From NCBI GenBank assembly GCA_964575865.1, contig CAZNSZ010000010.1, forward strand, positions 5,276-69,275: a stretch of DNA of 64,000 nucleotides, written 5' to 3'. The translations under genes were made by a program, and so were the position numbers. This document shows, piece after piece, positions 1 to 64,000 of this stretch. How positions within the stretch are numbered: the first letter of the stretch is position 1; each line of letters starts with the position of its first letter. Under the pieces are notes generated by a model. The model searched no databases and was not told the origin of the DNA. It saw only the letters and a program-made list of their open reading frames with translations. This DNA is from an uncultured Bacteroides sp. Its GTDB lineage: Bacteria > Bacteroidota > Bacteroidia > Bacteroidales > GCA-2748055.

Positions 1-1056
1 CTCAGTGAGATGGCGAAGGGGTCCCTTGCGTCCCTGCTTCCCCTCGGGATCCTGGCCGGATCACTGGTCTTTGGTCCGGTGGCGGACCGTTATTCCTACC
101 GCTTCCTGATGTTTATCAGCGGACTGGTCACAGCGGCCGGGATTATCCTCATCGCACTTTCCAGCCGGATCACAGGCCTGCAGGTGGCTTTCTTTTTGAT
201 CGGCATGGGAGGCGGTTCCCTCAACGGGACCACCAGTGCACTGATCTCTGACCTCAGTCCGGATGGAAGCAGCCAGAGGGCCGCCAACCTAAGCCTTCTG
301 GGCGTTTTTTTCGGGTTGGGAGCGCTGGGGACCCCCCTGTTATTCGGAACGGTTCCCATCCAGGGTGACTACCAGAAGGTGCTTGTCTGGATCGGAGGTT
401 CCATGTTGCTGCCCTCGCTCTATTTTCTGTGGGTCCGGTATCCGGCGGCAAAAAGGGGTGCAGAGAAAGGCACCAAGGGATTGCGGATGTTATGGAGCAA
501 TAAACTGCTTTTGCTCATCGGGGGGGTATTGTTCATCCAGTCGGGGCTCGAATCGATGGTCAACAACTGGATCACCACCTATTATACCCTTCACGGAGGC
601 CTTACCGCGAAAGCATCCCTTACCCTGCTGACCCTCTTCGTGGTGGTTTTTACGTTCTCCCGTTTTCTGTTGAAGTACCTGCTGGCGGTGATCCCTGCCA
701 CCCGGATCATGTGGGCGGCGGCGGGGCTCATCGCCGCCGGTTCCCTGGTCATGTACTGGGGTACGGGAAGGGTGGCGGTTTATCTCTCCATCGCATTCCT
801 CGGTTTGGGACTGGCAGCGGGTTTTCCTGTTTTGCTGGGGGTGGTGGGAGAGGAATTCAGGACATGGTCGGGTACCGCTTTCAGCATGGTATTTGCCATT
901 TCGGTCATCGGGAACTCGCTGATCAACCTGGGGGTGGGATGGTTCACTGAACGGGCGGGAATGAAGGTGCTTCCCGTTTTAATGACAGGTTGTGTGATCA
1001 TTTACAGCATCTTATTATACAATACATTTCACACCATTCATTCAACTAAAGATTAA
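1..1056 (+). CDS. MFS transporter (5' end outside window)
   Basis: The frame is open from nt 1, so the ATG at 10 is probably internal. About 10 hydrophobic helices with G-rich loops are typical of major-facilitator proteins. At 348 aa it is short for a 12-TM MFS, so the N-terminus is cut by the window edge. Confidence 0.75.
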   Translation, partial: LSEMAKGSLASLLPLGILAGSLVFGPVADRYSYRFLMFISGLVTAAGIILIALSSRITGLQVAFFLIGMGGGSLNGTTSALISDLSPDGSSQRAANLSLLGVFFGLGALGTPLLFGTVPIQGDYQKVLVWIGGSMLLPSLYFLWVRYPAAKRGAEKGTKGLRMLWSNKLLLLIGGVLFIQSGLESMVNNWITTYYTLHGGLTAKASLTLLTLFVVVFTFSRFLLKYLLAVIPATRIMWAAAGLIAAGSLVMYWGTGRVAVYLSIAFLGLGLAAGFPVLLGVVGEEFRTWSGTAFSMVFAISVIGNSLINLGVGWFTERAGMKVLPVLMTGCVIIYSILLYNTFHTIHSTKD

Positions 1057-1061
1057 AGCAC

Positions 1062-1826
1062 ATGAAACTAGCAAAAGCGTGGCTCGAAAATGCCAGGAAA
1101 GTGATGTCGGATATGGAAAATACACAGATGGAACAGATTCAGCGAGCGGCCGGTCTGATGGCTGATACCATCGGGCAGGGCCGGTGGGTACATACCTTCG
1201 GCTGTGGCCATGCCACCCTGCCCGTTGAGGAAATGTATCCCAGGATCGGGGGATTTGTGGGGTTCCACCCGATCATCGAGCTCCCGCTCAGCTATTTTAC
1301 ACATATTGTAGGCGATATGGGGGTGCGGCAGTTCGTATTCCTGGAAAGGGTGGAAGGGTATGGCAGGGAGATCATGAGCGGATATCAGTTCGATCCGAGG
1401 GATACCCTCTGGATCTTCTCCCATACGGGGATCAATAACGTCAATATCGATGTGGCCATCGAAGGGAAGAAAGCGGGGATGGCAGTGGTGGTTTTCGGGT
1501 CCACGGAACATCTTGAAAAGCGTAAAAGCAGGCACTCTTCCGGAAAAACCCTTTTTGAACTGGCCGATGTGGTGGTCAATACCTGTGCTCCCCTGGAAGA
1601 CGCTTCGGTTCCTTTGAAGAACCACTTCGATAAGGTTGGGCCGGTCTCTACCATGGCATTCGTTTCGGCGGTCTGGATGACCATCGTGACTGTGGCTGAA
1701 ATCCTCGAGGAGCGGGGGGTGAAGCTCTACATTCATCCTTCGCACAACATTCCCGGGGACACCACTGCCCATGACCGGCTGAACGAGGCCCTGGCGGAAT
1801 ACAAGTCGAGACTGACCGGGGTCTGA
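1062..1826 (+). CDS. SIS-domain protein, UPF0309-like sugar-isomerase family
   Basis: ATG start 5 nt after the MFS stop. Blocks HTFGCGHA, RIGGFVGFHPI and FSHTGINN match the SIS/UPF0309 pattern (FGxGHS ... R.GG). Confidence 0.75.
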   Translation: MKLAKAWLENARKVMSDMENTQMEQIQRAAGLMADTIGQGRWVHTFGCGHATLPVEEMYPRIGGFVGFHPIIELPLSYFTHIVGDMGVRQFVFLERVEGYGREIMSGYQFDPRDTLWIFSHTGINNVNIDVAIEGKKAGMAVVVFGSTEHLEKRKSRHSSGKTLFELADVVVNTCAPLEDASVPLKNHFDKVGPVSTMAFVSAVWMTIVTVAEILEERGVKLYIHPSHNIPGDTTAHDRLNEALAEYKSRLTGV

Positions 1827-1869
1827 CAGGGATTGGAGACAGATCCGGCCCCTGCAATGACATTCCTCT

Positions 1870-1877
1870 TATCTTTG
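1870..1877 (+). promoter_or_regulatory. Bacteroidota-type -7 box TATCTTTG (TAnnTTTG)
   Basis: Exact TAnnTTTG match 25 nt upstream of the ATG at 1903. Confidence 0.45.
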
Positions 1878-1902
1878 TTCATGCATCACCAAAGACCACA
1901 CA

Positions 1903-3294
1903 ATGAAATCTCATGTACCCTCCTTCCTGTTGGCCCTTGTTATGTTCACGGCCGCCTTTCCAGTGACCGGGCAATACGGATCCCGCGACATTGAAGGTTC
2001 CTGGCAGGGAGAGCTGGAAGCGGCCGGAACCGTTCTGAGGATCGTGTTCCACCTCCAACTGGATGACCAGGAACAGTTAAGTGCCACTTTGGACAGCCCC
2101 GACCAGGGTGCCACGGGGATCGGAATGGGAGAGGTTTCCCTCAGCGGGGATACCCTGGTGATTGAAGCTCCGGTGATCATGGGCAGGTATGTGGGAAGGG
2201 TGGTCACCGATTCCTCCATCACCGGTACATGGCACCAGGCGGGGCAACAATTCCCCCTTGACCTGAAGCGGCAAGTGGAATCCATCGTGATAAGCCGGCC
2301 CCAGGAGCCCCTGCCTCCCTTTCCTTACAGGGAGCAAGAGGTGACTTTCCGGAACCATGAGGAGGGATTTTCTCTGGGGGGCACCCTGACCCTCCCCGAT
2401 GGGGAAGGGGTATTTCCAGCGGTGGTGCTGGTTTCGGGATCCGGCAGCCAGAACAGGGATGAGGAGATCTTCGGGCACAAACCCTTCCTGGTGATCGCAG
2501 ATTACCTCACCCGGCGGGGAATGGCCGTGTTGCGGTATGATGACCGCGGTGTCGGGGCTTCGGGAGGGAGCATGGATGGGGCAACCACCTTGGATTTGGC
2601 CTCGGATGCCCGTGCCGCCATCGAGTTCCTGTCGGCACGTCAGGATATCGATAAAGGCCGCATCGGCCTGATCGGCCACAGCGAGGGCGGTTTGATCGCT
2701 CTGATGCTCGCAGCCGGAACGGAGCAGTTATCCTGTATTGTATCGCTTGCCGGGCCTGGGGTGGAAGGCAGGGCGATCCTCCTGGATCAGAGTGAACACA
2801 TCAGCAGGCTGAGCGGGTTACCCGAGGCGGTGATCATTGAAAACAGGAGGGTCATGGATCAGGTTTACGACATGATGGAATTGTCCGACACCTATTCCGT
2901 CTGGGCGGACTCGTTAAGGGCAAACTTTCAGACGCCCTATATGGAACGGATTCTGCAATCCATCCCGGAATCCTCCTATGCCTGGATGCGCTATTTCGTC
3001 ATGTCGGATCCCGGCGATTATTTCGGGAACATCGGATGTCCGGTGCTGGCCATCAACGGGGAAAAGGACAGCCAGGTGATGGCAGATAAAAACATCAGGG
3101 CCATCCGGGAAGGGCTGGAGGCAGCGGGAAACCGGCAGGTCACTGCCAGGGTGCTTCCCGGACTCAACCACCTGTTCCAGCCTTGTGAAACCGGTCTTCC
3201 GGCCGAATACAGCCGCATTGAATGGACCTTTGACCTGGATGCCCTGGCATTGATCAGTGACTGGCTGACCGGGGTGATGCAACCGGTTACCTGA
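1903..3294 (+). CDS. secreted alpha/beta-fold serine hydrolase
   Basis: Signal peptide MKSHVPSFLLALVMFTAAFPVTGQ. GHSEGG nucleophile elbow (GxSxG) and a C-terminal LNHLF histidine block. The N-terminal ~130-aa accessory domain is common in Bacteroidota S9/S33-like hydrolases. Confidence 0.75.
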   Translation: MKSHVPSFLLALVMFTAAFPVTGQYGSRDIEGSWQGELEAAGTVLRIVFHLQLDDQEQLSATLDSPDQGATGIGMGEVSLSGDTLVIEAPVIMGRYVGRVVTDSSITGTWHQAGQQFPLDLKRQVESIVISRPQEPLPPFPYREQEVTFRNHEEGFSLGGTLTLPDGEGVFPAVVLVSGSGSQNRDEEIFGHKPFLVIADYLTRRGMAVLRYDDRGVGASGGSMDGATTLDLASDARAAIEFLSARQDIDKGRIGLIGHSEGGLIALMLAAGTEQLSCIVSLAGPGVEGRAILLDQSEHISRLSGLPEAVIIENRRVMDQVYDMMELSDTYSVWADSLRANFQTPYMERILQSIPESSYAWMRYFVMSDPGDYFGNIGCPVLAINGEKDSQVMADKNIRAIREGLEAAGNRQVTARVLPGLNHLFQPCETGLPAEYSRIEWTFDLDALALISDWLTGVMQPVT

Positions 3295-4765
3295 TCCCGT
3301 AGATCTTCTGAAAGTGATATCCGTAAATGGAGTAGGTAATGGCCATGGGAAAAAGCCGGGGCCGGTTCAGCAGGCTCCAGAAAAAGAGCTTCCAGTAGTA
3401 GATCCTTCCCCTGTTAAGGATCCCGATGTAGAAAAGTGACCTGAACAAGGCCATGATCCTTCCGGAATCCACTCTCCTCAGGTTCTGGGGTGCCGGCCTG
3501 AAATCCTTCAGGAACCGGATGAGCCGCCGGTAATAGGCTTTGCTGGAATAGATCCCCTGCAGGATCGAGTGGTAGCCGCTGATCAGGATCTCCCTGTCCA
3601 TTTTCGGGATGAAATTCATGGAAAGGTTGGTGTTGTTCCCGTCAAACCGGTTCAGGATCCGCCCCTCCTTCTTCAGTCGATCGTAAAGGCGGGTCCGGTT
3701 GGGTGCATTGAGCAATCCCACCATGGCGGTGATGATCCCGCTCTGACTGATGAAATCAATCTGGCGCTGAAAGATGCCGGGAGGATCCTGATCAAATCCG
3801 ACAATGAAACCGCCTGTTACCTCCATTCCGGCAGACTGGATCTTCTTTACGCTGGCCACCATATTGCGATCCAGGTTGTGGTTCTTGTCACATTGCGCCA
3901 GGCTCTCTTCATGGACGGTTTCGATCCCCACAAACACCCTTTCAAAGCCCGCTTCTGACATCAGTCGCATCAATTCCGGATCGTCCGACAGGTTGATGGA
4001 GGCTTCCGTTGTAAAGGTGAACGGGTAGTTGCGCGACCTGTTCCAGGCAATCATTTCCGGCAGCAACCTGTGCTTTAACTGGTGGCGGTTCCCGATGAAG
4101 TTGTCATCCACAAAGAAAAGGCTTCCGCGGAAGCCGGTTGCATAGATGACGTCCAGCTCCCTGAGGATCTGGTCCGGGCTTTTGATCCTTACTTTTCTTC
4201 CCAGCAGGGCGGTGATCTCGCAGAATTCACACTGGAAGGGACAACCCCTGGAGTATTGCAGGCTCAGCTGTGCGTAATGGTTCACGTTGATCAGGGAATA
4301 ATCGGGTGGCGGAGTTTTGCGCAGGTCTGCAAAACGACCGGTCCGGTAGATCCTTTGCGGATTTCCCCGTTCCAGGTCTTTCAGAAACAGGGGGAGCGTG
4401 ATCTCCGCTTCGTTGAGGATCAGGTGGTCCATCTGGGGGAAGGCTTCCGGATCACCCGTAAAGAGGGGACCGCCCCCTACCGTTTTTACCCCCAGCTCCC
4501 TGGCCCGTGTGATTACCTTCCTTACAGACTCTTCCTGTACCGACATGGCCGTGACGAAAATGAAATCGGCCCAGCGGATGGATGCTTCCGTCAGTTCCCC
4601 GGTATTGAGATCCACGAGCTTCCGGTTCCATGATTCCGGCAGCATGGCAGCGACCGTCAGCAGGCCCAGGGGAGGATTGGTGGCCTTTTTCCGGATGAAT
4701 TTCAATGCGTGACTGAAGCTCCAGTAGGTTTCGGGTATGGATGGATTGACAAGTAAAATATTCAT
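3287..4765 (-). CDS. B12-binding-domain radical SAM protein (class B, DUF4070-type C-terminus)
   Basis: ATG start. N-terminal Rossmann-like B12-binding region, radical-SAM motif CPFQCEFC (CxxxCxxC) and a long conserved C-terminal extension. The 3' end overlaps the convergent hydrolase gene by 8 nt. Confidence 0.8.
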   Translation of the reverse strand: MNILLVNPSIPETYWSFSHALKFIRKKATNPPLGLLTVAAMLPESWNRKLVDLNTGELTEASIRWADFIFVTAMSVQEESVRKVITRARELGVKTVGGGPLFTGDPEAFPQMDHLILNEAEITLPLFLKDLERGNPQRIYRTGRFADLRKTPPPDYSLINVNHYAQLSLQYSRGCPFQCEFCEITALLGRKVRIKSPDQILRELDVIYATGFRGSLFFVDDNFIGNRHQLKHRLLPEMIAWNRSRNYPFTFTTEASINLSDDPELMRLMSEAGFERVFVGIETVHEESLAQCDKNHNLDRNMVASVKKIQSAGMEVTGGFIVGFDQDPPGIFQRQIDFISQSGIITAMVGLLNAPNRTRLYDRLKKEGRILNRFDGNNTNLSMNFIPKMDREILISGYHSILQGIYSSKAYYRRLIRFLKDFRPAPQNLRRVDSGRIMALFRSLFYIGILNRGRIYYWKLFFWSLLNRPRLFPMAITYSIYGYHFQKIYGIR

Positions 4766-4788
4766 AATGATTTATTTATTTCTCCATA

Positions 4789-4796
4789 CAAAACTA
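4789..4796 (-). promoter_or_regulatory. -7 box TAGTTTTG for the radical SAM gene
   Basis: CAAAACTA on the + strand equals TAnnTTTG on the - strand, 23 nt upstream of the start codon at 4765. Confidence 0.45.
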
Positions 4797-4919
4797 TCAT
4801 CAGGATCAATTCGGGAGAATTTTTTGGGACAGACCACTATGTCGAAGGGCAGATCCACACGATTTGTGACCAATGCTGTCAGGAATGGGACGGTTGTTCA
4901 CATGGCGGGACCAATGCAA

Positions 4920-4927
4920 TATTTTTG
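4920..4927 (+). promoter_or_regulatory. -7 box TATTTTTG for the aldo/keto reductase operon
   Basis: Exact TAnnTTTG match. It would give a ~95-nt leader before the ATG at 5023. Confidence 0.35.
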
Positions 4928-5022
4928 TATCTTCTCAGCAGGTGGTTTCAAACAATTACGAAGGGACCGCTGTTACAGTGTAAGAATCACCGGGGTACAG
5001 GAGCCCCGTAAACCAGCACTTC

Positions 5023-5886
5023 ATGAAAAGAAGATCATTTATCAGGCATTCGCTGGCCGGGTCGGCCCTTCTGGCAGCATTTCCCTATCACCTGCTGGCC
5101 GGGGATAAGAAGTTGTATCCCTATGACCGGGTTCCGTTGGGGAATACCGGGATCTCCATGTCAAGAATGGCCATGGGAACGGGAACAAGCGGATTCGGGG
5201 GAAGTTCAAACCAGACCCGCCAGCTGGGGATCAAAGGTTTGTCGGATCTGCTCAGGGCCGCTTTCGACGAGGGGATCAATTTCTGGGAGACCGCGGATCA
5301 GTATGGTTCGCATCCGCACATTCGGGAAGCTTTTAAAAAGGTGGACAGGGAACAGGTGGTGGTGCTGACCAAGACCAATTCAACCACCTATGAGGATGTG
5401 AAAAAGGACCTGGAGCGGTTCAAGAGTGAGCTGGGGACCGACTATTTTGATATCGTCCTCCTGCATGCGGTCACCGATCCCCGGTGGAATGTGAACATGA
5501 AAGGTGCCATGGAAGCGCTCTCCGAAGCGAAGGAAGAGGGAACGATCAGGGCACACGGCATCTCGTGCCATTCCATCGGGGCCCTGCGCACCGCCGCTGA
5601 CGAACCCTGGGTCGAAGTGGACCTCGCCCGGTACAATCCCGGAGGAGTGGCCATGGATGCCGATGTGGACACCGTCAGGGATGTGCTCACCAGGATGAAG
5701 GACAACGGAAAGGCGATCATCAACATGAAGGTGTACGGAGCCGGGAGGTTGACCGATAAAAAGGACGAGTGCCTCGAATTTTTCACGGGAACTCCCTTTA
5801 TGGACAGCTTCACCATGGGGATCGAAAGCTATGAACAGTTGAGGGATATCCAGAAAAGATTGCCCGAGGCCAGTGTCCGGGGCTAA
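5023..5886 (+). CDS. aldo/keto reductase with twin-arginine (Tat) signal peptide
   Basis: Leader MKRRSFIRHSLAGSALLAAFPY fits the RRxF Tat motif. AKR blocks are GINFWETADQYGS, VVVLTK, DIVLLH and ISCHS. Confidence 0.75.
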   Translation: MKRRSFIRHSLAGSALLAAFPYHLLAGDKKLYPYDRVPLGNTGISMSRMAMGTGTSGFGGSSNQTRQLGIKGLSDLLRAAFDEGINFWETADQYGSHPHIREAFKKVDREQVVVLTKTNSTTYEDVKKDLERFKSELGTDYFDIVLLHAVTDPRWNVNMKGAMEALSEAKEEGTIRAHGISCHSIGALRTAADEPWVEVDLARYNPGGVAMDADVDTVRDVLTRMKDNGKAIINMKVYGAGRLTDKKDECLEFFTGTPFMDSFTMGIESYEQLRDIQKRLPEASVRG

Positions 5887-5897
5887 GGAATTGACCG

Positions 5898-6290
5898 ATG
5901 AACCAGCTGACACTGACCACCCCGGCCCTGCTGTTCTCTGCCATCTCGCTCCTTTTGCTGGCCTATACGAACCGTTTTCTCACCTACGCCAATGTGGTGC
6001 GGAGTTTGCATGCCCGCTTCAAAGAGAACCGGGACAGTCTGATCATCGGGCAGATTCAGAACCTGCGTAAAAGGCTGGTGCTTACGCGGAGCATGCAGCT
6101 GCTGGGTATCGGCAGCCTGCTGCTGTGCGTGCTCTGCATGTTCCTTATATATGTGGAATTACAGGTTATGGCCGAAGTGATTTTCGGGATTGCACTGGTG
6201 ATGCTCATCCTCTCCCTGGCCATTTCCATCAGGGAGATCCAGATATCCGTCAGGGCACTGGATCTTCACCTGAGTGATATGGAATTGTGA
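5898..6290 (+). CDS. DUF2721-family membrane protein
   Basis: N-terminal TM followed by the NRF...R block, then two C-terminal TMs, as in DUF2721. It starts 11 nt after the AKR stop, so it is likely co-transcribed. A paralogue lies at 58481-58957. Confidence 0.65.
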   Translation: MNQLTLTTPALLFSAISLLLLAYTNRFLTYANVVRSLHARFKENRDSLIIGQIQNLRKRLVLTRSMQLLGIGSLLLCVLCMFLIYVELQVMAEVIFGIALVMLILSLAISIREIQISVRALDLHLSDMEL

Positions 6291-6294
6291 CCGG

Positions 6295-6477
6295 TCAGGC
6301 CCCCACGGCCTTCAGTGCCTCGTAGACCAGGAAAGCCGGCCAGACAATCGCTTTCAGGATCCCCAGCACGCCCATCCAGAAACCGGTGGCGGTGGAAATA
6401 TAGTAAATGGCTGCGCCGATGATCCCGACGCCGTAAACGGCATTTGCAGGGGCTGATTTGGAAACTTCTTTTTTCAT
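6295..6477 (-). CDS. small two-TM membrane protein (60 aa)
   Basis: The ATG at 6477 gives MKKEVSKSAPANAVYGVGIIGAAIYY... with two hydrophobic helices. The longer 74-aa ORF in the track needs a TTG start. Confidence 0.45.
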   Translation of the reverse strand: MKKEVSKSAPANAVYGVGIIGAAIYYISTATGFWMGVLGILKAIVWPAFLVYEALKAVGA

Positions 6478-6524
6478 GATGTTCTCCTGAGGATGAATGA
6501 ATTTCACTAAATTAAACAAATTTT

Positions 6525-6944
6525 ATGGGCAAGTTCTATTTTTGCGGCTCCATCAGGGGGGGCAGACAGAAGGCAGCTGATTACGAGAAGCTCATTCAGT
6601 GGCTCTCCGCCTTTGGCCAGGTGCTTACCGAACATGTGGGGAATGACGAGGTGATCGAAGGCAGGGACAGGGCCCTCAGTGACCGGGAGATCCATGACAG
6701 GGATCTGGGATGGATCTCTGAATCGGACCTGGTCATTGCGGAGGTCACCGTTCCAAGCCTGGGAGTGGGATACGAGATCGCCAGGGCACTCCAGATGGGG
6801 AAGCCGGTCTGGTGCCTGGTTCAGCGGGATGCGGAGCATACCCTGTCAGCCATGATCGGGGGGTGTCCCGACGTGACCGTGATCCCCTATGACGCACCAG
6901 AGGAACTGACCGGCCGGATCAAACAGTTAATAAGTCATCAATGA
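6525..6944 (+). CDS. 2'-deoxynucleoside 5'-phosphate N-hydrolase (DNPH1/Rcl-like, nucleoside 2-deoxyribosyltransferase fold)
   Basis: Near-exact matches to DNPH1 signature blocks: FYFCGSIRGGR at the N-terminus and DLVIAEVTVPSLGVGYEIARA, which contains the catalytic Glu. Confidence 0.85.
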   Translation: MGKFYFCGSIRGGRQKAADYEKLIQWLSAFGQVLTEHVGNDEVIEGRDRALSDREIHDRDLGWISESDLVIAEVTVPSLGVGYEIARALQMGKPVWCLVQRDAEHTLSAMIGGCPDVTVIPYDAPEELTGRIKQLISHQ

Positions 6945-7963
6945 TTAAAAAAGAAGTTATACACGAAATAAAAAATGTGTATACGGCCAATTTCTTCATG
7001 GCTGGCGGAGAACCGCTGATCGCGGCGGGTTCAGAAACAGAACCGGTGGTCCGGTTGTTCCATCCCGGAAGCGGGGCGGTGGAGGAGATCCCCGGTTGTC
7101 CGGGCGGGATGATGAGCTTTTTGCCGGTTCCGGGCCGGCCGGATCAATTTGTCTCCATCATGGGTCTGTTCCCTCCCTTTATCGGGAAGGATGCAGGGCT
7201 GTATCTCCATACCCGTTCTTCCGGAGGGTGGAGCACGGTCAAAGCCATGGAGCTCCCTTTTGCCCACCGGTGTGAATTCATTCAGAACAGGGGGGAGGTT
7301 TTTCTGCTGGCCGCTTCCGTAAGCCGGCACAAAGAGGAACCGTCGGACTGGTCCCTTCCCGGGGAACTGCACCTGGTCGCCCTGGATAGCCAGAAAGGCC
7401 TTCCATGGAAGCCTGAAGTCCTCGAAAAGGGCATTATCCGGAACCACGGGATGAGCCGGGCAAAGATCAACGGTGAAGAAACGGTAGCGGTTTCAGGGGA
7501 GGAAGGGATCTTCACCATTCACAGGGAAGGGAGCGGGAAGTGGATTACCCGGCTGCTTTTTCAGGGGGAGGTCAGCGAGATGAGCCTGCTGGACCTGGAC
7601 GGCGACGGGGAGGATGAGCTGGTGACCATCGAACCCTTCCACGGGGATCAGCTTTCCATCTATAAAAGGGAGGGGAAAGCATGGGGATTGCGGTTCACAG
7701 CCCCACTGGAATTCGGACATGGACTGGGTGCAGGGATGTACAATGGCGTTCCGGTGGTGGTGGCCGGTCACAGAAGCGGATCATTGAACCTTGAGATGTT
7801 TTCCGTTGCCGATCTGGCCGGGGGCGTGGTGAGTAAAAGGGTGCTTGAGGCCGGTGCGGGTCCTACGCAGACCCAGGTCTTCCGGATGAAGGGGCGCGAT
7901 TACATCCTGAGCGCCAATCAACGCAAACATGAAGTGGCCCTTTACAGCGGGCAGCCCGCATAA
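6941..7963 (+). CDS. hypothetical cytosolic protein, propeller-like with FG-GAP/VCBS-type DxDxDG repeat
   Basis: The start overlaps the DNPH1-like stop (ATGA). No signal peptide. LDLDGDGEDELV Ca-binding-type repeat and repeated beta-strand-rich segments. Family not recognised. Confidence 0.6.
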   Translation: MIKKEVIHEIKNVYTANFFMAGGEPLIAAGSETEPVVRLFHPGSGAVEEIPGCPGGMMSFLPVPGRPDQFVSIMGLFPPFIGKDAGLYLHTRSSGGWSTVKAMELPFAHRCEFIQNRGEVFLLAASVSRHKEEPSDWSLPGELHLVALDSQKGLPWKPEVLEKGIIRNHGMSRAKINGEETVAVSGEEGIFTIHREGSGKWITRLLFQGEVSEMSLLDLDGDGEDELVTIEPFHGDQLSIYKREGKAWGLRFTAPLEFGHGLGAGMYNGVPVVVAGHRSGSLNLEMFSVADLAGGVVSKRVLEAGAGPTQTQVFRMKGRDYILSANQRKHEVALYSGQPA

Positions 7964-7967
7964 CCGG

Positions 7968-8894
7968 TTAGCTTCCCCCGTCGGGAGGGATTGACCTTTT
8001 CCGGACCTCCACGCCGGCCAGTTTCTCATAATACTGGATCAACCCGCCGTGATCGTCCCCGGCCTTGCCGTCCGATTTCAGCGCCTTCATGAATTCCATT
8101 ACCTGGACAGTCAGCGGAATGGGGGCATCGGTCTCCAGGGCTGTGTCCCGGACGTTGATCAGGTCCTTGGTATGCATCCGGATGGGACCGCCCGGTTTGA
8201 AGTTCCTTTCAAGGATCAACGGCATTTTGGCCTGCAGGACCTGGCTTCCGGCCAGACCGCCCCTGATGGCATGGAATACCTTTTCGGTATCCACCCCCGC
8301 CTTTTCTGCAAAAACCATGGCCTCGGACATGGCTGCCAGGTGGATGGCCACCATGATCTGGTTGGCCAGTTTGGTGATGTTCCCGCTTCCGACAGGTCCC
8401 ATCAGCATGGCCGAGGAGCCCATGACATGGAAAAGGGGCTCGGCCCTGGCAAAGTCTTTTTCATCACCGCCGGCCATGATGGAAAGGGTTCCGTCGATCG
8501 CTTTGGGCTCCCCGCCGCTGACAGGGGCGTCTACCAGATGAACCCCTTTCCCGGCGGCCCTTTCCGCAAGGCGCACCGCTACCATCGGGGCTATGGAGCT
8601 CATGTCAACAATAAGGGTTCCTGCCCCCGCACCCTGCAGGATTCCACTTTTTCCTGCGATCACCTCTTCCACCTGGGGAGAATCAGGCAGCATGGTGAAG
8701 ATGATGCCGCATTGCTGCCCCACGTGAGCCGGCGATTCTGCACGGACGGCACCTGCATCCACAAGCAATTCCACAGGTTCCGGACGAACATCATATACCA
8801 GCAGGGAGTACCCTGCCTTTAACAGGTTGAGGGCCATGGGGCGACCCATGACACCCAGCCCTATAAACCCGATATGCGGACCGGAATCAGCCAT
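7968..8894 (-). CDS. NAD(P)-dependent 3-hydroxyisobutyrate / tartronate-semialdehyde reductase family oxidoreductase
   Basis: N-terminal IGFIGLGVMGRPMALNL dinucleotide fold, plus DAPVSGG and the GSGNITKLANQ catalytic-Lys block. Confidence 0.85.
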   Translation of the reverse strand: MADSGPHIGFIGLGVMGRPMALNLLKAGYSLLVYDVRPEPVELLVDAGAVRAESPAHVGQQCGIIFTMLPDSPQVEEVIAGKSGILQGAGAGTLIVDMSSIAPMVAVRLAERAAGKGVHLVDAPVSGGEPKAIDGTLSIMAGGDEKDFARAEPLFHVMGSSAMLMGPVGSGNITKLANQIMVAIHLAAMSEAMVFAEKAGVDTEKVFHAIRGGLAGSQVLQAKMPLILERNFKPGGPIRMHTKDLINVRDTALETDAPIPLTVQVMEFMKALKSDGKAGDDHGGLIQYYEKLAGVEVRKRSIPPDGGS

Positions 8895-8896
8895 CC

Positions 8897-9511
8897 TTAC
8901 CCTTTCTTCATCTTCATGAGTTCATTGTGGTGGCTGACCACCAGCTTTTCATATTTTTCCCGGGCACCCTTTTTGTACTCCTCGTATTCCTCTTTCAGGG
9001 TTTCCAGCTCCCTGCCGGTCTGGGAGGTCACCACATGCGCCCTTTTGAAAAGCAGGAACATGACGGCACCGAACACCGCCAGCGCCAGTATGACGATCCA
9101 CAGGATGGTGCTGTACACCCCCTTGTTCATCTCCATTCCAAGCAGGGTAAAACTGTCCTTTGTCCGGATGGCCTGATCCCTCTCATTCCTGGCCCGGCCC
9201 AGGTCGGTGTTGAGGGATTCGATCTCGACATTCCGTTCCGTCAGTTCACTGTTCAGGGTAGCAATGTCAAGCTTGGCTGCATTGAGGGAATCGATGCTGT
9301 TCCTCTTTATTTTCTGAAACATATCTTCCCGGATGGCCCTGAAATTTTCATAGATCCGTGTCCGGTTCTGAAGGTAGTCCAGCTGTCCTTCCAGGGTGGC
9401 GGTATCCAGTGGTTCTGCCGTTCCCTGGGCCAGGGCTGCGCCTCCGCCTGCCAGGAGCAGGGCAATGCCAAGCGAAAGAACGGCAATGGTGCGGTGGAAT
9501 CGATGCTTCAT
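8897..9511 (-). CDS. hypothetical coiled-coil protein with signal peptide and C-terminal TM
   Basis: Signal-like N-terminus, a heptad-rich central region, the TM segment ILWIVILALAVFGAVMFLLF and a K/E-rich tail. The stop lies 2 nt before the next gene start. Confidence 0.6.
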   Translation of the reverse strand: MKHRFHRTIAVLSLGIALLLAGGGAALAQGTAEPLDTATLEGQLDYLQNRTRIYENFRAIREDMFQKIKRNSIDSLNAAKLDIATLNSELTERNVEIESLNTDLGRARNERDQAIRTKDSFTLLGMEMNKGVYSTILWIVILALAVFGAVMFLLFKRAHVVTSQTGRELETLKEEYEEYKKGAREKYEKLVVSHHNELMKMKKG

Positions 9512-9582
9512 GTCAGTGATTTTTCAAGATGCTTCAATGATAACGAATTTAGGAAAGAGTTATGATCTGCCATGCCGTTTTT

Positions 9583-10614
9583 TTACATGGGCGTGAAACT
9601 GAAGGCTTCCCTGGGGTTGTCCACAAGCAGCCGGGTCAACTCCTCTTTGCCGAATCCCCTGGCTTCCAGTTCGGGCACCAGGCCGGTGAAGATGCCGGTA
9701 TATCCCCTGAAGCTGCCACCGTGTTCCTCGCCGGGGGAATACCACCCTGCATCGTGGGAAATCAGGACACGGTTCAGGTACCCGGCCTGCCTGATGGACG
9801 CGATGCGGTCGGCATACCAGGAGGGACTGAAGGGCTCCCCTGGATCGGACCGTCGTTCAGCATTCACATTGTCCAGTGAGATCCAGGCACCCATCGCGGC
9901 TGCCTTCAGGTTTCCTTCAAGGGTTCCGTTCTGGGCATGTACCCAGATGAAGCGATCAGGATCGATACCGAAGGTTTTCAGGATCCTGATCTGGGCAAAT
10001 GCAGGGCCGTCCGGCCCGGTATGGGATGCAATCACCAGCCCTGTCTGGTTGTGGGTCATGGCTGCGGCCGACACGATTTTCACATGCAGATCCGACAGGG
10101 TATCCTCCGGGCTCACAGCGATTTTAATAAATCCTGGTCTCACCCCGCTCTCACCGATCCCGTCCCGGAACTCGGCGGTCCACCGTTCCGATAACTCCAT
10201 GGCGCTCATGTGCAGGGCATGATCGGGTATGTAACGGTTGTTGCTGGCGCCATAATATCCCGTATTGGTCATCAGGTGCATTCCCGTCTGTTCCGACAGG
10301 GTGCGAAGCAACAACGGATCCCTTCCCACATAGGCGGGCGTACACTCGATGAAGGTCCGGACTCCCTGTTCCATGGCTTCTTCAAGAAAAGGGATGACAC
10401 GGCTTGCCACTTCATTCCTGTTCCAGCGGTGGTAACCGGTGCTGTCCGCGCCGATAAAATCCACCAGCACATGTTCATGCTCGAGGGTCATTCCCATTTC
10501 AGCCGGGCGGATGGGCCCTCTGACGGTCATGATGATCCGGTCGGGTTCCGGGGTGCACTGGTGGAGAAGCAGCAGACTCCCCATCAATGCCATTATTCCT
10601 GTAAGACGTTTCAT
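9583..10614 (-). CDS. phosphotriesterase-family (PTE/Php-like) metallohydrolase, exported
   Basis: TLEHEHVLVDF metal-binding HxH block and later H and D ligands. The ATG at 10614 gives the lipoprotein-like leader MKRLTGIMALMGSLLLLHQC. The longer track ORF (to 10806) overlaps the neighbouring gene. Confidence 0.8.
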   Translation of the reverse strand: MKRLTGIMALMGSLLLLHQCTPEPDRIIMTVRGPIRPAEMGMTLEHEHVLVDFIGADSTGYHRWNRNEVASRVIPFLEEAMEQGVRTFIECTPAYVGRDPLLLRTLSEQTGMHLMTNTGYYGASNNRYIPDHALHMSAMELSERWTAEFRDGIGESGVRPGFIKIAVSPEDTLSDLHVKIVSAAAMTHNQTGLVIASHTGPDGPAFAQIRILKTFGIDPDRFIWVHAQNGTLEGNLKAAAMGAWISLDNVNAERRSDPGEPFSPSWYADRIASIRQAGYLNRVLISHDAGWYSPGEEHGGSFRGYTGIFTGLVPELEARGFGKEELTRLLVDNPREAFSFTPM

Positions 10615-10619
10615 ACAGG

Positions 10620-10627
10620 CAAAGATA
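10620..10627 (-). promoter_or_regulatory. -7 box TATCTTTG directly upstream of the PTE gene
   Basis: CAAAGATA on the + strand. It lies only 5 nt from the ATG at 10614, which implies a leaderless mRNA or a downstream start. It is part of a 19-20-nt element repeated at 19086-19105. Confidence 0.35.
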
Positions 10628-10652
10628 GTGTTTAGACGGGAATCAGGGGACG

Positions 10653-13067
10653 TTACTCGTATTTGAGTGTGCGTGCCGGATTGGCCCTGGAGGCCCGGTA
10701 GGCATGGATGGAGGTGATCAGCATGGTCACCAGCATGGTCACCACTGCCGACAGCAGGAATACGAACCACTGTACCTCGATGTGCCTGGAAAAGCCCTCC
10801 AGCCACCTGCGTATTCCCAGGTAGGCCAGCGGCCAGCTGATGAGGTTGGCGATCAGGATCAGTTTAAGGAATTCTCCGGACAGCATGGCATTGACCTGGG
10901 AGAAGGAGGCTCCGTGCACCCTCCTGATACTGATCTCTTTTGTTTTCCGTTCCACCATGAAGGAAGTGAGCCCGATCAGTCCGAGTGCCGCGATCAGGAT
11001 GGCCAGGAGGGTCAGGAGGATGGACAATTTGCTGAACTTGCTTTCATCCCTGTAAAGGGCATTCAGTTCGTCCTCCAGAAGCGTGTATTCAAATGGACGG
11101 GTGGGGGCAAACTGTTCCCATACATTGCGGATATGCGGCAAAACCTGGTTGTAGTTTTCCGTTGTCGTGCGGATGGCCACATAGCGTGTCAGGCCGGCTG
11201 CACCACGGGGATTTTCGATCATATCGAGGATGAAGTTGGATACCGGTTTGTGCAGGGACACGGCGTTGAAATCACGGAATACTCCGATCACCCGTTCATC
11301 TCCGTCAGACCGGATCGCCTTTCCGATGGCCTCTTCGTTGGTCCAGCCCAGGTGTTTTGCCATGCTCTCGTTGATCATGATGGCCCCGGAGGTATCGGAT
11401 GGGAAATCCCGCGAGAACGCCCGCCCCTCCACCACTTCGATGCCGAATGTCTCAATGAAGTCATACCTGACCATAAAAGCCGGGTACCAAAATGGCTGGT
11501 CGTCGAACATCCCCTCGATCACGAACTGCCTGGTATTGTGGTTGACACCCAGGACATCCTCCATACCGGTCACTGATTCGATCTGGCTGTGGGTTTTCAA
11601 TTCCTGTGAAAATGGTTCGAACTGGGCCGCCAGGTTGAATTTCACCGGAAGCAGGATGATGTGGTCGCGGGTAAATCCCAGGTCGGCTTTCTGCAGGTAG
11701 TTCAGCTGCGAGTAAGCGGTGATGGTTCCGATGATCAGTGCCACTGAGATCAGAAACTGGCTGATCACAAGCATTTTCCTGATAATTCCTTTCCCTCCGC
11801 GCGAAGAGAGTGTGTCCCTCAGGTGACTGGTACCAAGGCCGGACAGGTAGAATGCAGGGTAGATCCCAGACAGAATCCCCACCCCGGCCCAGAGGAGCAA
11901 TCCGATCCCGATGCTCCAGGGTTGGACGATGATTCCCCGTTGCACCTCCTTCCCGGTGAACTGATTGAATGCGGGAAGCAGGAACTCCACCAGCATCGCG
12001 GCCAGAAGCAGTGCCATCAGGGTAATAAGCAGCGATTCCCCGAGGAACTGGAACACCAGTTCCCTTTTGCGGGCACCGATCACCTTCTTCATCCCGATCT
12101 CTTTTCCCCTTCCTGCCGAACTGGCAGTGGACAGGTTCATGAAGTTGATGGCGGCCAGCAGCAGCACGAACAGCCCGATGGCTGCAAGAATGCGGATGTA
12201 GGTAATGTTCCCGTTGGGGTGCATTTCATAGTCGTGGTGCGATTTCAGGTGGATATCGGTGAGGGATTGCAGGTACAGGGAAATTTGCTGGTCCTGAAAA
12301 TCAGGGTAATGGGAGGTGTAAAAATCGGGCAACCGTGCTTCCAGCTGCTCCGGACGGATCTTTTCGTGCAGCTGGACATAGGTCCAGCAGGGATTCCAGA
12401 TCCACGTCTGTGGCATCTGTCCCCCGTTCAACTGCCGGAAGGTGGACATGGAACCAAGGATATCGATGGTGAAATGGGATTGTGCCGGCAGGTCCTTCAT
12501 CACCCCGGTAACCTCCATTTCCAGTCCCTCCTCGATCCAGAGGATCTTTCCGAGGGCCGGTTCATCTCCGAAATACTTCCTGGCCGTTGAGGCGGAAAGC
12601 ACCAGTGTCCGGGGCCGGTCCAGCGCGGTGGCAGGATCTCCTTCGATCAGCGGGAAATGGAACATATCGAAGACGGTGGAATCGGCCAGGTAAAACCATT
12701 CCTCATTGAACTTCACCACATCACTGCTGTCCCTCCGGTATTCGAAAAGGAACTCGGAAACCTGGAAATCGAAAAAACGGACCACCGAGCGGATCATATC
12801 CGGATAGGCTTCTGCCAGGGCGGGTCCGAAGGGGAAGGAACAGGTGGCGGCATCCTCATTGATGTCGTTGCTGTTGTACAGCCTGTTCATCCGGTAAATC
12901 GATTCATGGTTCTCGTGGAAACGGTCGAAACGGAGTTCGTCGAGGACGAAAATAAGGATGAACAGGAAACTGCTGATGCCGATGGCCAGTCCCAGCAGGT
13001 TGAGCAGGGAATAGTTGAGATACTTCAGCAGGTTTCTGGCGGCAATGGTTACAAAGTGTCGGAGCAT
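10653..13067 (-). CDS. MacB/FtsX-type ABC transporter permease (804 aa, no adjacent ATPase)
   Basis: Duplicated architecture of TM, large periplasmic domain and three TMs (FtsX). This matches the Bacteroidota 800-aa permease family. Confidence 0.85.
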   Translation of the reverse strand: MLRHFVTIAARNLLKYLNYSLLNLLGLAIGISSFLFILIFVLDELRFDRFHENHESIYRMNRLYNSNDINEDAATCSFPFGPALAEAYPDMIRSVVRFFDFQVSEFLFEYRRDSSDVVKFNEEWFYLADSTVFDMFHFPLIEGDPATALDRPRTLVLSASTARKYFGDEPALGKILWIEEGLEMEVTGVMKDLPAQSHFTIDILGSMSTFRQLNGGQMPQTWIWNPCWTYVQLHEKIRPEQLEARLPDFYTSHYPDFQDQQISLYLQSLTDIHLKSHHDYEMHPNGNITYIRILAAIGLFVLLLAAINFMNLSTASSAGRGKEIGMKKVIGARKRELVFQFLGESLLITLMALLLAAMLVEFLLPAFNQFTGKEVQRGIIVQPWSIGIGLLLWAGVGILSGIYPAFYLSGLGTSHLRDTLSSRGGKGIIRKMLVISQFLISVALIIGTITAYSQLNYLQKADLGFTRDHIILLPVKFNLAAQFEPFSQELKTHSQIESVTGMEDVLGVNHNTRQFVIEGMFDDQPFWYPAFMVRYDFIETFGIEVVEGRAFSRDFPSDTSGAIMINESMAKHLGWTNEEAIGKAIRSDGDERVIGVFRDFNAVSLHKPVSNFILDMIENPRGAAGLTRYVAIRTTTENYNQVLPHIRNVWEQFAPTRPFEYTLLEDELNALYRDESKFSKLSILLTLLAILIAALGLIGLTSFMVERKTKEISIRRVHGASFSQVNAMLSGEFLKLILIANLISWPLAYLGIRRWLEGFSRHIEVQWFVFLLSAVVTMLVTMLITSIHAYRASRANPARTLKYE

Positions 13068-13221
13068 GGAGAGGCTGGCTACTGGAATATGGCCAGTAAA
13101 CTACAAAAGTTCGACCAATTCAACAAACCGCCTAAAATTCAGCTATATAAGCAAAACTGAAAGGGCCGGGACCCTGGAAAATGCGTGCTCTATCGAACGT
13201 CAGGTGTACGAAAACGGACAA

Positions 13222-14532
13222 TCACTCCCCTCCGCCTGTGGATCCCATTCCCAGAAAACCTCCCGTGAGGCGGGTCAGCTGGGTCCTGGAATTGACCAGG
13301 TTGTAGACGGCCTGGACCCTGCGCAGTGCGGCATTCAGGTAAAGCAGCTGCACATCCCTGTAATTGAACGAGTTGATGACTCCAGTCCGGTATTTATCCT
13401 CCGAGATGGTCATGTTCAGTTCGGCTGCTGCCAGGTTTTCCTCGGCCACATTCAGCAGGGCGATCCTGACTTCGTAGTAGTCATACAGGTTCAGCATCTC
13501 ATTGGTAAGGGCATGTGCCATCTGGTCGATCTCCACCCGGGCCACCTCTTCGTTGATGCGTGCGATCTCCACCGCCCTTCTCCTTGCTCCTGCGTTGTAG
13601 ATATCGAATGAGAGGCGGATGTTGCCGTAGGGACTGAGGCCCTGGCTGGAGATCCCTGGATTGTCAGGCGACCTTGACCAGTTGTGGCTGTAATCGATCC
13701 CGGCTCCCAGTGAGATACTTGGAAAAAAGTCGGCTTCCCTGAGTGCGGTGGCATTTTGCTCGAGCATCAGGTTGGTATACTGGTTCCTGAGGGCCTGGTT
13801 GTCCGATTTCATCTTGCCCAGCAGGTCCGACAGCACGTAGCGGCTGGTATCCGCTTCGAAGCGTTCGTTGAAGAACCAGGTCTGTTCAGGCTCCACACCC
13901 ATCATGAAATTGAGGTTCCTGACCGAATTGCGCAGGGCCACCTCCTGGCTCATGGTGTTGGCCTTATCGGTAAGGAACACGTTCTGTGCCTGGAGCACAT
14001 CATAGGTCACTGATCCTCCCAGGGCTTTGTGTTTCAGTTCATACTGGTACCGGTCATCCGACAGTTTCATGACGGTATTCAGCACCTCCAGCTGCTCCTG
14101 CTGCAGCAGGACATAATAGTAGCCAAGGATGATATCCTCCACCGTATTTTCCACGTTCACAGCAAGCCTTCCGGAGGTCAGTTCCTCCAGGTTCTCCAGC
14201 CTGTTTTTGGTGAGGTTTACCCTGAAACCGTCAAACAGCAGCCAGTTCATTCCGATGCCGGCAGAAATCCGGTTGGAGGTTGTTTCATTGAGGATCCCGT
14301 AACTGAGGTTGTCGGAGGCCGTGAATCCGATGGTGGGATAACGCCCCGCGTTGCCCCAGTCGTTGTTGATCCGGGCAATGTCCAGGTCCGCCCGCGAAAT
14401 GACGATCCCGTAGTTGTTCTCCAGTGCAAGTTCCAGAGCCCTGGACAGGGAGAGGGTATCCTGGGCGGCCAGTTGCACCGTGCAGGAAATGCCCAGAAGC
14501 AGGATCAATGCGCTTTTCATTTGTCGTCTCAT
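13222..14532 (-). CDS. TolC-family outer membrane efflux protein
   Basis: Signal peptide and two repeats of the TolC coiled-coil/barrel pattern. The start overlaps the RND stop (ATGA). Confidence 0.85.
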   Translation of the reverse strand: MRRQMKSALILLLGISCTVQLAAQDTLSLSRALELALENNYGIVISRADLDIARINNDWGNAGRYPTIGFTASDNLSYGILNETTSNRISAGIGMNWLLFDGFRVNLTKNRLENLEELTSGRLAVNVENTVEDIILGYYYVLLQQEQLEVLNTVMKLSDDRYQYELKHKALGGSVTYDVLQAQNVFLTDKANTMSQEVALRNSVRNLNFMMGVEPEQTWFFNERFEADTSRYVLSDLLGKMKSDNQALRNQYTNLMLEQNATALREADFFPSISLGAGIDYSHNWSRSPDNPGISSQGLSPYGNIRLSFDIYNAGARRRAVEIARINEEVARVEIDQMAHALTNEMLNLYDYYEVRIALLNVAEENLAAAELNMTISEDKYRTGVINSFNYRDVQLLYLNAALRRVQAVYNLVNSRTQLTRLTGGFLGMGSTGGGE

Positions 14533-17500
14533 GTTTCGCCTTCTTCAAGAGTGGGTTTGTACTTGCCCCGGTTCCTTTCGAACCTGATCTCACGCTCATG
14601 GTGGATCACCGCGGTCTCCACCTCCTCGCGTGTAGGTCTCACCCCGGTCCAGAGGAACCGGGCATATACCCTGGCGTCATTCAGCAGCATGATCAGCACC
14701 GGAAAGAAGATCAGGATAAAGATGGTTCCCAGGGCTACCCCGTAGGCAAGGCTGATGGCCATGGGGACAAGGAACTGCGCCTGGACGCTCTTCTGGAAGA
14801 TCATCGGAAACAGCCCGATGGTGGTGGTGAGGGAGGTCAGGATGATTGGCCGCAGTCTCACTTTTCCTGCTTCTTTCACTGCATCGGGCACCTTCCATCC
14901 CTCCACCAGCAGGCCGTCATATTTGGCATAAAATACGATGGCATCGTTGATGATCACCCCGGTCAGTGCCACCGCTCCCCAGAGGCTCATGATGGACAGC
15001 GGCTGACCGTGCATCCCGTGTCCCCAGGCGACACCCAGCAGCGAAACCGGGATCATCAGCAGAATGATCACCGCCTTGGGAAGGCTCTTAAAGTGGATCA
15101 CCAGCAGCATGAGTATGATGGCAAAAGCCAGCCCGTAATATTTGCGGGCCGCACCGAGCGCCTCCTGGCTGTAACGCTGCTGCCCCTGGTATTCATAACG
15201 GATACCGGTGAACTGTGCTTTCAGATCGGGCATGATCTCAGCCTCGATCTGCTGAAGGATCTCAGGTACTGAAGCCAGGGGATCGACTGTTTCGGCCTCC
15301 ACACGGATCTCCCTGGAACCATTGAAACGCCTGATGGCCACCGGTCCCCGCTCCATATGGTAATCGGCCAGTTCCGACAGGGGATATTCACCCTGGCTGG
15401 TCTTGATCTTCATGTTCTCCAGCTGTCCCAGGGTCATCCGGTCCGATTTGGGGTAACGCACCCACACCCTGAGCTCGTCCCTTCCCACCTGCAGCCGCTG
15501 TGCCTGTGCCCCGTAAAAGCCCTGACGGACCTGACCGGCGATGGAGGTCTCGTCCAGACCCAGGAAATAGGCCCTGGGTTTCAGGTCCAGCCGGATCTCC
15601 TGTTTGCCAAGGGCGATGTTCTCATTCACATCCTTCAGCTGGGGCATCTCGTTCAGCCGGGCCAGCATGTATTCCTTGGCCTCTTCCAGCTCTTGCAGGT
15701 TTCGGGACATCAGCCCGATGGAGACCGGGGCCCCCCAGCGGTTAAAGCCACCGACGGTAAACTTGCTGGCCTCCGGTACCCGTCCGATCTTCCGGCTGAC
15801 CCGGGTACTGATCTCCCTGCCCGAAATATCCAATCCCTCCAGGTCGATGGGGTACACATTGATGCTTCCCGCATGGGCGCCCCGCTCCTGCCCGTTGAAT
15901 GCGTTGCCCAGCCTTTTGCTTGTCCGTTCGATGATGTTGTTGTCCAGTCCCATTTCCTCAACCAGTTCATCGTTGACCTCCCAGATCGCTGTTTCGAACC
16001 GGTCCAAAAACTCAAGTGTCTGTCTTTCGCCATCCCCCGGGGTGAAGGCCACATTCAGGGTGAAGTTGTCAAAATCGATGGAGGGGAAAAAGGTGCTGCG
16101 GATCTGGCCGCCCATGAAGAGGCCTGCGGTGATCAGCACCAGGGCGATGGGAAAACTCAGGGCCACGTACCGCCATTTGACCAGCCAGTTCAGAAAATAG
16201 TGGTATACCCGGTCCCGGAGCCATACGATGAACATGTCGAAATACTTTTGAAGACCCCGCTGCTTGCGCTCCAGCCGCTTGCGGTTCAGCACCCAGTCGC
16301 TTCCCAGGTGGGCGGGCAGGATCAGGAACGCTTCAATGAGGGAAAAAGCCAGGGAGGCGATCACCACGATGGCCACATGAAGCATCATCTCCATGCGCGT
16401 CCCCGCCAGGAACAGCAGGGGAGAGAAGGCCACAATGGTGGTGGTCACCGAGGTAAATACTGCAGGAAGCACCTCCATGGTGCCGTCCACCGCCGCATGC
16501 ATCGGTCCCTTGCCCCGTTCGAAATGCAGGAAGATGTTCTCGGCGATCACGATCCCGTCGTCCACCAGGATCCCGATCACCAGGATCATCCCGAAAAGGG
16601 ACTGGAAATTGATGGTCACCCCCAGGAAACTGGCCACCACGAACATCCCCAGGAAACTGATGGGGATCCCGATGGAGACCCAGAGGGAGAGCCTGAAGCT
16701 GAGAAACATGGAGAGGGCAACGATCACCAGGAAGAAGCCAAGCAGCCCGTTGCGCCTCAGCAGGTCGAGGCGGCTCTTGAGAAAATCGAGGAAGTTCCTG
16801 GCCACGATGAGCTCCACCCCCTGGTTCCGGGCATTGAACTCCCCGATGTACTCCATAATGTAATCGTTGATCTCATCCAGGTCCTCCTCAGGAAGTTTCT
16901 GCACGTTGATGGACACCGATGGTTTGCCGTTGGTCCACTGCCGGTCGGGGGAATCGGCGAATTTGACCTTCACTTCGGCCACATCGCGGATACGGATATA
17001 CCCTCCGTCCTCAAGGCCCCTGAGGATGATGTTCCCGATCTTGTCGGGATCGGCGCTCCTTGAGCGAAGCCGGATCAGGAACTCCTCATCTTCCGATTTG
17101 ATCTCCCCGCCCGACACATCCTGGTTGTTGCTCTGTATGGCGCGGACGATTTCGCTGAAGGTGAGGTTGTAGCGAAGCAGTTCCCGCTCTTCGATCTCCA
17201 CGGAAATCTCCGGGGTGGGATACCCGGAGATGGAGATCTGGCTCATGACCCCCGAATTGAAGAAATCCTCCTCGATCCGCTGGGCATGTTCCTTCAGGGT
17301 CATCAGGTCCATCTCCTCGTCCTCCACCGGGACCAGTTCCAGCATCATGGCACCGGCCCTGGAACGCTGTTTGGAGACGATGGGCCTCTCCGCCGCGGAA
17401 GGAAGCGACGAAACCCCGTCCACCGCATTCTTGACTTCCTGGAGGATTTCGTTAATGGGGTATTCCCCGGTGGTTTCCAGGGTGATCATGGCCATGTTCT

Positions 17501-17759
17501 CCACCGAGGTGGAAGTGATCTCCTTGATCCCGATCAGTCCCCGGACCGCTTCTTCGATGCGGGAGGTGACCCCTTCTTCCATTTCCACGGGAGAGGCCCC
17601 CGGATAGAATACGGAGATGGAGAGGAAGCGGCTCTCCGTTTCGGGAAAGAAGGCCTTCTTCAGGGACATGTAACTGAGAACCCCTGCAATGATGGTGACC
17701 GCAATAATGATGTTGGCGTAGACCGGGTACTCGACAAATTTCTCGACTATCTTTCTCAT
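14529..17759 (-). CDS. RND efflux pump inner-membrane permease (AcrB family)
   Basis: 1076 aa with a 12-TM, two-large-loop organisation. Conserved AcrB-like blocks include GILVDDGIVIAENI and GVIINDAIV. Confidence 0.9.
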   Translation of the reverse strand: MRKIVEKFVEYPVYANIIIAVTIIAGVLSYMSLKKAFFPETESRFLSISVFYPGASPVEMEEGVTSRIEEAVRGLIGIKEITSTSVENMAMITLETTGEYPINEILQEVKNAVDGVSSLPSAAERPIVSKQRSRAGAMMLELVPVEDEEMDLMTLKEHAQRIEEDFFNSGVMSQISISGYPTPEISVEIEERELLRYNLTFSEIVRAIQSNNQDVSGGEIKSEDEEFLIRLRSRSADPDKIGNIILRGLEDGGYIRIRDVAEVKVKFADSPDRQWTNGKPSVSINVQKLPEEDLDEINDYIMEYIGEFNARNQGVELIVARNFLDFLKSRLDLLRRNGLLGFFLVIVALSMFLSFRLSLWVSIGIPISFLGMFVVASFLGVTINFQSLFGMILVIGILVDDGIVIAENIFLHFERGKGPMHAAVDGTMEVLPAVFTSVTTTIVAFSPLLFLAGTRMEMMLHVAIVVIASLAFSLIEAFLILPAHLGSDWVLNRKRLERKQRGLQKYFDMFIVWLRDRVYHYFLNWLVKWRYVALSFPIALVLITAGLFMGGQIRSTFFPSIDFDNFTLNVAFTPGDGERQTLEFLDRFETAIWEVNDELVEEMGLDNNIIERTSKRLGNAFNGQERGAHAGSINVYPIDLEGLDISGREISTRVSRKIGRVPEASKFTVGGFNRWGAPVSIGLMSRNLQELEEAKEYMLARLNEMPQLKDVNENIALGKQEIRLDLKPRAYFLGLDETSIAGQVRQGFYGAQAQRLQVGRDELRVWVRYPKSDRMTLGQLENMKIKTSQGEYPLSELADYHMERGPVAIRRFNGSREIRVEAETVDPLASVPEILQQIEAEIMPDLKAQFTGIRYEYQGQQRYSQEALGAARKYYGLAFAIILMLLVIHFKSLPKAVIILLMIPVSLLGVAWGHGMHGQPLSIMSLWGAVALTGVIINDAIVFYAKYDGLLVEGWKVPDAVKEAGKVRLRPIILTSLTTTIGLFPMIFQKSVQAQFLVPMAISLAYGVALGTIFILIFFPVLIMLLNDARVYARFLWTGVRPTREEVETAVIHHEREIRFERNRGKYKPTLEEGET

Positions 17760-17771
17760 CCCCAGGTCAGT

Positions 17772-19055
17772 TTATTGTTGCGTCCTCCGGGTTCCACGCT
17801 CCTGCCGGCTCTCATCTTCCCGGTCTGTCCGGGTGTTTCCCCGGTCACCGCCTGCTGCTTCTCCGGGGCCGCCATGCCCGGGGCTTCCCTGCCGGGCCTG
17901 TCCCATCTGCGGGTTGGTGGCCTGATCGGTGTCGGTGATGACCAGGGTTCCCTCCGATACATTGATCAGCTGCTGGACCACCAGGGTATCCCCTTCCTCC
18001 AGTCCGTTAAAGTAGAGGGTCCGTTCATTTTCCTTAACGATATTGATGCTGGCTTTGGCCAGTCTGCCCGATTTCACCAGGAACACCTCATCGAAATTGA
18101 ACACGGCATTTCTGGGGATCTCCATGACGTTTTCAATGGGGCGGACCGGGAAGGTGGCCACCAGCCACTCCCCGGCCAGGTGGGCCTGGCTGCCTCCGTT
18201 GTCCAGGTGGATGAAGACCGGTTGCCGCTGGGTGTTCTCGTCCACGAACCTGCTTTTCCGGATGACGTGTCCCTGCCAGTGGGAAGCCCCGTCCCTGGAG
18301 CTCACCGAGACCGGGTCACCGATCCGGACCCAGGCGGCGTCGGATGTCTTGAGGGGGATCTCCAGCTCCAGCTGGTCTGTACGGATGGCGCGTGCAACGC
18401 GTCCCCCGGCGTTGGCGTAGGCGCCCACCTCCATGTACACATCCAGGAAGGTCCCGTCAAAGGGTGCGGTCACGGTCCTCCGCTGCAGCGATAATTCATC
18501 CCGCTGGATGTTGTAGTATTCGCTGATCACATTGCGGCTGGCCAGGAAAATCTTCAGCTGGTCGTTGCTGATCTCCGGAAGGGGGGGCAATGGCCTCTCC
18601 ACCGAGATGGAGGAAAAAAAACGGCGGTATCCCTCTTCGTATTCCGGGTAGTCGATGGCCAGGTCCGGAAGGATCCCGGCCAGGGTATTCTGGTACTGGC
18701 TTTTACGCGCTTTCAGGGAGAGGATGGCTTCATCGGGGTATACCCGGAACAGCACATCCCCTTTCGAGAACCCGGCCCCTTTTTTCAGGGGAACCTGTCC
18801 CGGTTCGATTTTCCCGGCAGCCTCCGAAATAATATCCACCTGGGCCACGGAACTCAGGCGACCCCCTTCAACCACCGCTGCGGGGATGTTATCATACTGC
18901 ACCTGTTCGATGCGCACGAAGCGCCTGGCTTCAATGCTCTGGCGCATGGGGGGGGCAGGCCGCTGGGCCGCCAGGAACCGCATGATCCCGTATGCCACCA
19001 CGACAATGATCAGTGCGCTCAGGACGATGACGATTCTTCTGTCAATTTTTCTCAT
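17772..19055 (-). CDS. RND efflux periplasmic adaptor (HlyD/MFP family) with disordered R/G/E-rich C-terminal tail
   Basis: N-terminal TM anchor with barrel-sandwich/lipoyl-like blocks. Located 12 nt upstream of the RND pump gene. Confidence 0.85.
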   Translation of the reverse strand: MRKIDRRIVIVLSALIIVVVAYGIMRFLAAQRPAPPMRQSIEARRFVRIEQVQYDNIPAAVVEGGRLSSVAQVDIISEAAGKIEPGQVPLKKGAGFSKGDVLFRVYPDEAILSLKARKSQYQNTLAGILPDLAIDYPEYEEGYRRFFSSISVERPLPPLPEISNDQLKIFLASRNVISEYYNIQRDELSLQRRTVTAPFDGTFLDVYMEVGAYANAGGRVARAIRTDQLELEIPLKTSDAAWVRIGDPVSVSSRDGASHWQGHVIRKSRFVDENTQRQPVFIHLDNGGSQAHLAGEWLVATFPVRPIENVMEIPRNAVFNFDEVFLVKSGRLAKASINIVKENERTLYFNGLEEGDTLVVQQLINVSEGTLVITDTDQATNPQMGQARQGSPGHGGPGEAAGGDRGNTRTDREDESRQERGTRRTQQ

Positions 19056-19086
19056 GGTTGGACCTCTCTCTAAAAAAAACCGGGTG

Positions 19087-19094
19087 CAAAGATA
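19087..19094 (-). promoter_or_regulatory. -7 box TATCTTTG for the RND operon
   Basis: CAAAGATA on the + strand, 31 nt upstream of the adaptor start at 19055. Confidence 0.45.
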
Positions 19095-19167
19095 GTCCTT
19101 TAGACAACACCCTGATGAAAAGGTTTAACCCGCATGGAAATGGCGGTTCTGTTTGTTACATTTGGGG

Positions 19168-19659
19168 ATGGAGATCCGAGTGGCCAGCAGTTCCGATCTT
19201 TCGGCCATCAATGACATATATAACCAGGCGGTGGCGGACCGGTACTGTACGGCCCACCTGGAACCGGTCCCGCTCAGTGAGCGCCGGGAGTGGTTCGATC
19301 AGCATGATCCGGAGAGATTTCCCGTCTTTGTGGCGGAGCTGCATGGCAGGATAGCCGGTTGGGGTTCCCTCTCCCCCTACCGGAAAGGGCGTCAGGCACT
19401 GGTCCATGTGGCCGAGGTAAGCTATTATGTGGAGAGGGAACTCCGGCGAATGGGGGTGGGCAGGAGCCTCCTTGAGCATGCCATTTCGGAAGCGCCGCGG
19501 TACGGATTCACGGTGCTGATGGCCCTGCTGCTGGACCGGAACGAGGCCAGCATTGCATTGCTCACCGGGTACGGATTTGCCGAATGGGGCCGGATGCCTG
19601 GGATTGCTGCGATCGGTGAAGAGGTTGCCGACCACCTCTATTTCGGACGCAGGCTCTGA
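19168..19659 (+). CDS. GNAT N-acetyltransferase (phosphinothricin-acetyltransferase-like)
   Basis: The ATG at 19168 gives MEIRVASSSDLSAINDIYNQAV..., a PAT-family N-terminus. The acetyl-CoA motif is RRMGVGRSLL. The track start at 19153 is a TTG. Confidence 0.8.
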   Translation: MEIRVASSSDLSAINDIYNQAVADRYCTAHLEPVPLSERREWFDQHDPERFPVFVAELHGRIAGWGSLSPYRKGRQALVHVAEVSYYVERELRRMGVGRSLLEHAISEAPRYGFTVLMALLLDRNEASIALLTGYGFAEWGRMPGIAAIGEEVADHLYFGRRL

Positions 19660-19678
19660 GCGTGCAGCCTGGGACCGG

Positions 19679-20962
19679 TCAAACGGGAACTGCCTCCATC
19701 ACAGGATGGTTCCCCTGAACCACTTTCTGCAGCACCACATCACAGAAACGGTTGGTGGCGGCCGAACCGGTCCGGAAGGTCACCGGAAGGTAGTGCTCCC
19801 CGTAACCCCGGGCGATCCCCTGTGCATCCACCTTCTCGATGAGGACGCGCTGTGGCCTTCCGGTCATCGATGCCATGTAGCGGATCCTGTTCTCTTCCGA
19901 GATCTGGCGAATGGTCTCGCTTCGGGCCTCCTTGGTTTTCTCAGGTACCTGGCCCTCCATCCTGTCGGCCCGTGTTCCCTTTCTCCGGGAATACCTGAAG
20001 GTATGCACATGTGTAAATGCGGCTTCCCGGACCAGCCTTTCCGTTTGAAGGAAATCATTTTCCGTTTCACCGGGAAAACCCACGATCACATCGGTGGTAA
20101 AATTAAAAAAGGGAAATTCACGGCGGAAGGCCTCCAGGATATCCATGAAGGAACGCGTGGTATACATGCGTCTCATCTTCAACAGAACCGCGTCGGATCC
20201 GCTCTGCAGGCAAAGGTGGAGGTGGGGAGCCATTTTTGGATGGTGGAACAGCCGGTGAAACTCCGGTCCGAATCCGTCAGGTTCCAGGGAGGAAATCCGT
20301 ACCCTGAAATCACCCGGAAGCTCCAGGATCCGTTCAATGACCTGCCCGATGCCGTGTTGCCCGTCATGGTATCTTCCGATGTTCACCCCGGTGATGACGA
20401 TCTCCCTGAAGCCGTTGTCCACCACCCTGCGTACGTTGTCCAGGATCTGAGGGAGGGGACGGCTGACGGCCCTTCCCCGCACGGAGGGAACGATGCAGTA
20501 AGTGCAGAAATTATCGCATCCGTCCTGAACCTTCACCGAGGTACGGGTATGAAGGCTCTGATCCACCGTTTCAAATCCGAATACATCACCCTGCAGGGTA
20601 TCGGGATGGACCACCTCCCCCTTGAGGTGGGCATCGACAAGGCCGACAATCTGGCTTTTCCGTTCGTTGTCCACCACGTAGGTGATCCGTTCGTTCCTTT
20701 CCAGTTTCTCCCTGTGGTGGTTGGCCATGCAACCCGTGACAACGACAATACCCCCGGGCGTCGCACGCACCGCCTGGTTAATGGTGTTCCTTGATTTCTG
20801 GTCACTCTGGTTGGTGACCGTACAGGTGTTGACAACCGCAATATCTGCTTCACCGTCACCATCCACCACCCGGTACCCCGCCTGGTGGAACTGGGTGACC
20901 AGCGCATCGGTCTCATACTGGTTTAACCTGCATCCCAGCGTCTTGAATCTTACCCGCTTCAT
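19679..20962 (-). CDS. mtaB: tRNA (N6-threonylcarbamoyladenosine37-C2)-methylthiotransferase
   Basis: MTTase N-terminus FKTLGCRLNQYETDAL, radical-SAM motif CDNFCTYC and a C-terminal TRAM-like region. Confidence 0.9.
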   Translation of the reverse strand: MKRVRFKTLGCRLNQYETDALVTQFHQAGYRVVDGDGEADIAVVNTCTVTNQSDQKSRNTINQAVRATPGGIVVVTGCMANHHREKLERNERITYVVDNERKSQIVGLVDAHLKGEVVHPDTLQGDVFGFETVDQSLHTRTSVKVQDGCDNFCTYCIVPSVRGRAVSRPLPQILDNVRRVVDNGFREIVITGVNIGRYHDGQHGIGQVIERILELPGDFRVRISSLEPDGFGPEFHRLFHHPKMAPHLHLCLQSGSDAVLLKMRRMYTTRSFMDILEAFRREFPFFNFTTDVIVGFPGETENDFLQTERLVREAAFTHVHTFRYSRRKGTRADRMEGQVPEKTKEARSETIRQISEENRIRYMASMTGRPQRVLIEKVDAQGIARGYGEHYLPVTFRTGSAATNRFCDVVLQKVVQGNHPVMEAVPV

Positions 20963-20995
20963 CGCCGCAAAGTTAATGATTCCCGCGCAGTGCGG

Positions 20996-21658
20996 TCAAA
21001 AATAAACTTCAGTGTAAATGTGCCGCTGCGGGACTCCCCGCCGGTGGAGGATCTCCATGGCCTCGTAGATCATCTGGCTGTTTCCGCAAAGGTATACCCG
21101 GTCGTCTTCCCCGAGAGGGAACCGGGCCAGGTAACTGGTGAGTCTCCCGTGAAAATCGCCCGAGGCATCGCGGGAAGTACAAACCGTTATCCGTTCCCTG
21201 GGGAAATCTGCCACATCGTATGCTTCCTCAATGGACCTTACCCCGTGGATGATGTGGAAGTCGGAGCGGGGATGGGTTTTCACAAAACTGTGGAAGGGCG
21301 CGATGCCGGTCCCGCTGGCAATCATGACCAGGCGGCCTTTCCTGATTTCAGCTGCCCGGTCCATGAAAAAGCCGTAGGGCCCCTTGACTTCGAGGGCGTC
21401 CCCCGGACCGATCGATTTCAGCACCTTACTGACACTTCCCTCGTCCACCTCCTTGATGAGCACTTCCAGATAGGGCTCGTCACTTCCGCTGTAAATGCTA
21501 TATTCCCTGAGCTCCCCGGATCCCGGCAATCCAAGGACCAGGTGCTGGCCCGGATTGAACGCCATGTCGTTTCTGGAGAACCTCAGCACATAGGTAGAGG
21601 GGGTCAATGTCCTCACCCGTTCTGTCACAAATACCGATTTATCTACCTGTACGTTCAT
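20996..21658 (-). CDS. ferredoxin-NADP(+) reductase-like FAD/NAD(P)-binding oxidoreductase
   Basis: REYSIYS (RxYS FAD motif) and GTGIAPF (NAD(P) motif). The start is uncertain: ATG at 21658 or GTG at 21688. Confidence 0.65.
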   Translation of the reverse strand: MNVQVDKSVFVTERVRTLTPSTYVLRFSRNDMAFNPGQHLVLGLPGSGELREYSIYSGSDEPYLEVLIKEVDEGSVSKVLKSIGPGDALEVKGPYGFFMDRAAEIRKGRLVMIASGTGIAPFHSFVKTHPRSDFHIIHGVRSIEEAYDVADFPRERITVCTSRDASGDFHGRLTSYLARFPLGEDDRVYLCGNSQMIYEAMEILHRRGVPQRHIYTEVYF

Positions 21659-21810
21659 TGCCTGTTCCGCCCGATCATTGATTGTCACTTCGTGGGGCGC
21701 TTCATTACAACAAAGAAAATGGGGTTTTGTGCTGGCAGGCCCGGATATTTCTGCATATATTACCGGTCAGAACGCCTGTCATGGTTCTGGCATAAAGATA
21801 TTTACCACCT

Positions 21811-23268
21811 ATGAGAACTCCTGTTGTCTGCGGAATCATATTCCTGATCCTGCTCCCCGCAGCGTGCGGTACCGCGCAGGGAGATGCGGCCACGGACCGG
21901 CCCGCTCCCAACATCATTTACATCCTGGCCGATGACCTGGGTTACGGGGACCTGGGCTGCTACGGGCAACAAAAATTCACCACCCCCCATATCGACCGGA
22001 TGGCACGGGAAGGCATCCGCTTCACCAGGCACTATTCGGGAAGCACCGTTTGTGCCCCGTCCCGTTCTGTGCTGATGACCGGATTTCACACCGGTCATAC
22101 CCCTGTAAGGGGCAACCGGGAGGTTCAGCCTGAAGGACAGTTTCCCCTTCCGGCATCATCGGTGACGGTGGCCGAAATGCTGAGGGAGAGGGACTATGTG
22201 ACCGGGGCGTTCGGTAAGTGGGGTCTGGGATTTCCCGGATCGGAGGGAGATCCGCTGCACCAGGGCTTTGACCGGTTTTTCGGGTACAACTGTCAGCGTT
22301 ACGCACACAGGTATTATCCGGCATACCTCTGGGACGACAGCAGGCAGTACGTGCTTGAAGGAAACAACTGGACCCGCACCTCCCTGTATGCGCCGGATGT
22401 GATCCAGGAAAAGACCCTGGCCTTTATCAGGGAGCACCGGGACCATCCTTTTTTTGTGTTTGTCCCCGTAATCCTTCCCCACGCGGAACTCCTCGTTCCC
22501 CGTGACACCATATTTCAAAGATACCTGGGAGACTTTCCCGAGGAACCCTACCGTGGTGGTCCCGGTGCGGAGTATGGCCCGGAAATGGTGATCGGAAGGT
22601 ACTGCAGCCAGGAGGCTCCCCGGGCCACCTTCGCAGCAATGGTCACGCGGCTCGACCTGTACGTGGGAGAGATCATCCGCACCCTGGAAGAGCTGGGGAT
22701 CGCAGAAAATACACTGGTCATATTTACCAGCGATAACGGTCCCCACCGCGAAGGGGGAGCCGATCCGGAGTTCTTCGGGAGCAGCGGCGGATTGAGGGGG
22801 ATCAAACGGGATCTGTACGAGGGGGGGATCAGGGTCCCCATGATCGCCTGGTGGCCCGGAACCATCGCTCCGGGCAGGATATCGGACCATGTCTCGGCAT
22901 TCTGGGATGTGTTCCCCACCCTGGCCGAACTGGCAGGCGCTGATCCGGGTGATACGGACGGGATCTCTTTTTTACCGGAACTGCTGGGCAACGAACAGGC
23001 AGCGCACCCGTTTCTGTACTGGGAGTTTCACGAACAGGGAGGCAAGCAGGCCCTGCTGCTGGGTGACTGGAAGGCCATACGGCTGGGGGTGGGGACAGGG
23101 GACGGGACCACCCTTGAACTTTATCACCTGAAAGATGATCCAGGAGAGAACAGGGACCTTGCAGCAAAATATCCTGAAAGGGCGGAGGAGATGCTTGAGA
23201 TCATGCAGGGGCAGCATCAACCCTCCGGGGTATTCCGTTTCGGCAGGGAGGTGGTTCAGGGGGAATGA
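21811..23268 (+). CDS. arylsulfatase (formylglycine-dependent sulfatase family)
   Basis: Signal peptide, the CAPSRSVLMTG (C-x-P-x-R) formylglycine motif, and an N-terminal NIIYILADDLGYGDLG metal-binding block. Confidence 0.9.
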   Translation: MRTPVVCGIIFLILLPAACGTAQGDAATDRPAPNIIYILADDLGYGDLGCYGQQKFTTPHIDRMAREGIRFTRHYSGSTVCAPSRSVLMTGFHTGHTPVRGNREVQPEGQFPLPASSVTVAEMLRERDYVTGAFGKWGLGFPGSEGDPLHQGFDRFFGYNCQRYAHRYYPAYLWDDSRQYVLEGNNWTRTSLYAPDVIQEKTLAFIREHRDHPFFVFVPVILPHAELLVPRDTIFQRYLGDFPEEPYRGGPGAEYGPEMVIGRYCSQEAPRATFAAMVTRLDLYVGEIIRTLEELGIAENTLVIFTSDNGPHREGGADPEFFGSSGGLRGIKRDLYEGGIRVPMIAWWPGTIAPGRISDHVSAFWDVFPTLAELAGADPGDTDGISFLPELLGNEQAAHPFLYWEFHEQGGKQALLLGDWKAIRLGVGTGDGTTLELYHLKDDPGENRDLAAKYPERAEEMLEIMQGQHQPSGVFRFGREVVQGE

Positions 23269-23286
23269 GTAGCAGCAATTGCGTGG

Positions 23287-23985
23287 TCACTCTGTCTGAA
23301 AGGGCTGTTTTCTGAACGCGCAGTTTTTCATGGGGCACAGGCTGCATCCTCCGGAATCGGTGCTGACGCCGGGACCAATGCCGGTGATCCCGCTGACCGA
23401 TTTGATGGGGGACATCAAACCGGAATCCGAAAGGGTGATGCCGCACCAGTCAGGGGGCAGCAGACCGAACAACAGGTGCTGCTCCGCCACTTCCCATGAG
23501 CAATATCCCGGGCTGAAATGAGCGGTCACCTTCATGCCGCGGGAAGCGGCGAGCTCCCTGATCTGCTGGTGAACCCTTTCAACCAGCGATTCCACCAGCC
23601 CGGAGCCGATCAGGTCCACCAGGTAGCCCTCCAGGAAGTTCCCTTCCCTGATCAGTTCCCTGGCCAGGCTTTCGGGCCCCGGTCCCAGGGTAACGGCGAA
23701 AAGAGCGAATTCCCTGGATCGTTTCAGCCGTCCCGCGATGGTCTTCCCCACATGGAACCGGGTGGTCCCCAGCATGAGGTGGGCTGAAGAAGGAAAGGTT
23801 CCGCTCCCGAACCAGGCAATACCGCCCCGGGGATCGCTCAGCTCCCGGCAGCGGTCCAGGTACAGGTCCACCAGCCCGCGGGTGTGGCTGTCCGGCGGGG
23901 ACGGGTCCTGGCCCAGCAAAGCCAGGACCTCTCCGGGCTCCACTTTCAGTTCCTCCCTGCCAACGGTGATCTTCTTCAGCTCCAT
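23287..23985 (-). CDS. stand-alone methionine-synthase (MetH) reactivation/activation-domain-like protein
   Basis: FSPGYCSWEVAEQ and GLMSPIKSVSGITGIGP blocks match those of vitamin-B12-dependent methionine synthase activation-region proteins. It has a Cys-rich tail, CSLCPMKNC. Confidence 0.65.
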   Translation of the reverse strand: MELKKITVGREELKVEPGEVLALLGQDPSPPDSHTRGLVDLYLDRCRELSDPRGGIAWFGSGTFPSSAHLMLGTTRFHVGKTIAGRLKRSREFALFAVTLGPGPESLARELIREGNFLEGYLVDLIGSGLVESLVERVHQQIRELAASRGMKVTAHFSPGYCSWEVAEQHLLFGLLPPDWCGITLSDSGLMSPIKSVSGITGIGPGVSTDSGGCSLCPMKNCAFRKQPFQTE

Positions 23986-24058
23986 GCCGAAAGATAGCCC
24001 ACTTTGTTAAAAAAATCATAAAAAGATGTCAGGCGGAACAAAGGCTCCTCTCCGGGCT

Positions 24059-24066
24059 TATTTTTG
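24059..24066 (+). promoter_or_regulatory. -7 box TATTTTTG for the DUF4395 gene
   Basis: Exact TAnnTTTG match 22 nt upstream of the ATG at 24089. This supports that start over the track start at 24026. Confidence 0.45.
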
Positions 24067-24088
24067 CGTGAAACATATTCAGGTATCC

Positions 24089-24538
24089 ATGCTCAGGTTC
24101 AAACAGATGATATGCCCTGTCTCAACGGAACGGGTCGATGAAAACAGGGTGCGGGCGACGGCCTTCGGGGTGGTGATCACCATGGGCCTCTTCCTCATGA
24201 CCGGGTTATGGATCTTCCCTGCTTTTCTGGGGATCGATTTCTTCATCAGGGCCTATACCTCCAGCCCCTTCAGTCCCCTGAGCTGGCTGGGCAGCCGGAT
24301 GGTACGTCTCCTGGGCGTTGTTCCTGTATGGATCGATAAAGCCCCCAAGGTTTTTGCCGCACGGATCGGATTTCTATTCTCGTTGCTTGCGCTGGCAGGG
24401 TCGCTCCTGGGGCTGGATTTGCTTGCATACATTTCAGGGGCAACCCTGGTGCTGTTCGCCTTTCTGGAGTGCGGGCTCAATTTCTGTATGGGCTGCTGGG
24501 TCTACACCTATGTGGTCTATCCCCTGGTGAGAAAGTAA
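24089..24538 (+). CDS. DUF4395-family membrane protein
   Basis: The CPVSTERVDENRVRATA N-terminus followed by four hydrophobic helices fits DUF4395. Confidence 0.65.
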   Translation: MLRFKQMICPVSTERVDENRVRATAFGVVITMGLFLMTGLWIFPAFLGIDFFIRAYTSSPFSPLSWLGSRMVRLLGVVPVWIDKAPKVFAARIGFLFSLLALAGSLLGLDLLAYISGATLVLFAFLECGLNFCMGCWVYTYVVYPLVRK

Positions 24539-24583
24539 CCAGGATCCGATTTTCCTTTCATCCGGTTTGTTTTATTGGTTTTC
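24537..24583 (+). terminator. candidate intrinsic terminator after the DUF4395 gene
   Basis: Imperfect stem AACCAGGAT / ATCCGGTT (one bulge) with a 14-nt loop, followed by the T-rich run TTTGTTTTATTGGTTTT. Confidence 0.35.
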
Positions 24584-24678
24584 AAGGAACTGTTCCCGGT
24601 TCCGTTACCACCATGTCATTCTGTCCGGTTTTTACAGGTGGCTTGATATTTGGACAACAGGACCTAAACGCGGATTGA

Positions 24679-26907
24679 ATGATCAATGTACAGCAGATCA
24701 AGGCACGGCACCAGCGGATCTGTTCGCTTGTCTCGGCGAGGCGGGTGAAAGATGCCCTGGATGTGCTGGGTGAGATGGTGGGCTCTTCAGGATACAGTGA
24801 TTTCTTTCTTCAGCACGAATACCTGGAACATACCTATGAACAGATGCTGAAGTATATGCTGGAAGGGATTCAGGACCCTGAACGGGACCAGGTCTACAGA
24901 AAGCTGCTGATCTCCATACTTGAACTGGCAGACAGGGTGAAGGACCTTCTGCTTGAAAAGCAGTCAGGGTGGCATACTTATATCCTGAAGGGGGAGGTGG
25001 ACCGGCAACAGGAGCTCACGGGGAAAAACGTCATTGAAACCATGGACGACCTTTCCTTCAAAAGGGAACTGGACGAGATCATTGATGAAGGGAAAACCTC
25101 CCCCGGGGCCAACGAAGAGCGGCGCAGGAAGCTCTCCATGGACATTTTCAGGCACCTGTGGCTGAGCAACCGTTACGACGAAGCTGAGAACAGCCTCTCT
25201 TCGGCCATCCTCACCTGCAGGGAATTCCTCTGGTACGAGAAAGCGCTCTTCGTCAGCGCCATCCTGCTTTCGGGATTGCGCTACTGGTCCGAGGAAAAGG
25301 TGCACAGGCTCATCGATTTTGCCGAAGAGGAGGAACAGGAGGTATCGGCAAGGGCCCTGGCGGCACTGGTGATCCTCCTTTACCGGTATGATGACCGGAT
25401 CGAGTTCTATCCCGGTCTCATTCAGAGGCTGAAACTGCTCAGGGAGGAACTCAAACTCGAACAGAGTTTTGAAAAAATTGCCCTGCAGCTCATCCGGACC
25501 AGGGATACCCTGGAAATTGGGAGGAAGCTGCAGGAGGACCTGATCCCCGAGATGGCCAAACTGAAACCCAAGCTGGAGGACAAGCTGAAGATGGATGATA
25601 TCCGGGAAGAGATGCTGAAGGAGGGAAGGAACCCGGACTGGGAATCGGTCTTCAGCGAAACAGATGACCTCTACAGGAAGGTGGATGAATTCATGAAGCT
25701 TCAGATGGAGGGGGCCGATGTGTACATGACCACTTTTGCACACCTGAAACAGTTCCCGTTCTTCCATGAGCTGACCAACTGGCTGGTCCCCTTCCATGCA
25801 GAAAATCCCGATCTGACCGAAGTGTACGGTGCACGCAGCGAGGTATTTGATCCGGAGATCTTCGTGGAGGGGCTGATCAAGACACCTTTCCTCTGCAACA
25901 GCGACAAGTACAGTTTCATATTCAATATCCGCTACCTTCCCGATGAGCAGAAAAAAATGCTCTCCAATGCGTTTCTGATGGAACTGGAGGGGATGCAGGA
26001 GATGCTTTCCGACGATAAACTCACTTCCGGGGACTTCACCAAGCGGACCGTTTTTATCCAGTACATCCAGGATCTCTACCGGTTTTTCAAAATCTCTCCC
26101 TTTAAGAATGAATTTGAGGATGTGTTTGCCGGTAAACTGGATCTTTCAAAAGCCTGGTTCGTCAGGGAGATCATCGAGGATGATTCGATCACCCGGAATA
26201 TTGCGGAGTACCTTTTCGAGAAAAGTCATTTTGACGAGGCCCTGGATATTTTCAACCTCCTCCTGGAAAAGGAGCCCGAGGACAGGGAGCTGCTGGAGAA
26301 GGCAGGCTACTGTTATCAGAAGGAAGGGGATTTCCGGCAGGCCATCCGGTGCTATAACAGGATCGGATTGACCGAGGAGCAGAACCTGTGGACACTGAAG
26401 AACCTGGGGATCTGCCACAGGAACCTGGGCGACTACGCTTCGGCACTGGAGGTGTACCGCAAGGCCTCCAAGCTGCAGCCCGACGACCAGACCATCGAAT
26501 CCCTCATCGGTTACTGCAACCTGAAGCTGGGAGCCTATGACACCGCCCTCCGGCATTATTTCAAGATCGAATACATGAATCCCGGCAACCAGCACATTGT
26601 GAGGCCCATTGCCTGGTGCTATTTTGCACAGGGGGAACTTGAAAAGGCAGAGACATACTTCAGGAAGGTGTTCCAGGGCAAACCCGGGTATTATGACTAT
26701 ATCAACTACGGCCATCTCCAGTGGGCCCTGGGAAACAAACAAAAGGCGGTGGAACTCTACATTCAGTCCTTGAGGGACGCTTCGTTCGAAATGGAGGACT
26801 TTCTGAAAACCATGGAGGAGGACAGGCCGTTGCTGGTCCGGAACGGCATCAGCAGGAAGGATATCCCGCTGATGCTCGATTATCTGCACTACCGGTTGAT
26901 GCAATAA
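24679..26907 (+). CDS. TPR-repeat protein (742 aa)
   Basis: The C-terminal third contains at least five 34-aa TPR-like units, for example LGICHRNLGDYASALEVYRKASKLQPDD. The N-terminal 450 aa are not recognised. Confidence 0.7.
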   Translation: MINVQQIKARHQRICSLVSARRVKDALDVLGEMVGSSGYSDFFLQHEYLEHTYEQMLKYMLEGIQDPERDQVYRKLLISILELADRVKDLLLEKQSGWHTYILKGEVDRQQELTGKNVIETMDDLSFKRELDEIIDEGKTSPGANEERRRKLSMDIFRHLWLSNRYDEAENSLSSAILTCREFLWYEKALFVSAILLSGLRYWSEEKVHRLIDFAEEEEQEVSARALAALVILLYRYDDRIEFYPGLIQRLKLLREELKLEQSFEKIALQLIRTRDTLEIGRKLQEDLIPEMAKLKPKLEDKLKMDDIREEMLKEGRNPDWESVFSETDDLYRKVDEFMKLQMEGADVYMTTFAHLKQFPFFHELTNWLVPFHAENPDLTEVYGARSEVFDPEIFVEGLIKTPFLCNSDKYSFIFNIRYLPDEQKKMLSNAFLMELEGMQEMLSDDKLTSGDFTKRTVFIQYIQDLYRFFKISPFKNEFEDVFAGKLDLSKAWFVREIIEDDSITRNIAEYLFEKSHFDEALDIFNLLLEKEPEDRELLEKAGYCYQKEGDFRQAIRCYNRIGLTEEQNLWTLKNLGICHRNLGDYASALEVYRKASKLQPDDQTIESLIGYCNLKLGAYDTALRHYFKIEYMNPGNQHIVRPIAWCYFAQGELEKAETYFRKVFQGKPGYYDYINYGHLQWALGNKQKAVELYIQSLRDASFEMEDFLKTMEEDRPLLVRNGISRKDIPLMLDYLHYRLMQ

Positions 26908-27057
26908 AAAAAGCGGTCCGATATTGAAGAAAAAAAGCCATGGAATTCAACCCGTCTCTATGAGAATGGAATGTAGTATCGAACCGCTTATATCTTGAAG
27001 TAAAAGAACGTCAGTCTTGTTATACAAATATAGGGGATTTAATCCAACCGAGCACTG

Positions 27058-27930
27058 TCAGAAATAACCAAAATCATGCCCTTGGTCAAAAATATCGGCT
27101 AAAATCCGGTTTGCAAGGCTGCTTGCCCCTATTCTGAACCGTTCACTGTTCAGCCAGTCCTCCCCCAGTATTTCCCTGACAATGGTCCAGTAGAGTATGG
27201 CTGTCCGGGAGTCAGAGATCCCTCCTGCCGGCTTGATGCCGATTTTTTTCCCGGTGCGGTTGTAATAGTCGAGGATCGCCTGGCACATGATAATGACGGC
27301 CTCGGGGGTGGCCCCGGGCTGGATTTTTCCGGTGGAGGTTTTGATGAAATCAGCGCCCGCCCCGATACACAGCAATGCCGCTTTCCGGATCAGGGTGGGA
27401 TCTGCAAGGCTGCCGGTCTCCAGGATCACTTTCAGGTGTACGGTGCCGATCCGCTGCTTGATGATCTGAATCTCGTATTCCACATATTCAAGGTCCTCCA
27501 TCAGGAATTTCCCCACCGGCATCACGATATCGATCTCTTCCGCACCCTGTTCAACGGCCTGCTCGATCTCCATGACCTTGATGTTGGTAAATGTCTGAGA
27601 GGAGGGAAATCCTCCACCCACCGAAGCGATGGTGACCAGGGGATTTTCAAGTTTCTCCTTGACCACGGGGACAAGTTCGGGATAGACGCACAGGGCGGCC
27701 ACCGAAGGCATGGAGGGGTAGGCTTCCTCCAGCATGTTGACCTGATCGCACAGCCTGGATATGCTGTGGATGTTATCCCGCTCACCGAGGCTGGTCAGGT
27801 CAATCAGGCTGAAGATCTTTTTCAGCAGTTCTTTGTCCTCCGCGGGCGGCAATTTTCCCCGTATCTTCTCCAGTAATTTTCCAACCCCGGATGCCTCGAC
27901 GGTCAGGTTGAACTCCGATAAAATTTTCAT
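27058..27930 (-). CDS. deoC: deoxyribose-phosphate aldolase (long form)
   Basis: The Schiff-base lysine block GADFIKTSTGK and the IKPAGGI block are present. 290 aa. Confidence 0.85.
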   Translation of the reverse strand: MKILSEFNLTVEASGVGKLLEKIRGKLPPAEDKELLKKIFSLIDLTSLGERDNIHSISRLCDQVNMLEEAYPSMPSVAALCVYPELVPVVKEKLENPLVTIASVGGGFPSSQTFTNIKVMEIEQAVEQGAEEIDIVMPVGKFLMEDLEYVEYEIQIIKQRIGTVHLKVILETGSLADPTLIRKAALLCIGAGADFIKTSTGKIQPGATPEAVIIMCQAILDYYNRTGKKIGIKPAGGISDSRTAILYWTIVREILGEDWLNSERFRIGASSLANRILADIFDQGHDFGYF

Positions 27931-27944
27931 GGTTGAGGTCTTGG

Positions 27945-28274
27945 CTACCTCAATTTATCATTTTGTTGATGACGGTCAAAATCCCGGGTGGTTTTTTTCT
28001 CCAGATTGGCCTGAAAGGCTTCCTCAAGGTCGATCCCGGTCTGGTTGGCCAGACAGATCAACACGAACAGCACATCGGAGAGCTCATCAGCCAGCAAATC
28101 CGGGGACCCCTTCCCGGAACGGTCCGACTGCTCGCCGTAGGTTCGGGCAATGAGGCTGGCCACCTCTCCCACTTCCTCGGTGAGGATCGCCATGTTGGTG
28201 AGTTCATTGAAGTACCTGACCCCGTACCGGTTGATCCATTGATCCACCTTTTCCTGTGCTTCCTTCAGTGTCAT
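27945..28274 (-). CDS. MazG-like all-alpha nucleotide pyrophosphohydrolase (109 aa)
   Basis: EEVGEVA and ELSDVLF metal-binding EExxE/ExxD helices are typical of small MazG/DCTPP1-like NTP-PPases. Confidence 0.85.
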   Translation of the reverse strand: MTLKEAQEKVDQWINRYGVRYFNELTNMAILTEEVGEVASLIARTYGEQSDRSGKGSPDLLADELSDVLFVLICLANQTGIDLEEAFQANLEKKTTRDFDRHQQNDKLR

Positions 28275-28285
28275 CGTTGCCCGTT

Positions 28286-28738
28286 TTATTCTCTGTTTCT
28301 GGTGTCAATGAGGATCGTTACAGGACCCGTGTTGGTGAGGGTGACCTGCATGTGGGCGCCGAATTCACCGGTCACCGCCGTGCGCTCCAGCTCCTTCTGC
28401 ATCTGATCCACGAAAGCCTCATACAGCGGAACGGCGGTTTCCGGAGGAGCAGCCCTGATGTAGGACGGACGGTTGCCTTTCCGGGTACTGGCGTGGAGGG
28501 TGAACTGGGAGACGATCATCATTTCCCCGCCGACCTCTTTAACGGAGAGGTTCATCACTCCCCGGTGATCGTCGAATATCCGCAGACGGCTGATCTTCCC
28601 GCTGAGCCATGCCACATCCTCGGGTCCGTCTCCCTCTTCAATGCCCACAAGGATCACCATTCCACTCCCTATGGACTGACCGGGTGCATCGTTGATGGTG
28701 ATATGTGCCTGTGAGACCCGCTGGATGACTGCCCTCAT
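28286..28738 (-). CDS. dtd: D-aminoacyl-tRNA deacylase
   Basis: MRAVIQRV N-terminus, SQFTL and the GPVTI(L)ID C-terminal motif. 150 aa. Confidence 0.95.
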   Translation of the reverse strand: MRAVIQRVSQAHITINDAPGQSIGSGMVILVGIEEGDGPEDVAWLSGKISRLRIFDDHRGVMNLSVKEVGGEMMIVSQFTLHASTRKGNRPSYIRAAPPETAVPLYEAFVDQMQKELERTAVTGEFGAHMQVTLTNTGPVTILIDTRNRE

Positions 28739-29190
28739 GAAAGATTTTCATTGACCATTCTGAACAGTGCCACCCGGTTGATGGGTTTGGAAATGTAATC
28801 ATTGAATCCCGCCTGCAGGCATTTGTGCCGGTCATTGTTCAGGGTATAGGCCGTTTGTGCGATGATCGGTATTTCAGGGTGTTTCGATTTGATGATCCGC
28901 ATGGCTTCATATCCATCCATCACGGGCATATTCAGATCCATCAGGACCAGGTCGATCTCTCCGGGGTGCCGGTGGATGAGATCCACCGCTTCCTGCCCGT
29001 TCTTTGCACGCATGATCCGCACCTCCGTCTTTTTCAGAAGGGTTTTCAGATAGAAGAAACTCACCTCTTCATCCTCGGTGATCAGGACAACCTTGTTGTT
29101 CCAGTGGTAGTCTTTCTGGTCATCCGGAGAGTAGACTTCCGGGGCTTCATGATTTTCCATGATGTCCGTGTTATGGGGATAAGACATCAT
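28735..29190 (-). CDS. single-domain response regulator (CheY-like receiver)
   Basis: Receiver blocks VLITEDEEV, DLVLMDLNMPVMDG (phospho-Asp) and IIAQTAY...K are present. The stop overlaps the dtd start (ATGA). Confidence 0.85.
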   Translation of the reverse strand: MMSYPHNTDIMENHEAPEVYSPDDQKDYHWNNKVVLITEDEEVSFFYLKTLLKKTEVRIMRAKNGQEAVDLIHRHPGEIDLVLMDLNMPVMDGYEAMRIIKSKHPEIPIIAQTAYTLNNDRHKCLQAGFNDYISKPINRVALFRMVNENLS

Positions 29191-29270
29191 CTAAATAATT
29201 GCAAAAATCAATGGAAGTCCAGCAGAGTTTTTAACATTTTGGCCAACAGGCGTTCAGCGGGCATCAATCC

Positions 29271-30461
29271 CTAAAAACTCCACTTCAATCTCAGAAATCC
29301 AAAGGTGTTGTTCTCCCGGCTGGTACCTCCGCCCGGCAGGTCCAGTTCTGCGGTGAAATGCTGCAGGATCAGAGAGAGTTTCAGGTCATTGAGCAGGCTC
29401 AGGTCCGCCGAGGGGCCCAGGTACCATCCTTTCCACTCAGGGTACCAGATGGTGGCGAATCCTCCGCTGAGCAACGGTGTGAAGGGATAGGAGAGGCTGG
29501 CAAAAACCGACCATGGGGTGAATCCCAGGTTTTTCACGTCCAGGTCACCTCCGTAAAATTGCAGGAAACTGTATACATCCAGGTCCTCGGCGAATGACGA
29601 ATAGAGCCCTTCCACCTGGATCCAGAGGGAATTGGAAAATGTGTAATCCGCGCCGGCGGAAAGCATGAAGTGCCCCGAGGTATCCCTGAACCGGTCCAGG
29701 TCCCTGAAATAGCTCATTTCCCCCCTGAAGGCGGCAGGACCCAGGTTGCCGCTCCAGCCGGTTCCAAGAACCAGGTCCTCCTGCCGGTAAACGCCTCCCA
29801 TGACCTGAATGTCAAAACCCAGGGTATTGAACCTGAAATATCCGGCAGCGGTGACCCGGCCGGCACTGTCCACTTTGGCCGCCAGTTCAGCAGTGGAAGC
29901 GATCCCGGTGTAGTACTGCATCCGGATGGCATCGCTGCCGGGTCTCTCGGGGTAATCCACCTCGAAATAGGAATAGGTGTTGAAAATGTCATTGGGATTC
30001 CAGACCAGGGTCTGCCCCCAGTTGATCCGCTGACGGCCCAGGGTCACCTCCAGGTTTCCGCTGGTGAACTGAACCCAGACGCGGTCAATGGATGTGGTCA
30101 GGAGGTATCCGGCATTTGCGCCCAGGTCCCCGTTGTGCACGAAGGTAAGGTCCAGCCAGCCGTTGTCCGCATCGATGCCGGATGCATACCCGGGGAAACG
30201 GCGCAGGGTGTTCCCCAGGATCATTCTGTTGCGGACCTGTATGGTTCCGGTGACCCAATCAGCCGGGTAGAACATGAGGTTGATCCGGTTCTGGAGGCTG
30301 TTTTCCCACAGCCACTGGTCCGGAAGGCGGTAGACGGTCTGCATGTCGGACAGGTATCCCTCCAGCGTGACCTTCTGCTGTGCTGCAGCCAGCATCAGGG
30401 GACCAAGCAGGACCCAGGTGATGAAACATCTGCTTCTTGTCCGGTGGTTACTTCCGCTCAT
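29271..30461 (-). CDS. hypothetical outer-membrane beta-barrel protein (last gene of ABC/LolA-like operon)
   Basis: Signal peptide, alternating aromatic/polar beta-strand pattern and a C-terminal LRLKWSF ending in Phe. It overlaps the ABC ATPase gene by 14 nt. Confidence 0.55.
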   Translation of the reverse strand: MSGSNHRTRSRCFITWVLLGPLMLAAAQQKVTLEGYLSDMQTVYRLPDQWLWENSLQNRINLMFYPADWVTGTIQVRNRMILGNTLRRFPGYASGIDADNGWLDLTFVHNGDLGANAGYLLTTSIDRVWVQFTSGNLEVTLGRQRINWGQTLVWNPNDIFNTYSYFEVDYPERPGSDAIRMQYYTGIASTAELAAKVDSAGRVTAAGYFRFNTLGFDIQVMGGVYRQEDLVLGTGWSGNLGPAAFRGEMSYFRDLDRFRDTSGHFMLSAGADYTFSNSLWIQVEGLYSSFAEDLDVYSFLQFYGGDLDVKNLGFTPWSVFASLSYPFTPLLSGGFATIWYPEWKGWYLGPSADLSLLNDLKLSLILQHFTAELDLPGGGTSRENNTFGFLRLKWSF

Positions 30462-31149
30462 CGGAAATCACTTTCCCGTCTTCGATGGTAATGACCCTGC
30501 GGGCCTTTTTCACCACCCGGGCATCATGGGTGGAGAAAATGAAGGTGATCCCCTCCTCCCTGTTGAGTTCTTCCATGATATCGAGGAGGGTGGCGGTGGA
30601 TTTGGAATCGAGGTTGGCCGTCGGTTCGTCTGCCAGGACAAATTTCGGTTTGGAGGCCAGGGCCCTGGCCACTGCAACCCGCTGCTGCTGGCCTCCCGAT
30701 AGTTTGGCGGGCCTGCTGTCTGCCCTTTCCTGCAGCCCCACCGCCCTGAGCAGTTCGAAGGTGCGGTTGTCACGTTTCTGCTTGTTCCATTTCTGCAGGT
30801 TCATGATGAACTCCACATTCTCTTTGGCGGTCAGGACAGGGATCAGGTTGTAGGACTGGAAAACGAAACCGATGTTCCTCATCCGGAAGTCAATCAGGGC
30901 AGAGGACTTCAGGGTGGCCAGGTTGGTCTGGTTCACAAGGATCTCTCCTTCGGTGGGCTGGTCCAGGCCTCCGATCATATTCAGAAGGGTCGTTTTCCCG
31001 GACCCGGAGGGCCCCACGATGGCTGCAAACTCCCCTTTTTCAAAACCGAGGGAAATTCCATTCACCGCGTGAACCTGCACCTGGGAGCTGTTGTATATCT
31101 TATGGACGTTTTTGATCTCTAGGACTTTCATGGCTTCTGGTTGTATCAT
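30448..31149 (-). CDS. ABC transporter ATP-binding protein (LolD/MacB-ATPase-like)
   Basis: Walker A GPSGSGKTT, signature LSGGQQQRV, Walker B VLADEPT. An alternative ATG lies at 31131. Confidence 0.9.
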   Translation of the reverse strand: MIQPEAMKVLEIKNVHKIYNSSQVQVHAVNGISLGFEKGEFAAIVGPSGSGKTTLLNMIGGLDQPTEGEILVNQTNLATLKSSALIDFRMRNIGFVFQSYNLIPVLTAKENVEFIMNLQKWNKQKRDNRTFELLRAVGLQERADSRPAKLSGGQQQRVAVARALASKPKFVLADEPTANLDSKSTATLLDIMEELNREEGITFIFSTHDARVVKKARRVITIEDGKVISDERK

Positions 31150-31164
31150 TGGTTTAAGCTTGGA

Positions 31165-32589
31165 TTATTCTGTTCGCAGTGCATCGGCAGGATCGAGCTT
31201 CAGCGCCTTCAGGGCGGGATAGATGGATGAAACTATGCCGGTCACAATGATCAGGATGGTCACCAGGATGAAAAATGTGAAATTGATCTGGGGATAGATG
31301 TGCGCCGAGTAGCCCATGGCCTCAAATCCCTCCTGGTAACTTGCAAAGTTGATCCCTTTCTCGGCGGTAAGGGCGATCAGCGCAGAGCTTACCGCCATTC
31401 CGGTCACGCCTCCCACCATGGAGAGGAATACCGATTCCAGCATGATCATGCTGAATACCCGTTTTTTATTCATCCCGATGGCGGTGAGCATCCCCAGTTC
31501 TTTGGTCCGTTCCAGTACCACCATGAGCATGGTGTTCACGATCCCGAAAGCCAGGGCTGCCAGGATCACGATCATGAAGATCGCATAAAACTGCTGCACC
31601 ATCCCGGTCATCATGGCCAGGTCGGGCTGAATCTCCTTCCAGTCCATCACCTCCATTCCGGGCAGCTTTTCCGCTAATGTGCGGGTGATCGCTCCTGCGT
31701 TATCCGGATCTGCAACCCGGACCACCAGCTGGTGGTACTGATCGCGATCCAGCCCGGTCAGGAGGTGCAGGTCCTCATTTTTTACGAAGACCGTTGATGA
31801 CTCGTACATGTTGTTCTTGATGTCATAGATCCCGGCGATCCGGAACAGGGCGCCGGTCTGGATCTGGTCTTTGTCCAGGAAGGTCAGCGTCAGCCTGGAA
31901 CGTTCGCGGAAAGACCAGGCTTGTTCCATGATCAGGGGGATGTATTCTTCCTGGCGGGAATCCAGGATGCGCCTGAGCCTTTTCCTGAGCGCTTTTTCAC
32001 TGGTAAACCGTTCTTCCCGGAGCGGCTCCAGCCTATCCAGGACGGAGGAGGGCACTTCTTTTTTGCCCAGGGCCTCCAGGGTTTCATCCCCGATGAGGTA
32101 CCGGATGATATTCAACTCCTTGGCCAGGTCCTGCCCGATATAGGCCAGGTTGTGCCTGCTCCCGGTTGCGAAGAAATCACCCGTTCCCGGAATGGTATTT
32201 TCGGAAAGGGTAAATACGGCCTGCTCCTGCTCTGGTTCTATTCCGATGATCTGTACCCCGGTACTTTTAGCGGCCGTGTTGGCCATACCCGTCAGGATCA
32301 CCCTGGGCGACACTGCTTCCACACCGGCGGTTTCACGGACCGATTGAAGGGTGGTCACCGGGTCGGGAACGGTGAGCTGGATGTCGAAGTTATCACGGAA
32401 TCCATCGGCATTCACATGAAGGTGCCCGATTTCCTCATTCAGCGCCGCATCCAGGCGCTGTTCAATGGCACCGTTCATGACCGCCACGGCAAAAACCCCT
32501 CCGAAAATCCCTATGGTCACCGAACTGATCACCACCAGGCTCCGGACTTTGTTCCGCCAAACATTTTTCCATGCTGTTTTCCAGATCAT
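31165..32589 (-). CDS. FtsX-family ABC transporter permease
   Basis: 474 aa with a TM1, a ~250-aa periplasmic domain and three TMs. The tail DPADALRTE is a typical FtsX C-terminus. Confidence 0.85.
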   Translation of the reverse strand: MIWKTAWKNVWRNKVRSLVVISSVTIGIFGGVFAVAVMNGAIEQRLDAALNEEIGHLHVNADGFRDNFDIQLTVPDPVTTLQSVRETAGVEAVSPRVILTGMANTAAKSTGVQIIGIEPEQEQAVFTLSENTIPGTGDFFATGSRHNLAYIGQDLAKELNIIRYLIGDETLEALGKKEVPSSVLDRLEPLREERFTSEKALRKRLRRILDSRQEEYIPLIMEQAWSFRERSRLTLTFLDKDQIQTGALFRIAGIYDIKNNMYESSTVFVKNEDLHLLTGLDRDQYHQLVVRVADPDNAGAITRTLAEKLPGMEVMDWKEIQPDLAMMTGMVQQFYAIFMIVILAALAFGIVNTMLMVVLERTKELGMLTAIGMNKKRVFSMIMLESVFLSMVGGVTGMAVSSALIALTAEKGINFASYQEGFEAMGYSAHIYPQINFTFFILVTILIIVTGIVSSIYPALKALKLDPADALRTE

Positions 32590-32600
32590 AGCTTTTTCAT

Positions 32601-34025
32601 TTAAGCGCGCAGGGCATTCACTACGTTCATTCCGAATATTTTTCGCAGGGGATAGGTCATGGACAGCAGCACCATCACTCCGACAATGAACATCTGCCAG
32701 AGGAAATAGAATCCGATCCCTTCAAAGGCCATGACCGGTTCCATCCCGAAATCTTCATACATACTGGCCCATTCTCCCCTGAATACGATGGGATGATCCA
32801 CCCCGTAAAGAATAATGATCCCCGCAACCACGGATCCTGCCAGGATCCCCATCAATCCGATCAGCATCATTTCCAGGGTCATGATCGACGCAAGTTTGTG
32901 CTTCTGCATCCCGATGGCAACCAGTACGCCGAACTCGCGTTTCCGTTCAGCCGTCAGCATCAGCACCGTTCCGAATACCCCGAAAGCGATGACCAGATAG
33001 AGGATCCCGATCATGATCATTCCGCTGTAGTTGTCAGCTTCCAGCTGTGAGACCAGGATCTCATTCATCTCCTTCCATTCCATCAGGCGTTGTTCCTCCG
33101 GGATCAGCGGGGCGATTCGATCCATTGTGGAGGCGATGGCGTCATCCCCGTTATCCTTCACATGAAGGGCAAGCGAGGTGAGGTTCCCTTCTGCATTGAA
33201 CAGCTGCTGACAGATATCAAGGGGGAGGTATACGATCTTATTGTCGATGTCGGGAAGCGGCATGCTGACGATTCCCTTGATCTCATATTTTCCTGCAGCC
33301 GTTGTGGCGTGATAGCCCTGGCTGATCAGGATCAGGGTGTCACCGATATCCATTTCCAGGTACTGTGCGAGGCGGTCCCCCACCCAGGCCCCGGGCACTC
33401 CCATTTCGATGCTCCCGTTCTCAAACCGGGTAAGCTGTTCAATGACGGGCATGATGCCCGGAGCGTCGCTGTCCTTGATTCCAAGATCCGCCTGCATCCT
33501 GTCGGCAGTTGCATAGGAAGCATCTTCGAGGCCGGATGCGAGATCGGCCACCTTTGCGGGGATGGAGGGATCCTGTTTCATGGCTTCGATGGCCTGGCCG
33601 GTAATCCGGTATTTCACGAGTCTTTCGGGTACCCGGGAGAGAACCATTTCCTGCCGGGGATCGATTCCCATCACCAGTACGCCCTTGGTCTGCGGGCCGC
33701 TGGAGGCGAGTGCAAACGATTCGAACCTGGGTACCGAAGTGATGATATTGGGATCCTGGATGAGGCTCCTGTTCACGGCCGAATCGAACGGGAAGGTGTT
33801 GTCCACGGTTTTATCTTCCCAGTAATCCCTGTGCTGGACCTGCAGGTAACCGGTGTAGGATTCTATGGCGTTGCGGAACATTTTGTCATATGATCCCAGC
33901 TGCAGCGACCTGAATAGCAGCGCAAAAAATACGGCAAACAGGACCGATGCCGATGTGATCAGCGTACGTCTCCGGCTTCTCCAGAGATTCCTCCAGGCCA
34001 GTTTGATGTTGTTGATCGTTCTCAT
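32601..34025 (-). CDS. FtsX-family ABC transporter permease (second paralogue)
   Basis: Same architecture and length as the adjacent permease. Ends in NVVNALRA. Confidence 0.85.
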   Translation of the reverse strand: MRTINNIKLAWRNLWRSRRRTLITSASVLFAVFFALLFRSLQLGSYDKMFRNAIESYTGYLQVQHRDYWEDKTVDNTFPFDSAVNRSLIQDPNIITSVPRFESFALASSGPQTKGVLVMGIDPRQEMVLSRVPERLVKYRITGQAIEAMKQDPSIPAKVADLASGLEDASYATADRMQADLGIKDSDAPGIMPVIEQLTRFENGSIEMGVPGAWVGDRLAQYLEMDIGDTLILISQGYHATTAAGKYEIKGIVSMPLPDIDNKIVYLPLDICQQLFNAEGNLTSLALHVKDNGDDAIASTMDRIAPLIPEEQRLMEWKEMNEILVSQLEADNYSGMIMIGILYLVIAFGVFGTVLMLTAERKREFGVLVAIGMQKHKLASIMTLEMMLIGLMGILAGSVVAGIIILYGVDHPIVFRGEWASMYEDFGMEPVMAFEGIGFYFLWQMFIVGVMVLLSMTYPLRKIFGMNVVNALRA

Positions 34026-34047
34026 GGTTACATGTTTTTAGGGCAGG

Positions 34048-34809
34048 TCAACGCACCCTTTTCATATTCTGCTGTGAGAAGAACTGGTCGTCAATGGGGG
34101 GATTGAACTGGATTTCATTGATGTCGAGGATGGTCTTGTGTCCCTCCTCTTCGGCAGGGATCAGTTCGATCCGGGTGGGGATCAGGCGGCCGTCCATCAT
34201 CCGGATATTCTTCCCCACCTCGGTACGGATCAGATACCCGTCCTCGTCGTAATATTCCGACTTCAGGAACAGGAAATCGGTTTTATCGATCCACCTCACC
34301 TGGTGTCCCCAGATGACTGCAGCATCCTCCTTTGCCTCCATCCTGATCCTGTAGCAGCTGCGCCCGTCAAGTGTTTCTTCCCCTGTGATCTCATGGGTAT
34401 AATCATTCACGACGGACGATTCTCTGAGGATATCGTCGTTGGTATAATCGGATCCCATCCAGCCCTGGGACATCATGGAGGGAGGGAGTTTGATCAGCCG
34501 GTCGATGGTGGGGTTCCAGTTCCACATTTCATTTTTTCTTTTCAGGAAGGTCTGTCCCCGTTCGCTGGCCGGTTCGGTGATCAGGGTCAGGGCATAATCG
34601 CGTCCGCTGGTCCAGTTCCGGAACTCAATGGTCCGCTCCCAGGTTGGCCTCACGATGGTCATGGACATGGTGCTGATGCTGGTCTTTTCCCCGTTGAATT
34701 GGTCATTGGCCTTCCGGATGATCTCCCGTGCCGGGGGTTCCTGGGCACTGGCAAGGGGAGTGGTGTGGGGAACGATCAGCAGGGAAAGTATGATGAATGC
34801 ATGTTTCAT
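34048..34809 (-). CDS. LolA-like outer-membrane lipoprotein-sorting protein family
   Basis: Signal peptide and a ~230-aa all-beta sequence. Blocks TMSMTIVRPTWER and YLIRTE...IPTRIE resemble those of annotated outer membrane lipoprotein-sorting proteins found next to FtsX/ABC pairs. Confidence 0.65.
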   Translation of the reverse strand: MKHAFIILSLLIVPHTTPLASAQEPPAREIIRKANDQFNGEKTSISTMSMTIVRPTWERTIEFRNWTSGRDYALTLITEPASERGQTFLKRKNEMWNWNPTIDRLIKLPPSMMSQGWMGSDYTNDDILRESSVVNDYTHEITGEETLDGRSCYRIRMEAKEDAAVIWGHQVRWIDKTDFLFLKSEYYDEDGYLIRTEVGKNIRMMDGRLIPTRIELIPAEEEGHKTILDINEIQFNPPIDDQFFSQQNMKRVR

Positions 34810-34837
34810 GGGGTTGTCGGTTTTATCAATGATTGAA

Positions 34838-35431
34838 TTAAATAAAGTAGCTTATTATTCTGTTTTCCAATTTATTAAGAACTTCATCCGGAATTTTCAG
34901 GTGAGGATCGGAGTAGATCATGAGGATCCCGAATCCTTCGATCATGGCAGAGAGGGTCAGCATTTCCAGGTAGGGATCCTCACACCCTTTTTTCTCAAAA
35001 TATCCGGTGAGCAACGGATAGAACCGCTCCATATAGTTGTAGACGGGCTTTTCTCTCATCAGTTCCTTGACCCCGGGTTGCAGGATCACGCTCACATAGA
35101 GGGTCCAGAATTCCCGGTTGTGGCGCATGTTGCTGAACACCTTCCGGATGAAGTGTTCCAGTTCTTCGGGTTGAAGGATGCCGTCGCTGTTGGGATCGAG
35201 CAGGTGCATGATCTCATCCAGCCCGTTTTCGATGATGGCGGTAAGCAGCTCCTCTTTGCTTTCAAAGTAATTATACATGAGTCCCTTGGAGATCCCGGCT
35301 TTCTCTGCAAGCATTGAAATGGAGCAATTGCTGTATCCCTCGGCAGCGAAGAGATCCATGGCGGCGTCCATGATCTGCTTCCGCCTGCTCTCCCTCATCA
35401 TTTCGAACTGTTCCTGTGTCCTGGGTGCCAT
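34838..35431 (-). CDS. TetR/AcrR-family transcriptional regulator
   Basis: The N-terminal HTH is FAAEGYSNCSISMLAEKAGISKGLMYNYFESKEEL. Confidence 0.9.
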   Translation of the reverse strand: MAPRTQEQFEMMRESRRKQIMDAAMDLFAAEGYSNCSISMLAEKAGISKGLMYNYFESKEELLTAIIENGLDEIMHLLDPNSDGILQPEELEHFIRKVFSNMRHNREFWTLYVSVILQPGVKELMREKPVYNYMERFYPLLTGYFEKKGCEDPYLEMLTLSAMIEGFGILMIYSDPHLKIPDEVLNKLENRIISYFI

Positions 35432-35437
35432 GATTTA

Positions 35438-35455
35438 TGACTGAACGTTTAGTCA
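35438..35455. promoter_or_regulatory. 18-bp near-perfect palindrome TGACTGAACGTTTAGTCA, candidate TetR operator
   Basis: 8 of 9 positions are symmetric. It lies between the -7 box (35454-35461) and the tetR start codon (35431), so it covers the expected transcription start. Confidence 0.5.
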
Positions 35456-35461
35456 AAGATA
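35454..35461 (-). promoter_or_regulatory. -7 box TATCTTTG for the TetR-headed operon
   Basis: CAAAGATA on the + strand, 22 nt upstream of the start codon at 35431. Confidence 0.45.
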
Positions 35462-35515
35462 AGAAACCGAATCCCGCTTGTCAAGTTTTTTTTAGGGTTT
35501 TTTTGAAGATTCCCT

Positions 35516-35540
35516 GTAACTTTCGCTTGACGGATTCGTC
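35516..35540 (+). promoter_or_regulatory. ECF-type promoter candidate GTAAC-N16-CGTC
   Basis: AAC-N16-CGT spacing typical of autoregulated ECF sigma promoters, 27 nt upstream of the sigma-factor ATG. Confidence 0.4.
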
Positions 35541-35567
35541 CTATGGGCACCAGATCAACAGGATTTA

Positions 35568-36050
35568 ATGACGGTAGCGGAGTATAACCATGCGGTGGAC
35601 CAGTACGCCGATGGGCTCTACAGGTTCGTGATCAAGAACCTGGGAGACGAACATTATTCAAGGGATGTGGTACAGGACACCTTTGAGAAACTCTGGGTAA
35701 GGCTGGAAACCGTCTCCTACCTGAAGGTGAAAACCTACCTGTTCACGGCCGCCTACCACACCATGATCGACCACATCCGGAAGGAGAAGAGGTACACAGG
35801 GCTGGCAGCCGGACATGATGAGAGGGAGGTTTCAGGGAGCTATTCCGATCTGGGTGAGGTGCTGGAAGGTGCCATTTCGAGGCTTCCCGAAGACCAGAGG
35901 GCAGTGGTGATGCTGAGGGATTATGAGGGGTATGCCTACCGGGAAATTGCGGAGATCACCGGCCTGAGCGAATCGCAGGTGAAGGTGTACATCTACAGGG
36001 CCAGGGTTTTCCTGAAACATTACATAGGAAGCATGGAGAAGGTGATATGA
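35568..36050 (+). CDS. ECF (sigma-70 family group IV) RNA polymerase sigma factor
   Basis: Region 2 (DVVQDTFEKLW) and region 4 HTH (YREIAEITGLSESQVKVYIYRAR). Confidence 0.9.
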   Translation: MTVAEYNHAVDQYADGLYRFVIKNLGDEHYSRDVVQDTFEKLWVRLETVSYLKVKTYLFTAAYHTMIDHIRKEKRYTGLAAGHDEREVSGSYSDLGEVLEGAISRLPEDQRAVVMLRDYEGYAYREIAEITGLSESQVKVYIYRARVFLKHYIGSMEKVI

Positions 36051-37174
36051 GCTTGAAGATCGACCGAAATAATTATGAAGCTTACCTGCTGGACCTCCTG
36101 GAAGGCAGGCTTTCTCAGGATGGAAGGCGCAGGTTGCGCGAATTCCTTTCCCGGCATCCGGATTGCGGTGCGGACCTGGAAGTGGAAGAGCTCTGGACCC
36201 TCGATCCCGGATCTGCCAGCTTTCCCGGAAAGCAGTCGTTGAAGAAAGAGATCCCCTCTCCGGGCCAGCCGATGCGGGGATCCCATTTCGGGTTGCTTTC
36301 CATAGCACGTCTGGAAGGGGACCTTTCTGAGGACCGGATCCGGGAGCACGAAGAGAAGGTGGCCGCCGACCGTTCCCTCCTGAAAGAATGGGAGGCGTGG
36401 CAACAGACCAGGCTGCCCCGCCGGAGCATACCGTTTCCCCGGAAGGAAGACCTTAAAAAGCCGGAGAAACACCGAAGGTTGATCCCGTGGGTGACCGTGT
36501 CCGCGGCTGCGGCTGCAATTGCCCTGCTGCTCGTTGTCCTGACCACCCGCACACCTTCCCCGCTCCCGATGAGCCAGGAGTATCCGGTCGTCCTTCCCGG
36601 ACATGAGCAGGAGAGAGCCGTGCCCGCCATGGTTCCGCCGCCGCTGCCGGATCCCTTGCCCGGGTTGAGCGGCGGAGAGGTCCGGGGTGCCGGCCTGGCC
36701 GCGGAACAGGCTCCTTCCAAAATTTCCACTCCGCTCCATCCTTCCGTCCGGCAGGCAGCAGCGGAGGATCCGGAAGCAGGGGGGGGGCGTGCACAGGTGG
36801 AGCATCCGGAGCACGACATGCCCCTTTTATCCCGGAGCATCCTGGCTGCCCGGCTGCCGGCGGCTCCGGTTCAGCCGGGGACCTATGACCGCATCAGGCC
36901 CCTTTATCTTCCCCCGTCCACTGTGAACCAAAGGAACATTTCACTGTCTTCCCTGGCAAGCATGGATCTGCAGGAGGTGGTGGAAGAATATGCCAGGGAG
37001 AAGGATCTCTCTTTATGGTCGGTGGCCAGTGCAGGCATCAGAGGGATCAACCGGATCACAGGATCCGACCTGCAGCTGTATGCCGCCCGGGATGAAGAGG
37101 GGGAAGTATCAGGTTTTCAGTTCAAATCCAGGAACCTGAATATTTCATCCCCCCTTGACAAGTCCGAAGATTAA
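36047..37174 (+). CDS. putative anti-sigma factor (single TM, P/A-rich periplasmic part)
   Basis: The start overlaps the sigma-factor stop (ATGA). The N-terminal ~60 aa form a cytoplasmic helix bundle. The TM is LIPWVTVSAAAAAIALLLVVL. The rest is low complexity. Confidence 0.55.
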   Translation: MSLKIDRNNYEAYLLDLLEGRLSQDGRRRLREFLSRHPDCGADLEVEELWTLDPGSASFPGKQSLKKEIPSPGQPMRGSHFGLLSIARLEGDLSEDRIREHEEKVAADRSLLKEWEAWQQTRLPRRSIPFPRKEDLKKPEKHRRLIPWVTVSAAAAAIALLLVVLTTRTPSPLPMSQEYPVVLPGHEQERAVPAMVPPPLPDPLPGLSGGEVRGAGLAAEQAPSKISTPLHPSVRQAAAEDPEAGGGRAQVEHPEHDMPLLSRSILAARLPAAPVQPGTYDRIRPLYLPPSTVNQRNISLSSLASMDLQEVVEEYAREKDLSLWSVASAGIRGINRITGSDLQLYAARDEEGEVSGFQFKSRNLNISSPLDKSED

Positions 37175-37234
37175 GCCTCCGGTGCAACTCCTTTGCATGG
37201 ATCTTGTCTTTAAGGTAAAACCATTGACAGAATC

Positions 37235-37822
37235 ATGAAAAGAATACTATTACCAGGGATTCTCCTCTCCCTTTCATTCGCTCTGTTTTCCCAGGAACGG
37301 GAATACCGGACCATTTTCGATAACCAGGATCTGCGCATTTCGGGAATGGGCGGCCCGTTCATGCAATTTACCTCAGTGGCGGGAGAATTTGGCCATATGA
37401 TGGGTGGCGGCGGGGCCGTGATGCTGAACGATTTCTTTTTCGGGGGGTACGGCCTGGGCCTGACCAATGCCATTCCCGATTACGTGAATGGTGATACCAA
37501 CAACCGGTTAACACTGGGCCACGGTGGATTCTGGATGGGATATTCCCTGTTCGGGGACAAACCGGTCCATGTGAGCATCTCGTCCCTGATCGGCTGGGGG
37601 GAATTCGGGCTGATGCAGTACGAAGGCTACTATCCGTTTGCCCGGGATAAAATCTTCGTCATTGCCCCTACCGTGGAGGTGGAGCTCAACCTGACGCGTT
37701 ACCTGAGGATCGGTGCAGGCGCCACCTACAACCTCTATACCATGGTGGACCTTCAGGGATACGGCAGCAGCGACCTCTCCAGTCCGGGCGGATTCCTCAG
37801 CTTCAAGTTCGGCTGGTTCTGA
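37235..37822 (+). CDS. small outer-membrane beta-barrel protein
   Basis: Signal peptide MKRILLPGILLSLSFALFSQ, G/Y-rich alternating strands and a C-terminal FKFGWF. Confidence 0.55.
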   Translation: MKRILLPGILLSLSFALFSQEREYRTIFDNQDLRISGMGGPFMQFTSVAGEFGHMMGGGGAVMLNDFFFGGYGLGLTNAIPDYVNGDTNNRLTLGHGGFWMGYSLFGDKPVHVSISSLIGWGEFGLMQYEGYYPFARDKIFVIAPTVEVELNLTRYLRIGAGATYNLYTMVDLQGYGSSDLSSPGGFLSFKFGWF

Positions 37823-37861
37823 TTGCACACCATATGTCATCCCTCCCGGGGATCTATCCGG

Positions 37862-37895
37862 AGGCCGTATCGAAAGGTACGGCCTTTTGCTTTTT
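37862..37895 (+). terminator. intrinsic terminator after the barrel gene
   Basis: 8-bp stem AGGCCGTA / TACGGCCT with an 8-nt loop, followed by TTTGCTTTTT. Confidence 0.7.
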
Positions 37896-37913
37896 AACCA
37901 GAGCGGTTTTCAC

Positions 37914-37921
37914 TATTTTTG
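37914..37921 (+). promoter_or_regulatory. -7 box TATTTTTG for rsgA
   Basis: Exact TAnnTTTG match 16 nt upstream of the ATG at 37938. Confidence 0.45.
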
Positions 37922-37937
37922 GCTGAGCGAAAAGCGG

Positions 37938-38864
37938 ATGGAAAAAGGAACGGTCATCAAATCCACAGGAAGCCGGTACCTGGTCAGGACTTCCGGCCGG
38001 CGGACCGTCCCCTGCACGATCCGGGGAAAGTTCAGGATGCAGGGGATCCGGGCAACCAATCCGGTGGCGGTGGGTGATCATGTGGAGTTCGAGTGGGCTG
38101 AAGGGGGGGAAAGCGGAATCATCGCTTCCATCGGTGAACGGTCCAATTACATCATCCGTAAAGCGTCAAAGCTTTCCAAGGAGTACCAGCTGATCGCCTG
38201 CAACGTTGACCTGGTCTGGTTGATGGTGAGCATGAACATGCCCCGTACACTGACGGCTTTCATCGACCGGGTGCTGGTATCCACAGAGGCTTACCGGATC
38301 CCGGTTGTTCTCCTGTTCAACAAGATTGATCTCTATGGACCGGAGGACCATGAGGAGATGACCAGACTGATCTCCGTCTATACCGCCATCGGTTACCGCT
38401 GCATGCGACTTTCCCTTCAGACCGGGGAGGGGCTGTCAGAGGTGAGGCGGGTCATGAAGGACAAAGTGAATGTGATTACGGGGAATTCGGGGGTGGGAAA
38501 ATCCACCCTGATCAGGGTTCTTGATCCGGAAATTGAACTGAAGATCGGGGAGCTGTCGGCCTATCACGAAAGCGGTAAACACACCACCACGTTTGCGGAG
38601 ATGTTCGAGCTGAAGGGTGGGATCAGGATCATCGATACCCCCGGGATCCGCGGGTTCGGCACCGTGGATATTGACCGGGCTGAGCTGTTCCATTTCTTTC
38701 CCGAGATTTTCAGGGCGAGTGCACAGTGCCGCTACCACAACTGCCTGCATACCCATGAGCCGGGGTGTTTCGTGCAGGAGGAGGTCATGCACGGAAGGAT
38801 CGCCCCGTCACGATACCTCAATTATGTGTCCATGCTTGAACAGGATGAGGGGAAGTACCGCTGA
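37938..38864 (+). CDS. rsgA: ribosome small-subunit-dependent GTPase A
   Basis: The OB-fold N-terminus is GTVIKSTGSRYLV. The circularly permuted GTPase motifs are NKIDL and GNSGVGKSTL. The C-terminal zinc knuckle is CRYHNCLHTHEPGC. The track ORF start at 37713 runs through the terminator and is rejected. Confidence 0.9.
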   Translation: MEKGTVIKSTGSRYLVRTSGRRTVPCTIRGKFRMQGIRATNPVAVGDHVEFEWAEGGESGIIASIGERSNYIIRKASKLSKEYQLIACNVDLVWLMVSMNMPRTLTAFIDRVLVSTEAYRIPVVLLFNKIDLYGPEDHEEMTRLISVYTAIGYRCMRLSLQTGEGLSEVRRVMKDKVNVITGNSGVGKSTLIRVLDPEIELKIGELSAYHESGKHTTTFAEMFELKGGIRIIDTPGIRGFGTVDIDRAELFHFFPEIFRASAQCRYHNCLHTHEPGCFVQEEVMHGRIAPSRYLNYVSMLEQDEGKYR

Positions 38865-38956
38865 CCGGCCGATCCGGAAGAGATAAAATCTATGAGGATA
38901 ACCCGGTCAAATGGAAAATAGTTTATAAGTTTATGCCCTGATAATCTGGATGGTTT

Positions 38957-41821
38957 GTGAGACGAAACAGCATTATATCTGGACTCATCCTGTTTTTGAT
39001 CCTGGCGCTGAACGGAATTGCCCTGATCAGTGTCAACAGGCGATACGTGAATTTCATCAACGGATCGCTTCAGCAGCAGTCACAGCGCTGCGGAGAATAC
39101 ATGGAAAATACCCTGCTGCAGTTTTCCAGCGATATCAACCAGGAACTGAACCAGTATACCTATTCTGAGATCTTCGGAGATCCGGAACGGTTCAGGCAGG
39201 CCACCCAGAGCCTGAGGCTCTTTTACACCAAATACAGGCACCTGATCACCCGGATCGCCGTGTATGACAACCAGAAGAATTTCTATGCACTCTACCTGGA
39301 ATCCCAGAATACCTTCGGAAAATCGGATACATTCGTGGTGGACAGTTTTCCCACCAGGGACCAGCGCAGGCTGTATACCCGGGACCGGGTTGAACAGGCG
39401 GGAAGCATCCTCCGCTACTATTATCCCTATTTCGGACACGATGTGGTGACCGGAAATGTGATGGTTGAGGTGGATATCGGCCGGTTTGCCGAAGAGATCT
39501 TTAACCTGTATCCCACCGGAGAAGCCTCCAGCTGGCAGTGGCTCGTGTCGGCGGACAGGGAGATCATTCTGGAGAATTTCCCTTCTGATTCCATTCGGAT
39601 CGGGCAGATGGATGTCCTGGTGGACAGCCTGCAGGCTGAGGCCACCGGCATCATGGAACATACCATCATCAACGAGAACGGCAACAGGGAGAAGGTCTAT
39701 ACGGCCTACTATCCGCTCAGTATCTATGCGCGGAAGATGGGCATCATGTTTACCGCCAGTAAAGCCGGATTCTTCCAGTTGTTCCTTCAGCACAACCTCC
39801 TGGTCGCTATTATTTCCCAGCTTCTGGTGATCGGTCTGATCGTCTACCTGCTCGTGGCACTTGAGAGGCACAGAAAGAATGAGAAGCAGGTGAAATTATC
39901 GGAGATCGTTCTCCGGCAGACCATCGAACATTTCCCGGTGGGGATCATGATACTGGACAGGAGGAACATCATCCGGAACATCAACAGTGCAGCGCAGAAG
40001 ATGCTGTTTACCGGAAGCCAGGAGAACCTGACAGGGAAGGATTTCAGCAAACAGTTCCTGGTATCGAACCGCTACCTGCTCAATGATGCACCCAGCCCGT
40101 TCAAGGATGACTCCCACTACCTCTATTATGAAAAAGACGGGATCGAGACAGTGATCTACAGGACGGAACTGCAAACCCACATCGGGGGAGAGGAACTCAA
40201 ACTGGTGGCGCTGATCGATGTGTCGCAACTTGAAAAATCCAGGAAAGTGGAGGTTGCCGCCAACAAGGCCAAATCCGACTTCCTGGCTGCCATGAGCCAT
40301 GAGATCCGGACCCCCATGAACGGGATCCTCGGAATGGTCAACGATTTGCTGGAGCAGAAGACCGGCAGGGACCTCCATGACAAGATCAGGGTGATCAAGC
40401 GTTCGGCCGACCTGCTGATGACCATCATCAATGACATCCTCGATTTTTCAAAAATTGAGGCAGGCAGGATGATGCTCGAAGAGATCCCTTTCAATCTGAA
40501 CGAGGAACTGGAACTGGTGGGGGAACTTTTCCGCCCCCTGGCCAGGGAGAAGGGCCTTGAGCTCACCATCCGGGTGGCACCGGATGTACCCAATAAACTG
40601 ATCGGGGACCCTTTCCGCCTCCGACAGGTCATTTCAAACCTGGTGAGCAATGCGGTGAAATTCACTGAATCGGGACGCATTGTGATCGGTGCCTCCCTGG
40701 TGGAGTCCTATAAAAGTCAGCTAAACCTGCTCTTTACGGTGGAAGATACGGGGATAGGCATTCCAAGGGACCGCATCAAAGAGATTTTCGGCAGTTATAC
40801 CCAGGCCAGGGGGTCGGTAACCAGGAAGTTCGGCGGAACCGGCCTGGGGACTGCCATTGCCAAGCAGCTGGTGGAGCTCATGCACGGTGAGATCTGGGTC
40901 GAAAGCCCCTCATCCATCTCCACAGGTGAATCAAGTCCCGGATCCAAATTCAGTTTTACCATCGAGGCCATATCCAACGAACGGATCAGCAAGAAATTTG
41001 ATTTCAGCCACATCAAACGGCTGAAGGAGATCCACGCCCTGATCCTGACAAAGGAATCGGATCCGTCCCGAAATACCATGTCCCGGATGCTTCAGAAATT
41101 CGGGCTTGAGGTTTCCACCACCATCTATCAGGACAGCTCCGTGGAGAGCGTGATCCACCACCTCCAGGTGAAGAGGGAGAATTATCACCTGCTGGTGCTC
41201 GTGGACAAGAACCAGCTGGACGGTTTTGCCCTGGCCCAGGAGATGCAGACCAGGGAACTGACGGATTCCTATCCCATTGTGCTGGTCAGCTCCAATGACA
41301 AGTCAGGCAACTACAAAACCTGCCGGAAACTGGGCATCGACTACTACCTGATCGAGCCTTTCGAGACCAAGGAGGTCATTGATATCCTGTTTGAGAACTT
41401 CCCCAATGTGGAGGACAGCAAAAAACTGGAACCCCTGATCAATGCCCTGCCCACCGAATTATCCATTCTGATCGCAGAGGACAACCTGATCAACCAGAAG
41501 GTGGCCCAGTCCATTTTCAAGAACATCGGTTACGAGATCGAGATCGCCAGGAACGGAAAAGAGGCGGTGGAGATGGTCGAGAAGGGCCGTTACGATGTGA
41601 TATTCATGGACCTGCTGATGCCTGAAACAGATGGGTATCAGGCTACCGAAATGATCCGGAAGGCCGGACACGACCTTCCCATCATTGCCATGTCTGCAGA
41701 CCAGGAGGAGAAGACCAGGGAAGCCGCCTTTCAGGCAGGAATGAATGAGTTCGTCAGCAAACCCGCCCGCGTGGAAAGTGTCAAGCAGCTCTTAATTAAA
41801 CTCTTTTCAACAACCGTTTAG
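38957..41821 (+). CDS. hybrid sensor histidine kinase / response regulator
   Basis: GTG start, as there is no in-frame ATG nearby. Order is TM, ~270-aa extracytoplasmic domain, TM, PAS-like region, H-box [11 protein letters not shown], HATPase blocks ([10 protein letters not shown]), a degenerate receiver, then a receiver with [14 protein letters not shown]. Confidence 0.9.
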
Positions 41822-41823
41822 CC

Positions 41824-42591
41824 ATGCAATCACACCAGCTCGATTACAGGATTATAGGTGACGATATCCAACTTGTGGAAATAGAACTGGATCCCCAGGA
41901 GACGGTGATTGCCGAAGCGGGATCGATGATGTACATGGACAGCGGTATACAGTTTGAGACCAGGATGGGTGACGGGTCCGATCCCAACCAGGGGATGATG
42001 AGCAAGCTCCTCTCTGCGGGTACCCGCGTGCTCACCGGCGAATCTCTGTTCGTGACACATTTCACGAACCGCGGGATGGCCAGGCAGCGGGTGGCCTTTG
42101 CGGCCCCCTATCCGGGAAAGATCGTCCCGGTCGATCTGGCCGTACTGGGCAGCAGGCTCATTGTACAGAAGGACGGATTCCTCTGTGCGGCCAAAGGGAC
42201 AAAGATCTCCATCACGCTGAACAGGCGTTTCGGAAGCGGGTTGCTGGGGGGAGAGGGCTTCATTCTCCAGAAGCTGGAAGGCGACGGTAAGGCATTCATG
42301 CACGCGGGGGGCACGGTGATCGAAAGGAGGCTGAATAATGAAACCCTCAAGATCGATACCGGTTGCATCGTGGCCTATACCCCTGGAATCGATTTCAATA
42401 TTGAGACCAGCGGCGGCCTCCGTTCCATGATTTTCGGGGGAGAGGGGATCTTTCTCGCCACCCTGAGCGGAACGGGAACGGTCTGGCTGCAGTCGATGCC
42501 CATCCGCAAACTGATCCAGGCCATCTCCCCTTACGGAAGAAACGTGAGGAAGGAGAGCCGGTCCCTGCTGGACAATTTCCTTGAACGCTGA
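41824..42591 (+). CDS. TIGR00266 / AIM24-family protein
   Basis: N-terminus [32 protein letters not shown] and GESLFVTHF match the family pattern. Starts 2 nt after the kinase stop. Confidence 0.8.
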
Positions 42592-42609
42592 GAAGCGGGG
42601 AAGAACGGG

Positions 42610-43647
42610 ATGGCAGAGGTACTGCCCATATCGTCATTCCTGGAGCGTTCCGCCTCCATGCCGGTGATCGATGTGCGATCACCCTCCGAATTCCTTCAGG
42701 GCCATATCCCCGGAGCCAAGAACATCCCCCTTTTTGATGACCGGGAAAGGAAGGAGGTGGGAACCCTTTACAAACAGGTGAACAGGGAGGCAGCCATTTT
42801 AACAGGACTCGAATTTGCAGGTGCAAAGCTCGCCGCCCTGGCCAGTGAGGGTATGCACATAGCGGGAGGTAAAAGGGAGCTCCTCGTGCATTGCTGGCGG
42901 GGAGGGATGCGCAGCCGCAGCATGGCATGGCTGTTTGAGACTGCAGGGATCACCTGCTGGCTGCTGGAGGGGGGATACAAGTCATACCGGAGGCATGTGA
43001 GGGAGCAGCTGGACGTCCCTTTGACCCTGAAGGTGGTGGGAGGCAAAACAGGAAGCGGAAAGACCGCCATCCTGTCGCAGCTGTCCCTTCTGGGGGAACA
43101 GGTGATCGACCTGGAGGCGCTGGCCCGTCACAAAGGTTCCGCATTCGGGGCGCTGGGAGAGGCAGCCCAACCCACCACCGAACAGTTCGAGAACGAGCTG
43201 TGCCGGATTGCCGGCGGCCTGGATCGCCGCAGGCGGGTCTGGATCGAAGATGAAAGCAGGAATATCGGGAAGTGCGTGATCCCCCTTGAACTCTACCGGC
43301 AGATGAGGGAGGGGGAAACATTTTTTTTGGATATTCCCCGGGAAGAACGGGCCCGGCACCTGGTGGGAGCGTACGCGTCCCATCCTCCGGAGGAACTGAT
43401 CGCATGTGTACAGAGAATACAGAAAAGACTGGGAGGGGACCGCACCGTGGAAGCCATCGAGGCCATCGGCAGGGGGGATTTCCTTACTGCGGTCATGGTC
43501 TCCCTTCACTATTATGACAAAGCATACATGCACTCGCTGCAGCTGAATCATCAGCAGTACCGGGTCATCGGGTCGGGGGACGTGGATGCGGAAAAAAATG
43601 CCCGCGAATTGCTGCTTGCCGTGGAAAAGGCGGACCGGAACAGGTAA
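42610..43647 (+). CDS. mnmH: tRNA 2-selenouridine / geranyl-2-thiouridine synthase
   Basis: The rhodanese part is IDVRSPSEFLQGHIPGAKNIPLF and ERKEVGTLYKQ. The active-site Cys is in HCWRGGMRS. The P-loop is GGKTGSGKT. Confidence 0.9.
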   Translation: MAEVLPISSFLERSASMPVIDVRSPSEFLQGHIPGAKNIPLFDDRERKEVGTLYKQVNREAAILTGLEFAGAKLAALASEGMHIAGGKRELLVHCWRGGMRSRSMAWLFETAGITCWLLEGGYKSYRRHVREQLDVPLTLKVVGGKTGSGKTAILSQLSLLGEQVIDLEALARHKGSAFGALGEAAQPTTEQFENELCRIAGGLDRRRRVWIEDESRNIGKCVIPLELYRQMREGETFFLDIPREERARHLVGAYASHPPEELIACVQRIQKRLGGDRTVEAIEAIGRGDFLTAVMVSLHYYDKAYMHSLQLNHQQYRVIGSGDVDAEKNARELLLAVEKADRNR

Positions 43648-43670
43648 ATTGAATTGATGAAGGAGAATCC

Positions 43671-44930
43671 ATGAAGAAAAGAGAGGATATTGAACTGCTT
43701 GCACCGGCCGGAAGTTTTGAGTCCCTGGCCGCAGCGGGACAGGGTGGTGCCGATTCCATTTATTTCGGGATCGAGCAGATGAACATGAGGGCACGCTCAT
43801 CGGCCAATTTCAGGGAAGACGATCTCCCGGAGATCGTGGAAAGGGCGCGTTCACTGGGCATGAAGGCATACCTGACCCTCAATACGGTGGTGTATGACAG
43901 GGAAATGTCCCGGATGAAGCGGATCGTGGACCTGGCGGTCCGGCACCGGGTGGATGCACTGATCGCTTCCGATCAGGCGGTGCTCCAGTATGCACGGGAG
44001 GCCGGTGCCTCTGTGCATCTTTCCACGCAGCTGAACATCAGCAACCTGGAGTCATTAAAATTCTATGCATCCTACGCCGATGTGGCGGTCCTGGCCAGGG
44101 AACTCGACCTGGACCAGGTGCGGGAGATCACCCTGGGGTTGGAGGAAGCGGGACTGATGGGAGCCTCGGGAAATCCGTTCAGGGTGGAGATGTTCGTTCA
44201 CGGTGCCCTTTGCATGGCCATCTCCGGAAAATGCTACCTGAGCCTACATGAGCACAACCATTCTGCCAACCGGGGCGATTGTTACCAGGTATGCAGGAGG
44301 GGTTACCGGGTCACCGACCTGGACCGGGAGGTGGAGCTTGAGATCGATCATGAGCATATCATGTCCCCCAGGGACCTGAAAACCATACATTTTCTCAATA
44401 AGATCCTGGATGCCGGGGTGTCCCTCCTGAAGATCGAGGGAAGGGCCCGGTCCCCGGAATATGTCAAAACGGTCACCGCATGCTACCATGAGGCCATTCA
44501 CGCCTGGGCGGACGGGGATTTTACACCGGAGCGGATCGAAGGGTGGGATCGCCGCCTGGCATCGGTATTCAACAGGGGATTCTGGGACGGGTACTACCTG
44601 GGGCAAAGGCTCGGGGAATGGACCCATACGTACGGATCGGAGGCCACCTACCGGAAGCTCTATGTCGGGAAGGGGACCAACTATTTTGACCGGATCGGGG
44701 TGGCGGAGGTGGCCGTGGAGAACGGGAGCCTTGAAGTGGGCGACCAGATCCTGATCATCGGTCCCACAACGGGAGTGATCGAGGCGACGGTCGGGGAACT
44801 CCGTGTGGACGATGCTCCCCGGACCCGCGCGGAAAAGGGGGAACGCTGTTCCCTTCCCGTGGCCGGGGAAGTGCGCCGGTCCGACAAAGTGTACAAACTG
44901 GTCAGGCGGGAGACTTCCGCCTCAGGATGA
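43671..44930 (+). CDS. peptidase U32-family protein (likely Fe-S O2-independent hydroxylase type)
   Basis: U32 N-terminus ELLAPAGS...GADSIYFG and a four-Cys cluster CMAISGKC-x15-CYQVC. 419 aa. Confidence 0.85.
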   Translation: MKKREDIELLAPAGSFESLAAAGQGGADSIYFGIEQMNMRARSSANFREDDLPEIVERARSLGMKAYLTLNTVVYDREMSRMKRIVDLAVRHRVDALIASDQAVLQYAREAGASVHLSTQLNISNLESLKFYASYADVAVLARELDLDQVREITLGLEEAGLMGASGNPFRVEMFVHGALCMAISGKCYLSLHEHNHSANRGDCYQVCRRGYRVTDLDREVELEIDHEHIMSPRDLKTIHFLNKILDAGVSLLKIEGRARSPEYVKTVTACYHEAIHAWADGDFTPERIEGWDRRLASVFNRGFWDGYYLGQRLGEWTHTYGSEATYRKLYVGKGTNYFDRIGVAEVAVENGSLEVGDQILIIGPTTGVIEATVGELRVDDAPRTRAEKGERCSLPVAGEVRRSDKVYKLVRRETSASG

Positions 44931-46059
44931 TCCGGATCACCGTGGAATCGAAAGGATCGGACGAAAGCACGAAGATCTTCCCGTGGTGGTATGATTCAAT
45001 GATCCTTTTTGAGAGCGAGAGACCCAGCCCCCACCCCCTCTTCTTGGTGGTGTAACCCGGTTTGAATATGGTCCTGTATTTTGATTTGGGGATCCCTTTG
45101 CCCGAGTCCTCCACGTCGATAATGACACTGTTGTCGGTTTCCACCGCATGCAGGATCACCCGGCCACTTCCCTCGATGGCATCGGTGGCATTTTTACAGA
45201 GGTTCTCGATGACCCATTCGAACAGGGTCTCGTTCAGGTCGACCCGGACCGGTTTCTGAGGGATATCCAGGCGATACTCCACGCTTTCGGGTCCCCTGTT
45301 TCTCATGTAATCCATGGTCTCTGTAAGGATCCTGGTGAGGTCCCCTTCGGTCAGCGCCGGTTTGGAACCGATCTTTGAAAAGCGGTCGGTGATCTTCTCC
45401 AGCCGCGAGGCATCTTTTTCCATCTCCCTGACCATGGCAGGATCCAGCGCTGACTGTTTAAGCAGCTCCATCCATCCCATCAGGGAAGATATGGGCGTTC
45501 CCAGCTGGTGTGCCGTCTCCTTGGACATCCCTGTCCACACCTCGTTCTGCTCTGCTTTCCGGGAGACGCTGAAAGCAATATAGGAGACCAGGATAAAGAG
45601 GATGATCACTCCCAGCTGCACGTAGGGGAAGAGGATGAGTTGCCGGAGGACGATCGAATCCCGGTAGAACAGATTCTGGTATTCACCGGGCCCCAGGTTG
45701 ATCACCAGGGAATCGTTCTCCTCCCGGGCGAGCCTCAACTGTCTTTCAAGGTAGCCGGGATGGGTGGCTTTCAGCGAATCGATGTTCTTGTAATTGAGGA
45801 TTTGGCCGTCGGAATCTGTGAGGATCACCGGAATGTGTGTGTTGCTCTCTATCACCGAGAAGGGGAAGGCGAGATCTGTTTCAAAATCGGCAGAATTCAT
45901 GATCCGGATGGCCTCGGCCCAGAGCTCCATTTTCTGCCGCTCGGTCACTTCGATGCGGTCGACCAGCCTGTTGGTATACCAGAGCGACCCCACTCCGATC
46001 AAGATCGCGGCCAGGAGAAGGATCAGTTTCCAGCGCTGTTTTTTCCTGTAAATATCCAA
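44902..46059 (-). CDS. sensor histidine kinase (two TM)
   Basis: H-box HQLGTPISSLMGW. HATPase N/G boxes NLCKNATDA, DSGKGIP and GWGLGLSL. Only a TTG start is available at 46059. The 3' end overlaps the convergent U32 gene by 29 nt. Confidence 0.8.
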   Translation of the reverse strand: MDIYRKKQRWKLILLLAAILIGVGSLWYTNRLVDRIEVTERQKMELWAEAIRIMNSADFETDLAFPFSVIESNTHIPVILTDSDGQILNYKNIDSLKATHPGYLERQLRLAREENDSLVINLGPGEYQNLFYRDSIVLRQLILFPYVQLGVIILFILVSYIAFSVSRKAEQNEVWTGMSKETAHQLGTPISSLMGWMELLKQSALDPAMVREMEKDASRLEKITDRFSKIGSKPALTEGDLTRILTETMDYMRNRGPESVEYRLDIPQKPVRVDLNETLFEWVIENLCKNATDAIEGSGRVILHAVETDNSVIIDVEDSGKGIPKSKYRTIFKPGYTTKKRGWGLGLSLSKRIIESYHHGKIFVLSSDPFDSTVIRIILRRKSPA

Positions 46060-46079
46060 AAGATAACGGTTTAGCCAGA

Positions 46080-48749
46080 TTACTCATCAATAACGAATTC
46101 CACTGCCGGTTTATTCTGAGCGGTATCTTTTTTCGTTTTTCTCTGCCACCATTTTCGGTTTTCAGGTTGGGGAACCGGGGTGTCCAGGGTATCCGGAACA
46201 GGATTGAATTCAAACCTGAATGCTCCGGGCTCTTTGCCGTCGGGTGCCCTGTTCTCCGCTTCCCCCTCTTTTCTGAATAGTCCCAGCTCCCTGTTGAGGA
46301 GATGCTTGATCTCATCTTTTTCCCGGCGCAGGTCGTTCCGGATTTTCTGGGCGGTCTTTTCCCTGTCCACCACCACCTCGGCACCTGAACCCTCATTGTA
46401 AATTTTCAGGAAAAGGGTCCTGGTGTCGGTGTCGTCCTCAGCAATTTCAAATTCCCCGCCGGCAGATCCCCTCGATTTGCTGTACAGCAGTTCCGATAAC
46501 CTGAGCTGGACCCTGTAATCATAGTGGTTGTTGAAACCGTGGGTGCCCGATGCCGTCAGATCCAGTGCATTGGACTGAATGTCCATGACCGGTATGATCA
46601 CCTGGCTGTTCATCAGGAGGATGGTGTTTTCCAGTCTTTCAAACTGGATGTTCTCCAGGTCTTCCACCTCCACAAAACGGGAAAGGGCCAGCAGGGGGGA
46701 AAAGCCGTTCAGCTCCCCCTGGTTGATCACGATTTCGTTTTCACTCAGAATGGTGGCGGGCCGGATCCTGAAAGTGGTGTCGAATTCGGCCGAAAATGCG
46801 GAAGTGCCCGTAATGGTTCCTTTCAGGTGTTCATGGGTAATCTGGGACTGCCCGAAGTTGTTGAATGCATAAAACAGCTGGCTGATGTCTACCTCGTGCA
46901 GGGAGGCACTGACACTGGAGTGGATATTACCGTCCGGTTGCCCTGCGATCCTGAAATTCCCGCTCAGTTCCCCTTCCATCGCACGCATGAAGAGCGAATC
47001 GACGATGAGTACGGGAGAATCGTAGGTGGCGTTTCCTTTCACCTGCCGGGCGGAGAGCCTGCCTTTTCGGAAGTCGTTCACCTCGAAGAGCAGGTTCAGG
47101 TGGAGCCTGTCTGGAAACAACCTGCGTGCACTGCGGTGGTTGTTCCTGACGGGGAGCTCATCGATGATCTCCTGGAGGTCCAGCAATTCCGAATGAAAGG
47201 TGGCCGAGGCCACCAGTTCATCATTTTTCCCGATCAGGAATGAAAGCACATTGAGCCCGGTTCCCTGAATGGAAAAATCACTGCTGCCGTAATGGCCTGT
47301 AAAGGAAGGTTCCCAGTAATCATTCTGAATCCGGAGGGACCCATTGACCCCGCTGAAGGGAATTCCTTCGCGGGTGAACCTGACCATCACATCCTCCAGG
47401 GAGATTCCTCCGGAAAGATCGAAGGAGGTAAAACGCTGTCCTTTCGCCTGGTTCCTGTCGTAAGCTCCGGATACCCTGATATCGCTGTTGATGATCCCCG
47501 ATGCTCCGTGAAGGGGGATCGCCCCGTACCAGCGGATCCACTGGTCGGGGTGAAGCGCACCCTTCAGCTCGAATGAAAAATCGGGATCAAGGAAATTATG
47601 GATGCGCCCCTGTCCGGAGAGCTGATCCGCTCCCACCACAGCGCTCATGGACTCGATAAGAAGCGTGGTGGTCAGCGGACTGAACTTGCCCCCGTTGGTA
47701 TAGGTGCCGTTCAGATTGAGGGATCTGACCGCAAAGGGCAGCCGGTCCCAGCTCAGGTTGGCATCGGAAGTCTGAAAATCGGCTTCGATCCGCGGAGTAA
47801 GTGTCGAACTGACCATCCCCTGTATCCGGGTGTAGAGCTGCAGGATGCCATTGCCCCTGATCTCCTGGAGGGGATTGCTCAGTTTTCGCGGCAACAGGTC
47901 CAGCACCTCATGGATCTCCAGGTCCCTGGCGGTGGCATACACATCCAGGTCGACCCCTTTCCCCCTCAGCACCCGGAACTGCCCGTCCACGTCGGCCAGT
48001 ATCCTGTCGATCTGAAGGTGCCCCGTCTCAATGGTGTACAGGGAATCGTTCACATCCATGTGCAGGCGAACCCCCACATCCCGTTCTGACGCATACAGGA
48101 TCCCTTTGTTGGAGGTCTCTTCCAGGTATCCTTCCAGGGTGCTCCTGATCCGGGTTTTTCCCCTGGCAAACTTCCCGTCCAGGTCCAGTTGCCGCAGGGT
48201 TCCGGATGCTTTGAGCAGTTTGGCCCTGTTATCCAGGATCACCCTGAAATCGGTCACCCGCAGCTGGGACAGGTTCAGCTGCTGTTCCTGTTTACGGGCT
48301 TTTTCCACCCTGGATACAATGCGGTAGTTTCCCTCCCCGCGGCTGTCGGTATACATGTGGAGGGTCCCTCGGCTGATCTCGAACTGACGGATGTTGTATT
48401 TTTTTCGGATCAGCGAAAACGGATTGAAGCTGATGCTGACCTTTTCTGCCGTGAGCAGCGTATCTGCCCCTTCTCCCTGGAAGTCACGGCTCCTGAAATT
48501 GTGGCTGGACCATACGGTGACATCGGTCAGTACCATGGAGGTATGGGGAAATCTGTGAAAGACCTTCACGGTGGCATCCCCGATCTCCACCTTGCTGTCG
48601 AGCCTCTGGTTCACCTGTTCCATTACAAAGGCCTGCAGCTGTTCTCCGTAAAACTTGACCACCACCACTCCGGTGATGGCCGTCAGGAGCAATGCGATCA
48701 GCAGGGAAGCTGAAAGGTATTCGAGTATGAGCCGGGCCCGCTGCCTCAT
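46080..48749 (-). CDS. AsmA-family / AsmA-like C-terminal-region protein
   Basis: N-terminal TM anchor, ~800 aa of repetitive beta-rich sequence and a basic/acidic tail. The size and pattern are those of AsmA-like envelope proteins. The start overlaps the pepE stop (ATGA). Confidence 0.6.
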   Translation of the reverse strand: MRQRARLILEYLSASLLIALLLTAITGVVVVKFYGEQLQAFVMEQVNQRLDSKVEIGDATVKVFHRFPHTSMVLTDVTVWSSHNFRSRDFQGEGADTLLTAEKVSISFNPFSLIRKKYNIRQFEISRGTLHMYTDSRGEGNYRIVSRVEKARKQEQQLNLSQLRVTDFRVILDNRAKLLKASGTLRQLDLDGKFARGKTRIRSTLEGYLEETSNKGILYASERDVGVRLHMDVNDSLYTIETGHLQIDRILADVDGQFRVLRGKGVDLDVYATARDLEIHEVLDLLPRKLSNPLQEIRGNGILQLYTRIQGMVSSTLTPRIEADFQTSDANLSWDRLPFAVRSLNLNGTYTNGGKFSPLTTTLLIESMSAVVGADQLSGQGRIHNFLDPDFSFELKGALHPDQWIRWYGAIPLHGASGIINSDIRVSGAYDRNQAKGQRFTSFDLSGGISLEDVMVRFTREGIPFSGVNGSLRIQNDYWEPSFTGHYGSSDFSIQGTGLNVLSFLIGKNDELVASATFHSELLDLQEIIDELPVRNNHRSARRLFPDRLHLNLLFEVNDFRKGRLSARQVKGNATYDSPVLIVDSLFMRAMEGELSGNFRIAGQPDGNIHSSVSASLHEVDISQLFYAFNNFGQSQITHEHLKGTITGTSAFSAEFDTTFRIRPATILSENEIVINQGELNGFSPLLALSRFVEVEDLENIQFERLENTILLMNSQVIIPVMDIQSNALDLTASGTHGFNNHYDYRVQLRLSELLYSKSRGSAGGEFEIAEDDTDTRTLFLKIYNEGSGAEVVVDREKTAQKIRNDLRREKDEIKHLLNRELGLFRKEGEAENRAPDGKEPGAFRFEFNPVPDTLDTPVPQPENRKWWQRKTKKDTAQNKPAVEFVIDE

Positions 48750-49459
48750 GGAAGTTTCAGAAATACACTGAAATCAAAGGAGTTGTTTAGTTCTTCAGGA
48801 ACCTGCCGGTGCCGGAACAGACGCACAGTCCGCTCACCGATCAGCCGCATGGCCGGACCTTCCACCCGGAACATGCATCCTTCCCGCAGTCCCAGAACGG
48901 TCACACCGGGATTGGCCGCAAGAAATTCCATGATCCTGTCCTCCCGGGTTTCTCCGGCGTGCCCGGGGGGGTTCAGATCGGTGTAATGGGGATTGATCTG
49001 GAACGGGACCAGGTTGAAGGCATGGAACCCTTCCGGTTCAACCACCGGCATATCGTTGGTGGTCCGTATGGTGGGACAGGCCACATTGCTTCCGGCACTC
49101 CAGCCCACAAAGGGGGTTCCTGCCAGGACTTTCCTGCGGATCGGCTCGATCAGCCGGTTCTCCTGGATCAGTTTGATCAGGTGAAAGGTATTGCCGCCCC
49201 CGACCACGATGGCCGGGGCCGATTCAATGGCAGCCACGGGATCACCGGACCGGTGAATGGAATGGATGCGGTGACCCACTTCTGTGAAACGTTCATTCAC
49301 CCTGGCTGCATAGTCGTCAAATGAAATGGTGACACCCGCATAGGGGATGAAAAGGGCATCCACCGGATCCGGGCCAAGGAAATCGGCAATCTCGTGCTTG
49401 GGGTAATCCAGGTAGGGTTCTCCGGGATTGGTGGAGTTACTGATCAACAGGAGTCTCAT
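48746..49459 (-). CDS. pepE: dipeptidase E (peptidase S51)
   Basis: MRLLLISNSTNPGEPYLDY matches the PepE N-terminus, and GGNTF plus the S/H/E blocks are present. The ATG at 49459 is preferred because the -7 box sits at 49484-49491. Confidence 0.85.
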   Translation of the reverse strand: MRLLLISNSTNPGEPYLDYPKHEIADFLGPDPVDALFIPYAGVTISFDDYAARVNERFTEVGHRIHSIHRSGDPVAAIESAPAIVVGGGNTFHLIKLIQENRLIEPIRRKVLAGTPFVGWSAGSNVACPTIRTTNDMPVVEPEGFHAFNLVPFQINPHYTDLNPPGHAGETREDRIMEFLAANPGVTVLGLREGCMFRVEGPAMRLIGERTVRLFRHRQVPEELNNSFDFSVFLKLP

Positions 49460-49483
49460 GGCGCTGACGTGATGGTTCAGAGG

Positions 49484-49491
49484 CAAAGTTA
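49484..49491 (-). promoter_or_regulatory. -7 box TAACTTTG for the pepE-asmA-kinase operon
   Basis: CAAAGTTA on the + strand, 24 nt upstream of the ATG at 49459. Confidence 0.4.
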
Positions 49492-49522
49492 ATATTTATC
49501 CATCGTCCGCCCCATCATAAAT

Positions 49523-49556
49523 CCGGCCGGTGCGGGAAAATCCCGTCACCGGCCGG
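49523..49556 (-). terminator. strong GC-rich hairpin downstream of the barrel gene
   Basis: CCGGCCGGTGCGGGA / TCCCG(T)CACCGGCCGG forms a 14-15-bp stem with one bulge and a 3-5-nt loop. On the - strand it is followed by AUUUAU. Confidence 0.6.
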
Positions 49557-49579
49557 CCCGACGGTATCGGGGTATTTCC

Positions 49580-50638
49580 TCAGAAAGGGATCAGCGCCAG
49601 TCCCACGCTGAACGGATAGAGTTCGGGTCCCCGGTTCTCTTTGAACAGGGGCGTCATGTAGTAGTTGGCATACAGGTTGATGGCCCTGTACCCGATCCTG
49701 GCGGTAAATCCCCATCGCAGCGGACTCAGGTTATAGTCACCCCTCGCCTTCTCCTTCGATTTCTCGCCGCTGATCTTATATTTCAGTTTGGTATTGGACC
49801 ACATTTTTACCCCGCCGATCACCCCGCCGGAAATATGGATCCTTTTTTTGCCTGCAGGGATCTGAAATTCCAGCATCAGGGGGGCATACACATAGGCGAT
49901 GTTCATCTTTGATTTGATGATGTTGCCAGCGTAATCGGGGACATACGGGATGATGTTGCCCGTATCGGGATCTTTCCGGATGCTGTTCTGGCCATCGAAG
50001 TTGTAATTGATGAATTCAAATCCGAGCCCTGTGGCGAGTCCCACCTTGTCGGTTCCAAAGCCGAATCCGTAGTCGATCACATTGATGTTCCAGTTCCATG
50101 ATTTCCCGGTATTCAGTTCCATATAGCGCTCCTCCGGAGGCAGGCTCATGGACCAGTCCGGGGTCAGGAAGTTGTTCAGCCCAATTTCCAGTCCCGCAAA
50201 ATGGGGCCTGAATTTTTTCTTCCCGGGTGTGGGCGTTTTCTTCGGTTCATCCATCTCGATCACCTTGATCTCTGTTCCGTCTGAACCTTCCACAATACTG
50301 ATACCGCGGGAACCCAGTTTGACCTTCACGGTGTCCCCGTTCTCCTCCACGATCAGCAGTTCGTTTTCGCCCAGGGTCACCCTGGTGTGTTCCGGTGTTT
50401 CGATCACCTCGACCTTGTTCATTACCCGTACCGTGTCCTGCCGGTTCTCCGGCAGCGGGGCTTCCGGCTGATCTGCTTCTTCAGGAACCTCCGGAGCTTC
50501 TGAGGGCGCGGGGAGCTCTGCAGATTCAACGGCCTGTCCGGTCACCGGTTCCGGGTTCTCTGCCTGTTCTTCTGTCTGTTGTGCCTGTGCAGGGACCAGG
50601 AGCAGGCAGAAGAGCCAGGATAACATAACTTTTTGCAT
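49580..50638 (-). CDS. outer-membrane beta-barrel protein with acidic/Pro-rich N-terminal linker
   Basis: Signal peptide, an E/P/A-rich ~60-aa low-complexity region and a C-terminal ~200-aa barrel ending in GLALIPF. Confidence 0.6.
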   Translation of the reverse strand: MQKVMLSWLFCLLLVPAQAQQTEEQAENPEPVTGQAVESAELPAPSEAPEVPEEADQPEAPLPENRQDTVRVMNKVEVIETPEHTRVTLGENELLIVEENGDTVKVKLGSRGISIVEGSDGTEIKVIEMDEPKKTPTPGKKKFRPHFAGLEIGLNNFLTPDWSMSLPPEERYMELNTGKSWNWNINVIDYGFGFGTDKVGLATGLGFEFINYNFDGQNSIRKDPDTGNIIPYVPDYAGNIIKSKMNIAYVYAPLMLEFQIPAGKKRIHISGGVIGGVKMWSNTKLKYKISGEKSKEKARGDYNLSPLRWGFTARIGYRAINLYANYYMTPLFKENRGPELYPFSVGLALIPF

Positions 50639-50731
50639 TTGGTCTGATTTTTTGGGTTTCTGTCCGTAGGACGGAAGGGATGCGCGAAAAGTTACAGCGG
50701 ATGCAGAATGGTTCCGCCAGAGGGACCGGAT

Positions 50732-53700
50732 TCAGAACCGCATGCCGATCACCACCACATCGTCGATCTGTTCATTTCCTTCCTTCCAGGCTTCAAAGGC
50801 ACGGTCCAGCAGATGGAACTGTTCCTTCATGGGGTGCAGGTGGTATGAGAGCAAAAGGTCCTTGAATCCTCTGTATTTCAGTTTCTTTCTTCTGGGTCCG
50901 CCGAACTGGTCAGCATAGCCGTCCGAGAAGATATAAATGCAATCCCCCGCCTTCAGTTTGATTTCATGCCGTGTAAAGGGATCCATGACCTCATGAATGG
51001 ATACCGGCATCTTATCGGTCTTATATTCGGTGAGCTCCTCATCCCTGATCAGGTAAAGGGGGTTGTTGGCACCCGCGAAGCCAAGCCGTCCGGTGCTGCG
51101 GTCGTATTTACAGATCACCATATCCATACCGTCTTTGGCTTCATCGGGATCCCCTTTCTGGTGCAGTGTTTCCATCACCTGGACCCTCAGTTCATTCAGC
51201 AATTCATCGGGCTCAATATGGGGATGATTGGTAACGATCTCCTGCAGCAGGCGGATCCCCAGCATGCTCATGAATGCTCCCGGGACTCCGTGGCCTGTAC
51301 AATCGGCTGCCACCACGTAAAAATGGTGAAGCTGGTCGCTGGTCCAGTAAAAATCACCGCTGACGATCTCCCTGGGCCTGAACAGGATAAAATGTTCCGG
51401 AAGCTGTTCTTCCAGCTGCCTGCCGGAAGGGAGCATGGAATTCTGAATGGTCTGGGCATAGCTGAGACTGTCCATGATCGCCTTCTGCTGCAGGGCGATC
51501 TGGTCACGCTGGGACCGGGCGAAATCACGCTGTGTCTCAATTTCGGTGTTGGCCACCTCCAGTTCCTGTGTCCGTTCACGGACCAGTTGTTCAAGTTTTT
51601 TCTTCTGTGCCTTGATAGAGCGGATCCTGATCCTGTAGGAAAGGAAAGTGACGCCCACAAAAGTCACCAGCAGCAGGGTTCTGAACAACCAGGTGTTGTA
51701 CCAGGCCTTCCGGATGGTGAATTCATATTTTTCCGCATATCCCCAGATGTTGTTTTTCCCTTTGGCCTTATAAATGAATTCATAGGTTCCCGGCGGCAGG
51801 TTGGAGTAGTACGCCTTGTATTCACTTCCGCGGTGGTAGGAGGAATACTGGTTCCCTGTCCCCCGGAGGTAATACTCATATTCGATGGAGGTTTCATCGG
51901 TGAACGAAAGGGCACTGATCTCGAATACAAAACTATTCTCATCATGGGCGAATACCCTTCCGTTCTCCGGGCGGATCCGTTCCCCGTTCAGGTACATTTT
52001 TTCGATGTAACATACCGGCGAATAATTCTGTGTGGTGGTGGCCCTGATGTTGAAATTGGAAACCCCGTGGTAGGTTCCCACCCAGAGCAGGTCGTCGTGG
52101 TCCAGGAAAAGGCCCCCGGGTGTGATCTCATTACCGCTGAGCCCGTCCTTGGTGTTGACATTGAACTCAAAATCCTTTGTTTCTGTATTGAAATAGATGA
52201 ACCCTTTGTTGGTGCCGAGCCAGAGGTAGTTCCTGTTCTTGGCAGGAAGGATCGATTTGATCACCATCTCCCTGTCGAAAGCAAACAGCTCCAGCTGGTC
52301 GAACCTTCCATCCTGCACCACCCCGATCCCGCAATCGGTACCCACCCAGACCCTGTCTCCGCTGTTTCTCAATGTCCAGATGCTGCATTCCGTTTCCTGC
52401 AGCAGTTCAAAGGTGGATCCGTTGAACCGGACAAACCCGTTGGTATTTCCCCCGATCACCTGGCCGTCCAGTTCGATCAGCTGGAAGATATTGCCTGTAT
52501 ACCTGTTCTTGAGCGGGATGGGCTGGGAGTTGAACTGTGGGAAATAATAGACGATCCCGTTGATTCCGGTAAGGAGAAAGATCTCGCCCCCGGAAGTGAC
52601 AAATATGTTCTCAATGGTAGGGGCCACCTGGTTAAACGGGGTGTGCCGCAGGATCTGCAGGGTCTGGCTGCTTACTTCGTAGAGACCGTCAATGCTGGCC
52701 AGCAGGATATTTCCATTGTCAAGGATGGTCCCGGTAAACTTGGTGCTCCCGGTTTCCAATTCCGGGGTGTAATTGATCAGCTGTCCGTCCCTCAGATAGA
52801 AGATCCCGTTATCGGAGGTGATCCAGATCCGGTTTTGGGGATCCTCAAAAATGGAATAGATGTAACTGTCGATGATCCCGGGGTAGAAATTCCGCAGCCC
52901 CCTGAGACTGGTGAGCCGTTGCACCCCTCCCGAAAACCCTATCCAGATGTTGTCTTCACGGTCAATGAGGAATGAGAGGATCTTGTTGTTCTTGATCCCG
53001 ATCTCCTGTCCGTATACAATGGGTTCCTGGTCGGTGGAAATGACCTGCATGATCTTCGAATCGGTCACCAGCCATACGGACCCGTACTGGTTGGTGGTGA
53101 TATCAGAAATGATGTTAACCGGGAACCGCAGTCTTTTGTTGAGGTTGTAAAGGGGTGAATCGAACCGGTGTTCAACGAGGTCGTCCAGATCGGTGATGCA
53201 GAGGCCGTCGCTGGTGGAGATCCAGAGGCTGTCATTCACATCAATAAAGAGCGAATAACTGCCGGTACTGCTGAGCTGTGTGACCTGTTCTTTCTCCCTG
53301 TCATAGAGGTAGACGCCCAGGATGGTGGCCATCAGGATGTTGCCCGTCCGGTTATCCTCCGTGAGATGGTATACGATGTCGGGCAGTACCGGAAACTCAT
53401 TGTTCATTACCCGGATCCTGCCTGCCGGGTCTTCCATGAACACCCCGTTGTTCCCCAGAAACCACCTGTTGTTCTCGGAATCAATAAAGATCTTGTTGAT
53501 GGGGATCCCTTCCAGCAGGACCTCCCGGGTGGTTTCATTGCTGAACCGGGCCACACCGCTGGAGGTGGCAAAATACATGTTCCCGCTGCTGTCCTGCTTG
53601 ATGTCGCGTACCGAATTGCCGGGCAGCCCCTGTTTGTGATCAAATACCACCATTTCGCGGCCATTGTAGCGGACCGCACCGGAATTGGTGCCGAACCAGA

Positions 53701-55381
53701 GATAGCCCCGGTAATCCTGGTATATGGAGAAGATATCCTCCTGGGGAAGGCCGTCGTCAGCTCCGTAATTGACATAGGGGAGCTGGCCGGTCTGAAAGCT
53801 TTCGTAGTAGCTGTGAAGAAATGCCTCCGGCGCCTGGAGCATATTGCCCCTGATCGCCTTCATCAGGCTTCCGATCAATCCCTGGCGCTGGGATCGGGTA
53901 ATGAATTTTTGAACCTCCTGCTGCAGCTGTGGCTGGTCTTTGCGCAGGGCCCAGCAGACATTCACCTGTCCCAGTTCCATTTTCACTTCCAGCTCAGGGA
54001 ACCCTGACAGTTCGTAGAAGGCATTGTAAAGGATGGTATAATCTGCCTTGCCCGATGCCACATCGGGGAGAAACTGGTCCACCTTGTTCTCATAGTAATA
54101 CCCGGTTATGCCGTTGTTATTGAGGATCTCTTCGTATACGCTCTCCGTGTTGGTCACCCCGGTATACCCTTTCAGATCCTCCAGACTCCGGATATCCGCC
54201 TCCTTTCTTGCCACCACCACAAATGCCGAGGGATATACGGGGACCAGGTCCACCTTTTTTTCCCGCCAGTCCAGCTGGGCGATCACCTCGCACGCCAGGT
54301 CAAAATAGTTGAACCACTCGGGGGTATAGGCGGAGTCCCTGAATACTTCACCTTCCCTGGTTTCCCAGTATTTTCCGAAGTATGGGGTTACCACGAACTC
54401 AAGGGATACGCCCAGGTAATCGGCAAACTCTTCGGCAAGGGCATGCATGAACTGTTTCTGCCCGCCTTCGCTGTATATGAAATTGCGGTCCCTCAGAGCC
54501 ACCACCAGTTTCCCTGACCGGAGGATCTCTTCCAGGTCCCGCTGATACCGCTCCTTTTTCAGGTTATTGTTGAGCTTCTCAATGTAAGAAGAGTAGGTGA
54601 TCCCGAATTTGCGGTAGAAGATTTCATCCAGGATGCCGTTGCTGGCAATGGTTTCGAAAAATCCCTCCACTTCCTGCATCAACGGATTGTTCTTCTCAAC
54701 TGCCCAGGCGCTTTTGGTGAGTTCGCTGATGGGGAAGGCGATCTGGTAATCCTGTCCGTTCCCCGCATTGAAGTTCAGTGCCTCGTCGGCATCCAGAACG
54801 ATTCCGAACACCCTTCCCTCTTCGATCAGCCGCTGCGTCTCCTGGCTGCTTTCGGTGGGGACCAGTTCCATTCCGCCACCGATCATTTCATTGATCTCCC
54901 GGAGGTGCTGTTCGAAGGTTGTGGCTTTCCTGTAGGCGATCCTCTTCCCTGCCAGCTCCTCAAAGCTCTGCGGCACAGCAAGATCCCTGGGAATCACCAG
55001 AAGTTCCGCCGATTCAAGGGTTTCGGCAAACCCAAACAGTTTTTTTCTCCAGTCGATGATGGTGAACGTGGAGCAGATGATATCTGCCTTTCTGAGGGCA
55101 TCCGGGGTATAGATCAGATCGGGATCGGTTTCCAGGCCGGGGGGAATCGTTCCATCCCTCATGAAGGCCTCATCCCAGTCAATGATGACTTCGATGAGCT
55201 CCACATTCAGGTACCGTGCAAACTCATGGGCCAGCTCATAATTGATGTTCTCCAGGTCATCCCTGGTAAAGGCCACATAGATTTTGCCGCTGCGTTTGAT
55301 CTCATCCAGGTTCCTGCTGTGGACAACAGCAGCCAGGACCAGCATGAGGATCACCAGTAGGATTCTCGGACGCCGTGCCAT
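50732..55381 (-). CDS. periplasmic mega-sensor PP2C phosphatase: 2x SBP(MltF-like) + Reg_prop propeller + Y_Y_Y + TM + SpoIIE/PP2C
   Basis: Two solute-binding-like domains are marked by SGKIYVAF...ELAHEFARYLNVELIEV and SGKLVVAL...ALAEEFADYLGVSLEFV. Many Reg_prop-like repeats follow, for example YRGYLWFGTNSGAVRYNG. A Y_Y_Y block (IEYEYYLRG...YKAYYSNLPPGTYEF) precedes one TM about 319 aa from the C-terminus and a coiled coil. The SpoIIE/PP2C blocks are SGDFYW, AADCTGHGVPGAFMS, FSDGYADQ and DDVVVIG. The ATG at 55381 shares one base with the upstream stop (TGATG). A GTG is possible at 55384. Confidence 0.8.
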   Translation of the reverse strand: MARRPRILLVILMLVLAAVVHSRNLDEIKRSGKIYVAFTRDDLENINYELAHEFARYLNVELIEVIIDWDEAFMRDGTIPPGLETDPDLIYTPDALRKADIICSTFTIIDWRKKLFGFAETLESAELLVIPRDLAVPQSFEELAGKRIAYRKATTFEQHLREINEMIGGGMELVPTESSQETQRLIEEGRVFGIVLDADEALNFNAGNGQDYQIAFPISELTKSAWAVEKNNPLMQEVEGFFETIASNGILDEIFYRKFGITYSSYIEKLNNNLKKERYQRDLEEILRSGKLVVALRDRNFIYSEGGQKQFMHALAEEFADYLGVSLEFVVTPYFGKYWETREGEVFRDSAYTPEWFNYFDLACEVIAQLDWREKKVDLVPVYPSAFVVVARKEADIRSLEDLKGYTGVTNTESVYEEILNNNGITGYYYENKVDQFLPDVASGKADYTILYNAFYELSGFPELEVKMELGQVNVCWALRKDQPQLQQEVQKFITRSQRQGLIGSLMKAIRGNMLQAPEAFLHSYYESFQTGQLPYVNYGADDGLPQEDIFSIYQDYRGYLWFGTNSGAVRYNGREMVVFDHKQGLPGNSVRDIKQDSSGNMYFATSSGVARFSNETTREVLLEGIPINKIFIDSENNRWFLGNNGVFMEDPAGRIRVMNNEFPVLPDIVYHLTEDNRTGNILMATILGVYLYDREKEQVTQLSSTGSYSLFIDVNDSLWISTSDGLCITDLDDLVEHRFDSPLYNLNKRLRFPVNIISDITTNQYGSVWLVTDSKIMQVISTDQEPIVYGQEIGIKNNKILSFLIDREDNIWIGFSGGVQRLTSLRGLRNFYPGIIDSYIYSIFEDPQNRIWITSDNGIFYLRDGQLINYTPELETGSTKFTGTILDNGNILLASIDGLYEVSSQTLQILRHTPFNQVAPTIENIFVTSGGEIFLLTGINGIVYYFPQFNSQPIPLKNRYTGNIFQLIELDGQVIGGNTNGFVRFNGSTFELLQETECSIWTLRNSGDRVWVGTDCGIGVVQDGRFDQLELFAFDREMVIKSILPAKNRNYLWLGTNKGFIYFNTETKDFEFNVNTKDGLSGNEITPGGLFLDHDDLLWVGTYHGVSNFNIRATTTQNYSPVCYIEKMYLNGERIRPENGRVFAHDENSFVFEISALSFTDETSIEYEYYLRGTGNQYSSYHRGSEYKAYYSNLPPGTYEFIYKAKGKNNIWGYAEKYEFTIRKAWYNTWLFRTLLLVTFVGVTFLSYRIRIRSIKAQKKKLEQLVRERTQELEVANTEIETQRDFARSQRDQIALQQKAIMDSLSYAQTIQNSMLPSGRQLEEQLPEHFILFRPREIVSGDFYWTSDQLHHFYVVAADCTGHGVPGAFMSMLGIRLLQEIVTNHPHIEPDELLNELRVQVMETLHQKGDPDEAKDGMDMVICKYDRSTGRLGFAGANNPLYLIRDEELTEYKTDKMPVSIHEVMDPFTRHEIKLKAGDCIYIFSDGYADQFGGPRRKKLKYRGFKDLLLSYHLHPMKEQFHLLDRAFEAWKEGNEQIDDVVVIGMRF

Positions 55382-55761
55382 CACTTTTCAAAAAACTCTT
55401 TCAGTCCCCCGAAATAGTATGCATCCCATCCGTGTGCCATGTCCTCGTAAGCATCATCCGGAATATGGGTGTGCAGCAATTCGATCCTGGTAAAATGCCG
55501 GTCCGGACGCAGGGTGATGGTGACGATCGATTTCTCGGGTTGATCCCCGAAAAACCACTCCTGTACAATCTGATGATCCTTCTCAAATGCGATGTTGATC
55601 CCTTCAATATCGCCGTCAAAAAGGGAGAAGGCCGATCCCGGTTCTTCCTTCATGACTGCCGCTCCCCCTGTCCACAGGGTGATGGAAAACGGATTGGTGA
55701 GTGCTGCATAAATCTCAGCAGGGGTACCTTTGATCCTGTAATATCTGTGAATTTCCTGCAT
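55381..55761 (-). CDS. SRPBCC-superfamily protein (AHSA1/START-like, 126 aa)
   Basis: The pattern IKGTPAEIYAALTNP...LW and a C-terminal GW..YY...LK helix are typical of Activator-of-Hsp90-ATPase-homologue-like SRPBCC proteins. Confidence 0.7.
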   Translation of the reverse strand: MQEIHRYYRIKGTPAEIYAALTNPFSITLWTGGAAVMKEEPGSAFSLFDGDIEGINIAFEKDHQIVQEWFFGDQPEKSIVTITLRPDRHFTRIELLHTHIPDDAYEDMAHGWDAYYFGGLKEFFEK

Positions 55762-55777
55762 TGGGTTCCGATATGAT

Positions 55778-55785
55778 CAAAAATA
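55778..55785 (-). promoter_or_regulatory. -7 box TATTTTTG for the SRPBCC / sensor-phosphatase operon
   Basis: CAAAAATA on the + strand, 16 nt upstream of the ATG at 55761. Confidence 0.45.
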
Positions 55786-55845
55786 AGATTTTTTACCGAA
55801 TGACCACAGGCCGCAACCTTTTCTTGGCTCGGCGCATCTTTTACC

Positions 55846-58476
55846 ATGATACGTCATCGGTTTTTCAGTACATTGACACAAATTCCCCGCAATATGATAC
55901 GATCATGGCCCCTGGTACTGGCTTTGGTGACGGGAATGGTCCTGTTCCAGAACGGCCGGGCACAATCCGGTTTCTCTCCCTCGGAGTATATGCAATTTCT
56001 TGAGGATCACAGGGACTATACTGCCTCCGGACTGCTTGAGGATTACCCGGCCCGGACCACCTACTACAATGAAAGGGAGGTTCCGACACAGCTGGCAGGT
56101 GTGGCTTGGTTCGATTCGATCGACCTTCGTTTTCAGCTCACCCCGGATGAGAAGCGGATGCTGGAAAAGCATCAGTTCATGGTTTCCGAACGGCTCATGA
56201 CCTACGACTGGGCCAGCGCTTTCATCTCGGTCTACAGCAGCGATCTGCCGCTGTTTATCAGTACAGACTTCGTGCTCGGTACGCTTCATCAGTCCTACGA
56301 TGAGGTCCTGATGACCCTGGAGTGGCAATTCCTTGAACCCAACCTGCAGGCCCTTCTGCAGGCGATGTATGCGCATTTTCCCGTCCTGGCGGAAAAATAC
56401 CAGGATGATCCCCGCTTCTCAGAGATCCTCGGGGATGTGGACCTTTATGTGGCGGTGGCACGCTCACTGGCCCGGGGAGAGGAATTCCTGCCGCAGTATG
56501 ATTCACCCGGGCAGTACATGGTGGTGATGGAGGCCATCAGGGCAGAGCAGATGGCAGCCCTGCCCCTGTTCACCGATTCGCGGCTGCGCAAACTGGATTT
56601 CAGTCAGTTCACCCCAAGGGGCCATTATAACAAGGATATTTATACCCCGGACGGGATCCGTACCCTGGAGAATTATTTCAGGGCCATGATGTGGCTGGGA
56701 AGGATCGACTTTCTGATGACCGCACCTCCGGATAATCCCTGGGAGACGGAATGGACCCCGGATGAACTCCGGAGGATGCAGCTGGGGGCCCTTCTGCTGA
56801 ATGAATTGCTGTATAGTTGCGGAAAAGCGGAGAACCTGGAAAAGCATGAACAGATCATCTCTTTTCTGGTGGGACCAGATGACAACCTGACCCCGCCAGA
56901 ACTGAAGCAACTTTCAGGAGAGATGCTGACCGGACCGGAGATGCTGTTCGGGGAGGATGCTTTCGGGCAGTTTTCACAGGCCCTGGACGCATCGGATGAT
57001 TTCGGACAGAAAATCATGTCCAATTTTTTCTATGTGGATCCCTTTTCTTCGGATCCGGGGAAGCTCCCGGTCTCCTACAGGCTGCTGGGGCAGAAATTTC
57101 TGATCGATTCCTATGTATTCAGCCAGGTGGTCTATGACCGGATCGTCTACCAGGGGATGAAAATACACAGGCCGCTGCCCGATCCGCTGGATGTGCTTGC
57201 AGCGCTGGGCAATGAAGATGCCCTGGCCCTCCTGGAGGGGGAGCTGGAACAATACAGGTATGCGGCCAACCTGGCCGGGCTGATGGAGCTGATCGGTTCC
57301 TATGATGCCCCCTTCTGGGGACAATCCCTTTACAACTGCTGGCTGGGGGCGATCAGGAGCCTCAATCCGGCCGTTTCGGTTTCCGGCATGCCCTATTTCA
57401 TGAGAACCACCGCGTGGCACCAGGAGAAACTGAATACCCAGCTCACCTCCTGGTCCCAGCTCAGGCACGATAACATCCTTTACGGGAAACAATCCTATAC
57501 GGGGGGCACGGCATGTTCCTATCCCTATACCTACATAGAGCCCTACCCGGATTTTTACCGGATGCTGAAGGTTTTTTCAGAAGAAGCCGCCGCTTTTTTC
57601 GAACGTGTTCTGGGCAGCGAATCCTTTGAATCGCGTGACAGGATCATCCATTTTTACCGCCGCTACGGATCCATCATGGAGAATTTCCAGGAGATTGCCC
57701 GGAAGGAGCTGGACCGGGTCCCGCTGGATGAGCAGGAAGTGGTCTTTCTGAAGACCATGATCAACGGGTACATGGCCTCCGGGCCCTCCATCAATGGCTG
57801 GTACACCGATCTCTATTTCAATGAACAGAAAGGGTTGACCTGGGATTTTACAGTGGCCGATGTGCATACCCAGCCTACCGATGAATCCGGAAACGTTGTG
57901 GGCCGGGTGCTCCATGTGGGCAACGGATTGATCAACCTGGGTGTTTTCCTGGCCGAGAATCCATGCGATCCGGGACACCTGATGGCCTTCACCGGACCTG
58001 TCTCCTCATTTCATCAGCTGGTCACTGAACAGTTCAAGCGCCTTACCGATCAGGAATGGGAATCGGTTTTTTTCGGTGGAGACGGGCCCTATCCGCAGCG
58101 GCCCGACTGGGTAGCCTCCTATCTCCTCGACGTGGAGGGCAGGGAGAGATCCGGGGGCAGGGAGCTGAAAGGCACCCTTTACCAGGGTACCGGGATCCCG
58201 GTGACCGGTCAGGGGAAGCCATATGACTATTTCCTGCTGTTCCCCAACCCGGCCGGTCCGGAAGTGCATCTCCGGTTTGTGTTGCGGGAGGAGAGCGACT
58301 GCCGGCTCTCGGTGATTGATGCTGCCGGCAGGAAGGTCCTCTCGAAGGAGTACGGGAAGCTCCCCCCGGCGGAACACGACCTGCTGATCCCCACGTCGGC
58401 TTTTGGTCCGGGGATCTATCTCATCCGGACCGTTATCGGGACAGCTGCGGAGAACAGGCAGTTGATCGTGAATTAG
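55846..58476 (+). CDS. DUF3160-family protein with T9SS C-terminal sorting domain
   Basis: The signal peptide fits better from the second Met at 55894 (MIRSWPLVLALVTGMVLFQNGRAQ). The last ~80 aa (FPNPAGPEVHLRF...GIYLIRTVIG...) form a type A T9SS sorting domain. The body is large, alpha-rich and DUF3160-like. Confidence 0.7.
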   Translation: MIRHRFFSTLTQIPRNMIRSWPLVLALVTGMVLFQNGRAQSGFSPSEYMQFLEDHRDYTASGLLEDYPARTTYYNEREVPTQLAGVAWFDSIDLRFQLTPDEKRMLEKHQFMVSERLMTYDWASAFISVYSSDLPLFISTDFVLGTLHQSYDEVLMTLEWQFLEPNLQALLQAMYAHFPVLAEKYQDDPRFSEILGDVDLYVAVARSLARGEEFLPQYDSPGQYMVVMEAIRAEQMAALPLFTDSRLRKLDFSQFTPRGHYNKDIYTPDGIRTLENYFRAMMWLGRIDFLMTAPPDNPWETEWTPDELRRMQLGALLLNELLYSCGKAENLEKHEQIISFLVGPDDNLTPPELKQLSGEMLTGPEMLFGEDAFGQFSQALDASDDFGQKIMSNFFYVDPFSSDPGKLPVSYRLLGQKFLIDSYVFSQVVYDRIVYQGMKIHRPLPDPLDVLAALGNEDALALLEGELEQYRYAANLAGLMELIGSYDAPFWGQSLYNCWLGAIRSLNPAVSVSGMPYFMRTTAWHQEKLNTQLTSWSQLRHDNILYGKQSYTGGTACSYPYTYIEPYPDFYRMLKVFSEEAAAFFERVLGSESFESRDRIIHFYRRYGSIMENFQEIARKELDRVPLDEQEVVFLKTMINGYMASGPSINGWYTDLYFNEQKGLTWDFTVADVHTQPTDESGNVVGRVLHVGNGLINLGVFLAENPCDPGHLMAFTGPVSSFHQLVTEQFKRLTDQEWESVFFGGDGPYPQRPDWVASYLLDVEGRERSGGRELKGTLYQGTGIPVTGQGKPYDYFLLFPNPAGPEVHLRFVLREESDCRLSVIDAAGRKVLSKEYGKLPPAEHDLLIPTSAFGPGIYLIRTVIGTAAENRQLIVN

Positions 58477-58480
58477 CGTG

Positions 58481-58957
58481 CTATTCGACCGGTTTAAAGA
58501 CTTCCGAAATTTCGATCTTTACGATGCGGTAGCCTTTCCACACCTCCACTGCGGCAAAGATGATACCCACGAACACGGAAAACATCCCCGCAAAGAAAAA
58601 GGCAACGATCAGCCAGTCGAAACCGGGGGTCCGCTGGTTGATGGTCACCCCGATCAGCACCGAGCTGACGATGAATAGCGCCACTGCCAGCGAGTAACCG
58701 AATACGGCATTGCGCACCAGGGAGATGCGCTGGATCAGGTGACTTATCTGCAGTTCAATGTTATTCAACCTGTTGCTGTCAATGCTGTCCATTTTCTCCT
58801 GGTGGATGAGTTTCCGTTTTTCTTCATTCAGGAGCCTGATGCGGTTGACCACCAGGCTGTATTTATTGTTCATTCCCAGCAGAAGCAGTCCACACGCAGA
58901 GATCATGACGGCGGGTGCCAGCATTCCCTGGATCAGCTGAACGATGGGAGTGAGCAT
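58481..58957 (-). CDS. DUF2721-family membrane protein (second paralogue)
   Basis: Same TM, NRxxxL amphipathic helix and 2-TM layout as the gene at 5898-6290. Confidence 0.65.
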   Translation of the reverse strand: MLTPIVQLIQGMLAPAVMISACGLLLLGMNNKYSLVVNRIRLLNEEKRKLIHQEKMDSIDSNRLNNIELQISHLIQRISLVRNAVFGYSLAVALFIVSSVLIGVTINQRTPGFDWLIVAFFFAGMFSVFVGIIFAAVEVWKGYRIVKIEISEVFKPVE

Positions 58958-59035
58958 ACAGCAATGGATGGTTCATACAAATGTTGCGAATTATTATGGA
59001 GAAATCAAAAGAAGCCGCATGGGAATCTGGTGCCA

Positions 59036-60334
59036 TTACTCCCCGTCCAGGAGGAAGAGTTCCTCCCTGAGCCGGATGATGCGGTCCTCCACGATCTCCC
59101 TGATGGAGGGGATCTGGCTTTCCTCCCGCTCCTCCGGTTGCATGCGGTCAAGCTGGTCAATGAATCGCTGATAATCCGCCAGGGCCTCCCTGGATCGGTG
59201 CAGGCTGTTGTCCATGATGGATGCCATGTAATAGAGGGGCATTGGCCTGGTGGTATCTGCTTCCCAGGACATCCGGTACCGCTCATAGGCCTGCAGGTAT
59301 TCCATCTCCAGGCGAAGGAGGTTGCCCTGCTCCTCGTAGATCCTGGCCACTGCCGCCGGATCGGGATTCATCAGTTCAAGGGCTTTGTCCAGGTGGGCCA
59401 TGGCCTCAGGTTTCCGGGTAGTGGTGGCGAGGCTGGCCCCCAGGAAAAAATGGATGTCGGCATCAAGGCTATCCAGGTCAAGGGCCAATTCGAGGGGTGG
59501 GATGGCACCGGGGAAATCCATGGTCAGGTAGCGGGAGATGCCCAGGTATTTGAATGTGAAAGCGGTCGAATCCCCCAGTCCGGCTGCTTTTTCAAATTGC
59601 CCGAGGGCCTCCCGGGGTTTTCCGCTGCGGTAAAGGGCGAATCCCTTCAGTTTCAGGAACCGGATATGTGCGGAATCGGCCTCAAGGATCCGGTCGGCCA
59701 CGGGTACCGCCCTGAGGGGCTGACCGGCCTGGATATAACCGTTTCCCAGGGCGTACGCAGCCTGCTGGTTCCGGGGATAATGCATGAAGGCTTTGCCATA
59801 CCATTCAAGCGCGGTGGTATCGTTCAGACGGGTCAGTATCTCTCCTTTCATCATGAGGCTTTTCAGGTGGGTGGAGTCCCGCGCCAGGACCCGGTCCAGC
59901 CAGCTGAGCGCCTCGGGGTGCTGTTGCCGGAACTGGGCGATTTCCGCCAGCCTGATCATGGAGGATAGATCGCCCGTATCCCCGTTTACCATCACTCTGT
60001 AGAGGGAATCGGCACTTGAAAAATCGCCTGTTTCAAGAAAAAGTCCCGCCAGCATATTCCGCATCCTGGGTTCCTCCGGGAACCTGTCCCTTCCCTCCTT
60101 CAATGTGGCTATGGCTTCCCTGGGCTTTCCCAGCTGGATCTGCGCCATCGCTTTCATTACAAACGGACGGGAGGTGGAATCCCCTCCGGTGATCTGCTGC
60201 TGAGATTGTTCGATCACTTCGGTATACCGCCCCTCATAGAAGGCATCAAGGAGGAGGTCCTGGGCAATTGATCCCGGGTAAGTGATCATCGAAAGAAGAA
60301 ATCCGGTACATATCCGGGCCAGTAGCTGTTGCAT
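59036..60334 (-). CDS. TPR-repeat protein with signal peptide
   Basis: Eight or more TPR-like 34-mers, for example GNGYIQAGQPLRAVPVADRILEADS. Confidence 0.7.
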   Translation of the reverse strand: MQQLLARICTGFLLSMITYPGSIAQDLLLDAFYEGRYTEVIEQSQQQITGGDSTSRPFVMKAMAQIQLGKPREAIATLKEGRDRFPEEPRMRNMLAGLFLETGDFSSADSLYRVMVNGDTGDLSSMIRLAEIAQFRQQHPEALSWLDRVLARDSTHLKSLMMKGEILTRLNDTTALEWYGKAFMHYPRNQQAAYALGNGYIQAGQPLRAVPVADRILEADSAHIRFLKLKGFALYRSGKPREALGQFEKAAGLGDSTAFTFKYLGISRYLTMDFPGAIPPLELALDLDSLDADIHFFLGASLATTTRKPEAMAHLDKALELMNPDPAAVARIYEEQGNLLRLEMEYLQAYERYRMSWEADTTRPMPLYYMASIMDNSLHRSREALADYQRFIDQLDRMQPEEREESQIPSIREIVEDRIIRLREELFLLDGE

Positions 60335-60347
60335 ATGGAAGGTTGAA

Positions 60348-60384
60348 TTGTCCCTCAGGGCACAATTGCTGCCCTGAGGGACAA
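60348..60384 (-). terminator. 15-bp perfect hairpin between the BlaR1-TonB gene and the TPR gene (terminator/attenuator or processing site)
   Basis: TTGTCCCTCAGGGCA / TGCCCTGAGGGACAA with a 7-nt loop CAATTGC. There is no clear U-tract afterwards on the - strand. Confidence 0.5.
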
Positions 60385-60400
60385 CCGATACAGGTACCGG

Positions 60401-61753
60401 TTACTGAAGTGCAAAGGTTACCGGGAAGGTGAAAGCCACATTGACTGCAGTTCCCCGCTGCCTGCCTGGTTCCCAGGTTGGTGAGGAGGAGACCACCCGG
60501 ATCACTTCATCCTCCAGCATCTGTATGTATTTTTCTTCAGGCATTGGTTCCCCTTTTTCCAGTGGGCGGTAAGTGACGACCACCACCTCATCCAATGGTT
60601 TGCCTTCGATTTTTGCAAACGTCTCCAAATCGGGAACAATCACTTTTCCTTCTTTATTCACCACGAACTGGATAAAGATCCTTCCGGTAATGCCATTTTC
60701 GGCAGCTTCTTTGGGATATTTCACATTCTGGGCGATATACTTCCTGAAGTTGGCAGCCGGATCACCTCCCTCGAAGGTGGGCATCTCTTCAACCACCCTG
60801 AATACCAGTTCATCTGCAAGGGTGACATCGGGAATGATCCCGGATTCGTCCCCGCTTGGCTCCACTTCCTGCTCAATGGCCTGGTTTAAACGTGTTTCTT
60901 CGGTATCGGCGCATGATGCGATGATCAATGCGATGGCGACAACCGGGAAGAGGATGGTCAGTTTCCAGCCGCTTCCCAATTTATAATTCTTGTTTAGCAT
61001 GTTGATTCGGTTTTTAATTTGACTGCTGAATGAATTGTTTACGGAAGCGCTTCCTATATATTGGTTCAATATTGACAACTGGTATCTGATGGGATCGGTC
61101 CCCTTTCGGAGCATGGCTGAATCAGCCAGGAATTCAAGGTTTTCAATGACAGCTCGTCGAAACATCCAGGCCAGGGGATTGAACCAGTTCATAAGGACAA
61201 AAAGTTCAGTGAGCAACCTGTCAGCCGAATGCCACTGGTTTCTGTGAATCACTTCATGATCGAGAATATGGCCGAAGGAGTGTTCATCAGTGAGGGCCCT
61301 GTCAATGAAAATATAGCCGAAGAAGGAACTGGCATGCAGGCGTTTTCCGGTGAGAAAAGTGATCCCGTTGACCTTCAACTTTTCAGATTGGTGTGCGACC
61401 AGGATCACATGAACCAGTTGGATACATAACCTCAGGATTCCAAGCACCAGTACCCCTGCATACAGGAATCCCAGCCACTGTGTCCACAAGAGGGACGATG
61501 TTGCCTGCATCCCTGTTCCTGATCCGGTGACGACAATTCCTTCCAGATGTATCGTTGGCAAAGCGCCCTGCAGGGTCGACCCTACCCGGAGTGAAGGGAT
61601 CAGGGGGACGACAGCCATGAAAAGAATGCTTCCGACCAGGTAAATTCTCCGGACAATGAAATTTTTGTCTTTTACGAACAGGAACTTATAGGCTGCGAAA
61701 AAAAACACCATAGCCAGATTAAGCTCCAACAGGTAATTCATAAAGCTATTCAT
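60401..61753 (-). CDS. M56 (BlaR1-like) signal-transducing metallopeptidase fused to a TonB C-terminal domain
   Basis: 4-TM N-terminus with the zinc motif HEVIHRNQWH (HExxH). The C-terminal ~90 aa have a TonB_C pattern (YPKEAAENGITGRIFIQFVVNKEGKV). It overlaps blaI-like gene by 8 nt. Confidence 0.85.
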   Translation of the reverse strand: MNSFMNYLLELNLAMVFFFAAYKFLFVKDKNFIVRRIYLVGSILFMAVVPLIPSLRVGSTLQGALPTIHLEGIVVTGSGTGMQATSSLLWTQWLGFLYAGVLVLGILRLCIQLVHVILVAHQSEKLKVNGITFLTGKRLHASSFFGYIFIDRALTDEHSFGHILDHEVIHRNQWHSADRLLTELFVLMNWFNPLAWMFRRAVIENLEFLADSAMLRKGTDPIRYQLSILNQYIGSASVNNSFSSQIKNRINMLNKNYKLGSGWKLTILFPVVAIALIIASCADTEETRLNQAIEQEVEPSGDESGIIPDVTLADELVFRVVEEMPTFEGGDPAANFRKYIAQNVKYPKEAAENGITGRIFIQFVVNKEGKVIVPDLETFAKIEGKPLDEVVVVTYRPLEKGEPMPEEKYIQMLEDEVIRVVSSSPTWEPGRQRGTAVNVAFTFPVTFALQ

Positions 61754-62126
61754 CGATCCCGGATTTGTGTTTGAGCTCTTCCATCAGTTGAATGATCTCA
61801 TCGGCCTCCTTTACATTCAGAGAACCGTTGCTGCCGAAATGGGAAAGCACCTGCTTCATGGAGTTGTTGAAATAGTCCTCCATCAGGCTGGAAAAGCGCT
61901 CGTGCCTGTAGCGGTCCCTGCTGATCAGAGGATAGTACTGGTGGGATTTACCGAAGCTCCTGTGGCCCACAAATCCTTTCTTTTCAAGGATCCGGATGAT
62001 GGTCGAAACCGTATTGTATGCGGGCTTGGGTTCCGGGAAATATTCCAGCAGGTCCCTGACGAATCCCTCCTTTTCGTTCCAGAGGATCTGCATCACCTGT
62101 TCTTCGGCTTTGGTCAGCGTGTTCAT
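61746..62126 (-). CDS. BlaI/MecI/CopY-family transcriptional repressor
   Basis: The winged-helix N-terminus is LTKAEEQVMQILW...YNTVSTIIRILEKKGFV. Confidence 0.9.
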   Translation of the reverse strand: MNTLTKAEEQVMQILWNEKEGFVRDLLEYFPEPKPAYNTVSTIIRILEKKGFVGHRSFGKSHQYYPLISRDRYRHERFSSLMEDYFNNSMKQVLSHFGSNGSLNVKEADEIIQLMEELKHKSGIDE

Positions 62127-62153
62127 ATTTAGGGAAATAATCAGAGTTCCCTA

Positions 62154-62161
62154 CAAACATA
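62154..62161 (-). promoter_or_regulatory. -7 box TATGTTTG for the blaI-like operon
   Basis: CAAACATA on the + strand, 27 nt upstream of the ATG at 62126. Confidence 0.45.
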
Positions 62162-62162
62162 A

Positions 62163-62198
62163 AACTAAATATTTAGTTATCCAACTAAATTCTTAGTT
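62163..62198. promoter_or_regulatory. two AACTAA-N4-TTAGTT dyads exactly 20 bp apart, candidate BlaI-family operators
   Basis: 62163-62178 AACTAAATATTTAGTT is a perfect 16-bp palindrome. 62183-62198 AACTAAATTCTTAGTT has symmetric outer 6+6 positions. Both lie immediately upstream of the -7 box of the blaI-like gene. Confidence 0.55.
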
Positions 62199-62341
62199 AT
62201 TTTATCTAAGGGAAGGACTTCTTTGGAAGGCATGTTCATAAAGAGCACAAAAACAGCGCATAAAGCCGTTCTGTTATTTAGAATAAATATGTATTTGAGC
62301 GATTGGAAAAAATATGAGTTATGTTGTTAACTGTTTCACAT

Positions 62342-62357
62342 CAAAATTATAATTTTG
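62342..62357. promoter_or_regulatory. 16-bp perfect palindrome CAAAATTATAATTTTG carrying a TAATTTTG -7 box on both strands
   Basis: The + strand box at 62350-62357 lies 74 nt upstream of the NuoE-like ATG. The mirror box at 62342-62349 faces the blaI-like operon. Confidence 0.4.
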
Positions 62358-62431
62358 GCGATATTACTTGTGAAACGAATAACAATAAAAATTGAATCCA
62401 CAAGGAATCAGGTTGTTTCTACTAAATACCC

Positions 62432-62908
62432 ATGCATATGGAGACTATCATTGTTAACGAACTGGTGAGGGAACTGGCCAATAAGCACGGGAGAGGCCGG
62501 GACAGCCTCCTGCCCATCCTGCAGGACCTGGTGGTTCAGAACCGCTATCTTTCCAAACAGGACATGGTGGATGTGGCACGTGAACTGGATATCTCTGCAG
62601 CCGATGTATTCGGCACCGCCACTTTTTACAGCTTCCTGGATACAGAGGTGAGGGGGAGGTTCGTCATACGGATCTGTAAAACCATTTCCTGCGCCATGAA
62701 AGGTAAGAATGACGTGCTGACCACCATTGAAGAGATCCTCAAGATCAAGGTCGGGGAGACCTCCCCGGACAGGAAATTCAGCCTCCTGGAAAGCAACTGC
62801 ATCGGATGGTGCCACAAGGCCCCTGCCATGCTGATCAATGATACGCCCTACACGGAGCTTACACCGGAGAAGGTCACGGAAATACTGAGGGAGTACATCA
62901 GGAAATAA
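62432..62908 (+). CDS. NuoE/HndA-like [2Fe-2S] thioredoxin-fold subunit of an NAD(P)H-linked flavoprotein/hydrogenase complex
   Basis: Cys motifs CKTISC (Cx4C) and CIGWC (Cx3C), with LLPILQ and TFY blocks typical of NuoE/HydC/HndA. Confidence 0.85.
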   Translation: MHMETIIVNELVRELANKHGRGRDSLLPILQDLVVQNRYLSKQDMVDVARELDISAADVFGTATFYSFLDTEVRGRFVIRICKTISCAMKGKNDVLTTIEEILKIKVGETSPDRKFSLLESNCIGWCHKAPAMLINDTPYTELTPEKVTEILREYIRK

Positions 62909-62929
62909 TGACTTCATAGCGCCATCCAA

Positions 62930-64000
62930 ATGAAAAATAAACAAATCAAAAGGGTTGACCTCATCTTCGAAAAGGTCGATTGTCGCGAAATCATGGAAAA
63001 AGTGATCCGGATGGAGCCCGATGCCATTTGCCAGGAGGTGCTTGAATCCGACCTCAGGGGACGCGGGGGTGCCGGCTTCCCCACGGGCCAGAAGTGGAGG
63101 TTCGCATCACAGGAGAAAGGCAATGTGAAATACATCGTTTGCAATGCGGACGAGGGGGAACCGGGAACATTCAAGGACAGGGAGATCCTGGACCAGGTAC
63201 CCGGAAAGGTATTCTGCGGGATGGCCGTCGCGGCCAGGGCAGTGGGTGCAAAGAACGGCTTCATTTACCTGCGCGGCGAATATAAATTCCTGATACCTAA
63301 ATTAAAGGATAGCCTCAACCTATTTCACGACCTGATGGAAGAATTCAACCACAACTTCCGGATTCAGATCCGTCTGGGAAGCGGTGCCTACATCTGCGGA
63401 GAGGAGAGTGCCCTTTTCGAATCCATCGAAGGGAGGCGCGGCGAACCCAGGAACAAGCCCCCCTATCCGACCAGTGTGGGATTGTTCGGGAAACCAACCG
63501 CCATCAACAATGTGGAAACCCTGGTGCATACCGTGGTAATCATGAAGTATGGTGCTGCCCATTTCCGGGAACTGGGCACCAAGGACTCCAGGGGATCCAA
63601 AGTATTCTCGATCTCGGGCGATACCCCCAGGGCGGGGATCTATGAACTGGAGCTCGGCATGTCGGTGGGACAGTTCGTGGAGGAGTTCGGGGACGGCGAT
63701 ACCAAGGCTGTGCAGGTGGGTGGTGCCTCCGGATTCTGTGTTCCCCGGAAACGTTTCGAGGAGACCATTATCGGTTTTGAGGGTGTTCCCACCGGGGGAT
63801 CCATGAAGCTTTTTAATTCCACCCGCTCCATGTACAATGTGCTGCACAACTACCTCGATTTCTTCGCCGAGGAATCCTGCGGTCAGTGCACACCCTGCAG
63901 GGTGGGCTGCCAGCAGCTTCTGAAGGGTGTGGAGGCGGTCAAGCGTGGGGACAAGAATTCCAAATACCTGGATGAACTGGTCAAACTGGCAAAGACCATG
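62930..64000 (+). CDS. NuoF/HndC-like NAD(P)H-binding FMN/Fe-S subunit (3' end outside window)
   Basis: Not in the ORF track because no stop is reached. My translation from the ATG at 62930 gives MKNKQIKRVDL...GRGGAGFPTGQKW...KYIVCNADEGEPGTFKDREIL, the NuoF FMN/NADH signatures. The frame is open to nt 64000. Confidence 0.85.
   Translation, partial: MKNKQIKRVDLIFEKVDCREIMEKVIRMEPDAICQEVLESDLRGRGGAGFPTGQKWRFASQEKGNVKYIVCNADEGEPGTFKDREILDQVPGKVFCGMAVAARAVGAKNGFIYLRGEYKFLIPKLKDSLNLFHDLMEEFNHNFRIQIRLGSGAYICGEESALFESIEGRRGEPRNKPPYPTSVGLFGKPTAINNVETLVHTVVIMKYGAAHFRELGTKDSRGSKVFSISGDTPRAGIYELELGMSVGQFVEEFGDGDTKAVQVGGASGFCVPRKRFEETIIGFEGVPTGGSMKLFNSTRSMYNVLHNYLDFFAEESCGQCTPCRVGCQQLLKGVEAVKRGDKNSKYLDELVKLAKTM

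Follow-up and report, generated by a model that had tools for sequence, protein, structure and literature searches.

A conserved gene pair for an AHSA1-type SRPBCC protein and a SiaA-type sensor phosphatase in uncultured Bacteroidales

The gene pair and the small protein

The stretch of DNA analysed here (the window; 64,000 nucleotides from an uncultured member of the Bacteroidales) carries on its minus strand two adjoining genes. The small gene (55381..55761, -) is an ORF for a cytoplasmic AHSA1/SRPBCC protein of 126 aa. The sensor gene (50732..55381, - strand, stop codon included; ATG at 55381-55379) is an ORF for a transmembrane sensor phosphatase of 1,549 aa. Both meet in a TGATG stop/start overlap (55379..55383, -), in which the final A of the small-gene TGA (55383-55381) is the first base of the sensor ATG, giving an overlap of one base. 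A Bacteroidota-type -7 promoter box of the form TAnnTTTG (TATTTTTG; 55778..55785, -) is located 16 nt 5' of the small-gene ATG. The 126-aa ORF, its TGATG overlap with the sensor gene and the upstream box had been described in an earlier reading of this DNA made from the letters only (the sequence-only reading); inspection of the ORFs and the junction sequence verified the first two, and the box was found at the distance given there.

TAnnTTTG occurs 24 times in the 64-kb window, with 14.4 matches expected, and a box is present 15-18 nt 5' of the small-gene ATG in 62 of 132 related loci. Scans of the locus for sigma-70 promoters and terminators showed no excess over shuffled sequences, such scans being uninformative for Bacteroidota. 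In this lineage the small gene appears to be read from a promoter of its own, and small gene and sensor gene probably share one transcript. A 133-aa ORF on the opposite strand (55375-55776, +) is an antisense shadow of the small gene. With its protein conserved across more than 130 loci and modelled with confidence, the small gene itself was ruled out as a chance ORF.

A search of the small protein against Pfam revealed a match to AHSA1 (PF08327) alone, with 66.5 bits (cut-off 22.1) over residues 13-125, and no Polyketide_cyc2 match. Its hydropathy profile contains zero hydrophobic segments. The AF2 model (pLDDT 91.4) displays a helix-grip topology with the elements in the order beta-alpha-alpha-beta6-alpha; the Pfam score and this fold together uphold the identity as an AHSA1/SRPBCC protein that had been assigned before. 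Foldseek searches with the model returned Aha1 C-terminal domains at the top (human 8z3h: TM 0.90, 25% identity), bacterial AHSA1 proteins with TM 0.82-0.85, and PYL1 at rank 46 (TM 0.75, 10% identity). The C-terminal domain of eukaryotic Aha1 (8z3h, 1x53, 3ni8, 6xle) is also the best sequence match (E 5e-12). Both are of similar length, superimpose with TM 0.88-0.90 and an rmsd of 1.5-1.9 A, and have the motifs DG..G and GW..YYF in common; however, the window protein is bacterial, stands alone without the Aha1 N-terminal domain, and has a sensor phosphatase gene as its neighbour, not Hsp90. The small protein is an SRPBCC protein resembling the Aha1 C-terminal domain, not PYR/PYL.

The sequence-only reading had drawn an analogy to the plant PYR/PYL/RCAR-PP2C receptors. 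It holds at the superfamily level only: both pairings join a member of the SRPBCC/START superfamily to a phosphatase of the PP2C fold, in the window at the level of the genes. The plant receptors belong to the Bet v 1/Polyketide_cyc2 branch and the small protein to AHSA1; the PYL gate (SGLPA) and latch (HRL) motifs are absent from its sequence, and the phosphatase of the window comes from another branch of PP2C proteins, the bacterial SpoIIE/SiaA type.

Profile-based screening of 1.84 billion representatives detected mainly stand-alone SRPBCC proteins of about 125-135 aa. The long family matches were GST-AHSA1, Aha1_N-AHSA1 and DUF6958-AHSA1 fusions, and no SRPBCC-PP2C fusion was present among the 150 best family representatives. 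Distant members of the family are found in unrelated gene contexts. Across 23 divergent pairs of SRPBCC protein and cytoplasmic module, Ser46, Ser78 and Thr91 of the small protein are invariant; since human Aha1 has Thr91 too, this residue is a family feature.

A large periplasmic input joined to a SiaA-type PP2C domain

Hydropathy analysis of the 1,549-aa protein revealed just two hydrophobic segments (residues 7-25 and 1230-1248), from which about 1,200 residues are predicted to be periplasmic and about 300 cytoplasmic. The first segment marks an N-terminal signal peptide or anchor (residues 1-22; 55316..55381, -). It is followed by a first periplasmic SBP_bac_3-like domain (about residues 25-270; 54572..55309, -), with matches to TIGR01096, ArtJ and cystine-SBP at residues 96-261 and to amino-acid-binding proteins in the PDB, and by a second, SBP_bac_3/MltF-like domain (about residues 271-510; 53852..54571, -; Pfam SBP_bac_3 at 314-506, NCBIfam MltF at 271-508). 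A beta-propeller region of Reg_prop repeats (89.3 bits; 3v9f/4a2l), with approximate boundaries at residues 511-1120 (52022..53851, -), leads to a Y_Y_Y Ig-like domain (residues 1160-1224; 51710..51904, -) and a single internal transmembrane helix (residues 1230-1250 by hydropathy; 51632..51694, -). The periplasmic part aligned to the HTCS structures 3v9f and 4a2l with E about 1e-33, and to amino-acid-binding proteins as well.

On the cytoplasmic side, a helical linker, presumably a coiled coil (residues 1251-1320; 51422..51631, -), aligns with the linker of 6k4e and is strongly conserved (LEQxVRERTxELExANxEIEAQRD). The SpoIIE/PP2C domain of the SiaA type (residues 1353-1548; 50738..51325, -) matches Pfam SpoIIE with 77.3 bits. 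An alignment of linker and PP2C domain with the SiaA-PP2C crystal sequence 6k4e covered residues 1263-1549 (E 5.7e-37), and the NCBIfam SiaA model matched residues 1254-1549 with 176 bits (model positions 377-657). The equivalog cut-off, 700, is far higher than this score, so that the protein is not a full-length equivalent of SiaA, and its N-terminal 1,250 residues are unrelated to SiaA. The metal-binding Asp motifs of PP2C (DCTGHG, DGMD, SDG, DD) are invariant in 15 homologues. Judged by its sequence, the product of the large gene is a PP2C serine/threonine phosphatase of the SiaA type. Profile searches detected no HAMP domain; Pfam identified no HisKA, HATPase, REC or AraC domain, leaving SpoIIE as the sole cytoplasmic domain.

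The two SBP domains, the Reg_prop propeller, the single transmembrane helix and the SpoIIE output, all named in the sequence-only reading, are thus borne out by profiles, PDB matches and hydropathy. Its Y_Y_Y domain aligns to the HTCS structures, and precomputed PF07495 matches exist in many homologues, but the Pfam score of 25.8 bits lies 0.8 bits below the threshold (26.6). At least 120 clusters of 56-85% identity make up the sensor family; their proteins are about 1,547 aa long, and uncultured Bacteroidales/Bacteroidota are the source of every cluster.

Among known systems, the SiaABCD pathway of Pseudomonas aeruginosa consists of the PP2C phosphatase SiaA, the kinase SiaB, the phosphoprotein SiaC and the diguanylate cyclase SiaD, with SiaC phosphorylated by SiaB and SiaC-pT68 dephosphorylated by SiaA (PMC7647112). 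SiaA and the window protein are both membrane-anchored sensor phosphatases, alike in linker and PP2C domain. In contrast to SiaA with its small periplasmic loop, the window sensor has a 1,200-residue SBP-SBP-propeller-Y_Y_Y input and lacks HAMP; in place of siaB, siaC and siaD, an SRPBCC gene lies upstream. The sensor is a new variant of SiaA-type partner-switch phosphatase. Its input side resembles the Bacteroides HTCS proteins (e.g. BT4663; 4a2l, 3v9f), which likewise have Reg_prop propellers and Y_Y_Y followed by a single transmembrane helix; their output, however, is HisKA-HATPase-REC-AraC, and the two N-terminal SBP_bac_3 domains are extra in the window sensor. Chlamydia RsbU likewise feeds a partner-switch pathway as a membrane-spanning PP2C whose sensor domain binds its ligand in the periplasm. 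It differs in its small Cache-like sensor, in its STAS substrates (RsbV1 and RsbV2) and in lacking an SRPBCC neighbour.

Conservation of the pair and its genomic surroundings

Two collection scans yielded 124 informative loci, and the sensor gene lies directly 3' of the small gene in 109 of these. The orientation of the two genes is constant across the pairs, and the intergenic gap is 6 nt or less in 83 of the 109. The genes overlap in three pairs including the window, the TGATG recurring in two related loci (L079, L052), and are 2-6 nt apart in 80 further pairs. Gaps of 55-164 nt with promoter-like boxes were found in the other 26, and co-transcription is therefore not universal. Among 75 genome loci, the SRPBCC gene is upstream of the sensor on the same strand in 56, which represent all informative ingroup sensors of at least 55% identity with the exception of one paralogue clade. 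The pair is retained in clades that share no other neighbour with the window, and in two clades both flanks have turned over. In the listed matches, the small protein shows 73-91% identity and the sensor 56-85%. The two-gene operon of the sequence-only reading has thus survived the survey of relatives as an operon-like arrangement. The small gene and the sensor gene are a real lineage-specific two-gene unit of uncultured Bacteroidales. The trees are compatible with an adjacency that arose once, and the 109 loci therefore do not count as independent events. SRPBCC orthologues without a sensor were found at 15 loci, where the neighbours encode an OMP beta-barrel, an MFS protein, a TPR hybrid kinase or GPR1/FUN34 and the small protein is still well conserved.

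The absence of STAS, RsbW-like or sigma genes nearby had been noted earlier. A Pfam search of 20 small ORFs indeed revealed no STAS or RsbW gene in the window, nor are there any among the immediate neighbours of the pair; one ECF sigma gene is present (35568-36050), 20 kb away. HMM searches covering every window ORF of 60 aa or more found no SiaB or SiaC gene, and none of siaB, siaC and siaD occurs in the window or at any SRPBCC-linked locus.

Outgroup homologues of the sensor, with the same architecture and 42-43% identity, have no SRPBCC gene and are flanked by genes for a SiaB-family kinase and SiaC (L054, L065, L074). The outgroup DUF6272 protein matched NCBIfam SiaB_fam_kinase with 130.7 bits (cut-off 85), and the SiaC genes matched Pfam SiaC with 118-138 bits. 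SiaB/SiaC and the SRPBCC gene were never found together within 8 kb of a sensor, the former flanking outgroup sensors and the latter ingroup sensors, and an HMM search of the sensor loci located no SiaB or SiaC gene in ingroup genomes. Because these deeper-branching homologues adjoin SiaB and SiaC genes, a canonical partner set exists for the sensor family, and SiaB/SiaC-type partners are probably encoded elsewhere in the genome. A missing nearby partner is therefore no proof that the SRPBCC protein is the partner, which weakens the argument of the sequence-only reading that, for want of other candidates, it could be the substrate, partner or regulator of the phosphatase. Paralogues without an SRPBCC gene in the same genomes are also without nearby SiaB/SiaC, and remote partners are thus the rule.

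For a mirror-tree analysis we used 43 SRPBCC/sensor pairs and compared the distances of the SRPBCC protein (S), the cytoplasmic module (C) and the periplasmic part (P). The correlations were r(S,C) = 0.75 and r(S,P) = 0.90, with a partial r(S,C|P) of -0.32. SRPBCC distances track the periplasmic part, itself a proxy of phylogeny, and the 43 pairs lend no support to specific co-evolution of the SRPBCC protein with the cytoplasmic module. The SRPBCC-less paralogue clade has retained the periplasmic part at 62-75% identity; its cytoplasmic module shows 48.5 +/- 2.0% identity, compared with 67.1 +/- 6.3% for SRPBCC-linked sensors at matched periplasmic identity. Three further SRPBCC-less sensors (L042, L059, L061) have a cytoplasmic module of the ingroup type.

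Possible role of the SRPBCC protein

Taken as a whole, we read the locus as encoding a SiaA-type sensor phosphatase with a giant input and a remote SiaC substrate, with the SRPBCC protein as an accessory of the same pathway, and put the probability of this reading at roughly one half. Binding of a periplasmic ligand would alter the geometry of the sensor dimer, and this change would pass through the single transmembrane helix and the helical linker of about 70 residues to the PP2C dimer, switching the phosphatase. Switching of this kind has been described for SiaA, RsbU and RsbP. The phosphatase would act on a STAS-like phosphoprotein of the SiaC family, whose kinase would belong to the SiaB family, with both genes elsewhere in the genome; it is the SiaB/SiaC genes beside deeper-branching sensors that suggest this type of substrate. 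The SRPBCC protein would be a co-expressed accessory of the sensor pathway. The sole cytoplasmic surface of the sensor is the linker-PP2C module of 300 residues, and the small protein most probably binds this module or its substrate and so may tune the output. A more specific proposal, that the Aha1-like protein binds linker-PP2C and gates the phosphatase, possibly with an intracellular ligand, as a START-PP2C pair of bacterial origin independent of PYL-PP2C that would unite an internal cue with the very large periplasmic input, we put forward as tentative and rather unlikely.

The adjacency might also be devoid of mechanistic coupling, the small protein being an independent ligand-binding or stress protein that became a neighbour once and was kept by inherited order and a shared promoter. 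We regard this as a possible, if doubtful, explanation. The persistence of the pair in two clades that have exchanged all neighbours on both sides, the short gaps and three overlaps, the constant orientation and the higher conservation of the small protein than of the sensor all argue against it, although it would agree with a single origin in the trees, with the 15 sensor-less loci at which the protein is well conserved, and with the unrelated contexts of distant members. The lack of PP2C fusions, the mirror-tree result and the three SRPBCC-less sensors with the same cytoplasmic module point the same way. Improbable in our view is the strong PYR/PYL-like version, in which a ligand gates the SRPBCC protein, which as a regulator binds the PP2C catalytic domain directly and adds an intracellular small-molecule input beside the periplasmic one. 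Here the SRPBCC fold, the conserved operon with linker-PP2C as the only cytoplasmic part of the sensor, and the deviating cytoplasmic module of the SRPBCC-less paralogues are set against the Aha1-like structure (with PYL1 at a distant rank), the missing Polyketide_cyc2 match and gate and latch motifs, the compact domain of 126 aa and a mirror-tree without co-evolution signal. A bacterial precedent for such an arrangement is the RsbQ-RsbP two-gene operon of the Bacillus subtilis energy stress response, in which RsbQ, a small protein with a ligand cavity, is required for the PP2C phosphatase RsbP, which feeds a partner-switch cascade. As in the window, the gene of the small protein lies immediately upstream of the PP2C gene; however, RsbQ is an alpha/beta hydrolase and not an SRPBCC protein, RsbP is soluble and has a PAS domain, and it is for RsbQ that a need for the small protein is established.

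We consider it very improbable that the SRPBCC protein itself takes the place of SiaC in this lineage and serves the phosphatase as phosphoprotein substrate or switch partner. The mutually exclusive distribution of SiaB/SiaC and SRPBCC genes beside outgroup and ingroup sensors and the three invariant Ser/Thr residues would be consistent with such a role, but a conserved kinase gene beside the pair was not found, the fold is unrelated to STAS/SiaC, the SRPBCC-less paralogues of the same genomes are equally without nearby SiaB/SiaC, and one of the three residues, Thr91, is shared with human Aha1. We give least credence of all to a non-signalling role as an Aha1-like factor on HtpG, the Hsp90 homologue, or as a chaperone-like aid in folding or assembly of the sensor. 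Aha1 C-terminal domains, some of them bound to Hsc82, are the best matches in sequence and structure; yet the Aha1 N-terminal domain, the source of most Hsp90 affinity, is missing, the greater part of the sensor is folded on the periplasmic side, and to our knowledge there is no established bacterial HtpG co-chaperone of the Aha1 C-terminal type.

Literature searches on bacterial SRPBCC with PP2C, on Y_Y_Y with SpoIIE and on partner switching in Bacteroidetes returned nothing relevant. Regulation of the phosphatase by the small protein, if real, would represent a second, independent case of START-fold control of a PP2C and a new accessory type in bacterial partner-switch signalling. Even without START-PP2C regulation, the locus describes an HTCS carbohydrate-sensing module rewired to a SiaA-type Ser/Thr phosphatase, widespread in uncultured Bacteroidales. 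The nested paralogue clade, with the same sensor and a changed cytoplasmic module, constitutes a natural experiment on output specificity.

The gene pair and the proteins it encodes

The coordinates bear out both the open reading frames and the junction described in the sequence-only reading. The small gene (55381-55761, minus strand) encodes 126 aa, and the large gene, on the same strand, codes for 1,549 aa between its ATG at 55381-55379 and its stop at 50732-50734. The two genes overlap in a single A, which closes the TGA of the small gene and opens the ATG of the large one (TGATG). The proposed promoter box was also found, as TATTTTTG at 55778-55785 (minus strand), which matches the Bacteroidota -7 box TAnnTTTG and lies 16 nt before the ATG of the small gene. 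The pair is an operon-like unit, with a cytoplasmic SRPBCC gene of the Aha1-C-like type immediately upstream of the sensor gene.

The small protein matches Pfam AHSA1 with 66.5 bits and showed no hydrophobic segments in a hydropathy analysis. Its AF2 model, built from 33 homologues, reached a pLDDT of 91.4 with the elements in helix-grip order. Structural comparison revealed the Aha1 C-terminal domain 8z3h as top match (TM 0.90, rmsd 1.7 A, 25% identity), followed by further Aha1 C-terminal domains (3ni8, 1x53, 6xle) and, behind these, the bacterial AHSA1 proteins 3q63 and 4fpw; a profile search of PDB sequences likewise identified Aha1 C-terminal domains (E 5e-12). These structure and sequence matches confirm the SRPBCC fold, and they limit the suggested likeness to plant ABA receptors to the superfamily level, since PYL1 ranks only 46th (TM 0.75, 10% identity). 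The small protein is thus an AHSA1 member outside PYR/PYL.

Pfam and the other searches agreed with the domain content proposed for the large protein: SBP_bac_3 in two stretches, Reg_prop (89.3 bits), Y_Y_Y (25.8 bits, 0.8 below threshold) and SpoIIE (77.3 bits, residues 1353-1548). Hydropathy showed two hydrophobic segments only (7-25 and 1230-1248), so that about 1,200 residues are assigned to the periplasm and about 300 to the cytoplasm. The periplasmic part resembles sensor domains of known structure from Bacteroides hybrid two-component systems (HTCS; 3v9f and 4a2l, E about 1e-33) and also matches amino-acid-binding proteins. It belongs to the HTCS periplasmic module, but the kinase, receiver and AraC output of HTCS is missing from the sensor, in line with the earlier description of PP2C/SpoIIE as its output. 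Residues 1254-1549 map to the C-terminal half of the NCBIfam SiaA model with 176 bits, far short of the 700 set as cut-off for the full-length model, and match the SiaA-PP2C crystal sequence 6k4e with an E-value of 5.7e-37. The metal-binding motifs DCTGHG, DGMD, SDG and DD are unchanged across 15 homologues. We therefore regard the large protein, with a probability of about 0.9, as a SiaA-type PP2C carrying an HTCS-like periplasmic sensor with two SBP domains in front. The phosphatase would work as in SiaA, but over its full length the protein is not a SiaA member; the sensor differs from SiaA in its input and in having neither a HAMP domain nor adjacent siaB, siaC and siaD genes.

Conservation of the pair across Bacteroidales

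The sensor family comprises at least 120 clusters (56-85% identity, each about 1,547 aa), and uncultured Bacteroidales/Bacteroidota are the source of every one. A sensor-based scan of species-representative genomes yielded 75 loci, and in 56 of these an HMM of the small protein detected the small gene as the immediate upstream neighbour in the same orientation. Among the other 19, six are cut off on the upstream side, and a seventh extends upstream for only about 330 nt. The remainder are a paralogue clade nested beside the clade of the window (loci L022, L027, L029, L033), relatives at 48-53% identity (L059, L061, L071, L076) and an outgroup at 42-43% identity (L054, L062, L065, L074). Three MAGs carry both a paralogue and an SRPBCC-linked copy (L033/L055, L027/L058, L022/L053), and a fourth, CSMAG_1968, holds paralogue L029 and the beginning of a second, SRPBCC-linked copy (L069). 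With the 80 loci of a metagenome scan based on the small protein, the sensor lies directly downstream of the small gene in 109 of 124 informative loci, so the adjacency is kept in relatives. The 15 sensor-less loci are distributed over five small subclades, with OMP beta-barrel genes, an upstream MFS transporter, a TPR hybrid histidine kinase or a GPR1/FUN34 protein as neighbours; the more distant relatives P0241 and P0243 have unrelated genomic contexts. The two proteins give broadly congruent trees, which suggests that the adjacency arose once and was lost several times; the 109 paired loci are therefore not independent events.

Order and orientation of the pair are constant, and the spacing varies. 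The overlap seen in the window holds in relatives to a small extent, TGATG occurring in 3 of 109 pairs; 80 pairs have gaps of 2-6 nt (exactly 5 nt in 51 of those), and 26 have gaps of 55-164 nt, limited to the more divergent clades. Near-consensus promoter boxes are frequent inside these long gaps, so that the sensor may be transcribed there from its own promoter. A TAnnTTTG box lies 15-18 nt before the small-gene ATG in 62 of 132 loci.

Two clades share the entire neighbourhood of the window, with DUF3160, DUF2721, TPR and BlaR/BlaI-like genes on one flank and a 352-aa protein, Peptidase_S51, an AsmA-like protein, a histidine kinase and Peptidase_U32 on the other. The clade of L003, L034, L036, L037, L050 and L060 retains the small gene and, a few kb upstream, DUF2721, except for L050, whose upstream sequence is too short to show it. 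The small gene is the sole retained neighbour in the clade of L038-L041, L067 and L077; L043 also keeps Peptidase_U32, about 6 kb downstream of the sensor. Throughout this clade, L043 included, the small gene is immediately preceded by an MFS transporter gene in the same orientation. As the small gene persists where the flanks differ, the pair outlasts all other adjacencies.

Phosphatase substrate and role of the small protein

The absence of partner genes nearby had led the sequence-only reading to propose the SRPBCC protein as substrate, partner or ligand-gated regulator of the phosphatase. This is not borne out by the outgroup sensors, which have the same architecture, lack the SRPBCC gene and adjoin SiaB/SiaC genes. 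Upstream of them lie, in order, a SiaB-family kinase, SiaC, a second SiaB-family kinase, a second SiaC and a second, TPR-linked SiaA-type phosphatase. DUF6272 scored 130.7 bits against NCBIfam SiaB_fam_kinase (cut-off 85), and the SiaC genes 118-138 bits (Pfam SiaC). The outgroup sensors and this cluster (L054, 4380-8846 and 16000-17526, minus strand; also L065 and L074) form an expanded partner-switch locus of SiaABC type in Bacteroidales, and a canonical kinase/phosphoprotein set hence exists for this phosphatase family. In P. aeruginosa, SiaC is phosphorylated by SiaB, SiaC-pT68 is dephosphorylated by SiaA, and the SiaC fold resembles an anti-sigma-factor antagonist (PMC7647112). HMMs from the outgroup genes found no SiaB or SiaC in the window or at any SRPBCC-linked locus; that these are encoded elsewhere is more likely than their replacement by the SRPBCC protein. 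Near the outgroup cluster, a 508-aa protein consists of two SiaB-like domains fused to one SiaC domain.

Periplasmic ligand binding would be passed via the TM helix and the helical linker to a PP2C dimer, whose substrate would be a SiaC-type phosphoprotein encoded at another place. The small protein would be a co-expressed accessory of the same pathway, and its sole possible contact on the sensor would be the 300-residue linker-PP2C module. We compared these cytoplasmic residues at matched periplasmic identity (62-75%): identity is 67.1 +/- 6.3% among SRPBCC-linked sensors and 48.5 +/- 2.0% between these and the SRPBCC-less paralogues, which fall outside the ingroup when the tree is computed from the cytoplasmic part only. 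The SRPBCC neighbour was thus lost together with the appearance of a changed output module and a retained sensor part, and the sequences suggest an output swap or fast divergence after duplication. Within single MAGs, L022, L027, L029 and L033 compared with L053, L058, L069 and L055 share 62-75% of the periplasmic and about 48% of the cytoplasmic part. Against such a link, L042, L059 and L061 have no SRPBCC neighbour, yet possess the ingroup-type cytoplasmic module, and in a mirror-tree test of 43 pairs small-protein distances correlated with the periplasmic part at r 0.90 and with the cytoplasmic part at r 0.75, the partial correlation with the latter being -0.32. The best 150 representatives of the wider small-protein family are mostly stand-alone; none is an SRPBCC-PP2C fusion, the fusions being to GST, Aha1_N and DUF6958 instead.

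It is gene order that carries the mechanistic claim, and several tests that could have supported it gave no support. We consider it slightly better than an even chance that the small protein is functionally linked to the phosphatase pathway in some way, and unlikely that it regulates the PP2C directly. Among bacteria, the nearest parallel in function is offered by the rsbQ-rsbP operon of B. subtilis, in which a small cavity-bearing protein encoded upstream is needed for the PP2C. A literature search found no paper on a bacterial SRPBCC-PP2C pair or on this sensor architecture. The conserved pair is real and yields a testable hypothesis.

Other genes and features of the loci

In 45 loci, the pair is preceded at a distance of 3-6 kb by a gene for a DUF2721 membrane protein; these include the clade with otherwise different flanks (L003, 1351-1815; also L034, L036, L037, L060). 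The window contains it at 58481-58957 (minus strand) and a second paralogue 50 kb away at 5898-6290 (plus strand). An MFS_1 gene immediately preceding the small gene in the same orientation (L038, 6151-7494; L043, 6169-7530; L140, 4552-5880) occurs in one sensor-linked clade and in one sensor-less locus, and may be a second, older association. In L059, a HepT/MNT-type toxin-antitoxin pair (NTase_sub_bind and Polbeta, 3779-4535) occupies the expected place of the small gene, followed by a sensor without SRPBCC gene. The sensor frame is split into at least two ORFs in L049, L052, L055, L063, L064, L071 and L076. A single assembly project (MFD isolates) produced L049, L055 and L064, and the remaining four come from unrelated MAG assemblies; the splits are probably frameshifts introduced in assembly and not pseudogenes.

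The 352-aa protein (49580-50638, minus strand), whose gene follows the sensor gene after 93 nt in the same orientation, has no Pfam or NCBIfam match and keeps its position in 35 loci of the two synteny-sharing clades. Retained within the same synteny block is a BlaI-like repressor gene (Penicillinase_R) overlapping a BlaR1-like gene (Peptidase_M56 and TonB_C domain) at 60401-62126 (minus strand). In the window, one sigma factor was found, of the ECF type; its gene and the 375-aa gene that follows it (35568-37174, plus strand) lie 20 kb from the pair.
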